A stretch of DNA of 64,000 nt. It comes from Lachnospiraceae bacterium (GTDB lineage: Bacteria; Bacillota; Clostridia; Lachnospirales; Lachnospiraceae). Where the stretch lies: assembly GCA_017408025.1 (NCBI GenBank), contig JAFQVJ010000068.1:107440-171439 (forward strand). The letters are read 5' to 3'. The position numbers were made by a program, and so were the translations under genes. Shown in pieces: positions 1 through 64,000 of the stretch; the first letter of the stretch is position 1; each line of letters begins with the position of its first letter. The notes under the pieces are model-generated. The model saw only the letters and a list, made by a program, of their open reading frames with translations. It was not told where the DNA came from and did not search any database.

Positions 1-145
1 CAACTTGTGTGTCTTGTTCATCTGCACTTGTCTCCACAGATGTTGTTTCATTCGTTTCTTTGCCTTCCTCACTACTGCAACCTATTAAGCTGAATACGCT
101 TATTAATATGAGTAAGCCTGCCTTGATTAGTTGTTTTATGAACAT
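1..145 (-). CDS. Lipoprotein, N-terminal part (runs off left edge)
   Basis: Reverse complement reads AAGGAGGAAAAAAGGA-ATG, then MFIKQLIKAGLLILISVFSLIGCSSEEGKE.... This is a signal peptide with an L-I-G-C lipobox. Not in the ORF track because it is cut by the window edge. Confidence 0.45.
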   Translation of the reverse strand, partial: MFIKQLIKAGLLILISVFSLIGCSSEEGKETNETTSVETSADEQDTQV

Positions 146-326
146 TCCTTTTTTCCTCCTTGTGTTCAGTATGCTTTTGCATATTTTTTTATAAGTAATT
201 TCCTTGTAGGAAAGAACTTTCTTCTCTTTAGCAACACCTCTTACCTAAGAGTATATCATTTTTCCCTAAGTTGTAGTTCTACACTCCCTCCTTATCCCAA
301 GTCAACCTTTCCATCGTCTTACATAC

Positions 327-361
327 AAAAAAGACCACAACAGACTGGGTCTGTTGCAGCC
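327..361 (-). terminator. Intrinsic terminator / expression platform of the c-di-GMP riboswitch
   Basis: Minus strand GGCUGCAACAGAC-CCA-GUCUGUUGUGGUC (13-bp stem including G-U pairs) followed by UUUUUU. It starts immediately after the aptamer 3' end. Confidence 0.6.
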
Positions 362-458
362 GAACCATCATAATACTATAACCTTTCCCCTGTTATAATC
401 CCTTAGACTTCGTGCTTTGCGTCTCTATGTTTCCATAGGTTTGCCCCGTGAAGTTCAT
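362..458 (-). promoter_or_regulatory. c-di-GMP-I (GEMM-I) riboswitch aptamer
   Basis: Minus strand: CACGGGGCAAACC-UAUG-GAAA-CAUA-GAGACGCAAAGCACGAAGUCUAAGGG-AUUAUAAC...GUUAUAGU...UUCG. It contains the GGCAAACC and ACGCAAAGC cores, a GAAA-tetraloop hairpin and a second hairpin with a UCUAAG receptor-like bulge. Preceded by an extended -10 (TGTTACAAT). Confidence 0.72.
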
Positions 459-568
459 TGTAACACACATTTCGACATAAATAAAGTAGAAAAATTGTTT
501 TTTGATAGAGCGAATTGTTTTAAATTCCTCTTGATTCTTCTACGTCAAATCAGTAATTTAATCTAGCA

Positions 569-1237
569 TCAACTAGTTATACTTTCCAGATATCTGTATA
601 GTGTATTAATATTTTCTATCCAAACACCCTCTTCAATATCTTCACGTGTCTCTCGGTCAACCATATCATATGTTATTCCCGTTTCAACAAAAACAGTTTC
701 CTTGTCCTTTTTATAAACGACAACTTTATCTTCATTAAAGCCTATATAGTAATTATATCTTTCCGATTCTCCATTTGGATATATAATAACTGCCCCCTGA
801 CGAACATTTTTTCTTATTACAACTCTGTCCTCTGCAAAAGATACCAGCATAATATTGATTAGCTCCTCCTCATCATTGACAAAAAAATCTCCATTGTCTT
901 CCAGATATTGTATAACCTTTTCACGATCAAATCCTATAAGCTCTATTGGTAAATTAAGCTCATTTGTCTCTATTTCAAATTCATTCTCCTCAAAGCAGGT
1001 CTCTAAAACCATCTTCGCATCTTCTTTAAGAACAATATTTGATGATGAAACATCCTTTGTGCTATCTTGTCCCAATGTAATCTCCTCTGAAATATACGGC
1101 ATATCACTTGACACCTCATCTTTCAGACGAACATTGCTATTATCATCACCCTTTCCGTATCTATATCCTATAACATATGCTACTGCAAACCCCAATACAA
1201 CACAAAAAATGCAGATATACTTCTCTGTTTTTTTCAT
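569..1237 (-). CDS. Hypothetical N-terminally membrane-anchored protein (C-terminal region reminiscent of BofC-type domains)
   Basis: 222-aa ORF with an N-terminal TM helix (ICIFCVVLGFAVAYVIGY) and an acidic extracytoplasmic region. No firm family assignment. Confidence 0.5.
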   Translation of the reverse strand: MKKTEKYICIFCVVLGFAVAYVIGYRYGKGDDNSNVRLKDEVSSDMPYISEEITLGQDSTKDVSSSNIVLKEDAKMVLETCFEENEFEIETNELNLPIELIGFDREKVIQYLEDNGDFFVNDEEELINIMLVSFAEDRVVIRKNVRQGAVIIYPNGESERYNYYIGFNEDKVVVYKKDKETVFVETGITYDMVDRETREDIEEGVWIENINTLYRYLESITS

Positions 1238-1336
1238 ACTATCACCTCTTATAGCTTTATAAACAAAGTATCTGCACTTTTTTTACGTTTATACACTCTA
1301 TTTAATTTTGTTCTTTAATTTTATTATCTTAGGTCA

Positions 1337-2962
1337 TTACAACAAATGCATTTTTTTCAATAACAACACTAAAGATGCCCCCTTCGGAAGCATTCTTATC
1401 TCATCTTCTCCAACTCCCTTTATGAGAAGCAAAACAACGGCGTATACTGGCACTGCCACGCATATAGCCAATATACATGATATAGCATTGCTGCCTGTAA
1501 GCTTAAACAGTAAGAAATTCACACCATACGCCAACAATCCCATAACTGCTGATGCTGCCAATGGCAGTAAAAATGTCTTAAGAAGCTCCTGCCTGTAACC
1601 TATATATTTGCGAAGTGCCACTGAATTAAGTATACATACAATAAGCCCAAATAACACATCCGCAAGCACTACTGTGTATAAATTAGGTTTAAATACAATA
1701 AGAGCTACTGCAAGCACTACATAATGTATAACCATGGATATTGCTGCATTTGCAACTGGTGTTTTCATCCTTCCAATTCCCTGTAGCACTGCGTTCGTGA
1801 TTGTCGACATAGAAAATACTATAACCGTAATTATAGCAAATCTCATTATACCAGTTGCCTCGTCAATTCTATCAAGGTTAAACAGCAAATCTATCACTGG
1901 TCTTGCAAGGACAGACAAGCCTACCCCTGCTGGAATAGCAACAATCATTGTCAATCTCATAGACGATTCTATCTTATTAAACATCGCTCGTTTATTTCTC
2001 TCTTCAACAGATCTGATAATGCTAGGTATAATTGCTGATGACAATGCTGATGCAATAGCTATAGGAGCTGTTGTCAACAGCTTAAATGTACCTGAATACA
2101 CACCATACATAGCTGAATACTGTGACTCTGTCATGTCAAACATACGCTCACATATATTTCCAAACACAGCTGCATCTAAAATGCTGCTTAGATTATAAAC
2201 AGTTGTACTTAACAGCACTGGAATAATCGTATATATAAGCTCTTTACCAAGACTGTCATAGCCTTCAGGCTCTACACCTTTATTTCTCCTTATCTGTCTC
2301 TTCAGCACTGGCAAATATACAATAAAAACAAATGACATAAATATCAATGCAACTGCCGCTCCTGCAAGTGTACCCAGTGTTGAACCAGCTGCTCCAAGAG
2401 CCGCTGATTCACCTGCCGCCTTTCCAGCATTAAACAGATACATAGCACCTACTATACTTACTACTGCATTAGCTACCTGCTCAAGTATCTGAGATATAGC
2501 AGTTGGTATCATAGTGCCCATGCCCTGGAAAAATCCTCTAAGCACACCTAACACCGACATAATAAAAAGTACTGGTGCCAACACCTTTATGGCATAGGCA
2601 GCCGATGGATATCTACAAAGATTTGCAAATCCTTCTGCTCCAAAGAACATAATACAAAATACCATTAAACCTATGACAGTACCTATAGCCAACGCTCCAC
2701 TAAATGCTCTATATGCATTTTTTATTTCTCCCTTTGCCACCTTTGCTGACACAATTTTAGATACAGCAATTGGCATACTCATAGAAGAAATAAGTAAAAA
2801 GAGGGAGTAAACATCATATGCCGCTCCATAATATGTTATACCTTCTTCACCTAAAATATTGTTTACAGGCACTCTGTATACAATACCTATCACTCTGACG
2901 AGTATTCCTGCTATAGCAAGGATACTTCCCTGTATAAGGAAATTTGTCTTATTCTTACTCAT
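1337..2962 (-). CDS. MOP-superfamily polysaccharide/lipid II flippase, SpoVB/MurJ-like
   Basis: 541-aa polytopic membrane protein. The N-terminus (FLIQGSILAIAGILVRVIGIVYRVPVNNILGEEG...YGAAYDVYS) is typical of SpoVB/MurJ-type proteins. Confidence 0.82.
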   Translation of the reverse strand: MSKNKTNFLIQGSILAIAGILVRVIGIVYRVPVNNILGEEGITYYGAAYDVYSLFLLISSMSMPIAVSKIVSAKVAKGEIKNAYRAFSGALAIGTVIGLMVFCIMFFGAEGFANLCRYPSAAYAIKVLAPVLFIMSVLGVLRGFFQGMGTMIPTAISQILEQVANAVVSIVGAMYLFNAGKAAGESAALGAAGSTLGTLAGAAVALIFMSFVFIVYLPVLKRQIRRNKGVEPEGYDSLGKELIYTIIPVLLSTTVYNLSSILDAAVFGNICERMFDMTESQYSAMYGVYSGTFKLLTTAPIAIASALSSAIIPSIIRSVEERNKRAMFNKIESSMRLTMIVAIPAGVGLSVLARPVIDLLFNLDRIDEATGIMRFAIITVIVFSMSTITNAVLQGIGRMKTPVANAAISMVIHYVVLAVALIVFKPNLYTVVLADVLFGLIVCILNSVALRKYIGYRQELLKTFLLPLAASAVMGLLAYGVNFLLFKLTGSNAISCILAICVAVPVYAVVLLLIKGVGEDEIRMLPKGASLVLLLKKMHLL

Positions 2963-2995
2963 AATTTAAGATATACCCTTTCTTTACGTTCACAA

Positions 2996-3517
2996 CTAGT
3001 CAGCTATATGACGTGTAATCCCAAGTCTATCAAGAATCTCACCCTGCATTCTCTCCATCTCCACACGTTCATCTTCTTCCATATGGTCATAACCAAACAA
3101 ATGAAGCATACTGTGTGCTATAAGAAAGCCCAATTCGCGTTTGCAGGAATGACAATACTCCTCGGCCTGAGCATATACCTTTTCTGAAGATACTACAATG
3201 TCACCAAGCATCAACTCACCTGTATCCGGCTCAAAATAATCATATGCGAAATCGTTTTCTGTATCCTCCAAAAAGCTAAAATCTCCAGGTGTCTCGTAAT
3301 CAATCAGTGGGAAAGACAATACATCTGTTGCCTTATCCATATCCCTCTGGTCTCTATTGATAGCTCTAATACGCTCATTGTCAGTTATAGTCACTTCTAC
3401 ATTCACTTCAAATGGACAATCAACGTAAGCAACCGCCTCTTCTATAACATCTCTTATAACCTTTTCATAGTCAAATTTAAATTCAGCACTATTTTCATTT
3501 TCAATAAATACCGTCAT
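2996..3517 (-). CDS. ybeY: Endoribonuclease YbeY (rRNA maturation factor)
   Basis: Zinc-binding motif HSMLHLFGYDH. Sits in the conserved phoH-pgpH-ybeY context. Confidence 0.92.
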   Translation of the reverse strand: MTVFIENENSAEFKFDYEKVIRDVIEEAVAYVDCPFEVNVEVTITDNERIRAINRDQRDMDKATDVLSFPLIDYETPGDFSFLEDTENDFAYDYFEPDTGELMLGDIVVSSEKVYAQAEEYCHSCKRELGFLIAHSMLHLFGYDHMEEDERVEMERMQGEILDRLGITRHIAD

Positions 3518-3519
3518 GT

Positions 3520-4707
3520 CTATTGTTGCTCCTTTATCTTTACCAATACCTCTTTAATCTTATCAAATTCCTCAATGGTAAGACCTGATTTATGTAATGC
3601 ACCAGAGCTAACTCGCTTATTCAATGCATTTTCAATGATAACCTTTTCACTCATGTCCTTTTTATCCATTGTACCTTTAAGGTATTCCACTGCTGATATA
3701 GCTGTATCGCACATCATTACAATGGCAGCCTCTCTGCTTCTTGGCAATCTGGACTTAACATTATGTTCTACCATAATTGCTTTTACACTCTTTGGTATAC
3801 CATATTTTTCTGCTAATGCAAGTCCTTCTTTTATATATTCATTGCCAGCAACTTTACCTAAATCATGATAGATTCCGCCTGCATATGCCAATTCTTCATC
3901 TGCGCCTATTCTTCTAGCTGCCAGTCTTGCAAGCTCCGCAACCTCAGTTGAATGATAATATAGGGATGTTGATTTATTCTTTATAAGTCGAATCGCAACA
4001 AAATTATCATCTGATATTTTCTTGAGATATATTGCAGGTGTCTTCATCTTAAGCACCCAATTTATAAGTATGCCCAGTACGTTAGCAACTACCATAGTCA
4101 ATATTCCTACAACCATCATAGATACTACAAATCCTACTGTTTCGTATTCCATGCCTATTCCATCACAATAATACTTAAATGCAAGTACACTTACAAGCTC
4201 TGTACTTACAAAAAACAATATTCCTGCCATATTTTTATATATTTCTTTGTGTTTCCAAATAGCAAAGCAGGCGGATGCACAAATAACAGGAATCACTATT
4301 CCAAAAATGTACATTGGATACTCATCAAAATTGACAAGCATAACACAGGAAACAGATATACTTGTTATAAAACCTGCTTTCAAATCATATACAGCCGCCA
4401 TAACCATCGGTATTAACATAAATGGCATATATTTAATTGGCAGCAGAACACATATTATGGTTCCAATCAGTACAAAATGGTACATAGACATCATTGCCAA
4501 CAGTTTCTTTTCAGTAACAACAAGATATATCAATGTTGCCATAAATGATATGGCTATAAATGTAGTTATGGCAACTCTCTCGTTATCCCAGATCTCCTCT
4601 TCATATATTTTTGAAATATAATAAGATAAAAAGATTGTCAGTGCTGTCATATATATAACAGCTCCCACCTTTAATCCAATATCCTTAAACGCCTTTTCTT
4701 CTTTCAT
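3520..4707 (-). CDS. 7TM-HD membrane phosphohydrolase (PgpH/YqfF-like, short form)
   Basis: About 7 TM helices followed by an HD domain (GGIYHDLGK). Occupies the yqfF position between phoH and ybeY. Only 395 aa, with no large N-terminal extracellular domain. Confidence 0.78.
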   Translation of the reverse strand: MKEEKAFKDIGLKVGAVIYMTALTIFLSYYISKIYEEEIWDNERVAITTFIAISFMATLIYLVVTEKKLLAMMSMYHFVLIGTIICVLLPIKYMPFMLIPMVMAAVYDLKAGFITSISVSCVMLVNFDEYPMYIFGIVIPVICASACFAIWKHKEIYKNMAGILFFVSTELVSVLAFKYYCDGIGMEYETVGFVVSMMVVGILTMVVANVLGILINWVLKMKTPAIYLKKISDDNFVAIRLIKNKSTSLYYHSTEVAELARLAARRIGADEELAYAGGIYHDLGKVAGNEYIKEGLALAEKYGIPKSVKAIMVEHNVKSRLPRSREAAIVMMCDTAISAVEYLKGTMDKKDMSEKVIIENALNKRVSSGALHKSGLTIEEFDKIKEVLVKIKEQQ

Positions 4708-5701
4708 TTTTTACATCCCTTCCATCTCTAGTATTTTTTAATGTATGCTTGTACTCATAATCCTCATAAGCTTTTACAATCTGTTGAACAAGTGGATGTC
4801 TTACCACATCTCTGTTTGTAAGTGTTGAAATGCCTATATCTTCAATATCTTCCAATATCTTTACGGCAGTTTCAAGACCTGACACCACACCCTTTGGCAA
4901 ATCCTTCTGTGTCAAATCACCAGTTATAACTATCTTTGAACCAAAACCTATTCTTGTAAGGAACATCTTCATCTGCGCTGGTGTAGTATTCTGAGCTTCA
5001 TCGAGAATGATAAATGCATTATCAAGTGTTCTTCCTCTCATATACGCCAATGGAGCCACCTCAATTAACCCCTTTTCAGAATTATGCAAAAAGCTATCAG
5101 CACCCATGATTTGATACAACGCATCATAAAGTGGTCTAAGATAAGGATCAACCTTACTCTGCAAATCACCAGGAAGAAAGCCAAGATTCTCACCTGCTTC
5201 TATAGCTGGTCTTGTCAATATAATTCTATTAACTTCATTATTTTTGAAAGCTTCTATGGCCATAGCCATAGCAAGATATGTTTTTCCAGTACCAGCAGGT
5301 CCTATTCCAAACACAATAGTATTTTTCTTTATGCTGTCAATGTATTCCTTCTGACCAAGAGTCTTTGGTTTTATAGGCTTACCACTTATGGTTCTGGTAA
5401 CAATCTCATTGTCAATGTCAATCATCACATTGGTTTTGTCTTCATATGTCAATGACAATGCATAATCTACATTCTGCTCTGTTATGACATTCCCTCTCTT
5501 TGAAAGCTCTAAGAGGTTTGTTAAAACCGATTCGCAGCGCTTTACATCTGTAGGACCTCCTACAATCTTCACTTTACCATCTCTATAAATTATCGATACA
5601 TGAAGGGTCTTTTCTATCTTTTTAGCAAACTGATCCATACTGCCAAATACATTGGCTCCATGTTCAGCCGGCATATCTGTAATATTTCCTATTTCACTCA
5701 T
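4685..5701 (-). CDS. phoH: PhoH-family ATPase (PhoH/YbeZ)
   Basis: Walker A GPAGTGKTYLAMA and a PhoH-like C-terminus. Start moved to the ATG at 5701, which is preceded by GGAGGTACAT. The track start is a TTG that lies inside that RBS. Confidence 0.9.
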   Translation of the reverse strand: MSEIGNITDMPAEHGANVFGSMDQFAKKIEKTLHVSIIYRDGKVKIVGGPTDVKRCESVLTNLLELSKRGNVITEQNVDYALSLTYEDKTNVMIDIDNEIVTRTISGKPIKPKTLGQKEYIDSIKKNTIVFGIGPAGTGKTYLAMAMAIEAFKNNEVNRIILTRPAIEAGENLGFLPGDLQSKVDPYLRPLYDALYQIMGADSFLHNSEKGLIEVAPLAYMRGRTLDNAFIILDEAQNTTPAQMKMFLTRIGFGSKIVITGDLTQKDLPKGVVSGLETAVKILEDIEDIGISTLTNRDVVRHPLVQQIVKAYEDYEYKHTLKNTRDGRDVKNERRKGV

Positions 5702-6905
5702 ATGTACCTCCAAAACTACCTATATATTCAAGAACAGTTATCTGTCCAGATATTTTACAATACTCACCACCGTTCTCTATTTTAACACTATTATCAAGTA
5801 TTTGAATAGTATTTTTCTCTAATTTTTTTAAAATATACTCAATTTTCTCATTTGCCAATTTTTCCAATTCCTCATCCGTATATTTTTCTTGCTTAACTTC
5901 ATACTCCTTATATACCGTTTCACCAATATATACCGGTAAATAAAAATCATCTCCCAGCTTTATTCTTTCTCCCGTTGTAATGGTGTCGTACAGCTTATAT
6001 TTCTTCACTTCCCAAGGCAACACAAGCTCACATTGCCTAGAATCATATCCTATATTTTTCACTATATATTCATTTCCCGTATAACATTTATGTTCATACT
6101 CTCTTGCTATCGTTTCATTTATGTCATATATAACCTTTCCTACAATGTCCCCATCTGCCTTTACAAAGTGCTCAGCTATAACCGACAAATCGTCTCCATA
6201 CAAGGTATATTTTCCATCTATAAGCTTATCTCCCACCTTTACTAATTCTCCCTCCTTAACCAAGGGTGTTCCACTCCTTGTCACTATGGACATAACCGTT
6301 GCATTTCTCGTCGATATAATATCTCCTGGTTGCTCTTCATCATCTTCCAGCTCATTATCAAGCTTATAATTACTATTTTCTCTGACATGTATGCGCAGCA
6401 TTGTACCTGACACTTCCACAGATGCCCATGTAATATCAAAAAACTCATTCCTTATGGCCTTTTCTATTTCCTCTGGTTCTATACTAGATTGCTTAATGCC
6501 TTCCTTTATGCCAAGTCTCTCTACAAATTTCGTCAACTCATCATCTGTATGGGCTCTATTTCCCTCAAAGCTGATATTCCATACATATAATGACATGACA
6601 TAAACAATAACCCATCCGGTTAGCAATCCCATGAATAACATTTTTCTTTTTCTATTACAAAACAAAAAGAAAGGTAATCCGTACCTTTCTCTTATGCGTA
6701 TCTTCATTTTTGTTTTCTTTGTAATGCTTTTAAGCCTATAAACATCTTTTACACTTACATAAAAACTAGAGCTATCATCCACCTTTCGAATATCCCATAT
6801 ATGTATTCCTCTGGCATTTGCAAGATTAAAAAAACGTTCTGGAGTGTTTCCCTTCAATTCAACACAGACATATCCCTTAAATTTATTGATAAGCAATTCT
6901 ATCAT
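5694..6905 (-). CDS. yqfD: Sporulation protein YqfD
   Basis: About 400-aa protein with one central TM helix, directly downstream of yqfC as in Bacillus and Clostridium. ATG at 6905 is preceded by GGGAG. Confidence 0.82.
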   Translation of the reverse strand: MIELLINKFKGYVCVELKGNTPERFFNLANARGIHIWDIRKVDDSSSFYVSVKDVYRLKSITKKTKMKIRIRERYGLPFFLFCNRKRKMLFMGLLTGWVIVYVMSLYVWNISFEGNRAHTDDELTKFVERLGIKEGIKQSSIEPEEIEKAIRNEFFDITWASVEVSGTMLRIHVRENSNYKLDNELEDDEEQPGDIISTRNATVMSIVTRSGTPLVKEGELVKVGDKLIDGKYTLYGDDLSVIAEHFVKADGDIVGKVIYDINETIAREYEHKCYTGNEYIVKNIGYDSRQCELVLPWEVKKYKLYDTITTGERIKLGDDFYLPVYIGETVYKEYEVKQEKYTDEELEKLANEKIEYILKKLEKNTIQILDNSVKIENGGEYCKISGQITVLEYIGSFGGTYE

Positions 6906-6923
6906 ATCTACTCCCAAAAGACT

Positions 6924-7178
6924 TTAATAAAATTTGACCTCCTGAAGATATCCCTTTATCTTCATATCATCTTTTGTAAAACACACAATTTTCAGATTTT
7001 TGCCACTTATGGATAGTCTGCTGTTTTTCCCTTGAAGTTTAATTATAGAATCACCATATTCTATAATGCTCCTATAATTTTCTATATAAGCTTCATATTG
7101 TCCTGTAAGTTTAACATTTAACGCTCCCAGACACAGGTCCTTCGGAAGTTCCAATGCATCGATGAATTTTCTCATCAA
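6924..7178 (-). CDS. yqfC: Sporulation protein YqfC (YabP family)
   Basis: 84-aa YabP/YqfC-like sequence (LPKDLCLGALNVKLTGQYEAYIENYRSIIEY) in the conserved yqfC-yqfD pair. Confidence 0.8.
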   Translation of the reverse strand: MMRKFIDALELPKDLCLGALNVKLTGQYEAYIENYRSIIEYGDSIIKLQGKNSRLSISGKNLKIVCFTKDDMKIKGYLQEVKFY

Positions 7179-7207
7179 TCCTTATCTCCCTATGGCATCT
7201 TTCATTA

Positions 7208-7215
7208 AATATATG
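7208..7215 (-). promoter_or_regulatory. Sigma-E-type -10 element (CATATATT) upstream of yqfC
   Basis: Minus-strand CATATATT lies 30 nt upstream of the yqfC ATG. It matches the sigma-E -10 consensus CATACAnT. The same octamer recurs upstream of spoIVA and spoIIM. The -35 is weak. Confidence 0.35.
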
Positions 7216-7250
7216 AATTTATCCATAAAATAATACCAAAATTAATGACG

Positions 7251-7279
7251 AAAAAAGGACTGACAAAACTGCCAGTCCC
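7251..7279 (-). terminator. Intrinsic terminator of rpsU
   Basis: Minus strand GGACUGGC-AGUUUU-GUCAGUCC followed by UUUUUU. Confidence 0.6.
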
Positions 7280-7317
7280 ATTCATCTTTTAGCCAATCTA
7301 CAATCAGTTAGAACAGA

Positions 7318-7494
7318 TTAGTTATACTTTCTCTTTCTAGCTGCCTCTGACTTCTTCTTACGCTTAACGCTTGGCTTTTCGTAATGCTCTCTCTTGCGAA
7401 TCTCCTGCTGAATTCCAGCCTTAGCGCAATTTCTTTTAAATCTACGTAAAGCACTATCTAAACTTTCGTTTTCTTTAACGATAACATTTGACAT
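7318..7494 (-). CDS. rpsU: 30S ribosomal protein S21
   Basis: [58 protein letters not shown]. Start is the internal ATG at 7494, preceded by GGAGGGGAGG. The track ORF is over-extended. Confidence 0.95.
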
Positions 7495-7566
7495 TGTCTC
7501 ACCTAACCTCCCCTCCAGTTGCGTATTGTGCATAATACAACTGTAAGGTTTTATTGCACAAATGAT

Positions 7567-7594
7567 ATTATAACACATAATTTTCATTCGTCAA
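7567..7594 (-). promoter_or_regulatory. Sigma-A-type promoter for rpsU
   Basis: Minus strand TTGACG-N16-TATAAT, with TG two nt upstream of the -10 (extended -10). Confidence 0.45.
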
Positions 7595-7606
7595 TAACTT
7601 TTTTCT

Positions 7607-10264
7607 TTATTTTCCAATTTGTTCTGAAAGAATTTCTTTTGCCTTAACAAGTGCCTCATCAATCTTCTCTGGAAGCTTTCCACCTGCCTGAGCCATATTC
7701 GGACGACCACCGCCGCCTCCACCAACGATTGTGGCAATGCCCTTAATGATATTTCCGGCATGAGCGCCATTGGCCATAGCACCATCTGTAGCCATAGCTA
7801 AAAGATTTACCTTACCATCCTGTGCTGATGCAATAACAATTACGCCATCACCAATCTGACCCTTAAGCTGATCACCAAGGTTTCTAAGACCATTCATGTC
7901 TACACCATCAACCTTAACAGCAAGAAGCTTTGTTCCGGCAACATCTTCTACCTGATTCATTACATCACCAAGAGCCTCATTTGCCATCTTGCTCTTAAGC
8001 TTTTCATTTTCTGAATGAAGTGTCTTAATTTCATCCTGCATTGACTCTATCTTCTTAACAAGACCTGCAATGTCTGTCTTAGCAGCCTTAGCGGCTTTCA
8101 TAAGTTCATCTTCCATATCAGCATAGTATTTAACTACGCCTGCTCCTGTAAGAGCCTCAATTCTTCTTACACCTGCCGCAATACCAGACTCTGAAACAAT
8201 CTTGAAGTTAGCAATATTTCCTGTATTCTTTACATGAGTACCACCACAGAGCTCAACAGAGAAATCTCCCATAGCAACTACACGAACCTTCTCACCATAC
8301 TTCTCACCGAAGAGTGCCATAGCTCCTGTCTTCTTAGTCTCATCAAGTGTCATTTCCTTTGTGACAACTTCTATTCCTGAAGCAATCTGATCATTGACAA
8401 TAGCTTCAACCTTTGCAATCTCCTCTGCTGTAAGGGCTGCAAAATGTGAGAAGTCAAAACGAAGTCTGTCTTTATTAACTAAAGAACCCGCCTGCTCTAC
8501 GTGTGAGCCCAGAACCATTCTAAGTGCCTTCTGTAAAAGATGGGTCGCACTGTGATTCTTACATGTATCTGCACGATTTGCGCTGTCCACCTTAAGAGTA
8601 ACAACGTCACCAACCTTTATCATTCCATTGACAATCTTACCTACATGACCAACCTTGCCACCGAGAAGCTTGATTGTATCAACTACCTCAAATGTGCTGT
8701 CGCCTACTGTAATAATACCCTTATCACCTTCCTGACCACCCATTGTAGCGTAGAATGTTGTCTCTTCCACAATGACTGTTCCCATGTCACCATCAGCAAG
8801 TGCCTCTACAACCTCTGTGTCAGTTGTAAGAGCAGTAACCTTTGATGTAGTCTCAAGGGAATCATAGCCTACAAACTTAGTAGTAAGTGAAGTATCCAAC
8901 TCTTCGTATACAGTGGCATCAGCGCCCATATAGTTAGTAGTCTTACGTCTGCTTCTGGCATTCTCTCTCTGCTCTGTCATACATGCATTAAATCCCGCTT
9001 CATCAAGAGTCATACCCTTTTCCTCAAGAATTTCTGCTGTAAGATCAAGAGGGAATCCATAAGTATCGTATAACTTAAATGAATCCTCGCCAGAAAGAAC
9101 TGTTTTTCCTTCTGCCTTCATCTTGTCCATCATCTCGCCAAGAATATTTAAGCCCTGATCAATGGTTTTATTAAATTTATTTTCTTCCTCTGTGAGAACC
9201 TTGAAGATAAACTCCTTCTTCTCATCAAGCTCTGGATATCCATCCTTACTCTCATTAATAACTATCTCTGAAAGTTTAGCAAGGAACTTGCCCTCTATAC
9301 CGAGAAGTCTGCCATGTCTTGCAGCTCTTCTGATAATTCTTCTAAGAACATATCCTCTTCCTTCATTCGATGGCATGACACCATCTGAGATAAGGAATGT
9401 AGATGAACGGATATGATCTGTGATAAGTCTGATAGAAATATCTTTCTTCTCATCTACCTGATATGTTGTACCTGCAAGCTTACAGATTTCATCTCTGATA
9501 GCCTTCATAGTATCAATATCAAATACAGAATCAACATCCTGAACTACTACTGCAAGTCTCTCAAGGCCCATTCCTGTATCAATATTCTTCTGTGCAAGCT
9601 CTGTATAATTGCCCTTACCATCGCCTTCGAACTGTGTAAATACGTTGTTCCATACTTCCATGAATCTGTCACACTCACAGCCCACTTTACAATCAGGCTT
9701 ACCACAACCATATTTGATACCTCTGTCGTAGTATATCTCTGTACATGGACCGCATGGACCTGCGCCGTGCTCCCAGAAGTTATCACACTTACCATTCTCA
9801 TCACGGTAGAATCTTGTAATCTTCTCAGCAGGAACACCAACTTCATCTGTCCAGATGTTAAATGCTTCCTCATCATCATAATAGATTGATGGGTAAAGCC
9901 TGTCCTCTTCAAGACCAATTGTCTTTGTAAGGAACTCCCATGACCATGCTATAGCTTCATGCTTGAAATAGTCTCCAAAAGAGAAATTGCCAAGCATCTC
10001 AAAAAATGTAAGGTGACGTGCTGTCTTACCTACATTTTCAATATCACCAGTTCTAACACACTTCTGGCATGTTGTAACTCTCTTTCTTGGTGGTATCTCC
10101 TGTCCAGTAAAATATGGCTTTAAAGGTGCCATACCTGCGTTGATAAGCAATAAACTCTTGTCGTTATGTGGTACAAGAGAAAAGCTGTTCATCTTCAAAT
10201 GATCCTTGCTCTCAAAAAATTCAAGGTACATCCTTCTAAGTTCGTTTACACCGTATTTATTCAT
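7607..10264 (-). CDS. alaS: Alanine--tRNA ligase
   Basis: Full-length AlaRS (MNKYGVNELRRMYLEFFESKDH...). ATG at 10264 is preceded by GGAGGAAGAC. Confidence 0.97.
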   Translation of the reverse strand: MNKYGVNELRRMYLEFFESKDHLKMNSFSLVPHNDKSLLLINAGMAPLKPYFTGQEIPPRKRVTTCQKCVRTGDIENVGKTARHLTFFEMLGNFSFGDYFKHEAIAWSWEFLTKTIGLEEDRLYPSIYYDDEEAFNIWTDEVGVPAEKITRFYRDENGKCDNFWEHGAGPCGPCTEIYYDRGIKYGCGKPDCKVGCECDRFMEVWNNVFTQFEGDGKGNYTELAQKNIDTGMGLERLAVVVQDVDSVFDIDTMKAIRDEICKLAGTTYQVDEKKDISIRLITDHIRSSTFLISDGVMPSNEGRGYVLRRIIRRAARHGRLLGIEGKFLAKLSEIVINESKDGYPELDEKKEFIFKVLTEEENKFNKTIDQGLNILGEMMDKMKAEGKTVLSGEDSFKLYDTYGFPLDLTAEILEEKGMTLDEAGFNACMTEQRENARSRRKTTNYMGADATVYEELDTSLTTKFVGYDSLETTSKVTALTTDTEVVEALADGDMGTVIVEETTFYATMGGQEGDKGIITVGDSTFEVVDTIKLLGGKVGHVGKIVNGMIKVGDVVTLKVDSANRADTCKNHSATHLLQKALRMVLGSHVEQAGSLVNKDRLRFDFSHFAALTAEEIAKVEAIVNDQIASGIEVVTKEMTLDETKKTGAMALFGEKYGEKVRVVAMGDFSVELCGGTHVKNTGNIANFKIVSESGIAAGVRRIEALTGAGVVKYYADMEDELMKAAKAAKTDIAGLVKKIESMQDEIKTLHSENEKLKSKMANEALGDVMNQVEDVAGTKLLAVKVDGVDMNGLRNLGDQLKGQIGDGVIVIASAQDGKVNLLAMATDGAMANGAHAGNIIKGIATIVGGGGGGRPNMAQAGGKLPEKIDEALVKAKEILSEQIGK

Positions 10265-10285
10265 GTCTTCCTCCAAATGCACAAC

Positions 10286-10459
10286 CTATTGAACTATGGT
10301 TGTCTCCTTTTCTGTCTCTTTAGACTTTTTCGCTTCTTTTCTATCACGCAATTTCTTGCCAACAAAAATTCCCGCGACCATAACCACAACCAATACAATA
10401 AACAGGCATGCATAATATAAAAGACCGCCTAAAAAACCTGAAAAACCCAAAAAGTTCAT
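10286..10459 (-). CDS. Small single-pass membrane protein
   Basis: 57-aa ORF with a hydrophobic core (GGLLYYACLFIVLVVVMVAGIFVG) and a basic/acidic tail. RBS AAAGGAG lies 9 nt upstream of the ATG at 10459. Confidence 0.4.
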   Translation of the reverse strand: MNFLGFSGFLGGLLYYACLFIVLVVVMVAGIFVGKKLRDRKEAKKSKETEKETTIVQ

Positions 10460-10546
10460 ATTTCTCACTCCTTTAATCTTAAACGTTCATTTTTCAAATA
10501 AACATTATATTTAAGTTTATCACAAAAACAGCCATTTTTCAACACT

Positions 10547-12259
10547 TTAATATTGTCCAGTCTTACTAAACTTATCTGCTCTAAATCTAGCAGCATTAAT
10601 AATATCCTCATCATAGCCCATAACTTTCAATAATTGTATGGCATTTCTGCTAGTGGCACGACCTTTATTCAGCTTATAATTAAATAGCACATCATCATCT
10701 ACAACGTCCTCTTCAAAGTGATAATTAGCGTACCAATCTTCAAGTAAATGGGTTAATTCGATATCGTGAGTTGCCGCAAAAGAAATTACATCACATTTTT
10801 CTCTATTCGCAAAGCTCTTCAATATTTCTGTAGACGCAGAAACTCGTTCAACCGTATTTGTTCCTCTAAGGACTTCATCAACAAAGCAAATGATTTTTTC
10901 TCCATCCTTTGATGCATCGATGATTCTCTTCAGTGCTTTTATCTCAACCATATAATAGCTTTCATTATTTTCAAGATCATCCTTAAGACTCATAGATGAG
11001 TATACCTTTCTTCGCTCCATGACAAAGGCCTGACCTGTACATGTGTATATAGTCTGCGCCAGTATGGCGTTTATACCCACAGTCTTTAAAAATGTGGACT
11101 TACCTGACGCATTGCTACCTGTAAGGAGAACACATCTATCTTCCTCTATGGAATTTGCAACAGGCTTTTCTATAAGTGGGTGATACATTTTTTCTCCCTT
11201 TATGCCTTTACCAGAATCAACAGAGGCAGTTACAAAATCCGGTTTGCTATATGCTCCATACTTATTTTTTAGATATGTTCTATACGATGCAGCTGCACAG
11301 GATGACTCCAACAGCCCCATTATCTCATATAATTTACATATTTCTTCATTGTTATCATGAACCTTTTTTAACATAGAATTAAATTTCATAATATCAACAT
11401 GAAAAAGCATTCTCAAATATTCCATAAGGATTTCCGCAAGAGACCCGCTCATGTTATTGCCGGATACAAGAAATACACCCTTTGTCATTCCTTTAATATT
11501 TTCGTAAATACGCTTTATTTCTTCAACATACTTGCCAGTACCATCACTCTCATACTTAGACAGCTTGTCTGCCGCTGATATCATGCGGATAATATAAGCA
11601 AAGCATACGAAATAATTTTCTATTTCTGATTTTGTCCTATAGTACTGCATAACATTTATAACCACCATAGCTATAGTTGCTACAACACCCACTATAGGTT
11701 CTATAAAAATAGTAACTATAGATGCTAAAAGTGCCAACGCCATGATAATATGCTTGGTATTCTTTCTACCTGACAAATCAGCTAATTTACGGATAAAATC
11801 ATAAATACATACTGATTTTGTTCGTCCTATGTCAACAAAATGTTCCTGAAGTTCCCACGCTTTTTCTGGATTTGCCTCCATAAACGATACAATTTTATCA
11901 AAAGACTTTAGCTCTTCATCAGAATAATCCATTCTTCTCAATCGTTCATACAGGCAGTCTTCTCCGATTGACGACCATGTGTGATTCATTAACTTGAATA
12001 TAGAATCCATTCCCATATCATTCCATGTTATATCATCAACGTACGATTTTATCTTTGATTCATTCTTCAAAGCGTCGTAATATTTTCGTATCTTCTGAAA
12101 CTCCACACCCTTATATTCTCTTTTTGGTAATACACCCCAATCATCCTTTAACATCTTTGTTATACGCATTTTCTTATTACGCTTGTATGTTCTTGATTGA
12201 AACGCAAAAAAAACTGCAACACACAAAAAAATAATAAGATAAACTATTAATTCGTCCAT
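10547..12259 (-). CDS. Membrane-associated MutS-related ATPase (MutS domain V only)
   Basis: N-terminal and central TM helices. C-terminal MutS-type ABC ATPase (LLTGSNASGKSTFLKTVG ... FVDEVLRGTNT ... ATHD). No mismatch-binding or Smr domain was seen. Confidence 0.78.
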   Translation of the reverse strand: MDELIVYLIIFLCVAVFFAFQSRTYKRNKKMRITKMLKDDWGVLPKREYKGVEFQKIRKYYDALKNESKIKSYVDDITWNDMGMDSIFKLMNHTWSSIGEDCLYERLRRMDYSDEELKSFDKIVSFMEANPEKAWELQEHFVDIGRTKSVCIYDFIRKLADLSGRKNTKHIIMALALLASIVTIFIEPIVGVVATIAMVVINVMQYYRTKSEIENYFVCFAYIIRMISAADKLSKYESDGTGKYVEEIKRIYENIKGMTKGVFLVSGNNMSGSLAEILMEYLRMLFHVDIMKFNSMLKKVHDNNEEICKLYEIMGLLESSCAAASYRTYLKNKYGAYSKPDFVTASVDSGKGIKGEKMYHPLIEKPVANSIEEDRCVLLTGSNASGKSTFLKTVGINAILAQTIYTCTGQAFVMERRKVYSSMSLKDDLENNESYYMVEIKALKRIIDASKDGEKIICFVDEVLRGTNTVERVSASTEILKSFANREKCDVISFAATHDIELTHLLEDWYANYHFEEDVVDDDVLFNYKLNKGRATSRNAIQLLKVMGYDEDIINAARFRADKFSKTGQY

Positions 12260-12327
12260 AAGCTCCCTCTCTGTCTATTATTTTTGCCAAATATAATGTA
12301 TCACAGATTGGAAGCAACTTCCATAAG

Positions 12328-12367
12328 AAAATATAACTATTTAGGATACCCTAAATAGTTATATTTT
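12328..12367 (-). terminator. Intrinsic (bidirectional-looking) terminator of spoIVA
   Basis: Perfect 18-bp stem AAAATATAACTATTTAGG / CCTAAATAGTTATATTTT with a 4-nt loop, flanked by A and T runs. Confidence 0.65.
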
Positions 12368-12412
12368 TTGACACAATTCTCTTGAAATCAACAGAAAAAT
12401 GAAGTTTATTTG

Positions 12413-13888
12413 TCAAATTATAATACAAATGACACCACCCTTGCTATCATTAGTAATTTTTTGCAAGGTTTCCTGCATCTTTGTTTGAGTTTCATCAGAC
12501 AATTTGTCAATTTTTGTCCTTATTCCATCTGTGACTATCTGTTCAATAGTCTTACCAAATATATTGGTATTCCATATACCTTCCATGCCGTCTTTTCCAT
12601 TACTCTTAATAAACTCCATCAAATCCTTCGCTTGCGGCTCATCACCTACAATAGGTGCCAGCTCGGTCTGTACATTTGCTTTAATAAGATGTATAGATGG
12701 GGCTTCAGCTTTGATCTTTACACCATATTTTGTTCCATTCTTTATAACCTCCGGCTCATCCATAACTATCTCATTCTTACTTGGCATCACTACACCATAG
12801 CCTTTAGCCTGAACCTGTTCTAGTGCAGCTGATATCTTATCAAACTCTTCTTTTTTCTCGGAAAGACCTTTAATTGTCATTATCAATTCATATTCATTGG
12901 ATATATTCTGTCCTGTGAACTGGCTTATAACTTCGTAATAATAGTTCTCGGCAATCTCAATCTGTATACGAATAACACCTGTAGATAAATCCTTTTCACT
13001 AATATTCACTCCACTTATATACTGGTTATCTCCAATAAGTTCACGCAATCCCTGCTCGTCGAAAGCCTTCATATATGTACCTTTATTCAGAACATCTCGC
13101 GCAAACTTTATAATAGATGATTTAATATCATGTTCAGAATTTAACAGTTCAACCCATCCAGGCATAAAAAACATAATTTCACTTACAGGAAATTCCATAA
13201 GAACAGCCGATAATATTCTATTTATATCATCCTTTTTTAACTGATTGCAGTTTACTGGCATAACAGTTACTCCATATTTAATCATTAGTAACTCGGACAG
13301 CTTTAACACTTGTTCATCATCTGGTCTTGTAGTGTTAAGCAAAACTATAAATGGTTTATTTAAACTCTTAAGTTCCTTTATAGTCCTCTCCTCCGCCTCC
13401 TCATACTGCTCTCTTGTAAGCTCACCAAAGCTTCCATCAGTCGTAACAACCACACCTATTGTAGAATGATCATTTATAACCTTTTTTGTTCCTATCTCTG
13501 CCGCTTTTGAAAACGGTATATCATACTCGAACCAAGGTGTCTTAACCATTCTCTCTTCATTGTTTTCGATATGACCTGTTGCACCATCAACCATATAACC
13601 AACACAATCAATCAATCTTATTTTTACTGCCGTGTTACTGTTTAATATAACATTTGCAGCTTCCTTAGGAATAAATTTAGGCTCTGTCGTCATAATAGTC
13701 TTTCCTGCCGCAGACTGTGGCAATTCATCTTTTGTTCTTTCACGATTATGTACATCTTCCATATTCGGAATCACCAGTAAATCCATGAATTTTTTTATAA
13801 ATGTTGACTTACCAGTTCTAACAGGTCCCACAACACCAATATATATTTCTCCACCTGTTCTATTCTCAATATCCTTATATAAATCCAT
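12413..13888 (-). CDS. spoIVA: Stage IV sporulation protein A (spore coat morphogenetic ATPase)
   Basis: MDLYKDIENRTGGEIYIGVVGPVRTGKSTFIKKFMDLLVIPNM... matches the SpoIVA N-terminus and Walker A. ATG at 13888 is preceded by AAAGGAG. Confidence 0.93.
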   Translation of the reverse strand: MDLYKDIENRTGGEIYIGVVGPVRTGKSTFIKKFMDLLVIPNMEDVHNRERTKDELPQSAAGKTIMTTEPKFIPKEAANVILNSNTAVKIRLIDCVGYMVDGATGHIENNEERMVKTPWFEYDIPFSKAAEIGTKKVINDHSTIGVVVTTDGSFGELTREQYEEAEERTIKELKSLNKPFIVLLNTTRPDDEQVLKLSELLMIKYGVTVMPVNCNQLKKDDINRILSAVLMEFPVSEIMFFMPGWVELLNSEHDIKSSIIKFARDVLNKGTYMKAFDEQGLRELIGDNQYISGVNISEKDLSTGVIRIQIEIAENYYYEVISQFTGQNISNEYELIMTIKGLSEKKEEFDKISAALEQVQAKGYGVVMPSKNEIVMDEPEVIKNGTKYGVKIKAEAPSIHLIKANVQTELAPIVGDEPQAKDLMEFIKSNGKDGMEGIWNTNIFGKTIEQIVTDGIRTKIDKLSDETQTKMQETLQKITNDSKGGVICIII

Positions 13889-13917
13889 AAAAAAACTCCT
13901 TTGCATACTTTTACAAA

Positions 13918-13946
13918 AATATATGCAAAGAAGTCTCCTCTTATTC
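13918..13946 (-). promoter_or_regulatory. Sigma-E-type promoter of spoIVA
   Basis: Minus strand GAATAAG-N14-CATATATT, compared with the sigma-E consensus (G/T)(A/C)ATA(A/T)(A/T)-N14-CATACA(A/C)T. spoIVA is sigma-E dependent in B. subtilis. Confidence 0.45.
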
Positions 13947-13972
13947 ATTGTCTTTTATATAGTTTTAATCTA

Positions 13973-15031
13973 TTATTTCAATATTGATAGCTGTCTTGAT
14001 ACCTGCATAAATATCTTTACCAAATCAGGATCATATGTTGTTCCTGCTTCATCTGCTATAATGGCAACAGCTTTTTCACGAGCATCATCTATGGATAATT
14101 CATTATTTCCAGCCATTATTGCACCACATTCACTCTCAAATCTCTTACATACTGATAAAATTCTTGCCGAAAGTGGTATATCATCACCTTTAATTCCCGC
14201 CGGTCTTCCAGTCCCGTCCCATCTCTCATTATGACACTTTGCCACGTCTATTGCCATCTGAAGCATCTCATTATGTTCTGACAAGAACGACAAGTCCTTT
14301 AAGAATTCTACGCCACACTGTTCATGTGGAACATGACCCACACCGTTTGCATTTTTAGCTGACAAGCGTCCAATATTATGAAGAAGCACTGCTTCTCCTA
14401 TAGACTCAATAAATGTGGTGTTTATCTGTTTTTCATACTTATCCGAAAATTCCAATGCCTGAGCTAAAAACCTACAATTATAGGCCATATTTTTAAAGGA
14501 TTCCTCTTTTTCAGGAAAATGAAAAAAGAACATTTTTTCAAGAGCTCTAATTGTATTCTTCTGTTCCTCTTTTATTCTCATCACGTGTTCTTTTACCATT
14601 TTGTTCAGCTTTTTATTATATTCTTCTGTACTCTTCCTCATCTCATACATCTGAACATGGTTATCTACTCGTAAAGAAACCTCTTCCAATGCAAAAGGCT
14701 TATTAATAAAATCCACAGCCCCCAGATTAAATCCCTTAACCTTATCCTCATTTGACATTCCTGCAGATATGAACACTATAGGAATATCCTTTGTATTTAC
14801 ATCATTTTTCAAGATTTCACACAGTTCAAATCCGTCCATCTCCGGCATATACACGTCTAGCAAAATCAATTCCGGCATCTTCATTTTCATCATATCCAAA
14901 GCATCTTTTGCCGAGGATGCCGTTATAGGTGTATAACCACACTTTTCTAGCATTTTCTTCAATATGAGAAGATTTTCAAATAAGTCGTCAACAACAAGGA
15001 CAACTTTTTCGTTATTTATCATTCCATCCAT
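13973..15031 (-). CDS. Response regulator: REC domain plus degenerate HD-GYP domain
   Basis: REC (VLVVDD...LLDVYMPEMDG...KP). C-terminal HD-GYP-like domain has HN for HD (LLHNIGR), HNE for HHE and GRP for GYP (CHNERWDGTGRPAG). ATG at 15031 lies 6 nt after AAGGAG. Confidence 0.85.
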   Translation of the reverse strand: MDGMINNEKVVLVVDDLFENLLILKKMLEKCGYTPITASSAKDALDMMKMKMPELILLDVYMPEMDGFELCEILKNDVNTKDIPIVFISAGMSNEDKVKGFNLGAVDFINKPFALEEVSLRVDNHVQMYEMRKSTEEYNKKLNKMVKEHVMRIKEEQKNTIRALEKMFFFHFPEKEESFKNMAYNCRFLAQALEFSDKYEKQINTTFIESIGEAVLLHNIGRLSAKNANGVGHVPHEQCGVEFLKDLSFLSEHNEMLQMAIDVAKCHNERWDGTGRPAGIKGDDIPLSARILSVCKRFESECGAIMAGNNELSIDDAREKAVAIIADEAGTTYDPDLVKIFMQVSRQLSILK

Positions 15032-15041
15032 ACGCATCTCC

Positions 15042-16541
15042 TTATCTAAATTCTTCTTCAGTTATGCTAGAAAGCATTTCTTTTACATTTCCTAAAATAG
15101 TAATCGCTTTTTCGTAATTAGCTTTCCTTATAGTAAGAATCAACTTAAATAAAAGCTTATCCAAATCTTCACTCTGACCTGCAACTAACTCTTTTATGTT
15201 AGATGCAAACATTTCAGCCTTTTCATAGTTATTTAACTCAATTGTAATGGCAAGCTTATCAACATTCTTGTGTATTTCAGCAAAATTTGCCACAGTACCG
15301 AATTTGCAAACATCTGATATATCTGACTGTTCAAACAACTGACCATTACTATGAGCGACCACATCTGTATATGTAAAGTTATTCTCGTCTATATTACCAG
15401 CTTTATCAGATTTCTTTAGAATAATGTTAAATGAGAACGTACTTCCTTCACCCTTTGTACTCTCCACATATATTTTTCCATTCATCATTTCTACAAGCTG
15501 TTTTGTAATAGCAAGACCAAGTCCTGTACCACCATACTTTCTGGTAACAGAGGCATCAACCTGTGAAAATTCCTTGAACAGCTTCGTCTTTTCTTCCTCA
15601 GATATACCTATACCTGAATCAATGACCATAAAAAACAGCTCAACATAATCATCAGTCTCGCTGGCCTTCATTATTTGAAGCATAACATTTCCCACAGCTG
15701 TAAATTTTACTGCATTAGACATAAGATTATTGAGAATTCTGCTAAGTGCAAGTTCATCACATAACACATACTCTGGAATATCCTTTGCAACATTAAGCAC
15801 AAGTTTCAAACCCTTTTCGTCGATGTTCTTAATATGTGTTGCAACAATATTGTCAATAAACTTACTAAACTTACACTCTTGCTCATCTAAAAGGTATTTA
15901 CCAGCCTCCAACTTTGAGAAATCAAGAATATTGTTGATAAGCTTCATCATATTATCAGCACAATGCTCTATAATCTCAATAGTTCTAATCTGTTCACTAT
16001 TTAACCCTGATTCTCTTAAATCCTTAACATGACCAATGATACCATTAAGTGGTGTCCTAAGCTCATGTGTCACATTTGCCACAAATTCAGTTCTTATTTG
16101 TTCTGTTTTCTTCTGCTCTTCCTTGGCGATATTCATCTGTTTTTCCGCGCTCTTTATCAAAGATGTCTCAATAGCACAAACAGCACCAGTATATCTGTTA
16201 TCGTCAGATATTTTTGAAGCAATTCTTGCCTGCACATCAAAACAAGTCATGTTCTTTCTGTACATGACACTCAATATACTTTCCCCGCCATTCACTTTCT
16301 CAAAAGAAATATGTCCATTATCATCAATAGAAAATACATCGGTGAGAATCTCACCGATATATTTTCCTACGATTTCATCCTGTGAATAGCCTAATTTTTT
16401 TATTCCAGTAACATTACACTCTTTGATAATACCTTTTTTATCAAAGAAAATAATAATCTCCTGTGTAATACTCTGTATAAGTTCACCATGAACTTTGTCA
16501 ATGATAATATCTAAATTAGTCAATTCCATTTCTTTTATCAC
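15042..16541 (-). CDS. Soluble PAS-domain sensor histidine kinase with C-terminal helical extension
   Basis: No TM segments. PAS-like N-terminus, H-box FVANVTHELRTPLNGIIGH, and an HATPase_c domain (GGTGLGLAITKQLVEMMNG). About 120 extra C-terminal residues. Start is uncertain (GTG at 16541 or ATG at 16529). Confidence 0.85.
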   Translation of the reverse strand: MIKEMELTNLDIIIDKVHGELIQSITQEIIIFFDKKGIIKECNVTGIKKLGYSQDEIVGKYIGEILTDVFSIDDNGHISFEKVNGGESILSVMYRKNMTCFDVQARIASKISDDNRYTGAVCAIETSLIKSAEKQMNIAKEEQKKTEQIRTEFVANVTHELRTPLNGIIGHVKDLRESGLNSEQIRTIEIIEHCADNMMKLINNILDFSKLEAGKYLLDEQECKFSKFIDNIVATHIKNIDEKGLKLVLNVAKDIPEYVLCDELALSRILNNLMSNAVKFTAVGNVMLQIMKASETDDYVELFFMVIDSGIGISEEEKTKLFKEFSQVDASVTRKYGGTGLGLAITKQLVEMMNGKIYVESTKGEGSTFSFNIILKKSDKAGNIDENNFTYTDVVAHSNGQLFEQSDISDVCKFGTVANFAEIHKNVDKLAITIELNNYEKAEMFASNIKELVAGQSEDLDKLLFKLILTIRKANYEKAITILGNVKEMLSSITEEEFR

Positions 16542-16544
16542 TTT

Positions 16545-17906
16545 CTAATATTTTCCAAATCCACTTTCAAGCGAAATAATATTTTCATTGCTTCTTGCCA
16601 TACGAGAATTCATCATACCCGTATGGTAATATGGCTGTTCCACATTTCTAAGCTTGAATTTAGCAATAAGTTCTCTAAGTCTCGTAGCCTGATTTGAAAG
16701 CTCTTCACTTGCTGCAGCACATTGCTCACTTGTAGCCGAATTGCTCTGTACAACCTGTGATACCTGACCAAGAGCCTGATCAATCTGTGTTACCGCTGTA
16801 GCCTGCTCATTTGAAGCCGATGCAATTTCGCTTATAATATTTACAATTTTATCAATATTTTCTACGATTTCAGCTAGTGCTGCACCTGTTTCTTCTGCAA
16901 TCCTTGAACCTCTCTCAATCTTACTGATAGAATTCTCAATAAGCTCTGATGTTTCACTGGCTGCTTGCGAGCTCTTAGCTGCAAGATTTCTAACTTCTTC
17001 AGCAACTACTGCAAAGCCTTTACCATGAGCACCTGCCCTCGCCGCCTCAACAGCAGCATTTAAAGCAAGAATATTTGTCTGGAATGCAATATCATCAATC
17101 ACTTTGATAATCTTCGAAATATTTTCAGATGATTCATTAATCTCATTCATAGCAACCATCATTTCCTGCATCTGCTCATTGCCCTTTACAGCACCAGCCT
17201 TTGTTTCAATAACAAGCTTGTTTGCATTATTTGCCTCTGCAGCATTAACCATTGTACGCTGTGCTATATCATCAATAGATGCTGTAATTTCTTCAAGAGC
17301 ACTAGCCTGCTCTGTAGACCCCTGAGCAAGAGACTGACTGGCAGATGCAACCTGTTCAGAACCTGTTGTAACCTGCATAGATGCTTCGCGTATATTCCCA
17401 AGTATATGGTTATTGTCATCAACGAGCTTCTTCAAGGATTTTCCAAGAATATCAATGTCTGTTCTTGGTTCTACATCCATAGACATATCACCTTCTGCTA
17501 TTCTATTAGTCAACTCTGCATCATGCTTAATATTAGCAACTGTCTCTTGTAATGCATTAATGATAGTACCAAATTCATCATCACAAAACTTCTTCAGTTC
17601 TACCTCAACACCGCCATCCCCTACTACCTTGATAGCTTTTACAATCTGCTTTAATGACACTCGTATAGAGCGCCATACATACACACCCAGGCTCACAATG
17701 GTCAATAGAGCCACCACTATCAACACAAAAGAAAATACAGTAAAGCTTCTTATATAACTTTCGGCTTTATCACCGCCAAACCACTCTACGGCATTAGCTA
17801 TACCCATAAAAAGTAGCACTGCAAACATAACTATGAAAAATACCGAAAAAATTATCAGCCAACATACTTTTGTTGATATTTTCCCATTCTTTATCTTAGT
17901 CAACAT
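16545..17906 (-). CDS. Methyl-accepting chemotaxis protein (paralog 1)
   Basis: Two TM helices separated by about 19 aa, a HAMP-like linker, and a conserved MCP signalling domain ([37 protein letters not shown]). Confidence 0.92.
16632..17525 (-). repeat. About 0.9 kb paralogous repeat (MCP signalling-domain coding segment), copy 1 of 3
   Basis: Near-identical at protein level and roughly 90% at DNA level (judged by eye) to 18610-19491 and 20016-20897. Confidence 0.8.
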
Positions 17907-17950
17907 AACATGTACCTCCGATTATTCCTTCTCACTATTTCAGCACATCT

Positions 17951-18478
17951 CTATGCTTCTGCGTTTTCCTCTGCCTGTGCTTCTTCAGCAGCCTCTTCCA
18001 TAAATTCCAAATCTTCATCCTTGATAAGCTTATCTGGATCCAGCAGAAGTTTAACAGCCTCACCTACTTTTCCTAAGCCCCATACATATTTATTCATAGC
18101 ATTTCCATGAACAAGCTTTGGTGGTGGCTCTATGTCTTCATCCTGAATAGTAACTACCTCCTCTATTTTTTCAACGATAAGACCAATTACTGTTGACTGA
18201 ACATCTATAATAATAATACATGTTCTATCGTTGTACTCTAAAGGTTCCTGCTTAAATCTAAGTCTCACATCTATAACAGGGATAATCTTTCCGCGAAGAT
18301 TGATCAGACCCTTTATGTATTCCTCTGACTCAGGGATTGCTGTAATATTCTGAATGCCTATAATCTCATTAACAAACTTTATAGATATTCCAAAATGCTC
18401 ACGACCCGACTTAAAGGTCATATACATACCCTTCTGGGTATCTTCTTCTTCTAACATTTCTTCTATAATATCACTCAC
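17951..18478 (-). CDS. cheW: Chemotaxis coupling protein CheW
   Basis: CheW-like domain (FGISIKFVNEIIGIQNITAIPESEEYIKGLINLRGKIIPVIDVRLRF) with an acidic C-terminal tail. GTG start lies 7 nt after GGAGG. Confidence 0.9.
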   Translation of the reverse strand: MSDIIEEMLEEEDTQKGMYMTFKSGREHFGISIKFVNEIIGIQNITAIPESEEYIKGLINLRGKIIPVIDVRLRFKQEPLEYNDRTCIIIIDVQSTVIGLIVEKIEEVVTIQDEDIEPPPKLVHGNAMNKYVWGLGKVGEAVKLLLDPDKLIKDEDLEFMEEAAEEAQAEENAEA

Positions 18479-18519
18479 CGTTATTCCTCCATTTCTATAT
18501 TATTCTCTAATAGCATGCG

Positions 18520-19887
18520 CTAGTATTTGCCAAAGCCACCTTCCAGTGAAATAATATTTTCGTTATTGTTCACGGACATCATATTTGTCTGATAATATGG
18601 TTGTTCAGTATTTCTCAGTTTGAATTTAACAATAAGTTCTCTAAGTCTCATAGCCTGATTTGAAAGCTCCTCACTTGCTGCAGCACATTGTTCGCTGGTT
18701 GCTGAATTACTCTGTACAACCTGTGATACCTGTCCAAGTGCCTGGTCAATCTGAGTTACTGCAGTTGCCTGTTCATTTGATGCTGTAGCAATTTCGCTTA
18801 TAATATTGACAACCTTATCGATGTTCTCAACAATCTCTGCTAATGCAGCGCCTGTTTCTTCTGCAATCTTAGAGCCTTTTTCAACCTTGCTGATAGAATT
18901 CTCTATAAGCTCCGCTGTCTCACTTGCAGCCTGTGCACTTTTTGCAGCCAGATTTCTAACCTCTTCTGCAACTACTGCAAAACCTTTTCCGTGGGCACCG
19001 GCTCTTGCCGCCTCTACAGCTGCATTTAACGCCAGGATATTTGTCTGGAATGCAATATCATCAATCACTTTAATAATCTTTGAAATATTCTCTGATGATT
19101 CGTTGATTTCATTCATCGCAACCATCATTTCTTTCATCTGCTCATTACCCTTTACAGCACCAGCCTTTGTCTCGTTAACCAGCTTGTTGGCATTATTTGC
19201 CTCTGCCGCATTAACCTTCGTACGATGTGCAATATCGTCAATTGATGCTGTAATTTCCTCAAGTGCACTTGCCTGCTCTGTAGAGCCCTGTGCAAGGGAC
19301 TGACTTGCTGAAGCAACCTGTTCAGAGCCTGTTGTGACCTGCATTGACGCTTCACGTATATTACCAAGCACATGATTATTGTCATCAACAAGCTTTTTTA
19401 ATGACCTTCCAAGAACATCTATATCTGTTCTTGGTTTAATTTCCATAGACATATCGCCTTCTGCAATTCTGTCTGCCAGTTCTGCATCATGCTTTACAGC
19501 AACTGCCATTTCATTAATAGCTGATATAATATCACCAAATTCATCATTAGTGTCCCTTTGTACTTCTACATCTACACCACCATCACGAACAATATTGATT
19601 GCTCCAATAATTTTCTTTAAATTAAAAGATATTGTCCGTGAAACATATACTCCTAAAGCTACAATCATAACCTCGAACACCACTGCAGTTATAATACTCT
19701 GTAAAACAATGGAATTTGCTTTTTCTGCCATCTGTGCTTCTGACAAACCTGCGTATCCGCCAATTTTTTGAGCTACTACATATAACTGCAACGAAAAAAG
19801 TATAATTACAGTAATTGATAATCCTACGAGAGCTCTAACCTTTGTCTTTACCTTCATATTTTTCATTATTTTTGTTGTGATTAACAT
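18520..19887 (-). CDS. Methyl-accepting chemotaxis protein (paralog 2)
   Basis: Same architecture as paralog 1. The N-terminal ~130 aa are divergent and the rest is near-identical. Confidence 0.92.
18610..19491 (-). repeat. About 0.9 kb paralogous repeat, copy 2 of 3
   Basis: See 16632-17525. Confidence 0.8.
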
Positions 19888-19931
19888 TCTTACGCCTCCA
19901 ATCCATTTCAGGTTTCCTCGTGCTACATAGC

Positions 19932-21263
19932 TTAGTACTTACCAAAGCCATTTCCTAGGGAAATGATTTTTTCATTATCATTTGTTACACTCTTCTGATA
20001 ATATGGCTGGCTATATTCCCTGAGCTTAAACTTAGATATAAGCTCTCTAAGACGTATAGCCTGATTTGAAAGCTCCTCACTTGCTGCAGCACACTGCTCA
20101 CTTGTAGCTGAATTGCTCTGCACAACCTGTGACACTTGTCCAAGTGCCTGATCAATCTGTGTAACTGCTGTAGCCTGCTCATTTGAAGCTGTTGCAATTT
20201 CACTTATAATATCTACTATCTTATCAATATTTTCTACGATTTCAGCAAGGGCAGCACCTGTCTCCTCTGCAATTTTTGAACCCTTTTCAACCTTACCGAT
20301 AGAATTCTCAATAAGCTCCGCTGTCTCACTTGCAGCCTGTGCGCTCTTTGCAGCAAGATTTCTAACTTCTTCAGCAACTACGGCAAAGCCTTTTCCATGT
20401 GTGCCTGCTCTTGCTGCCTCTACAGCTGCATTTAATGCAAGAATATTGGTCTGGAATGCAATATCATCGATCACTTTAATAATCTTCGAAATATTTTCTG
20501 ATGATTCATTGATTTCATTCATTGCAATCATCATTTCCTTCATTTGCGCGTTACCCTTTACTGCTCCAGCCTTTGTTTCAATAACAAGCTTGTTGGCATT
20601 ATTGGCCTCTGCAGCATTAACCTTCGTACGCTGTGCTATATCATCAATTGATGCTGTAATCTCTTCAAGTGCACTTGCCTGCTCTGTAGAACCCTGTGCA
20701 AGGGACTGACTTGCAGATGCAACCTGTTCAGAACCTGTTGTAACCTGCATAGAAGCCTCTCGGATATTTCCAAGTACATGATTGTGATCATCAAGAAGTT
20801 TTTTAAATGACTTTCCTAATTCATCAATATCTGTTCTAGGGGAAACATCCATAGACAAATCACCTTCTGCTATTTCATCTGCAATATTCGCATCATCTTT
20901 AATATTTTTTACAGTAGCATTTAATGCATCAATGATAATACCAAATTCATCCTCATTGTATTTCTCAAGCTCAATTTCGACACCACCATCACCAATAATC
21001 TTAATAGCTTTAACAATTTCATCTAAAGGCTTTTTGATACACTTTCTTATGTAATATCCACTAGCGATCATTATAACCATAAACACAAATGACACTGCTA
21101 TTATAAATATTTTCGCATTATTCGCATAACTGCCTACGTATAAACCCGGTCTCTCTAAAAAATCTTTACCCAAGCTTGTTAATAATGCAATAATTACTAT
21201 CGCTATACCTATTAAAGAATTAATTTTTGTTGTTATCTTTGAATTCTTATATCTTTTTATCAT
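19932..21263 (-). CDS. Methyl-accepting chemotaxis protein (paralog 3)
   Basis: Same architecture: two TM helices with a ~21-aa loop, HAMP, and a conserved signalling domain. Confidence 0.92.
20016..20897 (-). repeat. About 0.9 kb paralogous repeat, copy 3 of 3
   Basis: See 16632-17525. Confidence 0.8.
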
Positions 21264-21335
21264 ACTTTATTCCCTTCCGCTACCACACGTTTATACATCT
21301 CTATATAACCGTTTTAGTCTCTCTATGCCTACGCT

Positions 21336-23435
21336 TTATATTAATCCACCAACATCGAGTATCAGTGCAACACTTCCATCACCAAGCTGTGTACAGCCTG
21401 AAAGCCCCTGCACCTTCTTGAAATAGTCTGGAATAGGTTTTACAACAATTTCCTGTTCACCGATAAGCGATGAGATAAATACACATACCTTCTTACCTTC
21501 ATGCTCAAGAACTGCCATAACATCTCTTTCGGGATCCACTTGATAGCCTTCAATCTTGTACTTTTCTCCAAGGTTTACAAGTGGCATAATTTCGTCTCTT
21601 ATGCGAACTGCGGTATCCCCTGTTGGATTTTCTATAATTGTTCCCTCTGAAACTCTAACAAACTCTTTAACAGCATTAGTTTCCACCACAAATGTAGATG
21701 AACCAATTTTCAGAACTATGCCTGTTATGATTGCAAGAGTAAGTGGTATCTTCATTGTCATTGTTGAACCTTTGCCCTGAACACTGTCAATTTCAAGAGT
21801 TCCACCGACATTGCTAAGATTCTTTACTACAACATCCATACCAACTCCACGTCCAGAAAGCTCGGTAACCTTTTCCTTTGTAGAAAATCCTGGGAGAGTT
21901 ATGAATTGGAATATTTCCTTATCCGAATACTCAATATCCTTGTTAATAAGACCATTTTTCCTAGCCTTGGCCAGAATTTTCTCTTTGTTAAGTCCTTGAC
22001 CATCGTCCTCCACTACAATCAGTACTTTACCGCCCTCATTCTTGGCTGTTAATTTGATAACACCTTTAGGATCTTTGCCAACTGCCATACGATTCTCTTT
22101 CGTCTCAATACCGTGATCAACAGAATTTCGTATAATATGCATAAGCGGATCGGAGATATTTTCAATTATATTCTTATCTACCTCCGTATTTTCACCAGAT
22201 ATAACAAGCTCTATCTCTTTTCCAAGCTTTCTGGCAGAATCGAAGACTATTCTGTTCATCTTCTGGAATGTCGGATTAAGAGGCACCATTCTCATAGACA
22301 TTATAACCTCTTGCAAATCAGATGTTATCTTCATAAGCTGACCAGTTGCCTTCGTGAAATTCGTCAAATCGAGACCTGGAACCTTAAGGTCAGGATTCTG
22401 TGCCACGACAGCCTCCGCTATTACGATTTCACCGATTAAATCCATTAGCTGATCCATCTTCTCTACATTGATACTGATAAATGTCTGCTTTGGTTTAACC
22501 TCATTCTTTGCAAGTTTTTTTGCCTTACCAACTTCTTTTGATTTGATAACATAATCACCAGGTTTTGGTTCTTTCTTTTCCTTTTCCGCTTTTTCTTCAA
22601 TTTGTTCTACAGTTGATGTCAAATCTATGACCGCATCATTAGACTCAAACCCAAGCTGATACTCCTTGGCCGAACACTCGTAGATATCGATTTTTTCAAC
22701 CTCCGAGCCGTCTATCATCTCCAGTATTTCTTCTTTAGAACACTGTGCCTGTAAAAGCATCTTAAAACCATCCTTTAAGATCACATCAGCACTTGCTTCA
22801 TTCGTAAGAATATCCTCTGGTGTAAAAAGCAAATCTTCTGCAACCTCTTTCAATGCATATGTTGCAGAATATGCTCTTATATTGCTCATCATTGTGTCAC
22901 TGCGATAAGTCATATGAATCTTATAGAAATGACTGTTTTCCGTAGAAACAGGTGGAATATAAAACTGACTAGGTGCCACATAAACGTTTTCTGGTGGCAT
23001 CTCTTTCTTTTCATCCTTTTGAATCTCATGCTTTATGGTCTTGAGGAATTTCTCAAGGTTCTCCATAATTTCTGATTCATCACCATCTGGTTCTTCACCA
23101 TCTCTAATTTTATCTAACTCACCTGATATAAATCCCGAAACATCTAATACATAGCCAACAAGCTCCATATGTGGGATATTATCTGGCTTTGACTCTCGAA
23201 TATAATAAAATATATCCTCAAGTTTATGAGATACCTTTGTGATATTCTCAAACATCATAATACCTGATGAACCCTTAATCGTATGCATTACCCTAAAAAT
23301 TTCATTTATATCATCAGATTCAAAAGACTCTGCATCCTTTTTTTCGATAACTAATTCATCAAGTTTTTCAAGAAGCTGCCCACTCTCAAAGAGAAATATG
23401 TCAAGCATTCCCTCAGTATTAAACTCCTGAGACAT
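21336..23435 (-). CDS. cheA: Chemotaxis histidine kinase CheA
   Basis: Hpt P1 (FRVMHTIKGSSG), dimerisation domain, HATPase domain (GRGVGMDVV), and a C-terminal CheW-like P5 domain. Confidence 0.95.
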   Translation of the reverse strand: MSQEFNTEGMLDIFLFESGQLLEKLDELVIEKKDAESFESDDINEIFRVMHTIKGSSGIMMFENITKVSHKLEDIFYYIRESKPDNIPHMELVGYVLDVSGFISGELDKIRDGEEPDGDESEIMENLEKFLKTIKHEIQKDEKKEMPPENVYVAPSQFYIPPVSTENSHFYKIHMTYRSDTMMSNIRAYSATYALKEVAEDLLFTPEDILTNEASADVILKDGFKMLLQAQCSKEEILEMIDGSEVEKIDIYECSAKEYQLGFESNDAVIDLTSTVEQIEEKAEKEKKEPKPGDYVIKSKEVGKAKKLAKNEVKPKQTFISINVEKMDQLMDLIGEIVIAEAVVAQNPDLKVPGLDLTNFTKATGQLMKITSDLQEVIMSMRMVPLNPTFQKMNRIVFDSARKLGKEIELVISGENTEVDKNIIENISDPLMHIIRNSVDHGIETKENRMAVGKDPKGVIKLTAKNEGGKVLIVVEDDGQGLNKEKILAKARKNGLINKDIEYSDKEIFQFITLPGFSTKEKVTELSGRGVGMDVVVKNLSNVGGTLEIDSVQGKGSTMTMKIPLTLAIITGIVLKIGSSTFVVETNAVKEFVRVSEGTIIENPTGDTAVRIRDEIMPLVNLGEKYKIEGYQVDPERDVMAVLEHEGKKVCVFISSLIGEQEIVVKPIPDYFKKVQGLSGCTQLGDGSVALILDVGGLI

Positions 23436-23482
23436 CTTATATCCTCCTTCCTTTGTAACATTCCGTTTACCTGCGGAATAAT

Positions 23483-23890
23483 TTATTTTTTAGCTACAAA
23501 TCCAAGTCTTTCAAGAAGAATTGTAAACTTCTCAACATTTACAGGCTTACCTACATATGCATCGCATCCGATTTCCATGGCTTTTTTGACATTGATTTCC
23601 TGATTCAATGCAGTAGTCATAATAACTCTGGCCTTCTGCTCAGCCGGAAGATTTCTTTCTTTCTCAATCTTCCTTATAGTATCCAACACCTGATATCCAT
23701 CAAGCATCGGCATCATAACGTCAAGAATAACCAAGTCATAATTATCCTCATCCTCATCTTCCAATGCCATCAAATATGCATCTACCGCCTCAAGACCATT
23801 TACGGTGACATCACATTCACCATACTCTCCAAGTAGTTTACTCATAAACTTTCTACTTGCAAAATCATCTTCAGCCAATAAAATTTTCAT
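23483..23890 (-). CDS. cheY: CheY-like single-domain response regulator
   Basis: 135-aa REC-only protein (ILLAEDD...LDVMMPMLDG...GKP) directly downstream of cheB and upstream of cheA. Confidence 0.85.
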   Translation of the reverse strand: MKILLAEDDFASRKFMSKLLGEYGECDVTVNGLEAVDAYLMALEDEDEDNYDLVILDVMMPMLDGYQVLDTIRKIEKERNLPAEQKARVIMTTALNQEINVKKAMEIGCDAYVGKPVNVEKFTILLERLGFVAKK

Positions 23891-23912
23891 AATTATATAC
23901 TCCTTTCAATCT

Positions 23913-24950
23913 CTATGACCATTTACTCAATAGTCCATGTATTTTTTCCGGAATTGCTTTTAATCCGGTCTGATATAGTACACCTCCCAGTTCCTTTGCA
24001 ACCTTCGGCATACCGTATACTATACAACTTTCTTCATCTTGCCCTATAGTAAGTGCTCCTTGCTCCCGCATCTTATACAGGCCCTTGGCTCCATCAGCTC
24101 CCATACCGGTAAGTAACACCCCTATAGCATTCTTTCCACAGGCAGTAGCCACCGACTCAAAAAGTACATCTACCGATGGACAATGACCACTTACACGTGG
24201 TCCTTTGTAACATTCTATCTGATAATTGCTTCCGACTTTCACAACCTTCATCTGCTTATCACCAGGCGCCACATAAACATATCCTGATTTGATTACATCT
24301 CCTGTCTTTCCTTCGGAAACTTTAAACTTTGTCTGGTTATCGAGTCTATCTGCAAACATCTGTGTAAATCCTGGTGGCATATGCTGCGTTATAACAATTC
24401 CTGGTGCATCTCCGTCTAAACCATCCAACACTGAGCTTATAGCTTCAGTTCCTCCTGTAGACGCTCCAATTGCCAAGACAACATTTTTGTATCTGTCACC
24501 CTGAACAGGCAAATTCTGCATATTACCACTATATTTTGCTCTTTTAAAATTACTAAGCTTAACAGTAGACGCAATTTTTACCTTAGTAACAAGTTCATTA
24601 TGTATGAAATCTCCCAATTGTTCCTTTGACATTCCCGCTGGTTTATTTACAAAATCCACTGCACCTGCATTTAACGCATCAAACACCTTATCATTAAGCG
24701 AACTAACCATTACTACAGGTAACGGATGCTGTGGCATCAATTTCCGCAAAAACTCAATACCATCCATCTTCGGCATCTCCACATCAAGGGTCATCACATC
24801 TGGCTCATATTTTATTATCTTATCACGAGCTTCAAAGGGATCACCTGCTGTTGCAACAACCTCAATGGCAGAATCTGCATTAAGACCATTTACAAGAACA
24901 TTCCGGAACATATAGGAATCTTCTACTACCAATACCCTTATCTTTTTCAT
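23913..24950 (-). CDS. cheB: Protein-glutamate methylesterase CheB
   Basis: N-terminal REC plus a methylesterase domain (AIGASTGGTEA ... ITQHMPPGFT ... GMGADG). Confidence 0.93.
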   Translation of the reverse strand: MKKIRVLVVEDSYMFRNVLVNGLNADSAIEVVATAGDPFEARDKIIKYEPDVMTLDVEMPKMDGIEFLRKLMPQHPLPVVMVSSLNDKVFDALNAGAVDFVNKPAGMSKEQLGDFIHNELVTKVKIASTVKLSNFKRAKYSGNMQNLPVQGDRYKNVVLAIGASTGGTEAISSVLDGLDGDAPGIVITQHMPPGFTQMFADRLDNQTKFKVSEGKTGDVIKSGYVYVAPGDKQMKVVKVGSNYQIECYKGPRVSGHCPSVDVLFESVATACGKNAIGVLLTGMGADGAKGLYKMREQGALTIGQDEESCIVYGMPKVAKELGGVLYQTGLKAIPEKIHGLLSKWS

Positions 24951-24956
24951 ATCATC

Positions 24957-25760
24957 CTACTTTCGATAAACAGATGGTCTTACATACTTAAAGTTTGTCT
25001 TTGATTTATCAATAGACTCCGTCGTTCCGATAAACATATATCCACCTGGTACCAACATATCGTATATTCTGTTTACTAAATTATTTTTTGTCTCTTCGTC
25101 AAAATATATCATTACATTACGAATGAACACTACATGTAGTTTCTGTCTAAATGGCAACGGATCCATCAAATTAAATTTTCTAAATATAACCTGCTTTTTT
25201 AATTCATCAGTCACTACACACTCTTCAGTTCCCACGCTCCGAAAATATCTGCGTTTCCATACATCAGGCAATGGTTCAATCTGTTCCTTGAGATACTTTC
25301 CACTTTCAGCATGTTCCAAAACACGAGTTGAAATATCCGTCGCTAAAACTGTTGTATCCCACAACCTGTCCTCAAGGGCAAAAAAATCTTTATATATCAT
25401 TGCCAAAGTATATGCCTCTTCTCCTGTGGAAGCTGCTGCGCACCATGTTCTTAAATCTTTTGTGTTTGCCAAAGAATTTTTAACTTCCGGTAAGACAATA
25501 TCTTTAAGAAATCTAAAATGCTCAGATTCTCTCATGAAATATGTATGATTTGTAGTCAGATTATCTATAAGATCACGTACCTCTTTACTATCAGGTTTAT
25601 TTTCGACCTTGCTCATAAAATCTGAATAGCTTTCATATCCGTTCCTAGCCAGATAATTATCAAGTCTTCCTGTAACGAGCACCTTTTTTTGACTCAAATC
25701 TATTCCATAATTTGATTTGACGTAATTGACAATTCTGAAAAACTCAACATCTGTTATCAT
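24957..25760 (-). CDS. cheR: Chemotaxis protein methyltransferase CheR
   Basis: CheR SAM-dependent methyltransferase (WCAAASTGEEAYTLAM ... FIRNVMIYFD). Start is probably the internal ATG at 25760 (MITDVEFFRIV...). The track start at 25823 has no RBS. Confidence 0.9.
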   Translation of the reverse strand: MITDVEFFRIVNYVKSNYGIDLSQKKVLVTGRLDNYLARNGYESYSDFMSKVENKPDSKEVRDLIDNLTTNHTYFMRESEHFRFLKDIVLPEVKNSLANTKDLRTWCAAASTGEEAYTLAMIYKDFFALEDRLWDTTVLATDISTRVLEHAESGKYLKEQIEPLPDVWKRRYFRSVGTEECVVTDELKKQVIFRKFNLMDPLPFRQKLHVVFIRNVMIYFDEETKNNLVNRIYDMLVPGGYMFIGTTESIDKSKTNFKYVRPSVYRK

Positions 25761-25852
25761 ATCAACTACCTTTTTTTCACTATACTCTGCTATAATCACT
25801 GTATGACATTGGGAAGCTATCATACATGTATAGTAAAGCTCTCACAAGTTAT

Positions 25853-25881
25853 ATAATAACAAATTTTTCTACAATTTTCAA
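25853..25881 (-). promoter_or_regulatory. Sigma-A-type promoter of the che operon
   Basis: Minus strand TTGAAA-N17-TATTAT in the 194-nt gap upstream of cheR. Confidence 0.4.
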
Positions 25882-25963
25882 TGTTTTTTAAATTATTCTG
25901 AACTAAACAAAATATTAACATATCTTTAATAAATAACTTGGTTTTCTCAATAGTTTTATACGA

Positions 25964-26004
25964 CAAAAAGAGTGCTACACAATTATATAATTGTGCAACA
26001 CCCT
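25964..26004 (-). terminator. Intrinsic terminator of the transglutaminase-like gene
   Basis: Minus strand GGUGUUGCACAAUUAU/AUAAUUGUGUAGCACU stem followed by CUUUUUG. Confidence 0.6.
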
Positions 26005-26017
26005 TTTTCGTCTCTGT

Positions 26018-26911
26018 TTAATATGTCAAATTTATCATGTAAAATCGTCGTCCTTCTACCCCAAGGCAAGAGTAGTTTATATTTGTAATAGCTGTATCCT
26101 TTAAAGCTTCTCTCCACTGACTATCAGATATCATATCGTCCTCAGTCCATACAAAGGATATATACATTTTCATTTCGCCGCTACAATCATCTATGACTTG
26201 TGACAATTCACTTTCGCTATCTATAATTTTTCCTGACATTTTTACATAATCATATTCATCTGCATTCGCTTGTGGTGTAACATTTTTATTCCACGAATGA
26301 TCCTTGGATATAATTTCATCTGTGACATTAAAGTAAAGATAAACTATCTCATTTGTCTCTGGATAAGGGTCATCAAAGGTTACGTCAACATGATACCATG
26401 CATCCCCCAGTTTAACCATGTTCCATGCATGGGCAACCTGTTCGGTACCTACTGTACCTGTAACCGTTATACAGTCTATATCAGCTATGTCCATAAGCAT
26501 CTGAAATGTTTTCGCATATCCCTCACATACAGCAATTTTCTTTACTAAAGTTCCATATACTGAAAAATCATCATCAGACAAAGTATTATTTTCTATAGCT
26601 GCTTTATTGTACGTACTATTCTTAATTATATAATCATGGGCCGCTTTAACCTTTTCGAAATCATTTTTGCAATTAGCTATATATAGATTGTAAACTCTTG
26701 TAGCCTCATTAAATGCTTCAAGATCTTTATCTGTCAAGTCTCCTGAATCACCATCTACATACATTTGATGATAGTCATATTCGCCATCATCAATATTATT
26801 TGATGCATATCTTTCTGATGCAAATCCATCTTCGCATCCACATATAAACATAATTGCCGTTATAAGGCAGAATAATATTTTTATTTTACTCATAATCTTC
26901 CCTTGTTCCAT
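26018..26911 (-). CDS. Transglutaminase-like (cysteine protease fold) lipoprotein
   Basis: Lipobox FICGC. Cys-His-Asp core motifs are CEGYAKTFQML, HAWNMV and HVDVTFDD. Confidence 0.75.
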   Translation of the reverse strand: MEQGKIMSKIKILFCLITAIMFICGCEDGFASERYASNNIDDGEYDYHQMYVDGDSGDLTDKDLEAFNEATRVYNLYIANCKNDFEKVKAAHDYIIKNSTYNKAAIENNTLSDDDFSVYGTLVKKIAVCEGYAKTFQMLMDIADIDCITVTGTVGTEQVAHAWNMVKLGDAWYHVDVTFDDPYPETNEIVYLYFNVTDEIISKDHSWNKNVTPQANADEYDYVKMSGKIIDSESELSQVIDDCSGEMKMYISFVWTEDDMISDSQWREALKDTAITNINYSCLGVEGRRFYMINLTY

Positions 26912-26928
26912 TTTTATACACCAATCTA

Positions 26929-27843
26929 CTACTCGGAGTCCTTATGTTTTACTACATGCTCATGCGTAAACAGATGATCCTGACAATATTCATAATTCCC
27001 CTCACATCTTGAACAAAATCTGAATACTAATCCTTCTCCATCATTTTCAGTTCTGCCACATATAGCACATTTATGTCTTGTAATGCCCGATGCCTCTCTA
27101 ACCTGTTTTTTATAGTTTTTCTTTCTCTTTATCTCCTTTGGTGAGTATCTTTTATATTTTTTAGTTCCAAAGTAGAAAATAATAAAATTAAGCAATGATA
27201 AAACAATAGCCACGCATACTGCTATATAATCTTCTTGTTTAGCTGCACCAAGACTGAGTACATATATCTCTGCCCTATTATACTTAACAAGTACACTCAA
27301 ATTCTGTAAAAAACTATATCCAATAAGAGCAATATCTGCTATAGCAAGCCATTTTATCTTAATTGGTACAATCATCATAAGCATTACCTGTGTATCTGGG
27401 AACAATGTGGCAAATGCAAGGAATGATGTCATATTGATATAATATGTGTTCATAGATAAGCTGATGCCATCACCAGTTATCAATAAGCTTATAAAATATA
27501 TAAGCATAGCTCCCACTGTCATAAAGAGCCATCCAGATATCATATAAAGATTGTACTTGAATGTTCCCCAGTATCTCTCCAGAGTTGTTCCTATCCAATA
27601 GTAGAATGTGAACATCAATATTATAAATAAATCTAACTCCTGTGGAATTGTACATATCCATGTAAACAGTCTCCACACTTGTCCCCTGCATACAAGTTCC
27701 GGACTAAGTATGAGATAACTATAAATCCGTGGGGCAAATAAATCTAAAACATATCCTATAGCATATGCACCAAGCACATATACTATAAGATTATTAATTG
27801 CGTATTTTCCAAATTTTCTTTCTAACTTCCCTATAAAATTCAT
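26929..27843 (-). CDS. Polytopic membrane protein, rhomboid-like N-terminal region, C-terminal cytoplasmic zinc ribbon
   Basis: RGQVWRLFTW motif resembles the rhomboid TM2 region, but no GxSG/His dyad was seen. The C-terminus carries CAICGR...CSRCEG...CQDH Cys/His clusters. Confidence 0.5.
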   Translation of the reverse strand: MNFIGKLERKFGKYAINNLIVYVLGAYAIGYVLDLFAPRIYSYLILSPELVCRGQVWRLFTWICTIPQELDLFIILMFTFYYWIGTTLERYWGTFKYNLYMISGWLFMTVGAMLIYFISLLITGDGISLSMNTYYINMTSFLAFATLFPDTQVMLMMIVPIKIKWLAIADIALIGYSFLQNLSVLVKYNRAEIYVLSLGAAKQEDYIAVCVAIVLSLLNFIIFYFGTKKYKRYSPKEIKRKKNYKKQVREASGITRHKCAICGRTENDGEGLVFRFCSRCEGNYEYCQDHLFTHEHVVKHKDSE

Positions 27844-27861
27844 AATTTACTCCATCTTATT

Positions 27862-28992
27862 TTAATTATTATTTTCTATTATATCGTTTTCGCCTGTCCT
27901 CTTTTTGAAAACGATTGCCACAGCCATACATGCAGCTGCAATTACTATGTAAACAACACCTATAACTATGGTTCTGTTACTTACGGCACCTATATTTTTC
28001 TCGACAAATTCGACCAATGCTTTTTCAATAGAGTCCTGCGTTCCCCCTATAGAATCAACCAAAACGCCTTTAAGTATATTTATTATTATACCGAATATAG
28101 CAACTATTATACCAGATATAAGTGCTCCAATAGATACATTTCTAAAACCTCTATTCATGCGTTTTCTATACACAACTGTAATTTGTAGTATGGCAAATAC
28201 AATGGAAATAACTATTGTGATTATCATAATAACTGTAATAATGTCAAGCGCACCTTCGATTTTGTTTATAACACCAGAGATATCATACTCTTCATTTGCT
28301 TCTTTAATCTCCTTGTTTACAGCCTCGTTGACTTGAACTATACATTTATCTACTGTTTCTTCAATAGTAGGAATGACTGTTTCTTTTAGGGACTCCTTGG
28401 CCTCAGTCCTAATTTGTTCTATATCCACGTCTGCAATATTAACTGTTGTAGTTCCATATGTATCCTCAACATAATCTGATATAACGGTTGTAATATCAAC
28501 ATTATAATCAGCCTCAAGTTGCTGTAGGGACGAATTCTGTTTAAGAACATCTACGCTTACTACATCTGATGATTCCTTAATTTCATCAAGAATATCATCT
28601 ACCGCCTGTTCAGATACTTCTGTCACCACATCCATGCACTGATCCTTCACCCCTGAAATATCAATGTCCTCATTATTTTTTATGGCTTCTGTCATTGTTT
28701 TTGTTGCATCCTTAAGCACATCCTCTGAAAATACTTTAGAAACAGCATCCTCCGATAAGCCAAAATCCTCGTTACCATTCGTTATCTCGTTTGTCACTAC
28801 ATCCGTAATTGTTCCATAAACATTGGTATTTTCAAGTATTTCATTGATATCGCCACCTTTTAGTAAGGTTGTTTTCAACGATATCAGTACCCCTCCCAAA
28901 ATAAGCGACAACACTATTAAAAATGTTAAAAGAAATCCCAATATTGCTGTTTTTTTACCAGGTTTATTCATCTGTTGTTTCTCCATGTTCAT
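27862..28992 (-). CDS. Hypothetical membrane protein with long acidic extracytoplasmic region
   Basis: 376-aa ORF with an N-terminal TM helix, about 200 aa of D/E/T/V-rich segment, and 3-4 C-terminal TM helices. No family recognised. Confidence 0.5.
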   Translation of the reverse strand: MNMEKQQMNKPGKKTAILGFLLTFLIVLSLILGGVLISLKTTLLKGGDINEILENTNVYGTITDVVTNEITNGNEDFGLSEDAVSKVFSEDVLKDATKTMTEAIKNNEDIDISGVKDQCMDVVTEVSEQAVDDILDEIKESSDVVSVDVLKQNSSLQQLEADYNVDITTVISDYVEDTYGTTTVNIADVDIEQIRTEAKESLKETVIPTIEETVDKCIVQVNEAVNKEIKEANEEYDISGVINKIEGALDIITVIMIITIVISIVFAILQITVVYRKRMNRGFRNVSIGALISGIIVAIFGIIINILKGVLVDSIGGTQDSIEKALVEFVEKNIGAVSNRTIVIGVVYIVIAAACMAVAIVFKKRTGENDIIENNN

Positions 28993-29102
28993 GTCCTCCT
29001 AATGTTTTATACACAATACATTTATATAATAATATACCTTAATAGTGCCACTTTTACAAGCATACAGTGGTGAAAATTGCATGAACTTTTTTCTCGTTTC
29101 CC

Positions 29103-29131
29103 TTGTAAATTGAAAAATGATGTAATATAAT
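29103..29131 (+). promoter_or_regulatory. Sigma-A promoter of the DAHP synthase gene
   Basis: TTGTAA-N17-TATAAT, ending about 40 nt upstream of the start codon. Confidence 0.6.
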
Positions 29132-29172
29132 CTTCTTCGTTAAAAAGATAGAATATAGAAAGGATGAGTTTT

Positions 29173-30201
29173 ATGAGTTTTGAATTCGTCAGAAAGCTTC
29201 CAACTCCACAGGAAATCAAAGAACAATATCCAGTTCCTGAAAAGTTAGTCGCTTTAAAAGAAAATAGAGATAAGCAGATTGCCGATGTATTTACAGGAAA
29301 ATCAGATAAGTTTCTCCTTATCATAGGACCATGCTCTGCCGATAACGAGGATGCAGTTCTTGATTATGTTTCAAGATTAGCAAAGGTACAGGAAAAGGTT
29401 GCAGATAAACTTATTATCATACCTCGTATCTACACAAATAAGCCTCGTACTACAGGTCAGGGCTACAAAGGTATGCTTCACCAGCCAGATCCTGAGAAAA
29501 AACCTGATATGCTTAATGGTCTTTTAGCTATCAGACATATGCATATCCGTTCAATGGAGGAAACTGGACTTACAGCTGCAGACGAGATGCTCTACCCTGA
29601 GAACTATCGCTACTTCTCAGATATTCTTTCATATGTTGCCGTAGGTGCACGTTCAGTTGAGGATCAACAGCACCGTCTCACTGCTTCAGGCATGGATATT
29701 CCATGTGGTATGAAAAACCCTACAAGCGGAAATCTGTCTGTTATGCTTAACTCAGTTGTGGCAGCGCAGTCAAGTCACACATTCCTGTACAGAGGCTGGG
29801 AGGTAAATACAACTGGAAACCCGCTTACACACACTATTCTTCGTGGTTCGGTTAATAAACATGAACAAGCGATACCAAACTATCACTATGAAGATTTAAA
29901 GCTTCTCTATGAGCTTTATCAGCAAAAGAATCTATTGAACCCAGCAGTTATCGTAGATGCCAACCACTCTAACTCAAATAAGCAGTATATGGAACAGATA
30001 CGTATCACAAAGGATATTCTTCACAGTCGCAACAACTCTGACGAGCTCAAAGGCTTCGTAAAGGGTATCATGATAGAAAGCTATATTGAAGGTGGTGCCC
30101 AAAAGATTGGAGAGCACATTTACGGAAAATCCATCACTGACCCATGCCTTGGCTGGGCTGAATCAGAAAAGCTTATATATAATGTAGCAGATTTAGTTTA
30201 G
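29173..30201 (+). CDS. aroG: 3-deoxy-7-phosphoheptulonate (DAHP) synthase, class I
   Basis: LLIIGPCSADNEDAVLDY ... IIPRIYTNKPRT ... VDANHSNS are typical of AroF/G/H-type enzymes. The ATG at 29173 has better RBS spacing than the one at 29164. Confidence 0.9.
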   Translation: MSFEFVRKLPTPQEIKEQYPVPEKLVALKENRDKQIADVFTGKSDKFLLIIGPCSADNEDAVLDYVSRLAKVQEKVADKLIIIPRIYTNKPRTTGQGYKGMLHQPDPEKKPDMLNGLLAIRHMHIRSMEETGLTAADEMLYPENYRYFSDILSYVAVGARSVEDQQHRLTASGMDIPCGMKNPTSGNLSVMLNSVVAAQSSHTFLYRGWEVNTTGNPLTHTILRGSVNKHEQAIPNYHYEDLKLLYELYQQKNLLNPAVIVDANHSNSNKQYMEQIRITKDILHSRNNSDELKGFVKGIMIESYIEGGAQKIGEHIYGKSITDPCLGWAESEKLIYNVADLV

Positions 30202-30218
30202 AATATATATCTAAAAAA

Positions 30219-30256
30219 GGCAAGCACATATTTTAGCTAATGTGCTTGCCTTTTCT
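30219..30256 (+). terminator. Intrinsic terminator of DAHP synthase gene
   Basis: GGCAAGCACAT-(loop)-ATGTGCTTGCC followed by TTTTCTT. Confidence 0.75.
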
Positions 30257-30259
30257 TAT

Positions 30260-30384
30260 GGATCGCACTAAGGCGGATAGGAAGATGTCGCTAAAGCGAC
30301 CCGTCGTATGTGGAGAATCTTGCAAGCAAGATTCTTTTTTTGTTTAATAGGAAAGTTCTTCAAACTTCCCTATTAAACAAAAAA
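30260..30384 (+). repeat. Modular intergenic repeat, copy A (module M plus hairpin H)
   Basis: GGATCGCACTAAGGCGGATAGGAAGATGTCGCTAAAGCGAC...GGAGAATCTTGCAAGCAAGATTCTTTTTT, then the hairpin TTTGTTTAATAGGAAAGTT/AACTTCCCTATTAAACAAA. Its reverse complement recurs almost identically at 40983-41082. Confidence 0.75.
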
Positions 30385-30410
30385 CGCTCAGCTATGGATA
30401 TGAGAAAGTG

Positions 30411-31238
30411 TTATTTTTCAAATATCTCTTTTTTATTGATAATAAATACACCTACCACTAAGCTGACTATCAACGGTATCAGCATGTATACTATACCCTC
30501 TGTCGGTTTTATATCTCTTCCGCTGGACATGTAATCACGAACTAACATAGTATAACTAGCTAAAAAAACTTTGTTCAATATAAGTACTCCAGCCATATGA
30601 TATATCATAATTAGCAGGAAGCTTACTATCGGTCCCATAATCATAGACAGCATTACCTGTACACTGGATACCATAAGTGAATAAAGTAACGGCATAACAA
30701 ATACATAGAGTATCATATTCGTCTGAGATATTCCACCAATATAGGACTGGTCCATGTTCATAAACAAGTCTGAATGATATTTAAAGCTTATAGAACAGCC
30801 AGTAGCAACACAGTATATAAATATAATCATATACACTATTAGATAACACAATATAACTGTAACAAACATCCACAGGCACTTACTAAACCACCAGTTTTTC
30901 TTCTTTTCAACTCGTATAAATACCTGCTTACCATATCCATATATATCATCAAATGGATAATATCCAACCATAGTTGCAACAATAATCTGCATACCAATGA
31001 ATGTAATGGGAATATCTACCGTACCAATATCTAAATTTATCTCTTTTGCTCCCTTAAAAAAATATATCAAATGATCCATAAATGTTCTGGATTCATCATC
31101 TATATATATTTCTGAAAACGTACTGAAGAGCACACAGCATATGACAGCAAATATAGCAGCTATCACATACTTTTTGTAATTATATACAAATCCACATCTT
31201 AGGTCATATTTAATTATTCTATATAATCTATGCTTCAT
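30411..31238 (-). CDS. ABC-2-type transporter permease-like membrane protein (second permease)
   Basis: About 6 TM helices. Starts at the internal ATG 31238 (MKHRLYRIIKYDL...), 17 nt after the ATPase stop. The layout is typical of LanE/LanG-like permeases. Confidence 0.62.
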   Translation of the reverse strand: MKHRLYRIIKYDLRCGFVYNYKKYVIAAIFAVICCVLFSTFSEIYIDDESRTFMDHLIYFFKGAKEINLDIGTVDIPITFIGMQIIVATMVGYYPFDDIYGYGKQVFIRVEKKKNWWFSKCLWMFVTVILCYLIVYMIIFIYCVATGCSISFKYHSDLFMNMDQSYIGGISQTNMILYVFVMPLLYSLMVSSVQVMLSMIMGPIVSFLLIMIYHMAGVLILNKVFLASYTMLVRDYMSSGRDIKPTEGIVYMLIPLIVSLVVGVFIINKKEIFEK

Positions 31239-31254
31239 ATATAACACCTTTCCC

Positions 31255-31929
31255 TTACGCCTGTTGACTCTGCTCTTCTTTACGTTCATCCACCTTATAC
31301 TGTTTCTTTATTATACCTCCATCTATCTCAATTATCTCATCTGAAAGATAGAACAGCTCTTCTTTATCATGACATGCCAAAATGACAACCTTATCTTCTT
31401 TCTTTAGTTCATCAAGAATCTCTCTTATAATTTTTACACCCTCTTCATCTACAGCATTGACAGGCTCGTCCAGTATAATAATATCTGGTTTCTCCATTAT
31501 AGCACAGGCAATACCAAGCTTCTGTTTCATGCCAAGAGAATACTTTTTGTACTTTTTCTTATCTTCCGGATCAAGGCCTACACGCTCTATAACTGCCTTA
31601 ATCTCCTCATCACTGATAATATTCTTGATAGATGCTATCATTTTCAGATTGTCAAAGCCCGAGTATGATGGTAAAAACGCAGGATTTTCTATAAGCAAAC
31701 CAATACTTTCCGGAAACGACATATCCTTGCCTAAAATTTTACCACCTATAACCACTTCTCCCTCTGTAGCTGTTATCAAGCCTGATATAATGCGCATGAG
31801 CATAGTCTTTCCACTGCCATTTTTTCCCTTCAAACCATATATTTTCCCTGTATTCATGCCTACATTGATACCCGAAAGAACAGTATTACTTCCTATTTTT
31901 TTAGTTACATTTTTAACTTCTATGTACAT
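31255..31929 (-). CDS. ABC transporter ATP-binding protein
   Basis: Walker A GKNGSGKT, signature YSLGMKQK, Walker B IIILDEP. Start ATG at 31929 (MYIEVKNVTKK) follows GAGGAAAAAATA. Confidence 0.9.
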   Translation of the reverse strand: MYIEVKNVTKKIGSNTVLSGINVGMNTGKIYGLKGKNGSGKTMLMRIISGLITATEGEVVIGGKILGKDMSFPESIGLLIENPAFLPSYSGFDNLKMIASIKNIISDEEIKAVIERVGLDPEDKKKYKKYSLGMKQKLGIACAIMEKPDIIILDEPVNAVDEEGVKIIREILDELKKEDKVVILACHDKEELFYLSDEIIEIDGGIIKKQYKVDERKEEQSQQA

Positions 31930-31942
31930 TATTTTTTCCTCG

Positions 31943-32917
31943 CTATTTTTTGCCAAGCTTTTCCAGCTCTGTAAACGGCAGCAGATAAACTTCCGCAGCA
32001 TTAAAATTCTCTATATTTGTGTTGTAGCCTTCATCCATAACAAGATACATATCCTCCATTTCATCCTCAACAAAAATATATATTATCTCACCTATATATT
32101 CTTCCTTTGGTTCTAAAACAATACAGCTTGGATTCACGCCACCTGAATCACGCAAAAACTTATCTGCCATATTGGTGTAAATTGGTTCACCGCCGGTTGT
32201 ATAATCAGACTTATATACCATTGTTTTTCTGTATAACTTTCCATCATCAAGATATGTAAAATCCTCCATATAATGCATATTATAAAGCCATATCTCATTT
32301 TCTGTTGGCAAGAGGTTAGTGTATTTTACTGTTAATTTCACAGCTTTAAGTTTTTGATTTTCTATAATTGTCTCCTCACCATAATCAAGATCACCATATC
32401 TAACCTTTTTTTTCTGCGTAAATGTATTAAATGTACCATCCGTATTTATCAAACCTTTTTGTAATTCTTTACATAAATCATTGGTAAAGCCATGTTCAAA
32501 TGCTCCACTTATTCCATCCATCGTAACATTTAACCCACTAAAATATTTTGTCAAATCATCTATCTCCTCATATCCTAAAAACTCCACCTCAGCATATGAC
32601 ATGATATGTCTGAATTTATATTTATCAGTTATAAATTCCTTATTGATTTCCCTGCTGTCATATCTATCTTTATATTCACCTTTATGATATTCTGCATTAG
32701 CCTCAGCCTCCCTAATGGTTTCACTCATCTCATTCCATTCACTTTGTAATTCCTGCATTTCAGCTTGTTCCGCTTCATTCAATTTTGCCAATTCTTCCGA
32801 AGACAAAGTACTACTCTCTTCACTATCATTCTTTATAATCACCATAGCAACAATCATCACACATACTAACATTACCAATATAATTGTAAAAATTAAATTT
32901 TTCTTTTTATTATACAT
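31943..32917 (-). CDS. Hypothetical N-terminally anchored extracytoplasmic protein
   Basis: 324 aa: TM helix (LIFTIILVMLVCVMIVAMVII), an acidic coiled segment (EELAKLNEAEQAEMQELQSEW), then a ~230-aa globular region. No family recognised. Confidence 0.55.
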   Translation of the reverse strand: MYNKKKNLIFTIILVMLVCVMIVAMVIIKNDSEESSTLSSEELAKLNEAEQAEMQELQSEWNEMSETIREAEANAEYHKGEYKDRYDSREINKEFITDKYKFRHIMSYAEVEFLGYEEIDDLTKYFSGLNVTMDGISGAFEHGFTNDLCKELQKGLINTDGTFNTFTQKKKVRYGDLDYGEETIIENQKLKAVKLTVKYTNLLPTENEIWLYNMHYMEDFTYLDDGKLYRKTMVYKSDYTTGGEPIYTNMADKFLRDSGGVNPSCIVLEPKEEYIGEIIYIFVEDEMEDMYLVMDEGYNTNIENFNAAEVYLLPFTELEKLGKK

Positions 32918-32937
32918 TTTTACCCTCCTACAGCCTG

Positions 32938-33516
32938 CTACAACTCAAAGCAATACACCAATCCATTTTCACTATCATCAATATTTATCTGAATATCATC
33001 TACATCAAGTTCATTAAATGTTTTTTCGGAATAATAACATCCCCAAATACCAAACACAACAAGATATTCTCTTGGTTCACCAATATTTAAGTCATCAATT
33101 ATTATACTTCCATTATTCATATAATACATATAGTCTATCATTACTGGGCTGACATCATATTCATTATATGCGTACATCCTCGATGTATCAATTTGATAAT
33201 TTTCCTCCAATGCTGTAATTTCAAACTTAACTAGAACATATTTCTGCTGACCTAATTCTTCTTCATCTAGATCTAATTGTGTTCTATGTTCTTCAAGACC
33301 ATATACCTTAAGAATTTCATCAAAGTCATATATCTCTGCACTATTAAGTCTGTATCTTACGCCTTGATAATCTAACGCATCCCCATATCCATAATGTACA
33401 TCTTCTGGAATTCTATACTTTGCATATGTGTCATAAATCTTAACTCCCCATATAACAAGCAATATCACCAAAAGTAAAACTCCTATGATTTTCTTGATTT
33501 TTATATTTTTTCTCAT
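32938..33516 (-). CDS. Hypothetical N-terminally anchored extracytoplasmic protein
   Basis: 192 aa: TM helix (IIGVLLLVILLVIWGV) plus a beta-rich-looking domain. The start codon overlaps the upstream stop (TGATG). Confidence 0.55.
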   Translation of the reverse strand: MRKNIKIKKIIGVLLLVILLVIWGVKIYDTYAKYRIPEDVHYGYGDALDYQGVRYRLNSAEIYDFDEILKVYGLEEHRTQLDLDEEELGQQKYVLVKFEITALEENYQIDTSRMYAYNEYDVSPVMIDYMYYMNNGSIIIDDLNIGEPREYLVVFGIWGCYYSEKTFNELDVDDIQINIDDSENGLVYCFEL

Positions 33517-34340
33517 CAGTACACCTCCTTCTTGGAGCTAACAAACCCAAAATATGTACATACGAATAATATAATAATTTCAACAAAAAGAATACTATAG
33601 TTATATTGACTATTTGTTTGCGCATGAAGTGTAGCTGAAAAATCTATTTCACCTACACCTGTTACTCTGCTAAGAAATATCAGCATAAACGATAATACAA
33701 AAGGTGTGATAAACACACTAAAATAATTGTATATATGTTTAGAGACAAGTAACGCTAAAGTAGCAAGCAAGCCTGCAACCACAAATACCAGTAGTATTCT
33801 AAACAAAGTATATATCATAGGGTGTTCATAAAACAAATCTATGCAGAATGTTTCTTCCCCTATAATAGCCATATAATACCTATATGGCTTATGTAAAGGT
33901 AATATAGTTGCCAATGCAAAGAATTGTGCTAGCATAGGTACAACCACTACCATACCACCTGTTATAAAGGTTGCTATATATTTTGCTCTCATATATGTCT
34001 TCATAGACATTCGCGATACCATCTGCTTTACATAACCAATCTTCATCTCTGAATAAAATGAAGTTCCGTATGGAAGTGTAGCCAATATAGGCATAATAAA
34101 GAATATAATAACAATATGTTGATTAGGACTAAATAATATCCATTGGTCATATGGAGTTGCTTCACATACACCTTCAACACCTATATATCCAAACTCTTTG
34201 CCGATATCATCAATAAAAACACAACTATCATACACCTCCATAAAATGCATAATGCAAAATACAGCTACACATAGAAAGGATAAAAGAGTCCACTTGTTAA
34301 AAATTCCTCTTTTCAATTCATTTTTTAGCACTCTGTACAT
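33516..34340 (-). CDS. ABC-2-type transporter permease-like membrane protein (first permease)
   Basis: 274 aa with about 6 TM helices. The N-terminus MYRVLKNELKRGIFNKW is typical of ABC-2/LanE-like permeases. RBS GTGAGGT is present. Confidence 0.6.
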   Translation of the reverse strand: MYRVLKNELKRGIFNKWTLLSFLCVAVFCIMHFMEVYDSCVFIDDIGKEFGYIGVEGVCEATPYDQWILFSPNQHIVIIFFIMPILATLPYGTSFYSEMKIGYVKQMVSRMSMKTYMRAKYIATFITGGMVVVVPMLAQFFALATILPLHKPYRYYMAIIGEETFCIDLFYEHPMIYTLFRILLVFVVAGLLATLALLVSKHIYNYFSVFITPFVLSFMLIFLSRVTGVGEIDFSATLHAQTNSQYNYSILFVEIIILFVCTYFGFVSSKKEVY

Positions 34341-34402
34341 TTATATAACCTCACAAAAATAATACTTTAAAATCTACAACCAACAGACATCTCTATATAT
34401 AC

Positions 34403-34494
34403 ACTATAGTTTCTCATTTGACCATTGCGAAGTTGTATTTTTTCACCTTTTAAAAAAATACAACTTCGCAATGGCGTATTAGCTTTTTTATATT
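34403..34494. promoter_or_regulatory. Divergent promoter pair sharing a perfect 22-bp inverted repeat (candidate operator)
   Basis: Arms are 34422-34443 (CCATTGCGAAGTTGTATTTTTT) and 34453-34474, with a 9-nt spacer. Each arm contains an outward-facing TTCGCA. On the minus strand this gives TTCGCA-N17-TATAGT; on the plus strand TTCGCA-N18-TATATT. Confidence 0.55.
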
Positions 34495-34532
34495 ATATTA
34501 CATTTAAAATTAAACAAAAGGAGATTTCACAA

Positions 34533-34673
34533 ATGAAAACACTTAAAAAATTTATAACACTTATCTCATGCGTATGTATTATTACAACCTCTATTAAGAT
34601 ACCTTTTTATTCAGAGTCGCCTAATTATTCAGTATACTCTGATGATCATAAAGAGTCCAACATAAAAAACTAA
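34533..34673 (+). CDS. Small exported pro-peptide candidate (46 aa)
   Basis: AAAGGAG RBS lies 7 nt upstream of the ATG. Sequence is MKTLKKFITLISCVCIITTSIKIPFYS-ESPNYSVYSDDHKESNIKN: a basic N-terminus, a hydrophobic core, then a hydrophilic tail. Its stop is 2 nt from the stop of the convergent regulator. Confidence 0.5.
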   Translation: MKTLKKFITLISCVCIITTSIKIPFYSESPNYSVYSDDHKESNIKN

Positions 34674-34675
34674 GT

Positions 34676-36472
34676 TTAAAAAGGCAAAATAATATTATGT
34701 TTTGTACACAAATTTCTAATTCTGCTAATTGAAGCTTTATTCTTATATAACTCGGCTATAACATAGGCATATTTAAGGTTTTCTTCACATTTCATTTTTT
34801 CTTCCATGCTGATGTTTTCTTTTTTTTCTAAAATATTCCACGCAATATCATATGATAAACTTCTAATATGCAACAACATATCTATTTTTACCGATGCACA
34901 AATACATATATGCAGTAAACTGTTAGCGTCGTTAACATTTCCCATCTCACCTAATATATCTCCATGCATATTATTAATATTCAAATACATAAATCCATTT
35001 TTGTGTATCATCTTTTCGTTGTATATATCTGCAAGTGCACTTAAATATTTTCTACATTCGTCGTAACTACTGTCGTATTTTTTACATATAATAATCTTAC
35101 GCAATAAGTTCCATTCGTTATAAAAAAGAATTACGCCTTCCTTTTTCAGTTTATTTATGTCTACAATGCTCTCATTCAATATTTCCTTTAACTTATTTAA
35201 ATATATTATAACATTATCTTGAACATTGTCATATTCAAACATAGTTGCACATATAAATTGTCTACTATTTACACTTTCTAGCTTATATTCAGCTTGAATT
35301 TCTTCTAAAATACTTGTAATTTTATAATGTTCCTCCCTATTGCATGAATCTCGTATCTCATTTATCTTTTCAAACGCCTTATAATCATATGTGTCAATTC
35401 TTGCCACATACTTATCTCCAGACAGTTTCACTCTCTGCAACAGCTTTTCCTTTTTTTCCTTTTGAAGACTTCTTCTATTATTCTCCATCTGTGAAACAGT
35501 GCTAATATCACATATACCAAAAGCTAATTCTGCTTGAGTTATCCCTAACATTTTTCTGCGCTGACTTATTATTTCATTGACATTATAAGCATCTATCTCC
35601 TCATACCTAGGAAAAAACTCTTCTACACTTCGAACTCCATACTGCATTTTAAACTCATTAAGCACAGCTATATACTTTTTTTCCACTGACATATCTTCGC
35701 CTTTACGCTCAAGACAAGTGATTATTCCCTCCTTAAGCTCTGTTAAAAACATAATAAAATCACCATTTAAAGTATATTCATATGTCTTTTCAGCTATTTC
35801 CAATGCCGCATCATACATTTCATGTCTCAGATAATATTTCATACTCCAATATCCCACATGTCGATAAAGCAATTCCCTTTCAGACCGGTCATACCTGGTA
35901 TCTTCCAATACATCCAATATATCCTTATATAATTTTATTGCTTGCTCTTCTTCTCCAGACAACTCCATATATCTTACGTATTGCTGTATGAGCAACATTT
36001 CCATACGACTTAAGTAATATTCATTAAGCTTATCTATATCAAATTTAGAACGAGTAATCTTTAAACCGGTCATTATCATATCCATACAAGAACTTATATT
36101 TTCACCTGTTCTATGCATAATTTCACATTCCACCAGACACAAATACTGTTCTTCTAACCTGCTGTGTCCGTTTTTTCTATACTCATCTATCTTACTTTTG
36201 GCCTCGTTATAATTCCCCTCATCTATAGTATCATATATCTCCCATCTCTTTTCCAACCTTTCATACTCATCAACATCTAACAGCATCTCAAAGCGCCCAC
36301 TATACTTTCCCAATCTTTGATATAGACTTTCAAATAGCAGCTTGTCCGCATCTCTTTTGTTGTTCTCAATATGAGTCAAATATCCTACAGAGCATAAGCC
36401 CTCTGACAAGGTTTTCCTACTTATTCCAAGACTTTCTCTTATATTCCATAGTAGTTTTCCTGTGTATAACAT
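34676..36472 (-). CDS. Tandem (duplicated) XRE-HTH / TPR-like transcriptional regulator, RRNPP-like
   Basis: Two HTH segments: LWNIRESLGISRKTLSEGLCSVGYLTHIENNKR near the N-terminus and QRRKMLGITQAELAFGICDISTVSQMENNRR around residue 310. Each is followed by about 230 aa of helical repeats. ATG at 36472 is preceded by AAAGGTGA. Confidence 0.78.
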   Translation of the reverse strand: MLYTGKLLWNIRESLGISRKTLSEGLCSVGYLTHIENNKRDADKLLFESLYQRLGKYSGRFEMLLDVDEYERLEKRWEIYDTIDEGNYNEAKSKIDEYRKNGHSRLEEQYLCLVECEIMHRTGENISSCMDMIMTGLKITRSKFDIDKLNEYYLSRMEMLLIQQYVRYMELSGEEEQAIKLYKDILDVLEDTRYDRSERELLYRHVGYWSMKYYLRHEMYDAALEIAEKTYEYTLNGDFIMFLTELKEGIITCLERKGEDMSVEKKYIAVLNEFKMQYGVRSVEEFFPRYEEIDAYNVNEIISQRRKMLGITQAELAFGICDISTVSQMENNRRSLQKEKKEKLLQRVKLSGDKYVARIDTYDYKAFEKINEIRDSCNREEHYKITSILEEIQAEYKLESVNSRQFICATMFEYDNVQDNVIIYLNKLKEILNESIVDINKLKKEGVILFYNEWNLLRKIIICKKYDSSYDECRKYLSALADIYNEKMIHKNGFMYLNINNMHGDILGEMGNVNDANSLLHICICASVKIDMLLHIRSLSYDIAWNILEKKENISMEEKMKCEENLKYAYVIAELYKNKASISRIRNLCTKHNIILPF

Positions 36473-36519
36473 ATAATCACCTTTTCTTCCAATTTTACAC
36501 ATTTTCAGTATTTTGTATA

Positions 36520-37263
36520 CTATCTATGTATAGCATAAGTTGTCACGCCATCCACCGTTGCCATATTAGCATAATCTTTAAATATCTTCCAAAAGCCCTG
36601 ACGGCTCATTTTTCTGCCAAAACGATTTAAAAATAATTCACCTGTATCCTCGCCCTTTATATAGCTGCCCCTTGCCCTTCCTATATATTTATCTAATGCG
36701 CATAATGTATCCTTGCTAAAGCGTATGGTTTTATCTTTTTTTCTGCCATGACATGTCACATATGCATATTGGAGGTTTACATCCTCGGTCTTTAATTCTA
36801 TGATTTCACTTACTTTTATACCTGTATCTATCATCAGCTTGAGCATAGCCCTGTCTCTAAGTTCTTTATTTCCATCTCCTGATATCTGATTCAGGATTTT
36901 ATTCATATTCTCATCAGATATTGCCTCTGTCTTCTTTCTGTCATTTTGAGGTATCTGGAGATTTTCTGTAGGTTCCCTCTTCACTGCACCGTTGTTAATC
37001 ATACATCTAAAAAACGTTTTAATAGCTGACGCATTTCTCGCAATAGTAGCTGCAGATTTTCCCAATCGTTCCATATATAAAATATATGAATTAATATTTG
37101 TTCCATTTATCTTACTGACATCTTCTATTCCCTGTTCCATAAAATACTTTGCCATAGCATTCAAATCACGCTTATATGACTGCAAAGTATTATCCGAAGC
37201 ATTTTTCACCTTTTTCATATACTCCATAAAAAAATCTATATTGACTACAATATTATTATCCAT
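36520..37263 (-). CDS. XerD-like tyrosine-recombinase homolog, short and active-site degenerate
   Basis: N-terminal SAM-like domain (TLQSYKRDLNAMAKYF), then RDRAMLKLMIDTGIKVSEI with Lys in place of the first catalytic Arg. The protein ends at ...TTYAIHR, before the His/Tyr box. Confidence 0.72.
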   Translation of the reverse strand: MDNNIVVNIDFFMEYMKKVKNASDNTLQSYKRDLNAMAKYFMEQGIEDVSKINGTNINSYILYMERLGKSAATIARNASAIKTFFRCMINNGAVKREPTENLQIPQNDRKKTEAISDENMNKILNQISGDGNKELRDRAMLKLMIDTGIKVSEIIELKTEDVNLQYAYVTCHGRKKDKTIRFSKDTLCALDKYIGRARGSYIKGEDTGELFLNRFGRKMSRQGFWKIFKDYANMATVDGVTTYAIHR

Positions 37264-37355
37264 CGTTTCTTTCCATCCCTATCTTAGCCTTTGTTTAAGT
37301 TTACATAATTTATAAATTTTAGTATAGCACTCCTATATATTTATTGTAAATCATT

Positions 37356-37973
37356 TTATGAAAATACCATTCTTATTATAGAATAATTTAAATAAGCTTC
37401 TAAAAACGAAGTGCCAATTATCAAACCCGCAAGTATTACTATCGCTCTTAATTTGAAGCTTCCTTTTGTCTTTTCTTTAATTTTTTCGGCAATCTGTATA
37501 CTGACATACATTTCCAAAACAAAAAGTGGTACATATAAAAGATAATGAGGAAATATTGAAATTGTATATAAGCATATTCCACCTGCCCCATATGTAAGAG
37601 TTGCTGAGGATATGAGCATAGCCATAACAATTCCTTTATACATACAATAAAGATAATCAAATATTTTCCAAAGTGGTGTCATATTTAAAAACACTATAAA
37701 CAGACACTCATATCCATATTTTTTTATACAATATATAAAGAAGGATGACTTATTCACATTATCCCCATACATATTTACGCCATTTACAAAATATTCACTG
37801 TATACTCCCAGCTCGCCTGCATATCTCCCAAAAAAGAAATTCAACAGAATAGTTCCCAAAACTATTCCACCAATAAAACACAAAAACAGACGATGACTCA
37901 TATTTAGATTCATCGCCTGCATATCAATTTGTGGTATTCCTTTTCTTATTTTTCTGATAAATGTACCCATCAA
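37356..37973 (-). CDS. spoIIM: Stage II sporulation protein M
   Basis: About 200-aa, 5-TM protein adjacent to a xerD homolog, as in the B. subtilis spoIIM-fur-ripX region. The hydrophobic profile is SpoIIM-like. Confidence 0.75.
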   Translation of the reverse strand: MMGTFIRKIRKGIPQIDMQAMNLNMSHRLFLCFIGGIVLGTILLNFFFGRYAGELGVYSEYFVNGVNMYGDNVNKSSFFIYCIKKYGYECLFIVFLNMTPLWKIFDYLYCMYKGIVMAMLISSATLTYGAGGICLYTISIFPHYLLYVPLFVLEMYVSIQIAEKIKEKTKGSFKLRAIVILAGLIIGTSFLEAYLNYSIIRMVFS

Positions 37974-38042
37974 ATCATTCCCCTTCTCATATATTTGTAT
38001 TTTATCTTATACGACACCAATACGTTACTTGGATGTCCTTAC

Positions 38043-38070
38043 AATATATGCAAAAGGCAAAAATATATGA
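38043..38070 (-). promoter_or_regulatory. Sigma-E-type promoter of spoIIM
   Basis: Minus strand TCATATA-N13-CATATATT. spoIIM is sigma-E dependent in B. subtilis. Confidence 0.5.
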
Positions 38071-38081
38071 TTTGAAAAAAT

Positions 38082-38618
38082 TCATCTTCCAAACTTATTG
38101 TAGTATGCCATTATAGATGCAACCGTCTTTGCATCAAGTATCTCTGTATTATATACCTTTTCTACCAATTCTTCTATGGCGTATTCCTCCACATCCACAT
38201 ACTCCCCTTCATCAAGATTCTGCTTTGATTTTTGTAGATTCCTCGCCACATAGATTTCTATCTTTTCATTACAAAATGCTATGGTAGTATTGATAGTAAT
38301 AAGATGTTCCAGCTCATCAGACTTATATCCAGTTTCCTCTTCCAATTCTCTTGCTGCACAGACAATACCAGGCTCATCTACACCATTTAAGCCTCCAGCT
38401 GGTATCTCAAGGGTAAATCTATCAAGAGCGTTTCTGTACTGTCTGACCATAACTATCTTTCCCTCATCAGTTACAGGCATAACAGCAGCTGCACCTTTAT
38501 GACCAATAAAGTCATAATCCTGAATATGGCCATCTTGGTCCTGTACCTTATCTCTGTACAAGTCGATAATGGCACCTTTATATACAAGTTCTCTGCTAAG
38601 TCTTTTTAAAGGTTTCAT
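38082..38618 (-). CDS. NUDIX hydrolase (ADP-ribose pyrophosphatase-like)
   Basis: Nudix box GGLNGVDEPGIVCAARELEEETGY. Confidence 0.85.
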   Translation of the reverse strand: MKPLKRLSRELVYKGAIIDLYRDKVQDQDGHIQDYDFIGHKGAAAVMPVTDEGKIVMVRQYRNALDRFTLEIPAGGLNGVDEPGIVCAARELEEETGYKSDELEHLITINTTIAFCNEKIEIYVARNLQKSKQNLDEGEYVDVEEYAIEELVEKVYNTEILDAKTVASIMAYYNKFGR

Positions 38619-38661
38619 AAAGCCTCCATTTCATCATCTATAATATCACACGCTTAAACTC

Positions 38662-39465
38662 TTACTTTCTACCGAAGCCTTCTGCCACATCATAACAAGC
38701 ATCAACTGCCTTGATAATACTGTTTCTAAATCCATGCTCTTCAAGTGCTGCAACGCCTGCTATAGTTGTTCCTCCCGGTGAACACACCTGATCTTTAAGC
38801 TTTCCTGGATGATCCTTAGTTTCAAGTACCATCTTTGCAGCTCCCACAACTGTCTGTGCTGCCATCTCATATGCTGCATCTCTTGGCATACCATGCTTTA
38901 CGGCACCATCTGCCAATGCTTCTATGAACATATATACATAAGCCGGCGAGCTTCCACTTACACACGTAACTGCACTCATAAGTCTCTCATCTACAAGCTT
39001 GTATTTACCAAATGAAGAAAACAGCTTTCCTATAACATCCTTCTCCTCAAAGCTAAGTGCTGTCTGATCATAGCAAATACCTGTCATACCTTCTCCTAAA
39101 AGTGCTGGTGTATTTGGCATAGCTCTCACAATTCTGGCATCAAATCCCAGTGCATCCTTAAGAGAATTCACACTGATACCTGGTGCTATAGAAATGATAA
39201 CATTATCCTTCTTTACTATATTTTCGATATTTTTGATAACCTGTGCGTAAAACTGTGGCTTAATGGCAAGCACGATAAACTTAGCCGTATTTGCAAGCTC
39301 TGCATTTGTCTCAACGTATTTTACGCCAGTTGTCTCCGATACTGACTTCATTCTATCGCTATTTACATCTGTAAACACTAAATCATCCTTATTAAAGACA
39401 CCAAGTGCCCCCTTTAACATGGCATATCCCATGTTTCCCATTCCTATAAATCCTATCTTTGCCAT
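38662..39465 (-). CDS. proC: Pyrroline-5-carboxylate reductase
   Basis: IGFIGMGNMGYAM Rossmann N-terminus and the C-terminal SPGGTTIAGV motif. Confidence 0.92.
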   Translation of the reverse strand: MAKIGFIGMGNMGYAMLKGALGVFNKDDLVFTDVNSDRMKSVSETTGVKYVETNAELANTAKFIVLAIKPQFYAQVIKNIENIVKKDNVIISIAPGISVNSLKDALGFDARIVRAMPNTPALLGEGMTGICYDQTALSFEEKDVIGKLFSSFGKYKLVDERLMSAVTCVSGSSPAYVYMFIEALADGAVKHGMPRDAAYEMAAQTVVGAAKMVLETKDHPGKLKDQVCSPGGTTIAGVAALEEHGFRNSIIKAVDACYDVAEGFGRK

Positions 39466-39520
39466 CTCTTAAATTCTCCTCTCGTGTTTTATGACGAATG
39501 CTCATCTTATTTTTTGTTAG

Positions 39521-39620
39521 CCGTGCACGTTCAGCTTTAGCTGACATTTTCTTCTCGTGCGAGGTCTCATCATTATTTTATCATATAGGGAAGTTAAAAG
39601 AACTTTCCTATATGATAAAA
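39521..39620 (-). repeat. Modular intergenic repeat, copy B (degenerate module M plus hairpin H)
   Basis: Hairpin TTTTATCATATAGGGAAGTT/AACTTTCCTATATGATAAAA (39576-39620), plus a degenerate ...TCGCAC..GAAAATGTCAGCTAAAGCTGA... segment. Confidence 0.55.
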
Positions 39621-39646
39621 TAGAGTTCCGCAAGCGGAACTCTATC
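39617..39646 (-). terminator. Intrinsic terminator of the aminotransferase gene
   Basis: Minus strand AGAGUUCCGC-UU-GCGGAACUCU followed by AUUUUAU. Confidence 0.6.
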
Positions 39647-39657
39647 AATATTTACAT

Positions 39658-40857
39658 TTACTGTAATTCTCCAAGGAACTGTTCAATTCTTGTGACTCCC
39701 TTGTCAATCTGCTCTATAGAGATTGCATACGAAAGACGGATGTGATCCTCAAAACCAAAATCAGCACATGGAACAACTGCGACATTGTAATCCTCGATAA
39801 GAATTCTTGCAAACTCAGCTGCTGTCTCAAGCTTTTTGCCCTTGTATGACTTATTAAGTGCCTCGCTTACATCTACAAATACATAAAATGCACCTTCTGG
39901 CTCAAGTGTTGATACATATGGCATCTTTGTAAATCTTTCATACATATACTGTCTTCTCTTATCAAACTCACCGAGCATCATCTTAACTGTAGACTGATCT
40001 CCATTTAAAGCCTCAACAGCGGCTTTCCGAGCTATAGAGTTAGGGTTTGATGTCTGGTGGCTCTGAACGCTACCCATAAGCTTTGCAATTTCCTCTGAAG
40101 AACCTGTGTAACCAATTCTCCAACCAGTCATTGCATAGCTTTTGGCAAGACCACTGACTGTGATTGTTCTCTTATAGATTTCTTCATTAAATGAAGCTAT
40201 ACTTACATGCTTCTTTCCATTATATACAAGGTACTCATACATTTCATCAGCAACAACATAAATATCATGCTTAACTGCATAGTCGGCGATTGCTCTAAGC
40301 TCTTCCTCTGTATAAATCATACCTGTTGGGTTGCTAGGTGTATTTAATACAAGAGCCTTTGTCTTATCTGTTGTAACAGATTCAAGCATTTCTACATTAA
40401 CCTTATAACCTGTAGACTTATCACCTCTTACAAATACAGGCACACCATCTGCAAGCTTAACGATTTCTGGATAGCTTAACCAATATGGAGCTGGAATGAT
40501 AACCTCATCGCCTGGATTTAAAATTACAGAAAATACATTTGTTAATGAATGCTTTCCACCATTGCTGATAACAATCTGTGAAGGCTTATAGTCAAGACCA
40601 TTGAACTCCTTAAACTTCTTAGAGATAGCTTCCTTAAGCTCTACAATGCCAGCAGCTGGAGTGTACTTTGTAAAACCACTATTGATAGCTTCAATAGCTG
40701 CATTACAAATATTTTCTGGTGTATTGAAGTCAGGCTCACCCGCTCCAAATCCAACTACATCGATTCCCTGTGCCTTAAGTTCTTTAGCCCTTGCTGTAAT
40801 AGCCAATGTTGATGAAGGCTTTACTGCCATAGCTTTCTTAGATAATGTTAATGCCAT
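39658..40857 (-). CDS. Aspartate/aromatic aminotransferase (PLP-dependent, class I)
   Basis: MALTLSKKAMAVKPSSTLAITARAKELKAQGIDVVGFGAGEPDF and the SGLAKSYAMTGWRIGY Lys motif. ATG at 40857 lies 8 nt after AAGGTGG. Confidence 0.9.
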   Translation of the reverse strand: MALTLSKKAMAVKPSSTLAITARAKELKAQGIDVVGFGAGEPDFNTPENICNAAIEAINSGFTKYTPAAGIVELKEAISKKFKEFNGLDYKPSQIVISNGGKHSLTNVFSVILNPGDEVIIPAPYWLSYPEIVKLADGVPVFVRGDKSTGYKVNVEMLESVTTDKTKALVLNTPSNPTGMIYTEEELRAIADYAVKHDIYVVADEMYEYLVYNGKKHVSIASFNEEIYKRTITVSGLAKSYAMTGWRIGYTGSSEEIAKLMGSVQSHQTSNPNSIARKAAVEALNGDQSTVKMMLGEFDKRRQYMYERFTKMPYVSTLEPEGAFYVFVDVSEALNKSYKGKKLETAAEFARILIEDYNVAVVPCADFGFEDHIRLSYAISIEQIDKGVTRIEQFLGELQ

Positions 40858-40982
40858 AATTCGTACCACCTTAATTTCTAAATTTAATTGAAATACCGAC
40901 ACATCTGTCGTTTATGTACCCAAATCGGATATATTATATTACAACAACGTGATAAAGTCTATAAATTTTTTATTTTTTTATG

Positions 40983-41140
40983 AAGAACTTTCCTATTAAA
41001 TAAAAAAGAATCTTGCTTGCAAGATTCTCCGCCTACGGCGGGGCGCTTTAGCGACATCTTCCTATCCGCCGTAGTGCGATCCTTTGCGGAGCATTTTTGT
41101 TGTATAGGAAAGTTTCGAGAACTTTCCTATACAACAAAAA
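40983..41140 (-). repeat. Modular intergenic repeat, copy C (half H, module M, full hairpin H)
   Basis: 41008-41082 is the reverse complement of 30260-30335 with only a handful of mismatches. The perfect 21-bp hairpin TTTTTGTTGTATAGGAAAGTT-TCGAG-AACTTTCCTATACAACAAAAA lies at 41094-41140. Confidence 0.75.
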
Positions 41141-41162
41141 AGTAGTCAGGCAATGCCTGACC
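41136..41162 (-). terminator. Intrinsic terminator of rny
   Basis: Minus strand GUCAGGCAUUGCCUGAC hairpin followed by UACUUUUUUG. Confidence 0.65.
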
Positions 41163-41195
41163 ACTTAAAGCTAACTGGAATATATCCGTATTAAA

Positions 41196-42737
41196 TTACT
41201 TTGCGTAATCTATAACTCTGCTTTCACGAATTACATTTACTTTAATCTGACCTGGATATTCAAGCTCATCTTCAATCTGCTTTGAAATATCCCTGGCAAG
41301 TAATACCATATCTGCATCATTTAACTGCTCAGGTATTACCATAATACGAACCTCTCTACCTGCCTGAATTGCAAAAGATTTATCAACACCCTTGTAAGAG
41401 TTGGTAATATCTTCTAACTGTTTTAATCTGTTGGTATATGTTTCTAAAGTTTCTCTTCTGGCACCTGGTCTTGCTGCTGAAATCGCATCGGCTGCCTGAA
41501 CTATGCAAGCAATCAATGATTCAGGTTCAACATCACCGTGATGTGCCTCTACTGCATTGATAATAAGTGCTGATTCCTTGTACTTTCTACAAAGATCTAC
41601 ACCAATCTGAATATGTGAGCCTTCAACCTCATGGTCAACTGACTTGCCGATATCATGCAGTAAACCTGCACGCTTCGCCTGTCTTATGTCAACACCGATT
41701 TCTCCTGCCAGCAATCCTGACAAATGAGCCACCTCGATAGAATGCTTTAATGCATTCTGACCATAGCTTGATCTGAACTTCATCTTACCAAGTAATCTTA
41801 CAAGTTCAGGATGGATTCCGTGAACACCAACCTCAAGTGTTGCCGATTCACCTTCCTCACGCATCATAGTCTCAACTTCTTTTTGAGCTTTTTCAACCAT
41901 CTCTTCGATTCTAGCTGGATGAATTCTTCCATCTACAATCAATTTCTCAAGTGCGATTCTCGCAACTTCTCTTCTGATTGGATCAAAGCTTGATAAGATA
42001 ACTGCTTCAGGTGTATCATCAATAATCAAATCAACGCCTGTCATTGTCTCGAGAGTTCTAATATTTCTACCCTCACGACCAATGATTCTACCCTTCATCT
42101 CATCATTTGGAAGCTGTACAACTGAAATAGTTGCTTCAGACACATGGTCAGCTGCACATTTCTGTATAGCATTTACAATGTATTCCTTTGCTTTCTTTCC
42201 AGCTTCTTCCTTAGCCTTTGTCTCAAGCTCTTTAATTAATTTTGCAGTATCATGTTTAACTTCATCTTCAACAGTTTGTAATAGAATTTCTTTTGCCTGT
42301 TCGGAGGTAAGTCCTGAGATTCTTTCCAGTTCCTGCGTTCTTTGCTCATTAAGCTTCTCAACTTCTGCCTTAGTTTTAGCAAGTTGTTCTTCCTTCTTAA
42401 CAAGTGCGCCTTCCTTCTTCTCAAGCATGTCCGCTTTCTTATCAACAGCTTCTTCCTTTGATAATACTCTCTTCTCATACTTCTGTAATTCTGCTCTACG
42501 CTCTTTTGTCTCTTTTTCAAGTTCATTCTTAGTCTTTAATGACTCTTCCTTAACCTCTAAGAGAGCTTCTTTCTTTGTAGCTTCCGCAGACTTAACAGCT
42601 TCATCTATGATTTCTCTTGCCTGAGATTCAGCGCTACCTATCTTGGACTCAACAACTTTTTTGCGATATGTAATAGCCGCAACCCATGTTATAACTACAG
42701 CTACAACAATCAACACTATCCACAAAATTGTGTCCAC
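41196..42737 (-). CDS. rny: Ribonuclease Y
   Basis: N-terminal TM helix, coiled coil, KH domain ([12 protein letters not shown]) and HD domain (LLHDIGK). Confidence 0.96.
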
Positions 42738-42886
42738 AGGAGCACCTCCTTATTCTATTCTCATTGTACAAAGTACAACATATAAATTTTATACTTTTTC
42801 TCAAACAATGTCAAGTCTTGTATAGCATTTTTCGAGAATATAAATACAATATTTAGTATTTTTTTGACAAATCGCCTAAAAAAAGC

Positions 42887-43519
42887 TCAAGTAGTTGTTT
42901 CCTCCATCACTTTTCTTAAAATGCTTTTGACCTGCTCATATTTAAAACCTTTTCTCAAAAGAGCCATCAGAATCTTATTGTACTGTTTTTCATCAACAAC
43001 ATCCTTTACTTTTTTCCTACAATACTCTTCTATTAATCCTTCCTCTATATCATCATCTTCTTGTATATTTTCCAGAAATACATCATCTATAATTACTTTT
43101 TCAATTCCCTTTAGACTTAAATCATTTTTCATACGCTGTATACTTTTTCGTTTTTTATTATAAGAAAGATAATTCTCAGCATATCTATAGTCGTCAAGAT
43201 ATCCATATTTTTCTAAAAATTCTATGATTTTATCTATAATATTTATCGGATAATAACCTTCTCTTAGCTTGGTGCGCACCTGGAATACAGTTTTATCAGA
43301 TGACTTCAAATAATATAAGGCTCGTTCTTTCCCTCTCTTATACAATATATCTTGTATCTCTGTAAAATGAACAAATGACAGCGTGTTCCCATCTTGTATA
43401 GAATACCTTCTTATTTCTGAAGGGTACAGAGACAGAATAACCGTCTCCGTACCCTCCAGAGTAACTTTGTATTTCTTTTTACCAAGAGGCAACACAGATA
43501 TAACTCTGTATTCCTCCAT
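42887..43519 (-). CDS. recX: Regulatory protein RecX
   Basis: RecX-like helical repeats (ERALYYLKSSDKTVFQVRTKL...YGYLDDYRYAENYL). Start overlaps the recA stop. Confidence 0.85.
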   Translation of the reverse strand: MEEYRVISVLPLGKKKYKVTLEGTETVILSLYPSEIRRYSIQDGNTLSFVHFTEIQDILYKRGKERALYYLKSSDKTVFQVRTKLREGYYPINIIDKIIEFLEKYGYLDDYRYAENYLSYNKKRKSIQRMKNDLSLKGIEKVIIDDVFLENIQEDDDIEEGLIEEYCRKKVKDVVDEKQYNKILMALLRKGFKYEQVKSILRKVMEETTT

Positions 43520-44556
43520 TATTCTTCCACATCCTCACTCTCTGATTCATCTGAAACAGAACCATCAAGTCTGTAATGCTCACGCACAGCTTTCTCTACT
43601 GCCTCCATAACATCAGGATTCTGCTTAAGGAAGTTCTTAGCATTCTCTCGCCCCTGACCTATCTTCTCTCCATTGTAGGCATACCACGCACCACTCTTAT
43701 TGATGACATCAATATTAGCAGCTAAATCAAGCAGATCCCCAGCCTTAGATATTCCCTCACCAAACATAATATCAAACTCTGCTTCCTTAAATGGAGGTGC
43801 AATCTTATTCTTAACAACCTTAATTCTTGTACGGCTACCAATAACCTCTCCACCATTCTTAAGTGTGTCAATCTTACGAACATCCATACGAACAGAAGAA
43901 TAGAATTTCAATGCTCTACCACCTGTTGTCGTCTCCGGATTTCCAAACATAATACCAATCTTCTCACGAAGCTGATTGATAAAGATAACTATACAATTTG
44001 ATTTACTGATAACTGCTGTAAGCTTACGAAGTGCCTGCGACATAAGTCTTGCCTGAAGACCCATATGCGAATCACCCATCTCACCATCAATTTCTGCTTT
44101 TGGAACAATAGCCGCAACAGAGTCAACAATAATAATATCAATAGCACCACTTCGAACCATAGTCTCCGTAATCTCAAGTGCCTGTTCACCAAAATCTGGT
44201 TGTGATATGTAAAGATTATCAATATCTACGCCAATATTTTTTGCATATACAGGATCAAGTGCGTGCTCTGCATCAATAAACCCTGCAATACCGCCTCTTT
44301 TCTGTACTTCAGCTACCATATGCAATGCAACAGTTGTCTTACCACTTGACTCAGGTCCATATATCTCTACAATACGTCCCTTTGGTACGCCACCAAGACC
44401 AAGTGCTATATCAAGGCTAATCGAACCTGTAGGTACAGTTTCAATATTCATATTCTTACTTGAATCCCCCAGTTTCATAACAGAACCTTTACCATGCTGC
44501 TTCTCAATCTGTGAAAGTGCAGCATCAAGCGCTTTTAATTTATCGTTTTTATCCAT
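43519..44556 (-). CDS. recA: Recombinase RecA
   Basis: [16 protein letters not shown] Walker A. Canonical RecA sequence throughout. Confidence 0.98.
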
Positions 44557-44617
44557 ATTTTCCTCCTTCAGCCCTATTTTGTAAGAGCTTCTAATCAGTT
44601 ATTTCCAAAAATATATT

Positions 44618-44631
44618 CAAACATTTGTTCG
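44618..44631 (-). promoter_or_regulatory. LexA (Cheo/DinR) box 1
   Basis: Minus strand CGAACAAATGTTTG versus Gram-positive consensus CGAACNNNNGTTCG. Lies just downstream of the -10 of the recA promoter. Confidence 0.65.
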
Positions 44632-44640
44632 GTTGACTAT

Positions 44641-44669
44641 AATATACACTACAGTATAAAAAAAGTCAA
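44641..44669 (-). promoter_or_regulatory. Sigma-A promoter of recA
   Basis: Minus strand TTGACT-N17-TATATT. Confidence 0.55.
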
Positions 44670-44688
44670 CGTTTTTTCAAAATATTTT

Positions 44689-44702
44689 CGAACATATTTT
44701 CG
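44689..44702 (-). promoter_or_regulatory. LexA (Cheo/DinR) box 2
   Basis: CGAACATATTTTCG (plus strand), one arm mismatch from consensus. Lies upstream of the -35. Confidence 0.55.
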
Positions 44703-44792
44703 TTTTTATTTTGTTGTAATTCATTTTACATAAATATAAGGGTAAAAAACGGGACTGAACTTACAAAGTTCAAAAAATAAAATCAAAATAAA

Positions 44793-44820
44793 GAAAAAGA
44801 AGTGGATTTAATCCACCTCT
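44793..44820 (-). terminator. Intrinsic terminator of cinA-like gene
   Basis: Minus strand AGAGGUGGAUU-AA-AUCCACUUCU followed by UUUUC. Confidence 0.6.
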
Positions 44821-44851
44821 AATTTACCATTCATATTCACTATTGTCAATA

Positions 44852-45337
44852 TTATTGATTTTCAAGCATCTCTACTGCCATTGAAATAGCTTCGTCTACT
44901 GCTTGTCTTCTTATCTCATATCTGTCTCCATCGAATCTGAATTCTCTGGCTGTAACCTCATCCTTATACGCACAGCCAATATACACAAGACCTACAGGCT
45001 TTTCTGGTGTTCCACCACCCGGACCTGCTATTCCCGATGTCACTAATGCGACATCACTTCCTGTTTGCTTGCAACATCCATCAGCCATTTCCAAAACAGT
45101 TTCTCTGCTTACTGCACCATAGTTATCCAGTGTTTCTTCTTTTACCTTAAGATATTTCATCTTTGCATCATTAGAGTATGTTATAAAGCCTTCGCTATAT
45201 ACATCTGAAGCACCTGAAATATCTATTATCTTTGATGCTAGCATACCTCCTGTACAAGATTCCGCAGTAGATATGGTAAGTCCCATCTCTGCCAAAGTCT
45301 GTACAAGCTTTTCTTCCATTTCTATCATATAATTCAC
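44852..45337 (-). CDS. pncC: CinA C-terminal domain protein / nicotinamide-nucleotide amidohydrolase PncC
   Basis: TAESCTGGMLASKI ... GIAGPGGG motifs of the CinA/PncC family, in the classic cinA-recA neighbourhood. Confidence 0.85.
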   Translation of the reverse strand: MNYMIEMEEKLVQTLAEMGLTISTAESCTGGMLASKIIDISGASDVYSEGFITYSNDAKMKYLKVKEETLDNYGAVSRETVLEMADGCCKQTGSDVALVTSGIAGPGGGTPEKPVGLVYIGCAYKDEVTAREFRFDGDRYEIRRQAVDEAISMAVEMLENQ

Positions 45338-45356
45338 CTTTTGATGTCAGTATATA

Positions 45357-45923
45357 TTACTTGTTGTTTTCCTTCAATACACCCTTGTTCTTATATATAT
45401 AATCAACCATTGATACTATTGTAAGTATAAGTGATATTACCACAAGTATATTACCTAATATATCATATAATGGTATATCTATGATGTACTCTTCAACAAA
45501 CCAGTTAAGGTCAAGAATAAGCCATATAATCATAATCATCTGGAATACGGTTTTTACCTTGCCCCACATACTTGCTGCAATTACAATTCCGTTATCAGCT
45601 GCAATAGTTCTAAAACCACTGATTATAAGCTCTCTACTGATTATAACAACAACAACCCATGCTGGAATTCTTCCCACCAAGCATATAAGTGCTGCAGATA
45701 CAAGAAGCTTGTCCGCAAGTGGGTCCATAAACTTTCCAAAATTTGTTACAAGATTGTGCTTTCTAGCAATATGACCGTCAAGAGCATCTGTAATGCTGGC
45801 AAAAACAAAAAGCAATACTGCTATAAAACTTCCCCACCTGCCAAGACATTCAATTTCCATAAAGAATACAAAAAATGGTATTGTACATACTCTTAAAACC
45901 GTTAATTTGTTAGGTAAATTCAT
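45357..45923 (-). CDS. pgsA: CDP-diacylglycerol--glycerol-3-phosphate 3-phosphatidyltransferase
   Basis: CDP-alcohol phosphatidyltransferase motif DALDGHIARK...G...DPLADK. Confidence 0.92.
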   Translation of the reverse strand: MNLPNKLTVLRVCTIPFFVFFMEIECLGRWGSFIAVLLFVFASITDALDGHIARKHNLVTNFGKFMDPLADKLLVSAALICLVGRIPAWVVVVIISRELIISGFRTIAADNGIVIAASMWGKVKTVFQMIMIIWLILDLNWFVEEYIIDIPLYDILGNILVVISLILTIVSMVDYIYKNKGVLKENNK

Positions 45924-47242
45924 AATATTTCTCCAATCAAATCATATTCGTTTGCGCCTGTGACCTTTACCTTTACAAGATCGCCGCTCATTAATTCTTC
46001 ACCCGTATTTACAAAAATACTGCCATCTATACCTGGAGCATCCATATAGGTTCTTCCCACATACGCTGGTTCTCCTGCAATTTTACCTTCTATCATTGCA
46101 ACAAGTTCCCTACCTATCATACTTTCAGATTTATCAAAGGCTATCTCCTGCTGAAGTTCCATTATCTCGTCTCTCCAGTCTTCTTTAATCTCCTCATCAA
46201 TCTGATTCTCCATAACAGCTGCTGGCGTTCCCTCCTCTGGAGAATATGTAAATACTCCAAGTCTGTCAAATTCCATCTCATCAACAAATTCCATCATCTC
46301 CTGATGATGTTCCTCGGTCTCTCCTGGAAATCCTGCTATGAGAGTTGTTCGAAGAATAATGTCCGGTATGCGTTTTCTCAATTTATTAACTATGTCAATG
46401 AGCTCAGCTTTTGTAGTTCTTCTGCCCATTCTCCTCAGAATGTGGTCAGAACAATGTTGTATAGGCATATCAAGATAATTACATATCTTCTTTTCCATGG
46501 CTATAGTCTCTATAAGCTCATCATAAATTTCTTCTGGATAACAATACATTATCCTAATCATCTTTATACCACTTATCTTGCAGAGCTCTTGCAATAATAC
46601 ATGAAGTGACTTCTTGCCATACAAATCCACTCCATATATGGTTGTTTCCTGTGCTACCAGGATAAGCTCCTTCACGCCAACAGATGCCAGATATTCAGCC
46701 TGTTTTACCAGCTGTTCCATTGGTACACTTCTATACTTTCCTCTGATTTTAGGAATAATACAGTAGGTACAATGCTTATCACAGCCCTCAGCTATTTTCA
46801 GATGAGCATAATAACCACCTGTAGTAACCATTCGGTTAGTTCCTATATTAGGCAAACGATTTAAATCAAGAAATTCCTCAGATATTTTCCCCTCTATAGC
46901 TTCCTTTACCACATCAGCTATCTTATCGTAGGATGATGTACCTATAATAGCGTCAACTTCTGGAATTTCTTTAATAATTTCATCCTTGTATCTCTGCGCA
47001 AGACATCCTGTCACAATAAGTGCTTTGAGATTGCCCGTCTTTTTATATTCAGCCATCTCAAGGATTGTATTTATACTTTCTTCCTTTGCATCATTAATAA
47101 AACAACAAGAATTGATAACTATTACATCAGCCTCATTTTCATCGTTTGTAAATGTATAACCTTCTGCGCCGAGAATCCCCAGCATCTCCTCTGTATCTAC
47201 AAGATTTTTATCGCAACCAAGCGATATAAACATAATCTTCAA
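45920..47242 (-). CDS. rimO: Ribosomal protein S12 methylthiotransferase RimO
   Basis: UPF0004 N-terminal domain (LGCDKN), radical-SAM CxxxCxxC (CDKHCTYC), and a C-terminal TRAM domain. Confidence 0.88.
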   Translation of the reverse strand: MKIMFISLGCDKNLVDTEEMLGILGAEGYTFTNDENEADVIVINSCCFINDAKEESINTILEMAEYKKTGNLKALIVTGCLAQRYKDEIIKEIPEVDAIIGTSSYDKIADVVKEAIEGKISEEFLDLNRLPNIGTNRMVTTGGYYAHLKIAEGCDKHCTYCIIPKIRGKYRSVPMEQLVKQAEYLASVGVKELILVAQETTIYGVDLYGKKSLHVLLQELCKISGIKMIRIMYCYPEEIYDELIETIAMEKKICNYLDMPIQHCSDHILRRMGRRTTKAELIDIVNKLRKRIPDIILRTTLIAGFPGETEEHHQEMMEFVDEMEFDRLGVFTYSPEEGTPAAVMENQIDEEIKEDWRDEIMELQQEIAFDKSESMIGRELVAMIEGKIAGEPAYVGRTYMDAPGIDGSIFVNTGEELMSGDLVKVKVTGANEYDLIGEIL

Positions 47243-47302
47243 ATGTCATTTCCTCCAAACTAACCCCTTGGAGTCTGGTCAGCTTAGCTGTATCCTCCAA
47301 GT

Positions 47303-47539
47303 TTACTCCTCATCACTAACTATCTTAACCTTGCCACTGTGAAGTTCTTCAACAGCAACTGATAATGGTTTGTTATTTTTAACATGCTTTACAAGTGGTT
47401 CCTCACCTGCAATTATCTGTCTTGCTCTCTTTGCTGTAGCATACACGATTGAGTATCTGCTCTGAACAACTGGCTGCTCGCCTGGTTCAACCTCGCTATT
47501 AACTACTGCCATTAAATCTGAATATGATGGATGTAACAT
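47303..47539 (-). CDS. rpoZ: DNA-directed RNA polymerase subunit omega
   Basis: RYSIVYATAKRARQI motif. Sits in the gmk-rpoZ context. Confidence 0.9.
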   Translation of the reverse strand: MLHPSYSDLMAVVNSEVEPGEQPVVQSRYSIVYATAKRARQIIAGEEPLVKHVKNNKPLSVAVEELHSGKVKIVSDEE

Positions 47540-47541
47540 AA

Positions 47542-48174
47542 TTATTCTCCTTCCGAGAAGATCTTCACGTCTTCTCTAATAAAATTTATTCTATCTATAT
47601 TTCTACTAACCTTCCAATGCTCTGACTGGATAAGCTCATGCAATTCTCTCACACATGTATCCAAATCATCATTGATAAGTAAGTAGTCATATTTCTCCAT
47701 GTATCCAGCCTCTTCGCTGGCTCTTCTCAGACGAGCATTTATAGTTGCTTCGTCCTCTGTTCCTCTGCCTACAAGGCGGTTTTTTAATTCTTCCGCAGTT
47801 GGCGGTGTAATAAAGATAAGTACCGTATCCGGCATCTTCTCTTTAACCTTCATTGCACCCTGCAGCTCTATCTCAAGGATAACGTCCTTGCCTTCATCAA
47901 GCTTGGACTCAACATAAGCCTTAGGAGTTCCGTAGTAGTTTCCTACATAATTAGCATATTCTATCAGCTGATCTTGCGCAATCATTTTTTCAAATTCTTC
48001 CACAGATTTGAAAAAATATTCTCTTCCATTTTCTTCTCCTGTTCTAGGAGCTCTGGTTGTTGCTGATATACTTAAAGCATAATTGTCATACTTGCCCATA
48101 AGGGCCTTCATAACTGTACCTTTTCCTGCACCAGAAAATCCTGATACAATGACTAATACTCCTCTTTCCTTCAT
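47542..48174 (-). CDS. gmk: Guanylate kinase
   Basis: VSGFSGAGKGT P-loop and SATTRAPRTGEENGREYFF motif. Confidence 0.95.
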   Translation of the reverse strand: MKERGVLVIVSGFSGAGKGTVMKALMGKYDNYALSISATTRAPRTGEENGREYFFKSVEEFEKMIAQDQLIEYANYVGNYYGTPKAYVESKLDEGKDVILEIELQGAMKVKEKMPDTVLIFITPPTAEELKNRLVGRGTEDEATINARLRRASEEAGYMEKYDYLLINDDLDTCVRELHELIQSEHWKVSRNIDRINFIREDVKIFSEGE

Positions 48175-48220
48175 GTTTTTCTCCTTATATACAATCTGTC
48201 GCTAGTAACAAATAAAAAAT

Positions 48221-48342
48221 ACCGTCGCTGCCAAGCTCAAAATCTTCGATTTTTCGCTTGAGGACATTCGTCCTATAATTTCAATTTTAAAATTATGTTT
48301 CAGGATGCAAGCATCCTTCTCCATATTTTTAAAATTGAAATT
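48221..48342 (-). repeat. Modular intergenic repeat, copy D (nested hairpins)
   Basis: 16-bp outer stem AATTTCAATTTTAAAA/TTTTAAAATTGAAATT (48277-48292 / 48327-48342) encloses GGATGCAAGCATCC. AGGACATTCGTCCT and GCTTGAGG-type submotifs resemble module M. Confidence 0.5.
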
Positions 48343-48350
48343 GCAGCTCC

Positions 48351-48378
48351 TCAACGTTATTCAACGTTATTCAACGTT
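48351..48378. repeat. 10-nt tandem repeat (TCAACGTTAT x about 2.8) spanning the yicC stop codon
   Basis: TCAACGTTAT TCAACGTTAT TCAACGTT. The last copy encodes the C-terminal NVE of YicC. The stop codon lies in the middle copy. Confidence 0.85.
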
Positions 48379-49245
48379 TTGGATTTGCTCTCTGATTTTT
48401 TCTATCTCTGTCTTAAGATCAATTCCTCTGTTTGTCACTTCCAGATCATTTGCCTTTGACAATATGGTATTTGCCTCTCTATTCATTTCCTGAGCAAGGA
48501 AATCAAGCTTTCTACCTACATCTTCACCTGTCATAAGGTCAGATTTCATCTTTTCCACATGACTTCTAAGACGAACTAATTCTTCATCTATACACATCTT
48601 GTCTGCAAAAAGAACTACCTCTGTAGCTATACGAGACTCATCAATCTGTGTATTTCCCAGAAGCTCCTCAACCTGTTTTCTGATATTCACTCTGTATTCT
48701 TCAAACACCTCTGGTGAACGGACAGCTATGGATTCCACAATGTTCATCATTCCATCAAGCTTAGCTAAAAGATCATTCTTTAAATGCGCTCCCTCTGACA
48801 AACGAGATTCAACAAATTTCTCACAGGCTCCATCAACTGCCTTTTGAACCATTTTCCACAATTCGTCTTCATCGGTTTGATTTTCTTCCATAACGAGCAC
48901 TTCGGGACATCTCATAAGCTTTGACGTACTTATGTCGTTTTCTATGCCAAACTGCTCACTTATAGACTTATAATATGACACATACTCAGTTGCTAACTCA
49001 CTGTTATATTTTAAACTTGTCATATCCTCTGATGTATCTTCATATGAAATATATACATCAACCTTACCTCTTGATGCGTATTTCTTTATTTCTGCACGTA
49101 TGACAGCATCGAAAGAATTTAATTGCTTCGGCATTCTGACACTTACATCAAGATATCTGTGATTGACAGATTTCATTTCTACTGTTATTTTTTTGTTCTG
49201 CTCTGATACTTCAAATCGTCCAAAGCCCGTCATACTTTTAATCAT
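48367..49245 (-). CDS. yicC: YicC-family stress-induced protein
   Basis: MIKSMTGFGR N-terminus and C-terminal DUF1732-like EMNREANTILSKAN motif. Confidence 0.88.
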   Translation of the reverse strand: MIKSMTGFGRFEVSEQNKKITVEMKSVNHRYLDVSVRMPKQLNSFDAVIRAEIKKYASRGKVDVYISYEDTSEDMTSLKYNSELATEYVSYYKSISEQFGIENDISTSKLMRCPEVLVMEENQTDEDELWKMVQKAVDGACEKFVESRLSEGAHLKNDLLAKLDGMMNIVESIAVRSPEVFEEYRVNIRKQVEELLGNTQIDESRIATEVVLFADKMCIDEELVRLRSHVEKMKSDLMTGEDVGRKLDFLAQEMNREANTILSKANDLEVTNRGIDLKTEIEKIREQIQNVE

Positions 49246-49360
49246 ATCGTTCCTCTCTGTCTCAAGAACTTAACTAAATGAAGTTTCATATAAAATTCCA
49301 CTATAGCTAAACAATTATAGACCAAATCATGGCAAAAATCAACCATTGATTTACGACATT

Positions 49361-51226
49361 CTATTCACTAGAGGCTCCTCCGACCATAGTCCAGTAGTAA
49401 TCGTATAACTCATCTCCCTCTTTGCCAAGATAATTGTACACATGACATCTTGAGAGAACTGCGTCATCTGGAAAGGCTATCTGGCTGTTTCTTATAGCCT
49501 CATCTTCAATAAGCTCCCTTGAAGCCTCATTTGGTGTTGAGTATGTAATATACTCAAAATTCATAAGTGCAATTTCCGGGTCACACATGAAATTAATCCA
49601 AGCCTCAGCCGCTTCCTTATTCTGACAATCCTTCGGAATAACCCATCCATCAATCCACACATTTGAGCCTTCATCCGGGACAACATATTCAAGATTTGGA
49701 TTTTCTTCCTGCATATATATTGCCTCGCCTGAATATATAACAGCAAGAGCCGCGGCATTCTTTATCATCTTATCTCTTACCTGATCAATGACATACGCCT
49801 GTACAATAGGCTTCTGACTGATAAGCAAATCTGTGGCCTCCTTAAGTTCATCTTCGTCAAGGGTATTTATAGAATATCCCAGATATGAAAGAGCCACACA
49901 GTACGCATCTCTTACAGATGCCTGCATAAGAATTTGTCCCTCATATTTTTCATCAAATAATATAGACCAGCTGTTTACCTCATCATCAACCATAGTCTTA
50001 TTATACATAATTCCAACTGTTCCCCATGTATAAGGTACACAGTATTTATTTCCAGGGTCAAAGCCCTCAGCGCTAGTCATATACTGTTCTCCAATGTACT
50101 GAAGATTCGGCACATTGCTATAATCAATTTCAGCCAGCAGCTCATTCTGAATCATCTTTTCTACCATGTAATCTGAAGGACAGATTACATCATAGCTTCT
50201 GGCTCCCTTGGCGATAATTGCGTACATTTCCTCATTTGTCTCAAATTCCTCGTAATGTACCTTATAGCCTGTTTCCTCCTCAAAAAGCTCTATAACCTCC
50301 GGGTCAATATATTCACCCCAGTTATATACATATAAATCACCTATATAATTCTTGTCGTCCTTAAGTGCAAAATATCCCACAACACCAAATATAAGGACTA
50401 CAGCTGTTACCATTGCCACTCTCATTTTGCTCTTAAATACAAAAGTTGTAACAGACTTCTTAGCCTTTGTACTAGGGCCATAATTCACAAGGAACAATAA
50501 CACAAACACCGTCACAAATAGAATGGTTGACAACGCATACATTTCTGGCTGTATACCCTTTCTCACAGATGTATAAATCTTAGTTGAAAGAGTATCTATT
50601 CCTGAACCTCTTGTAAAATGTGTAATAATAAAATCATCTAAAGACATGGTAAAGGACATCAAAAATCCTGAAAGCACCCCTGGCATAATCTCTGGAATCG
50701 TAACCTTATAAAATGCCTGAAATGGGGTTGCACCAAGGTCCAGCGCTGCTTCGTACATATTGTTATCCATCTGTGATACCTTTGGCATAACATTGAGTAC
50801 AACATAAGGAATACAGAACGTCACATGAGCTATAAGCACAGTTGAAAAGCTGAGCGAAATGCCCAGTCCTACAAACAAAAGCATAAATGCCAATGCAGTA
50901 ACGATTTCTGCATTGAGCATAGGTATATTTGTAATACTCATAATGATAGTTCTTGTACTTTTTTTCATCTTAGAAATTGTAAGACAGGCAAGTGTACCAA
51001 GAACCGTTGCTATAATCGAAGCTAATAAAGCCAATATAAGTGTGGTTTTCAAAGCATTCATAATAGAAGCATTATCAAACAGCTCCCTATACCAGTTAAG
51101 GGTAAAGCCATCCCAGTTTCCCAGAATCTTTGAATCATTGAAGGATGCCACTATAAGTACAAATATAGGAAGATACAGGAAAAGAATAATAAGCGCCAAA
51201 TATATTTTCTTTGATATATTCTTCAT
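49361..51226 (-). CDS. potCD: Spermidine/putrescine ABC transporter: fused PotC permease plus PotD substrate-binding domain
   Basis: Residues 1-260 are a PotC-like 6-TM permease. One extra TM helix follows, then about 340 aa of PotD-like SBP (YVYNWGEYIDPEVIELFEEETGYKV...). Confidence 0.85.
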   Translation of the reverse strand: MKNISKKIYLALIILFLYLPIFVLIVASFNDSKILGNWDGFTLNWYRELFDNASIMNALKTTLILALLASIIATVLGTLACLTISKMKKSTRTIIMSITNIPMLNAEIVTALAFMLLFVGLGISLSFSTVLIAHVTFCIPYVVLNVMPKVSQMDNNMYEAALDLGATPFQAFYKVTIPEIMPGVLSGFLMSFTMSLDDFIITHFTRGSGIDTLSTKIYTSVRKGIQPEMYALSTILFVTVFVLLFLVNYGPSTKAKKSVTTFVFKSKMRVAMVTAVVLIFGVVGYFALKDDKNYIGDLYVYNWGEYIDPEVIELFEEETGYKVHYEEFETNEEMYAIIAKGARSYDVICPSDYMVEKMIQNELLAEIDYSNVPNLQYIGEQYMTSAEGFDPGNKYCVPYTWGTVGIMYNKTMVDDEVNSWSILFDEKYEGQILMQASVRDAYCVALSYLGYSINTLDEDELKEATDLLISQKPIVQAYVIDQVRDKMIKNAAALAVIYSGEAIYMQEENPNLEYVVPDEGSNVWIDGWVIPKDCQNKEAAEAWINFMCDPEIALMNFEYITYSTPNEASRELIEDEAIRNSQIAFPDDAVLSRCHVYNYLGKEGDELYDYYWTMVGGASSE

Positions 51227-52062
51227 TATTTCTTTACCTCCTTCTTCACAGTATTGACATCTGTGTCATCACCATTGGAAAACAGCATATTGATAATAAT
51301 AAATATCATAAGTACAAGCGAAAGTCCTGCACCAAGATTCAAATTATCTGCCTTTACCTTATTCTCAACAAGATTACCAATGAGAAGCAGCTTTCCACCT
51401 CCTAATATATCAGATATTACGAATGTAGTAAGTGCTGGAACAAATACCATGATAATACCGCTGGCTATACCTGGCTTACTAAGTGGTAAAATAATTTTAA
51501 ATAATGTCTGCCAGAAATTTGCACCAAGATCTCTTGCCGCATTGATAACATTGTCATCAATCTTTACAAGAACATTATAAATAGGCAGTACCATAAATGG
51601 AAGGAAATCATATACCATACCAATAACGATAGCCGCCGGCGTATTGATAATATTAAAATCTGTTATGCCAAACATTGCAAGAAAATGGTCAAGAACACCA
51701 TTAATGTCCAAAATCGCCTGCCATGCGTATGTACGAAGCAGGAAATTCATCCACATAGGAAGAATAAACACAAAGACTATAAATCCCTGCTTTGACATAT
51801 TCATATTTCTAAGAATATACGCAAGAGGATATGCCAATAAAAGACAAATAACCGTACTGATTACTGCAAGCAAAAGCGAAAGACCTAGTGCATTATAATA
51901 CTCTGGTCTGACAATTGTAGTAATATTTTCCCATGTAAAGTTACCCTCTCTGTCTGTAAAGCCATAGTAGCCTATGAACAGAAGTGGAATTATTATAAAC
52001 GCTGCAATCCACACAATGTATGGACTTGCAAGCAAAGCATTTTTTCTGCGTGCTTTATTCAT
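51226..52062 (-). CDS. potB: Spermidine/putrescine ABC transporter permease PotB
   Basis: PotB-like permease with an EAA-type loop ([20 protein letters not shown]). Confidence 0.9.
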
Positions 52063-53128
52063 CTACTCCTACTGCCTCCTCGTCCTCTGACTCAGGTTTA
52101 TTCATAATCTGAATATTAAATGGATCAACTTTTATACCTACTTCTGTTCCTACTGGAGACATTTTTGTGCTTTGAACAAGCCACTCATAGCCATTAGCCA
52201 TAACCTCCATCTCGTAGTGCACACCCTTAAATATGAGATGAGTCACAACACCCTTGATAGTTCCCTTGTCCGGTGTGACAAGTTCAACATCCTCTGGTCG
52301 TATAACAACGTCTACAGGCTTGTTATTACCGAATCCCTTATCAACACACTTAAATTTAGTTCCAAGAAATTCAACCAATTCATCCTCTATCATAGTTCCA
52401 GGTATAATATTTGAATCGCCTATAAAGTCAGCGACAAAAGCATTTTCAGGCTCATTATAAATATTTTCAGGAGTACCAACCTGCTGGATGTATCCCTGAT
52501 TCATAACCACTATAGTATCTGACATAGTCAGAGCCTCCTCCTGGTCATGTGTTACAAATACAAATGTAATACCGAGCTCATTCTTAAGTCTGATAAGTTC
52601 GTACTGCATATCCTGTCTAAGCTTTAAGTCAAGTGCCCCAAGTGGTTCATCAAGAAGAAGAACCTTTGGTTCATTAACTATGGCTCTGGCTATAGCTATA
52701 CGCTGCTGCTGACCACCACTTAACGAGTCTGCCATTCTGTTTTCAAAGCCATCAAGATTAACAAGCTTCAAGGCATACTTAATCTTGTCATCTATATACG
52801 CCTTTGACTTACCCTTGATTTTAAGTCCAAAAGCAATATTTTCTGCTATAGTCATATGTGTAAACAACGCATATTTCTGAAATACAGTATTTAAGTGCCT
52901 TTTATTAGGAGGGAGATTTGTAATGTCCTGTCCATCGAAGACTACTCTTCCTGTGTCAGGAGATTCAAAACCGCCTATAATTCTAAGAGTAGTTGTCTTA
53001 CCGCATCCACTGGGACCTAACAACGTAAGAAATTCATTTTCCCTAATGTATAAATTTAAGTCGTCTAAAACCATATGCTTACCATATGACTTTGAAATAC
53101 CCTGCAAATCAATAAGCTTGTTTCCCAT
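52055..53128 (-). CDS. potA: Spermidine/putrescine import ATP-binding protein PotA
   Basis: [17 protein letters not shown] and LLLDEPL motifs, plus a C-terminal TOBE-like domain. Confidence 0.93.
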
Positions 53129-53424
53129 CTCATTGTTCCTTTCTCAGATAAACTAAATGCACATTACATTCAAGCAATCCTATATAAAAAGTGCATACAT
53201 AGCAGATATTAACACATTACATCTGAAAGATAAAGTAAAATTATTGATTTTTCGACATAATTTTTTACAGTAATCCTATTGATAAATAAATATATTTTTA
53301 ATTTCATGTTTCTTGACTCTAAAAACATGCTATGTTAAGCTTTCTTAGATAGATTTTGTTAAGCAAATTTATATAAAAATAATACTGCTTTTTATAAAAT
53401 TAACATAGAAAGGTCGTAAACATT

Positions 53425-55173
53425 ATGGCATTAGACGGAATTACCATCCATGCTCTCGTGGATGAATTAAATACAAAACTTGTTGGTGGAAGACTTTTAA
53501 AGATAGCACAGCCAGAAAACGATGAGCTCCAATTAACTGTCCGTGTAGAAAAGGAACAGTATAAAGTTCTTGTTTCCGCAGCTGCTTCACTCCCACTTAT
53601 GTATATAACAGAAGGCTCAAAAACTTCACCACTTACGGCACCTAACTTCTGCATGTTGTTAAGGAAGCATTTAAACAACGCAAAAATCATCGACATATAT
53701 CAGCCAGGCCTTGAGAGAATTATCAATATCAAGGTTGAACATTACAATGATATGGGTGACTTATGCACAAAACATATAATCATTGAATTGATGGGTAAAC
53801 ACAGTAACATCATTTTCACAGATACAGAGGGTAAAATCGTAGATTCTATCAAGCATATCTCAGCAAATGTCAGCTCTGTACGTGAGGTTTTACCTGGAAG
53901 AATGTACTTCATTCCAGATACAACTGGAAAAATCGACCCATTAACTGTGTCACAAACTGACTTTATTAGTAAAATATCTGAGCAGATGATGCCAATATCC
54001 AAAGCAATCTATTGCTGTTTTACTGGTATCTCCCCTGTTATAGCATCTGAAATATGTAACAGATGCTCCGTAGATGGCGACAAGCCTGCTAATGCTCTTG
54101 ACTCACAGGAATTAAACAATGTTTGGACAGCCTTTGATGATTTGATGGAATGCGTAAGATTAAACAAATTCCAGCCAAATATTATCTCTGAGAATGTAGA
54201 TGACTCTCCAAGGGAATTTGCTCCATTCTCACTTTCAATCTATGGCGACAATAACCATACTACTGCTTATCATGACTCCATGAGCTATGTGTTAGAACAG
54301 TTTTATGCAAAGAAATCTGTTGTTACCAGAATACGACAAAAATCATCAGACCTTAGACGTATTGTTCAGACAGCACTTGAAAAAAATTACAAGAAATATG
54401 ACTTACAGATTAAACAGTTAAAGGACACTGAAAAAAAAGATAAGTACAGAATATACGGTGAGCTTATTACAGCCTTTGGCTACTGTGTTGAGCAGGGTGC
54501 AACTGAATTGAAAGCCGAAAATTATTATGACAATAACAAAGAGATAACCATACCTTTAGATAAAGATTTGACGGCCATGGAAAACGCAAAACGTTACTAT
54601 GACAAGTATAATAAGCTCAAGAGAACCGCTGAAGCTCTGGAAGGTATCGTTAAAGAGGTTGCCGATGAAATAGCTCATCTTGAATCAGTCACGAATGCCT
54701 TAGATATCGCCTTATCAGAGGATGACCTTAAAGAAATCAAGGAAGAACTTATACTATCAGGATACATCCGCAGAAAGTCTTCTGACAAAAAAGCTAAATA
54801 TAAGAGCGAACCTCTTCACTACGTTTCTTCTGACGGTTATCATATGTATGTTGGAAAAAACAATATTCAAAATGAAGAACTGACTTTTAAGGTTGCAAAT
54901 GGTGGAGACTGGTGGTTCCATTCTAAGACATTTCCAGGCTCACACGTTATCGTTAAATCAAACGGTGATGAACTACCAGATTCAACCTTTGAGGAGGCAG
55001 CACGCCTTGCAGCCTACTACTCTAAGGGCCGAGAGCAGGACAAGGTTGAGATTGACTATATCCAGCGAAAGCACGTTAAAAAGGTTGCCGGAAGCAAGCC
55101 AGGTTTTGTTATATATCATACAAATTATTCAATGGCAATACAGCCTGATATTAATGGAATAAAAGAGCTTTAG
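53425..55173 (+). CDS. rqcH: Ribosome quality control protein RqcH (NFACT / FbpA family)
   Basis: MALDGITIHALVDELNTKLVGGRLLKIAQP N-terminus, a coiled-coil middle, and a C-terminal NFACT-R region (WWFHSKTFPGSHVIV). Confidence 0.9.
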   Translation: MALDGITIHALVDELNTKLVGGRLLKIAQPENDELQLTVRVEKEQYKVLVSAAASLPLMYITEGSKTSPLTAPNFCMLLRKHLNNAKIIDIYQPGLERIINIKVEHYNDMGDLCTKHIIIELMGKHSNIIFTDTEGKIVDSIKHISANVSSVREVLPGRMYFIPDTTGKIDPLTVSQTDFISKISEQMMPISKAIYCCFTGISPVIASEICNRCSVDGDKPANALDSQELNNVWTAFDDLMECVRLNKFQPNIISENVDDSPREFAPFSLSIYGDNNHTTAYHDSMSYVLEQFYAKKSVVTRIRQKSSDLRRIVQTALEKNYKKYDLQIKQLKDTEKKDKYRIYGELITAFGYCVEQGATELKAENYYDNNKEITIPLDKDLTAMENAKRYYDKYNKLKRTAEALEGIVKEVADEIAHLESVTNALDIALSEDDLKEIKEELILSGYIRRKSSDKKAKYKSEPLHYVSSDGYHMYVGKNNIQNEELTFKVANGGDWWFHSKTFPGSHVIVKSNGDELPDSTFEEAARLAAYYSKGREQDKVEIDYIQRKHVKKVAGSKPGFVIYHTNYSMAIQPDINGIKEL

Positions 55174-55202
55174 AATTTTTTCTTCTATAAGCCTATCCAT
55201 AT

Positions 55203-55832
55203 TTATTTTTGTGATGATTTAAGTACTACCTGCAATGCCTTTGTTATAGTGCTTCCCACTATAAAGCAAACTGCCGCCTCAACAACACCATTTAAGCCAA
55301 CCAATGCTACTACGAAGGCAAGTGGATTTGCAACTCCCATCTGCTCAGCCATATTCTGCACAAACGGTGTGTCATAATATATAAGCATTAAACAGCTTGT
55401 AAAAAATATTGTATTGAATATCGGACAAGAAAGATTAGCAAGCACTACAGAAAATTTCTGCATTGGTTTTATCTTCTTAAGACCTACATATACAAGGCCT
55501 GTAAGCCATCCACAAAGTATTCTTGGTATTATACAGTTGATAACCCTAAATATTGGATTGATATCTGTCATCATAGCTCCAAGTGGACTTGAAAAGCTTA
55601 AAATTAAGCTTGTTAAACCAAAAGCAAAGCCAAGTACTGCTCCTGCTGATGGTCCCAGTACAACTGCGCCAACCGCAACGGGAACTACTATAAGTGTAAT
55701 ATCAATTGTCGGTGTCTTTATGTAACCAAGTGGTGTAAATGCCATTAAAAATATAATAGCAATGAGTAGCGCCAACTGCACCATCTTTGTTGTCTTTGCA
55801 CTACGTTTTTTAACGTTGTTTTCTGATACCAT
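55203..55832 (-). CDS. ECF transporter S component (substrate unknown)
   Basis: About 6-TM small protein with FTPLGYIKT...ITLIVVPVAVGAVVLGP, typical of ECF S components. Confidence 0.68.
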   Translation of the reverse strand: MVSENNVKKRSAKTTKMVQLALLIAIIFLMAFTPLGYIKTPTIDITLIVVPVAVGAVVLGPSAGAVLGFAFGLTSLILSFSSPLGAMMTDINPIFRVINCIIPRILCGWLTGLVYVGLKKIKPMQKFSVVLANLSCPIFNTIFFTSCLMLIYYDTPFVQNMAEQMGVANPLAFVVALVGLNGVVEAAVCFIVGSTITKALQVVLKSSQK

Positions 55833-55949
55833 CTTCCGTCACTCCTTTTATCTAATTAACTTCACAATTTACTTTAGTGAATTACTTCACAATAGCCACT
55901 TTATTCTAATATGTTTTTCAAATTTTTACAATATGTTTTTAATTATATT

Positions 55950-55975
55950 TCGAGAACTTTCCTATACAACAAAAA
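55950..55975 (-). repeat. Modular intergenic repeat, copy E (orphan half of hairpin H)
   Basis: TCGAGAACTTTCCTATACAACAAAAA is identical to 41115-41140, but the partner arm is absent. Confidence 0.65.
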
Positions 55976-56029
55976 CAGGCTGCTACACTTTATTCTTATA
56001 ACTCCGATTATAAGAATAGTGTAACAGCC
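55971..56029 (-). terminator. Intrinsic terminator of the 122-aa membrane protein gene
   Basis: Long imperfect hairpin GGCUGUUACACUAUUCUUAUAA-UCGGAG-UUAUAAGAAUAAAGUGUAGCAGCC followed by UGUUUUUG (minus strand). Confidence 0.6.
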
Positions 56030-56046
56030 ACTTTAAAAAAATCAAT

Positions 56047-56415
56047 TTATTTGTAGTCATTTAACTTTGATGCAACGTAGCTATCACGATAACTAATAAA
56101 GTATCTTCTCTTTATCCAGCAATATCCCAGTATCAAACCAAAAATTCCAACGGTACAACCCATTACAAGAAATATAACCGATACAGTTTTACTAACAATT
56201 GCCGCCAATCCGGCTATCCAATAAAACATCGAATATATACACCACATAACACCATTTGCAACGTTATACTTCCTTACATTTGTAACCTCCGTCTTCTTAA
56301 CCTCAGCTCCTGACCAGAAGTTTACTGGTGTTCTACGTTTAAAACATGCATAACCTAACAACACAAACACTGAAGCACATAGCCAGCTTATAAGAACAAA
56401 TACGATAGATTCCAT
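56047..56415 (-). CDS. Hypothetical small membrane protein (4 TM)
   Basis: 122-aa hydrophobic ORF. No family recognised. Confidence 0.5.
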   Translation of the reverse strand: MESIVFVLISWLCASVFVLLGYACFKRRTPVNFWSGAEVKKTEVTNVRKYNVANGVMWCIYSMFYWIAGLAAIVSKTVSVIFLVMGCTVGIFGLILGYCWIKRRYFISYRDSYVASKLNDYK

Positions 56416-56441
56416 ATAAAGACCCCGCTACTCTCTTATTT

Positions 56442-57884
56442 TTAATACAAAAGATTGCGATACAACTGTTCATACTTTCCAGCTGATGTTTTCCATGAGA
56501 AGTCTGCCATCATGCCACGATCAACCATCTTATTCCATTCTCTTTTCTTGTTATAGAAGGTATTCATAGCATATCTAATTACACCAAGCATCTCGTGAGC
56601 ATTGTAATTTGTAAACGAAAATCCTGTTCCTTTACTCTCATATTCATTATATGGTTCAACTGTATCCCTAAGACCACCTGTCTCACGTACAATTGGAACT
56701 GTTCCATAGCGAAGACTCATGAGCTGTGAAAGTCCACATGGTTCAAAGAGTGATGGCATAAGGAATGCATCACACGCTGCATAAATCTTATGAGACATTT
56801 CTTCCGAGTAATAAATCTGTGCTGAAACTTTACCATGATATTTCCAATCAAAGTGACGGAACATATTCTCATATCTCTCTTCACCTGTACCAAGGACCAC
56901 TATCTGTACATCTTCCTGGCAGAGCTCATCCATAATATACGCAATAAGATCAAAACCCTTCTGATCAGTCAGACGTGAAACTATACCTATCATAAACTTA
57001 CCATCATCAACATTCATACCAAGATCCTGCTGTAGCTGTCTCTTATTTGCCTTCTTTTCTTTTCTAAAGGTGTCAACATTATAATTTCTATAAATATAAG
57101 GATCTGTCTCAGGATTGTAAGTATCATAATCAATACCGTTGACAATTCCTGCAAGACAATTACTCCTTGCTCTCATAAGCCCATCAAGGTTTTCACCAAA
57201 AAATGGTGTCTTAATCTCTTCTGCGTACGTCTCACTAACCGTTGTTACATAGTCAGCATATACGATACCACCCTTTAAGAGATTGGCATCTTCATAGCAT
57301 CTAAGCTTGTCCGATGTAAAGTAATAATCAGATAATCCTGCGATATCACGAACTGTCTTAACATCCCATATTCCCTGGAATTTAAGGTTATGTATTGTCA
57401 TAATAGACTTGATGCCGCGATAGAAATCTCCCTGTGCAAAGCAATCCTTAAGATAAACTGGCACAAGACCTGTCTGCCAATCATGGCAATGAATAATATC
57501 TGGTCTAAATCCTATAACAGGAAGCACTGACAATGCGGCTCTTGAGAAAAATGCAAATTTTTCAATATCATAACAAATATCACCATATGGTCTGTCACCG
57601 CCGAAATAATATTCATTGTCAATCATATATATAGTAACACCATCATAAACTGTTTTAAACACACCAACATACTGACTTCTCCAGTTAAGCTGCATATAAA
57701 AATGTGTCACATATTCCAATTGTTGTACATACTCATATTTCATGCACATGTACTTAGGAATAATAACTCTGCAATCAAACTCGTCTTTGTTAAAGTATTT
57801 TGGTAATGATCCAACTACATCTGCCAAACCACCAGTCTTTATAAATGGCACACATTCAGATGCAACAAACAGTATATTTCTCAT
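56442..57884 (-). CDS. glgA: Glycogen synthase (ADP-glucose type)
   Basis: MRNILFVASECVPFIKTGGLADVVGSLP N-terminus and a GT5/GT1 C-terminus (PSLFEPCGLSQL). Confidence 0.95.
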   Translation of the reverse strand: MRNILFVASECVPFIKTGGLADVVGSLPKYFNKDEFDCRVIIPKYMCMKYEYVQQLEYVTHFYMQLNWRSQYVGVFKTVYDGVTIYMIDNEYYFGGDRPYGDICYDIEKFAFFSRAALSVLPVIGFRPDIIHCHDWQTGLVPVYLKDCFAQGDFYRGIKSIMTIHNLKFQGIWDVKTVRDIAGLSDYYFTSDKLRCYEDANLLKGGIVYADYVTTVSETYAEEIKTPFFGENLDGLMRARSNCLAGIVNGIDYDTYNPETDPYIYRNYNVDTFRKEKKANKRQLQQDLGMNVDDGKFMIGIVSRLTDQKGFDLIAYIMDELCQEDVQIVVLGTGEERYENMFRHFDWKYHGKVSAQIYYSEEMSHKIYAACDAFLMPSLFEPCGLSQLMSLRYGTVPIVRETGGLRDTVEPYNEYESKGTGFSFTNYNAHEMLGVIRYAMNTFYNKKREWNKMVDRGMMADFSWKTSAGKYEQLYRNLLY

Positions 57885-57989
57885 ATAGATTCCTCCTATT
57901 ATCTGTTCACTTAATCAATTATAGCTATTATATCAAATTATCTGAATATTTTAAAGAAGATTTTTGATATTTATAACTTTAATTTAATA

Positions 57990-58781
57990 TTATTTTTGAA
58001 GGCGTATTTTATCGGAAATAAGTGCAATGAACTCTGAATTTGTAGGTTTCCCTTTGCCAGTATTAATAGTATATCCAAACATTTCCTCTATTGTTTCAAG
58101 CTTTCCTCTATTCCAAGCGACTTCAATAGCATGTCTTATAGCTCTCTCAACTCTTGAAGATGTAGTCTTATGCTTTTTTGCTATTTCAGGGTACAAAATC
58201 TTTGTAATAGCACCAAGCATTTCCTGATCCTTAACAGTCATTATGATTGCATCTCTAAGATACTGATACCCCTTAATATGAGCAGGCACACCAACTTCAT
58301 GAATAAACTCTGTTACAATCACTTCCAAATCCTTCTCAGTCTGTTCAGGTGATGCTAAAGTTTTGGCTACAATTCTTCCAGCAACACTCTTATGCTGACC
58401 ATTTACTTTTAACTGCTTCATCCTATATAAGAGCGTATCATGATCAAACGGCTTCATAATGTAATAATTAGCTCCAAGGCTGAAAGCATCCTCCGTGATA
58501 GCTTCCTGACCCACTGCACTCATTACAACAAATGCAGGATGCTTGTCTAGTGTAGCATCCCTATTGATCTTGTCCATCACTGTCAAACCATCAAGCTTAG
58601 GCATGATAATATCAAGCAATACTACATCAGGCTTTTCTTTCTTAATCATATCGTATGCTTCCTGACCGTTCTTTGCTTTTCCTACAACGGAAATGTCCTC
58701 ATCTGTACTCAATATGTCTGACAAAAGTGTCACTATTCTCTCATTATCGTCGGCTACCACTACATTTAATTTTCCTTCCAT
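57990..58781 (-). CDS. spo0A: Sporulation master regulator Spo0A
   Basis: REC domain plus the Spo0A-specific C-terminal DNA-binding domain ([19 protein letters not shown] ... [17 protein letters not shown]). Confidence 0.95.
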
Positions 58782-58844
58782 GATGTTTTCCTCCTCGAAT
58801 CACTTAAAAAAGATATTTTTACTGTTTCTTCTTACCATTATTGC

Positions 58845-58863
58845 TGTCGATACTCCTGTCGAA
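58845..58863 (+). promoter_or_regulatory. Two 0A-box-like heptamers upstream of spo0A
   Basis: TGTCGAT (58845-58851) and TGTCGAA (58857-58863), compared with the 0A-box consensus TGNCGAA. They lie 64-82 nt upstream of the spo0A start. Confidence 0.4.
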
Positions 58864-58940
58864 CTTGTTATATCTTGAAGAAACTTCACGAAAAACATAA
58901 TAATCTGCAAATGATAGCTACGTGTAATGCATTTGTAAAT

Positions 58941-58986
58941 AAAAAGTAAAGTCGTAACTGTTCTTTGCTATAACAGTTACGACTTT
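58941..58986 (-). terminator. Intrinsic terminator of trpS
   Basis: Perfect 15-bp stem AAAGTCGTAACTGTT/AACAGTTACGACTTT, followed on the minus strand by ACUUUUUAUUU. Confidence 0.7.
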
Positions 58987-58994
58987 ATAATCTA

Positions 58995-60089
58995 CTAATT
59001 CTGTCCGTATTTTTCTGCTTGTTCCTTAATAAGCTCAGCATCTTCAAAGTAGTTTATCTTCATGGCAGCCTTTACCTCAGCAAGAGTCTGGGCAGCCTTT
59101 TCTCTAGCAACCTCACTACCCTTCTTAAGTATATTGTAAATTTCAGGTATATCCTTTTCATACTCTTTACGTCTTGCCCTGATTGGATTAAGCTCCTCCT
59201 GAAGAACATTATTAAGGAATTTCTTAACCTTCACATCACCAAGACCGCCTCTCGAATAATGGTCCTTAAGTTCTTGAAGATTTGCATACTCTGGCAAATA
59301 CTCCTCAAAATGACCTGGCTTACAAAATGCATCAAGATAAGTAAATACAGTATTACCTTCAACCTGACCTGGATCTTCAATTCGAATATGATTAGGATCT
59401 GTGTACATACTCATGATTTTTGTCTTTACATCCTTTTCTGTATCTGAAAGATAGATACAGTTTCCTAATGATTTGCTCATCTTTGCCTTGCCATCTGTGC
59501 CTGGAAGTCTTAAACACGCTTTATTATCAGGAAGTAGGATTTCCGGCTCAATGAGAACATCATCATATACAGAATTAAATTTTCTAACTATTTCCTTAGT
59601 CTGCTCAAGCATCGGAAGCTGGTCTTCACCTACTGGAACTGTAGTTGCCTTAAATGCTGTAATATCAGCTGCCTGACTTATAGGATATGTAAAAAATCCT
59701 ACTGGGATGCTTGTCTCAAAATTACGCATCTGAATCTCAGACTTAACAGTAGGATTTCTCTGAAGTCTGGATACTGTAACAAGATTCATATAATAAAATG
59801 AAAGCTCACATAACTCAGCAACATGAGACTGAATAAAAATGTTTGACTTAGTAGGGTCAATACCACATGAAAGATAGTCAAGGGCTACCTCTATTATATT
59901 CTGTCTAATCTTCTCTGGATTATCCGCATTATCTGTAAGTGCCTGTGCATCAGCAATCATGATAAATATTTTATCAAATTTACCAGAATTCTGAAGCTCC
60001 ACTCTTCTTCTTAAAGAACCTACATAATGTCCAACATGAAGTTTTCCTGTTGGTCTATCTCCTGTTAAAATTATCTTTTCGTTTGCCAT
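58995..60089 (-). CDS. trpS: Tryptophan--tRNA ligase
   Basis: [11 protein letters not shown] (HIGH-type) and KMSKS motifs. ATG at 60089 is preceded by GAGGAAG. Confidence 0.95.
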
Positions 60090-60273
60090 AATAAACTTCC
60101 TCTTTTTTCTTAAAATCACTATATAAGATAATAATAAAAAAGCTGATTTTAGTCAAGTATTTCCACCACCATCAAAACTCCCATATTCTTCATCCATCCG
60201 CTTTTTCTTATATTGTCAATAATAAAAGCAGATAATACAACCACTTAGAAAGCCTTGTAATATCTGCTTTTTC

Positions 60274-61344
60274 TTAATTATGCTCCAACATATTTTCAAT
60301 ATATATCCCATATCCTTTGGTTGAATCGTTTACAAATACGTGTGTTACTGCGCCGATGATTTTGTCACCCTGAATTATTGGGCTGCCGCTCATTCCCTGA
60401 ACTATTCCACCTGTTAATTCTAACAATTCTTCATCTGTCACTTTTAAAACTATACCTTTATTACCTTCAGACTGGTTTTTAAGTTCTGTAATTTCTATCT
60501 CATAATCCTTAACTTCTCCTGTAACTGCTGTTCTCACATAAGCCTTCCCCAGCTGTACATCTTTTTTTGAGCAGATTTCCATCGGTTCCAAATCATACTC
60601 ATCTATAATATCCATAGCCTCTTTATACTCAGCCAAATTCCCATATATACCTATATCTGTATTTGATTCTATAGCGGCCATAATATTGCTTTCATCATAA
60701 TTTATAGAGCCACACAAGCTCCCAGGCGAACCTGATCTACCCTTTGTTATTCCCCATATGTCAGCCTCATAGATTCTTCCATTTTCAGCACTTAATAACT
60801 TCTTAGTATCACTGTCAGATATACCGTGACCAAGTGCTCCAAAATCCCCATCATATGTTATATATGTCATGGTACCTATTCCCTGACTGTCATCTTTTAC
60901 CCATATACCAAGCTTGTACTGTTCTGTACCTACACAAACTGGTGTGATTTTCACATCCATAAGCTCCCCGTCTCTTCGAATAGTTAATGTTAATGCCTTA
61001 TTACCATACTTATTTATCAAAAAACCCAGCTGAGACTTAGCACTTACGTTTATATCATTTACAGCCACTATATAATCGCCCTCTTTAACTATTCCATGAG
61101 CCGGCTCATAATTAAGACCATCACTACCAGTTATAACATCTGTTCCAACTACTAAAACACCCTCAGTTTCCAGATATATTCCCACAGAAAAACCACATGG
61201 AAAAATCTCTGTTCCATCGTAATTTGTCTGTACTGTATTTTTATGCTCATTATTTCTATAAAGAGAGCAAAATAAAACCATGGACAGTGCTATGACCGCC
61301 ATGGTTAATATTCTCTTATACCAGAAAAATCTCTTGTTCACCAC
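60274..61344 (-). CDS. spoIVB: Stage IV sporulation protein B (S55 serine peptidase with PDZ domain)
   Basis: N-terminal TM helix, PDZ-like region (GIVKEGDYIVAVNDINV), and the S55 catalytic region (GIVQGMSGSPII). Sits in the conserved spo0A-spoIVB-recN order. GTG start follows GAGAGG. Confidence 0.9.
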   Translation of the reverse strand: MVNKRFFWYKRILTMAVIALSMVLFCSLYRNNEHKNTVQTNYDGTEIFPCGFSVGIYLETEGVLVVGTDVITGSDGLNYEPAHGIVKEGDYIVAVNDINVSAKSQLGFLINKYGNKALTLTIRRDGELMDVKITPVCVGTEQYKLGIWVKDDSQGIGTMTYITYDGDFGALGHGISDSDTKKLLSAENGRIYEADIWGITKGRSGSPGSLCGSINYDESNIMAAIESNTDIGIYGNLAEYKEAMDIIDEYDLEPMEICSKKDVQLGKAYVRTAVTGEVKDYEIEITELKNQSEGNKGIVLKVTDEELLELTGGIVQGMSGSPIIQGDKIIGAVTHVFVNDSTKGYGIYIENMLEHN

Positions 61345-61376
61345 AGCTACCTCTCTTTCTTTTACTTTATGATAGC

Positions 61377-61407
61377 TAGTATGTTCAATTCTGATTTTGC
61401 TAGTATG
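61377..61407 (-). promoter_or_regulatory. Possible forespore-type (sigma-F/G) -10 element CATACTA, present as a 9-nt direct repeat
   Basis: Minus strand CATACTAGC occurs twice, 24 nt apart. The proximal copy lies 33 nt upstream of the spoIVB start. Sigma-G -10 consensus is CATnHTA. No convincing -35 was found. Confidence 0.3.
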
Positions 61408-61418
61408 GTATTATTAGG

Positions 61419-63089
61419 TTACGCTTTTCCTGCAAGCTTTTTTAGCTCTCGTGCGTTGTCCAATGCTGCCTCTGTAATAGTAGTGCTGCCAAGCATTCGT
61501 GCTAATTCTTCTATAGATTCATCATCACTTAATCTTCTTATATCAGTTGTTGTATGACCATTTTTAACATTTTTTTCTATAAGATAATGTCTGTCTGCAT
61601 GAGAAGCAATCTGTGGCAGATGGGTGATGCATATAACCTGATGTTCACCACTTATAACACTCATCTTATCTGCAACCATTCCTGCTGTCTTTCCACTTAT
61701 TCCTGTATCTATCTCGTCGAAAATAAGTGTATCAACTGCATCCTTTTCAGCCAGAACAGCTTTAAGACCAAGCATAATCCTTGAAAGTTCTCCACCAGAC
61801 GCAATCTTTGCAAGAGGCTTAATATCTTCTCCAGGATTTGTCGAAATCATAAATTCTAAACTGTCCGTACCCTTGGCTGTGTATTTTTCAACATTCTCAA
61901 AAGCCACCTTAAATTTTACTTCAAGGAAATTCAAATCCATAAGTGCCTTTACTATACTCTTTTCAAGACCTAATGCAGCTTTCTTTCTTAAGGCTGACAA
62001 TTCCTTTGAAGCACTCTCAAGCTCTTTTTCTATAGCTTTTAGTGTATTTTCCAGTTCTTTCTTAGATTCATCATAATTGTTAAGGCTTTCAATTTTGTCA
62101 TCAAGTTCACTTTTTTTCTTAAGTATATCTCCAATAGTTTTTCCATGCTTAAGCTTTAATTTGTTAATAGTGTCCAATCTGTCTGACACATATGCAACTC
62201 GTTCTTCATCAAAATCAAGCTCCTCCATGTAGTCTGACATTTCCTTTGACAGTTCATTACAAAGAGAATCTATAGTATTTAAGGTCTCATAAAAATTCTC
62301 AAGCTTTTTATCAAGATGACTAACAGATGACAATTCTCTAAGACCGTAACTAACTACAGAGGATACTCCTCCATCATCTCCTGCAAGTCCCTCATAGACA
62401 TTGCCAATACTTTCTACAATCTTCCTACCATGAGTCATCTTCTTAAATTCTTCTTCCAATTCATCATCTTCACCAATCTTCAAGCCAGCACTGGCTATCT
62501 CATTCGCTTCAAATTCATAAAAAGACAGGTCACGAATTCTCTGTTCCTCGTCTTTTGAGAATTCTTCAAGTTTGGCATGAGCATTCTTATATTCTTTGTA
62601 AAGTGATGACACCTTATTCATAAGTTCAAGAACTTTTTCACCAGAAAATGCATCCAGTATATCCATGTGTTTTTCTGTATGTACAAGCGTCTCATAATCA
62701 TGCTGACCGTGAACATCTATGACAAGGGATGCTATTTCTTTAAGTGCAGACGCTGTTTTCGTCTCACCGTTTACCTTTATAATACTCTTGCCATTCATAA
62801 TTCTTCTGGATATGATAATTTGTCCATCATCAGTATCTATATCCATCTCTTTTAATTTGCTGATAGTTTCTGCTGAATCAACAGAAAACACCAATTCTAC
62901 CAATGCATAGTCCGCACCCTGGCGAATCAAATCTTTCCCAGCTTTTGCTCCCAATGCGACACCGATTGAACCGATGATTATTGACTTTCCTGCACCTGTT
63001 TCACCTGTGAGAATATTTAATCCTTCTCCAAAACAGATATCCACATCCTCTATAAGTGCCAGATCTTTTACATGTACGTTTAGCAGCAT
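61419..63089 (-). CDS. recN: DNA repair protein RecN
   Basis: SMC-like ATPase: GETGAGKSI Walker A, long coiled coil, and a C-terminal signature/Walker B (SGGELSRIMLGLK ... LIFDEIDTG). Confidence 0.95.
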   Translation of the reverse strand: MLLNVHVKDLALIEDVDICFGEGLNILTGETGAGKSIIIGSIGVALGAKAGKDLIRQGADYALVELVFSVDSAETISKLKEMDIDTDDGQIIISRRIMNGKSIIKVNGETKTASALKEIASLVIDVHGQHDYETLVHTEKHMDILDAFSGEKVLELMNKVSSLYKEYKNAHAKLEEFSKDEEQRIRDLSFYEFEANEIASAGLKIGEDDELEEEFKKMTHGRKIVESIGNVYEGLAGDDGGVSSVVSYGLRELSSVSHLDKKLENFYETLNTIDSLCNELSKEMSDYMEELDFDEERVAYVSDRLDTINKLKLKHGKTIGDILKKKSELDDKIESLNNYDESKKELENTLKAIEKELESASKELSALRKKAALGLEKSIVKALMDLNFLEVKFKVAFENVEKYTAKGTDSLEFMISTNPGEDIKPLAKIASGGELSRIMLGLKAVLAEKDAVDTLIFDEIDTGISGKTAGMVADKMSVISGEHQVICITHLPQIASHADRHYLIEKNVKNGHTTTDIRRLSDDESIEELARMLGSTTITEAALDNARELKKLAGKA

Positions 63090-63170
63090 ATTAACCTCCT
63101 CGATTGCGTTACTTTTCTGCTACTCTCCATTTTTATTGTAAGCTACAATTCTGAATAACCTCTTAATATT

Positions 63171-63623
63171 CTAGTTTGATACAATTCTTACGAGTTTATC
63201 CATAACCACATCCACATCATCATTTGTACGTATAGCACACATAATTGTATCATCACCTGCTATACAACCCACTATCTCATTCATCTTTAAAGCATCAAGT
63301 GCCGCTGCAACTGCCATGGCCATACCTGATACCGTCTTGATAACCAAAATATTTTGTGCCTTGTCCATAGACACATAACCAGCTTTTAGTATTTCCAGCA
63401 ATTTATCATTTATATTTTTTTCATTATTCTCAACAGCTACATACTTCTGCGGTCCACCATCTACTGACATCTTAGTAAGTCCAAGCTCCCTTATATCACG
63501 GGAAACTGTAGCCTGAGTTACTATGTAATTGCTATCTATAAGCAACGAAGCAAGTTCCTCCTGAGTTGTCACTACGTTGTTGCTGATTATCTCCAATATT
63601 TTTTTATGTCTGGCTATCTTCAT
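63171..63623 (-). CDS. argR: Arginine repressor
   Basis: Winged-helix N-terminus (TQEELASLL...VTQATVSRDIRELGL) and a C-terminal oligomerisation domain (GDDTIMC). Confidence 0.92.
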   Translation of the reverse strand: MKIARHKKILEIISNNVVTTQEELASLLIDSNYIVTQATVSRDIRELGLTKMSVDGGPQKYVAVENNEKNINDKLLEILKAGYVSMDKAQNILVIKTVSGMAMAVAAALDALKMNEIVGCIAGDDTIMCAIRTNDDVDVVMDKLVRIVSN

Positions 63624-64000
63624 TGTTATTCAACTTCCTCCTGAGAACCTCTAAGAAGCTTCGACTGTCAAGCTTTATGACCTTCGTACAATTCTTAGAT
63701 TTTCTTATTCTGATAATATCTCCACTATACAATGGAGTTCCTATATTGCCATCAAAATATACATAGCCAGACTCACCTGTCTCAGCTGGTTTTGACTGAC
63801 ATATCTCTATTTCTATAACATCATCCTTTTCCAATACAATACTTCTTGTATTCAATGTATGAGGACATACAGGCGTCATCACTATAAGCTGGGCTGACGG
63901 TTTTACAAGAGGACCACCTGCCGACATACTATAAGCTGTTGAGCCTGTGGGTGTGGCAGCTATAATTCCATCTGCCTTGTAACTGTTAAGTCTTATACCG
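63604..64000 (-). CDS. nadK: NAD kinase, C-terminal part (continues beyond right edge)
   Basis: The reading frame is open to the window edge. ...GSTAYSMSAGGPLVKP... motif. Sits in the nadK-argR-recN order. Confidence 0.85.
   Translation of the reverse strand, partial: GIRLNSYKADGIIAATPTGSTAYSMSAGGPLVKPSAQLIVMTPVCPHTLNTRSIVLEKDDVIEIEICQSKPAETGESGYVYFDGNIGTPLYSGDIIRIRKSKNCTKVIKLDSRSFLEVLRRKLNNNEDSQT

Follow-up and report, generated by a model that had tools for sequence, protein, structure and literature searches.

A tandem two-unit regulator of Lachnospiraceae as a putative single-chain variant of the RRNPP peptide-pheromone receptors

What kind of regulator carries two helix-turn-helix (HTH) domains, each with its own helical-repeat domain, in a single polypeptide chain? 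The question is raised by a gene within a 64,000-nucleotide stretch (hereafter the window) of contig JAFQVJ010000068.1 from a Lachnospiraceae bacterium (assembly GCA_017408025.1). Among the cytoplasmic regulators with which Gram-positive bacteria sense peptides, the RRNPP receptors are the principal group, and to our knowledge every member characterised so far consists of one HTH-TPR unit and depends on oligomerisation. A first-pass annotation had read the gene as a covalent tandem of two such units, each the size of a PlcR, Rgg or PrgX monomer, whose strong divergence suggested an old duplication or a fusion of two different paralogs.

In the ORF list the reading frame is uninterrupted from 34676 to 36502 on the minus strand, and an in-frame ATG at 36502 would give a protein of 608 aa. 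We place the start at 36472, Met11 of the longer ORF, in agreement with the NCBI record of the protein (P0001) and with the family alignment, whose first residues are MLYSGK; a Shine-Dalgarno-like AAGGTG lies ~7 nt upstream of this Met. Neither a stop codon nor a frameshift was found in the ORF between the two halves of the protein, which are laid out as follows:

34676 to 36472, minus strand: tandem regulator coding sequence, 598 aa plus stop
36314 to 36463, minus strand: HTH1, XRE/Cro-type, residues 4-53 (Pfam HTH_3 at 11-43 and HTH_19 at 5-55; four short helices in the AlphaFold2 model)
35639 to 36274, minus strand: N-unit helical-repeat (TPR-like) domain, residues 67-278 (11 helices in the model), strongly conserved family-wide
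35582 to 35638, minus strand: inter-unit linker, residues 279-297, with an invariant FFPRY.E...YNVN motif
35432 to 35581, minus strand: HTH2, XRE/Cro-type, residues 298-347 (HTH_3 at 302-340)
34700 to 35380, minus strand: C-unit helical-repeat domain, residues 365-591 (12 helices in the model), the inferred pheromone sensor

The claim of two XRE-type HTH segments, each followed by helical repeats, with the second at about residue 310 and encoded near 35500-35580, held. Pfam HTH_3 matches the whole protein twice (E 1.6e-10, 41.3 bits, cut-off 23), and when the halves are searched separately the C-half scores 25.5 bits and the N-half 18.9 bits against the same cut-off. The corresponding peptides run GISRKTLSEG... 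from residue 16 and GITQAELAFG... from residue 310, the latter encoded at ~35545. AlphaFold2 models the regulator as a single confident body (pLDDT 91.3, pTM 0.91) in which a short 4-helix HTH bundle occurs twice and a repeat domain follows each copy. The linker is largely non-helical (one 3-residue helix at ~283-285), yet it is modelled with a pLDDT of ~92, and in the family alignment F287, Y290, E292 and N299 are invariant while P288 is conserved at 90% or more. Failure of the second HTH in profile or structure tests, which the first-pass annotation had named as a possible refutation, did not occur. The self-alignment of the halves that it had proposed as a check recovers 32% identity over 73 aa by BLASTP (E 2e-9), and profile-profile comparison with hhalign aligns 269 columns at ~18% identity (probability 98.4%, E 5.1e-15). 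The halves are thus homologous from end to end and strongly diverged.

Could the fusion be a sequencing or assembly artefact, or two genes joined by an error? Both units are present, at a length of at least 560 aa, in 163 of 180 homologues, and 476 representative clusters match the regulator profile at E<=1e-30 (roughly 3,500 profile matches in all); because the two-unit architecture is conserved in this way, we reject the artefact, and the fear of two erroneously joined genes is not borne out. Conservation of the fused form across so large a family also indicates that the duplication is old, as had been claimed. In 324 of 325 pairwise comparisons within the family, conservation is higher in the N-unit, whose mean column identity is about 60%. 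A scan of species-representative genomes returned 3 loci only, all in metagenome-assembled genomes of uncultured Lachnospiraceae.

Structure and profile comparisons place both units near the RRNPP receptors. In a fold search of the PDB the best match of the N-half model is PlcR (2qfc_A, a chain of 284 residues aligned over 285 columns; E 6e-6), with Rgg2, ComR, PrgX, Lmo0325 and NprR next, and the PlcR structures 2qfc_A and 3u3w_A match the N-unit model over the whole chain at E of about 1e-5. The N-half therefore covers an entire PlcR chain, and the estimate that each half is monomer-sized held. By sequence, the C-half profile finds the Rgg2/Rgg3 structures 5w4m, 5w4n and 4yv6 (E about 1e-4), Lmo0325 and PlcR, and the match between the C-unit profile and PlcR spans residues 11-253 versus 10-242. 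Identity of the regulator to PlcR is 13-17%. Among relatives, RNPP_C (PF18768) exceeds its gathering cut-off in the C-units of two distant members (P0113 and P0180) and is found in one family N-half at E 4.7e-5, while TPR_14 occurs in 7 of 13 family N-halves and HTH_3 in 12 of 13 family C-halves. Other searches were less informative. The window regulator falls below every Pfam TPR and RNPP_C threshold, NCBIfam returns just two sub-threshold HTH matches for the full protein, phmmer finds only a small HTH protein when the full protein is run against PDB sequences, the N-half profile has no significant match among PDB sequences, and a fold comparison with viral structures matches the full model to generic TPR proteins only. 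A further proposed refutation, that the parts following the HTHs are not repeat domains, is nevertheless not borne out, given 11-12 helices per unit and the Rgg and PlcR matches.

If the regulator is a peptide receptor, a gene for its ligand might be expected nearby, and the first-pass annotation had suggested a survey for linkage to small ORFs. One lies directly against the 3' end of the regulator gene:

34533 to 34673, plus strand: pro-peptide gene, 46 aa, MKTLKKFITLISCVCIITTSIKIPFYSESPNYSVYSDDHKESNIKN, convergent on the regulator, with GGAG 9 nt upstream of its ATG

The N-terminus of its product resembles a signal peptide: after a Lys-rich n-region come 15 hydrophobic residues, as read from the sequence without a predictor. 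Homologous ORFs of 45-51 aa converge on the regulator stop in related loci (L039, L001, L007, L002/3, L004, L040 and L041), so that a convergent, signal-like small ORF is found in 8 loci representing at least 7 lineages. Position and orientation of the ORF are unchanged although the regulators of these 7 lineages are only 36-49% identical to that of the window. The pro-peptides have in common that the n-region is Lys-rich, the h-region hydrophobic and the tail polar and acidic, and a conserved internal core (...VSVYSD(D/E)) stands beside a variable tail. No recognisable convergent pro-peptide was found in L005, L006 or the L009-L022 group. Separately, L006 carries a 28-aa ORF, MKNNMKKNICLPCICIRDFKFYKLYVLQ, which may be a short peptide of the Rgg/SHP kind and thus a possible exception.

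The association between this peptide and one particular unit of the regulator is seen between close relatives, whose differences are concentrated in a single block:

34590 to 35376, strand not assigned: hypervariable "pherotype" block, comprising the C-unit repeat domain and the 3' (mature) part of the pro-peptide gene

When the window is compared with L039, the 2.3-kb regulator region shows 335 mismatch columns, 321 of them inside this block, and about 7.7 kb of flanking DNA keeps 97-100% identity in each 90-nt bin. The two regulators agree at 98.9% of residues 1-360 (98.6% within the N-unit repeat domain and 100% within HTH2) and at only 49.6% of residues 361-598, and their pro-peptides diverge from residue 17-20 on. 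The same pattern is seen independently in L001 versus L007 and in the group of P0008, P0011, P0012 and P0013. In two independent lineages the block ends where the signal segment or conserved core of the peptide ends and, on the other side, at the boundary of the regulator repeat domain. Co-variation with the pro-peptide is thus limited to the C-unit repeat domain. The block is one contiguous stretch of DNA, and it is possible that physical linkage accounts for part of the co-variation. That the two units are not equivalent, as the first-pass annotation had supposed, is strongly supported, since only the C-unit tracks the peptide; a peptide pocket in the N-unit is not established.

A candidate operator and two promoter-like sites lie between the pro-peptide gene and a divergent operon:

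34422 to 34474, strand not assigned: candidate operator, a perfect palindrome with 22-nt arms and a 9-nt spacer, the outer 14 nt on each side forming the box CCATTGCGAAGTTG
34465 to 34494, plus strand: promoter-like site of the pro-peptide gene, TTCGCA-18-TATATT, with its -35 within the right box (consensus scan, pattern match only)
34403 to 34431, minus strand: promoter-like site of the divergent operon, TTCGCA-17-TATAGT, with its -35 within the left box (consensus scan, pattern match only)

The arms of this inverted repeat (I1) are 100% complementary, and the box pattern CCATNGCRAANNTG (CCATnGCrAAnnTG) has 2 matches in the 64 kb against 0.07 expected, both of them the arms of the palindrome. 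A consensus from 15 instances, AA.a.aCCATgGCAAA..TG.AaA, is asymmetric, its CCATGGCAAA half being unlike its TG.AAA half. Related loci carry the box at no other place than shortly downstream of the regulator gene, and it precedes the pro-peptide start codon by roughly 55-65 nt (counted by hand from printed sequences). Near homologues it occurs in inverted pairs with spacers of 13, 14, 14 and 25 nt between 14-nt cores, or in single copies: inverted pairs are also seen in L002, L006, L001/L007 and L042, and single boxes in L040, L005 and the L011-L022/L037 group. When aligned on the 14-nt core the arms are arranged alike in all loci, and the spacer length alone differs. Because the box occurs singly or paired with a variable spacer, one box looks like a complete site. 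Two other roles for the palindrome were considered and rejected. It is not an intrinsic terminator, since scanning revealed nothing like one, its stem is rich in AT and single copies of the box recur elsewhere, and it is not a site for the neighbouring XerD-like recombinase, since the box follows the regulator in loci without xerD nearby. The missing C-terminus of the XerD-like gene was not found elsewhere in the window.

The operon on the other side of the palindrome is the probable target of the regulator:

30411 to 34340, minus strand: probable target operon of 5 genes, also found after the regulator in L039
33516 to 34340, 32938 to 33516 and 31943 to 32917, minus strand: three membrane or uncharacterised proteins
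31255 to 32001, minus strand: ABC ATPase (ABC_tran, E 1e-28)
30411 to 31289, minus strand: 292-aa protein

The closest NCBIfam model to the ABC ATPase is that for lantibiotic protection (TIGR03740), at 167.7 bits and under its cut-off of 309.75 bits. In L002, L001 and L006 the neighbours of the family regulator include an ABC exporter and a radical-SAM/SPASM enzyme together with a precursor peptide.

How far does this locus meet the description of an RRNPP system? The N-terminal XRE-type HTH of these receptors (absent in Rap) is present twice over, and the fold of a TPR-like superhelix of 5-9 repeats is met in both units, its function as a peptide pocket being inferred. An adjoining small gene (10-100 aa) for a secreted pro-peptide is present, with secretion judged by sequence only, and receptor-peptide co-evolution into pherotypes is met by the hypervariable block in two lineages. 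What is not met is the usual receptor of ~250-500 aa acting as a single-unit homo-oligomer, since the regulator has 598 aa and two units in one chain; for this reason we regard it as a variant of the RRNPP receptors and not an ordinary member. A standard RRNPP detector retains only proteins of 250-500 aa (PMC10075063). No relevant paper on tandem, fused, pseudo-dimeric or two-HTH RRNPP receptors was found in the literature searched, which does not prove that none exists. Within that limit, the architecture likely represents an apparently undescribed, large variant family of Gram-positive RRNPP quorum-sensing receptors.

Comparison with known systems brings out what is shared and what is new. 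In the PlcR/PapR system of the Bacillus cereus group, an XRE-type HTH precedes about 5 TPR-like repeats and a capping helix, the adjacent pro-peptide gene encodes a Sec-type signal and a variable C-terminal end, and a box lies near the -35; pherotype co-variation of receptor and peptide also occurs in that system. PlcR, however, has ~285 aa and one HTH and binds as a homodimer to the palindromic TATGNAN4TNCATA, a box that the family does not share, whereas the window regulator has two units, its box is asymmetric and its peptide gene is convergent on the receptor and abuts the 3' end. The Rgg/SHP and ComR/ComS systems of streptococci resemble the present one in the C-unit match to Rgg2/Rgg3 and in a signal gene and target operon diverging around a shared operator, and the Rgg/SHP control of streptococcal RaS-RiPP clusters (PMC8092268, PMC9389541) is mirrored by the neighbourhoods of L002, L001 and L006. 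Unlike the regulator described here, Rgg and ComR are single units of ~285-300 aa that dimerise, and they come from a taxon other than uncultured gut Lachnospiraceae. SHP peptides, at ~20-35 aa, have no Sec signal and leave the cell through PptAB, in contrast to the 45-51 aa peptides of this family with their classical n- and h-regions, so the hallmark of a short hydrophobic peptide without a Sec signal is not met (L006 perhaps excepted). MarA, SoxS and Rob of the AraC family are monomers that carry two HTH motifs. By analogy with them, one chain with two non-identical HTHs may read an asymmetric site (~20 bp in their case) as a monomer, although their fold and ancestry are unrelated and they have neither a repeat-type sensor domain nor a peptide signal.

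We propose a circuit whose biochemical steps are all inferred; what the data show are its genes and their homologies, the conserved box, and a sensor and peptide that co-vary. The 46-aa ORF would encode a pre-pro-peptide that leaves the cell by way of its Sec-type signal and is cut down to a short pheromone derived from the variable C-terminal part. After re-import the pheromone would occupy the groove of the C-unit repeat domain, and the liganded regulator would bind the asymmetric box. Its two non-identical HTH domains would probably touch the unlike halves of a single box, so that one chain would replace the homodimer of PlcR, Rgg or ComR. The N-unit changes little and does not follow pheromone specificity, and may be a constant partner for structure and DNA binding, in effect a degenerate "second subunit". 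The palindrome of the window is made of two boxes, one across the -35 of each divergent promoter; binding would therefore activate both, turning on the pheromone gene in a positive feedback together with the ABC-transporter operon. That the regulator is an RRNPP-type cytoplasmic pheromone receptor and transcription factor, with peptide binding inferred, is a reading we favour by a modest margin as part of this model, and the same guarded preference extends to the model as a whole, with its ancient internal duplication, single-chain pseudo-dimer and pheromone-sensing C-unit.

The most serious competitor concerns only the DNA-binding step. The same pheromone receptor could bind DNA as a dimer of tandem chains with four HTHs, symmetric on inverted boxes, with one chain per arm or with cross-bracing between them; the fusion would then add valency or cooperativity while dimerisation is kept. 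This is possible. RRNPP regulators oligomerise, PlcR and Rgg as dimers and PrgX as tetramers, the window operator is a perfect palindrome with 22-nt arms, and inverted pairs recur in the loci listed above. Single-chain binding as a monomer fits an asymmetric box of 14-15 bp that is single or variably paired, and this remains inference, as does the earlier proposal that one chain would bind a two-arm operator, since there are no coordinates and no oligomeric-state or binding data; the two-fold symmetry of the window operator suits a symmetric dimer of chains equally well. Against the dimer of tandems, a core spacer varying from 13 to 14 to 25 nt is awkward for one rigid complex, several loci have only a single box, and two independent sites would account for the window palindrome, whose arms each lie on their own promoter.

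Two alternatives reach further and appear weaker. If the regulator were a two-input integrator, the C-unit pocket would take the variable pheromone and the N-unit pocket a second, conserved signal. This signal might be another peptide, for which the ...VSVYSD(D/E) core within the pro-peptide is one candidate, or something made by the target cluster. The full PlcR-like repeat fold of the N-unit and its strong constraint favour this, as do the conserved core beside the variable tail of the pro-peptide and the single RNPP_C match in a family N-half. We nonetheless consider it unlikely, since N-unit conservation is equally explained by packing on the C-unit, the linker or RNA polymerase, and no second peptide gene is conserved nearby. 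It is also conceivable that no quorum sensing is involved, the protein being an XRE/TPR regulator of an intracellular cue and the small ORF encoding an unrelated secreted or membrane peptide, bacteriocin-like or lipoprotein-like. Some family members lack the convergent ORF, and transporter and RiPP-like target operons would also suit bacteriocin biology. This reading is very unlikely in view of the ORF position and orientation kept in 7 lineages despite the divergence of their regulators, the edges of the hypervariable block in two independent lineages, and a box always at about the same hand-counted distance from the ORF start.

A bolder version of the preferred single-chain model may also be entertained, although we lean slightly against it. 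Here a pseudo-heterodimeric monomer would read an asymmetric operator through its diverged HTHs and only the C-unit would read the fast-evolving pheromone, the other unit being a frozen partner, a reader of a second conserved signal, or the holder of the invariant FFPRY linker as a built-in pseudo-ligand. If true, the symmetry of DNA binding would be uncoupled from ligand stoichiometry, unlike in any characterised RRNPP system, and a large family controlling RiPP and transporter clusters in gut Lachnospiraceae would have been missed by length-filtered surveys.

If the duplicated-receptor family is real, it would provide a natural experiment in which two subunits evolve apart, one hypervariable with its pheromone and the other nearly frozen, and pherotype pairs (the window versus L039, and L001 versus L007) would stand ready for specificity swaps. 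It would explain how the RRNPP fold can read an asymmetric operator, and it would expose a blind spot of surveys that discard receptors of more than 500 aa (PMC10075063). For uncultured human-gut Lachnospiraceae, it would mean peptide-signalled control of radical-SAM RiPP and ABC-transporter clusters.

The regulator is encoded on the reverse strand by a single open reading frame (window 34676..36502) that contains no internal stops. A start at Met 36472, giving a protein of 598 aa, is favored by the family alignment, the NCBI record, and an upstream AAGGTG word, and the identical protein P0001 is titled 'MAG: helix-turn-helix transcriptional regulator [Lachnospiraceae bacterium]'. The protein has two separate Pfam HTH_3 matches (residues 11–43 and 302–340; whole-protein E 1.6e-10), one in each of its HTH-plus-repeat halves (N-unit and C-unit). 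The first-pass annotation's coordinates for the gene, 34676..36472, held exactly, as did its position for the second HTH, encoded around 35545.

The BLASTP alignment of the two halves (32% identity, E 2e-9) covers no more than the HTH and the ~35 residues after it. Profile–profile comparison, using a 13-sequence alignment per half, aligned 269 columns (7–280 against 10–304; probability 98.4%, E 5.1e-15, ~18% identity), indicating that the repeat domains are homologous too. When each unit's profile was run on 180 relatives, that of the N-unit also matched the C-unit in 162 proteins, and that of the C-unit matched the N-unit in 170. A full-length AlphaFold2 model, made with the family alignment, predicts a single confident body (pLDDT 91.3, pTM 0.91) in which a four-helix HTH bundle and 11 helices lead through a confident non-helical linker to a second HTH bundle and 12 helices. 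Modeled alone (pLDDT 90.4), the N-half finds PlcR as its best solved-structure match (2qfc_A, E 6.3e-6, 285 columns against a 284-residue chain), followed by Rgg2, ComR, PrgX, Lmo0325, and NprR, while the C-half, searched as a sequence profile only, matches Rgg structures (E ~1e-4), Lmo0325, and PlcR (residues 11–253 against 10–242). These structural and profile matches show that each half is a whole monomer of the RRNPP type, the Gram-positive family of cytoplasmic peptide-pheromone receptors. The earlier claim of two complete HTH-plus-repeat units is thus supported by profile homology, the AlphaFold2 model, and the RRNPP matches of each half.

The linker (residues 279–297; window 35582..35638) has invariant F287, Y290, E292, and N299, and P288 is at least 90% conserved. 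It is predicted to be mostly non-helical, with one short 3-residue helix, yet has a pLDDT of ~92 and is therefore probably docked at a specific place. It could conceivably act as a built-in pseudo-ligand in the N-unit groove, although no coordinates support this. Predicted strands at homologous positions 62–65 and 355–356 are present in the full-length model only, a possible hint of cross-unit contact but no proof.

The fusion is neither an artifact nor a one-off. A word-indexed search returned 34 clusters of 589–630 aa with identity down to 36%, the exception being a 456-aa partial sequence (P0007), and in an exhaustive profile search 3,501 representatives passed E<=1e-3, of which 476 also passed E<=1e-30; the best 150 are nearly all 590–670 aa and align end to end. 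Both units are present in 163 of the 180 relatives; 12 short relatives in this set resemble fragments. Distant members again carry two HTH_3 stretches, none is named, and their origin is mostly metagenome assemblies. Two of these distant members, P0113 and P0180, match Pfam RNPP_C above its cut-off in the C-unit. Among species-representative genomes, just three loci were recovered, each belonging to an uncultured member of the Lachnospiraceae.

Convergent on the regulator is a 46-aa ORF (34533..34673, opposite strand), with GGAG 9 nt before its ATG, that ends two bases past the regulator stop codon and encodes MKTLKKFITLISCVCIITTSIKIPFYSESPNYSVYSDDHKESNIKN. Homologous ORFs of 45–51 aa occupy the same position in loci L039, L001, L007, L002/3, L004, L040, and L041, whose regulators are 36–79% identical to the window protein. 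In these pro-peptides a Lys-rich start is followed by a hydrophobic segment and the conserved core (V/I)(S/T/L)(V/I)Y(S/D/N)(D/E/N), whereas the tail varies. No such ORF was recognized in L005, L006, or the L009–L022 group. In L042, a pro-peptide homolog (~3690–3830, reverse strand; ...SSDITVYDNNIKQPDVKG) has no in-frame ATG after an RBS-like GAGGAG, and a neighboring palindrome (3886–3970, ~35-nt arms) carries a variant of the DNA box described below, ACATGACATAGTTG.

Locus L039 shares the window's synteny (NUDIX, SpoIIM, a 247-aa XerD-like gene, regulator, peptide, and operon) and is 97–100% identical to it per 90-nt bin over ~7.7 kb, except for one block (~35376..34590) of 51–76% DNA identity. 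The 2.3-kb regulator region has 335 mismatch columns, and 321 of them fall in this block. Regulator residues 1–360 (N-unit, linker, and C-unit HTH) are 98.9% identical between the two, against 49.6% for residues 361–598, and the peptides have identical signal segments and diverge from residue 17–20 on. The pattern recurs independently in L001 and L007, between which identity is 100% as far as the C-unit, 60–80% across the C-unit and the last ~9 peptide codons, and 98–100% beyond. In P0008, P0011, P0012, and P0013 the N-units and C-unit HTH are 99–100% identical and the C-unit repeats just 42–67%. Among all 325 pairs of the alignment, 324 show lower conservation in the C-unit repeat than in the N-unit.

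This pattern, read from sequence alone, is the one that marks pherotype cassettes, where receptor sensor and mature signal are swapped together, as happens in PlcR/PapR, ComQXP, and Agr. Because sensor and mature peptide vary together, the small ORF is probably a real, functionally coupled gene, the C-unit is likely the sensor of the peptide, though binding data are lacking, and the N-unit appears to have no role in peptide specificity. The first-pass annotation's proposal of non-equivalent units held and is refined, with the C-unit as the inferred pheromone sensor. A second small divergent patch between L001 and L007 (L001 8182–8323, ~68% identity within otherwise identical DNA) encloses an inverted repeat that resembles a terminator (AAGCCTGGCAGAAT/ATTCTGTCAGGCTT, then a T-run) upstream of an ABC exporter gene.

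Between the peptide gene and the divergent operon lies a perfect palindrome (arms 34422–34443 and 34453–34474), our candidate operator, whose outer 14 nt on each side fit the box pattern CCATNGCRAANNTG. The 64-kb window has two hits to this pattern where 0.07 would be expected, and they are the two palindrome arms. In the fetched loci the box is confined to the DNA just downstream of the regulator. It is present there either as a single copy (L040, L005, and the L011–L022/L037 group) or as two inverted copies separated by 14 nt (L001/L007), 13 nt (L002), 14 nt (L006), and 25 nt (window). The consensus of 15 instances, AA.a.aCCATgGCAAA..TG.AaA, is asymmetric. By our own count from the sequences, the nearest box lies roughly 55–65 nt from the peptide start codon. 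Pattern matching places promoter-like hexamers (TTCGCA-17/18-TATAGT or TATATT) over both window arms, facing outward, and a scan of the palindrome region found no terminator-like site. One genome (MAG fecal_MAG_211) encodes two paralogous tandem regulators, at L007 with a pro-peptide and paired box, and at L005 with a single box, no recognizable pro-peptide, and a ribosomal-protein-S6-like gene downstream. A conserved word absent from the window occurs in the leader, after the box or −10 and ahead of the first target gene, in loci whose regulators are just 38–47% identical to the window protein:

L002, ~8060–8076: TGTCAAAGCGC(T/A)TTGA word
L009, ~5792–5808: same word
L010, ~5784–5800: same word
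L011, ~3109–3125: same word

The divergent operon is the proposed target, an inference without binding data. In the window it encodes membrane or uncharacterized proteins and an ABC ATPase whose nearest NCBIfam model is a lantibiotic-protection ATPase, with a score under the model cut-off. In L002 the target genes specify a precursor of 50 aa that is rich in Cys (...GFCGLAGKSCGTSSGESSERD), a radical-SAM/SPASM enzyme of 583 aa, and an ABC exporter; those of L001, an ABC exporter and radical-SAM enzyme; L006, a 37-aa Cys-rich ORF (MYERPEFVFFDEEEIAKIRNCFCAFMAHCGPPFSQCRNR); and L009–L011, an ABC exporter. In the following loci, RiPP-like clusters come immediately after the box:

L002, 8101–11779: RiPP-like cluster
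L006, ~6116–6230: RiPP-like cluster
L001, 8324–11523: RiPP-like cluster

Directly upstream of the regulator, a XerD-like tyrosine recombinase gene (window 36520..37263, reverse strand) encodes just 247 aa, matching XerD model positions 3–230 of 290 (183.7 bits, under the 329.6-bit cut-off) and ending ...TTYAIHR*, so the C-terminal segment with the catalytic Tyr is missing; no matching XerD C-terminal motif occurs elsewhere in the window. Since the L039 ortholog is likewise 247 aa, the gene resembles a fixed truncation or pseudo-recombinase.

We hypothesize a PlcR/Rgg-like circuit in which the pro-peptide would be exported and processed and the pheromone re-imported to bind the C-unit, and the regulator would bind the boxes beside two −35 elements, that of the divergent operon and that of the peptide promoter, the latter creating a positive feedback loop. 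Because the 14–15-bp box is strongly asymmetric, occurs singly, and has variable pair spacing, one box looks like a complete site, which a single chain, on the simplest reading, would contact via its two unlike HTH domains. Alternatively, a dimer of chains may occupy the operator, which fits the window's perfect palindrome equally well. The one-chain reading, a 'single-chain dimer on DNA', thus remains an unproven inference without coordinates, oligomeric state, or binding data, as does the first-pass annotation's claim that the fused tandem binds its operator as a single chain.

The regulator has most defining RRNPP features (HTH, TPR-like sensor fold, adjacent pro-peptide with secretion inferred from sequence, and receptor–peptide co-variation) but fails the definition and detection criterion of a single unit of 250–500 aa (PMC10075063). 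The family's box differs from that of PlcR, and its peptides do not resemble the SHPs of Rgg systems. The double architecture was found in no solved structure among the top PDB matches and in none of the viral models of a fold search, and targeted literature searches turned up no RRNPP receptor described as tandem or fused. With these features mostly met, the single-unit criterion failed, and no precedent found, the regulator is best viewed as a variant of the RRNPP system, one likely undescribed in the literature searched. For a family this well studied, such a tandem architecture is a surprise; it is widespread but has been overlooked, and it is accompanied by testable pherotype pairs and a defined putative operator.
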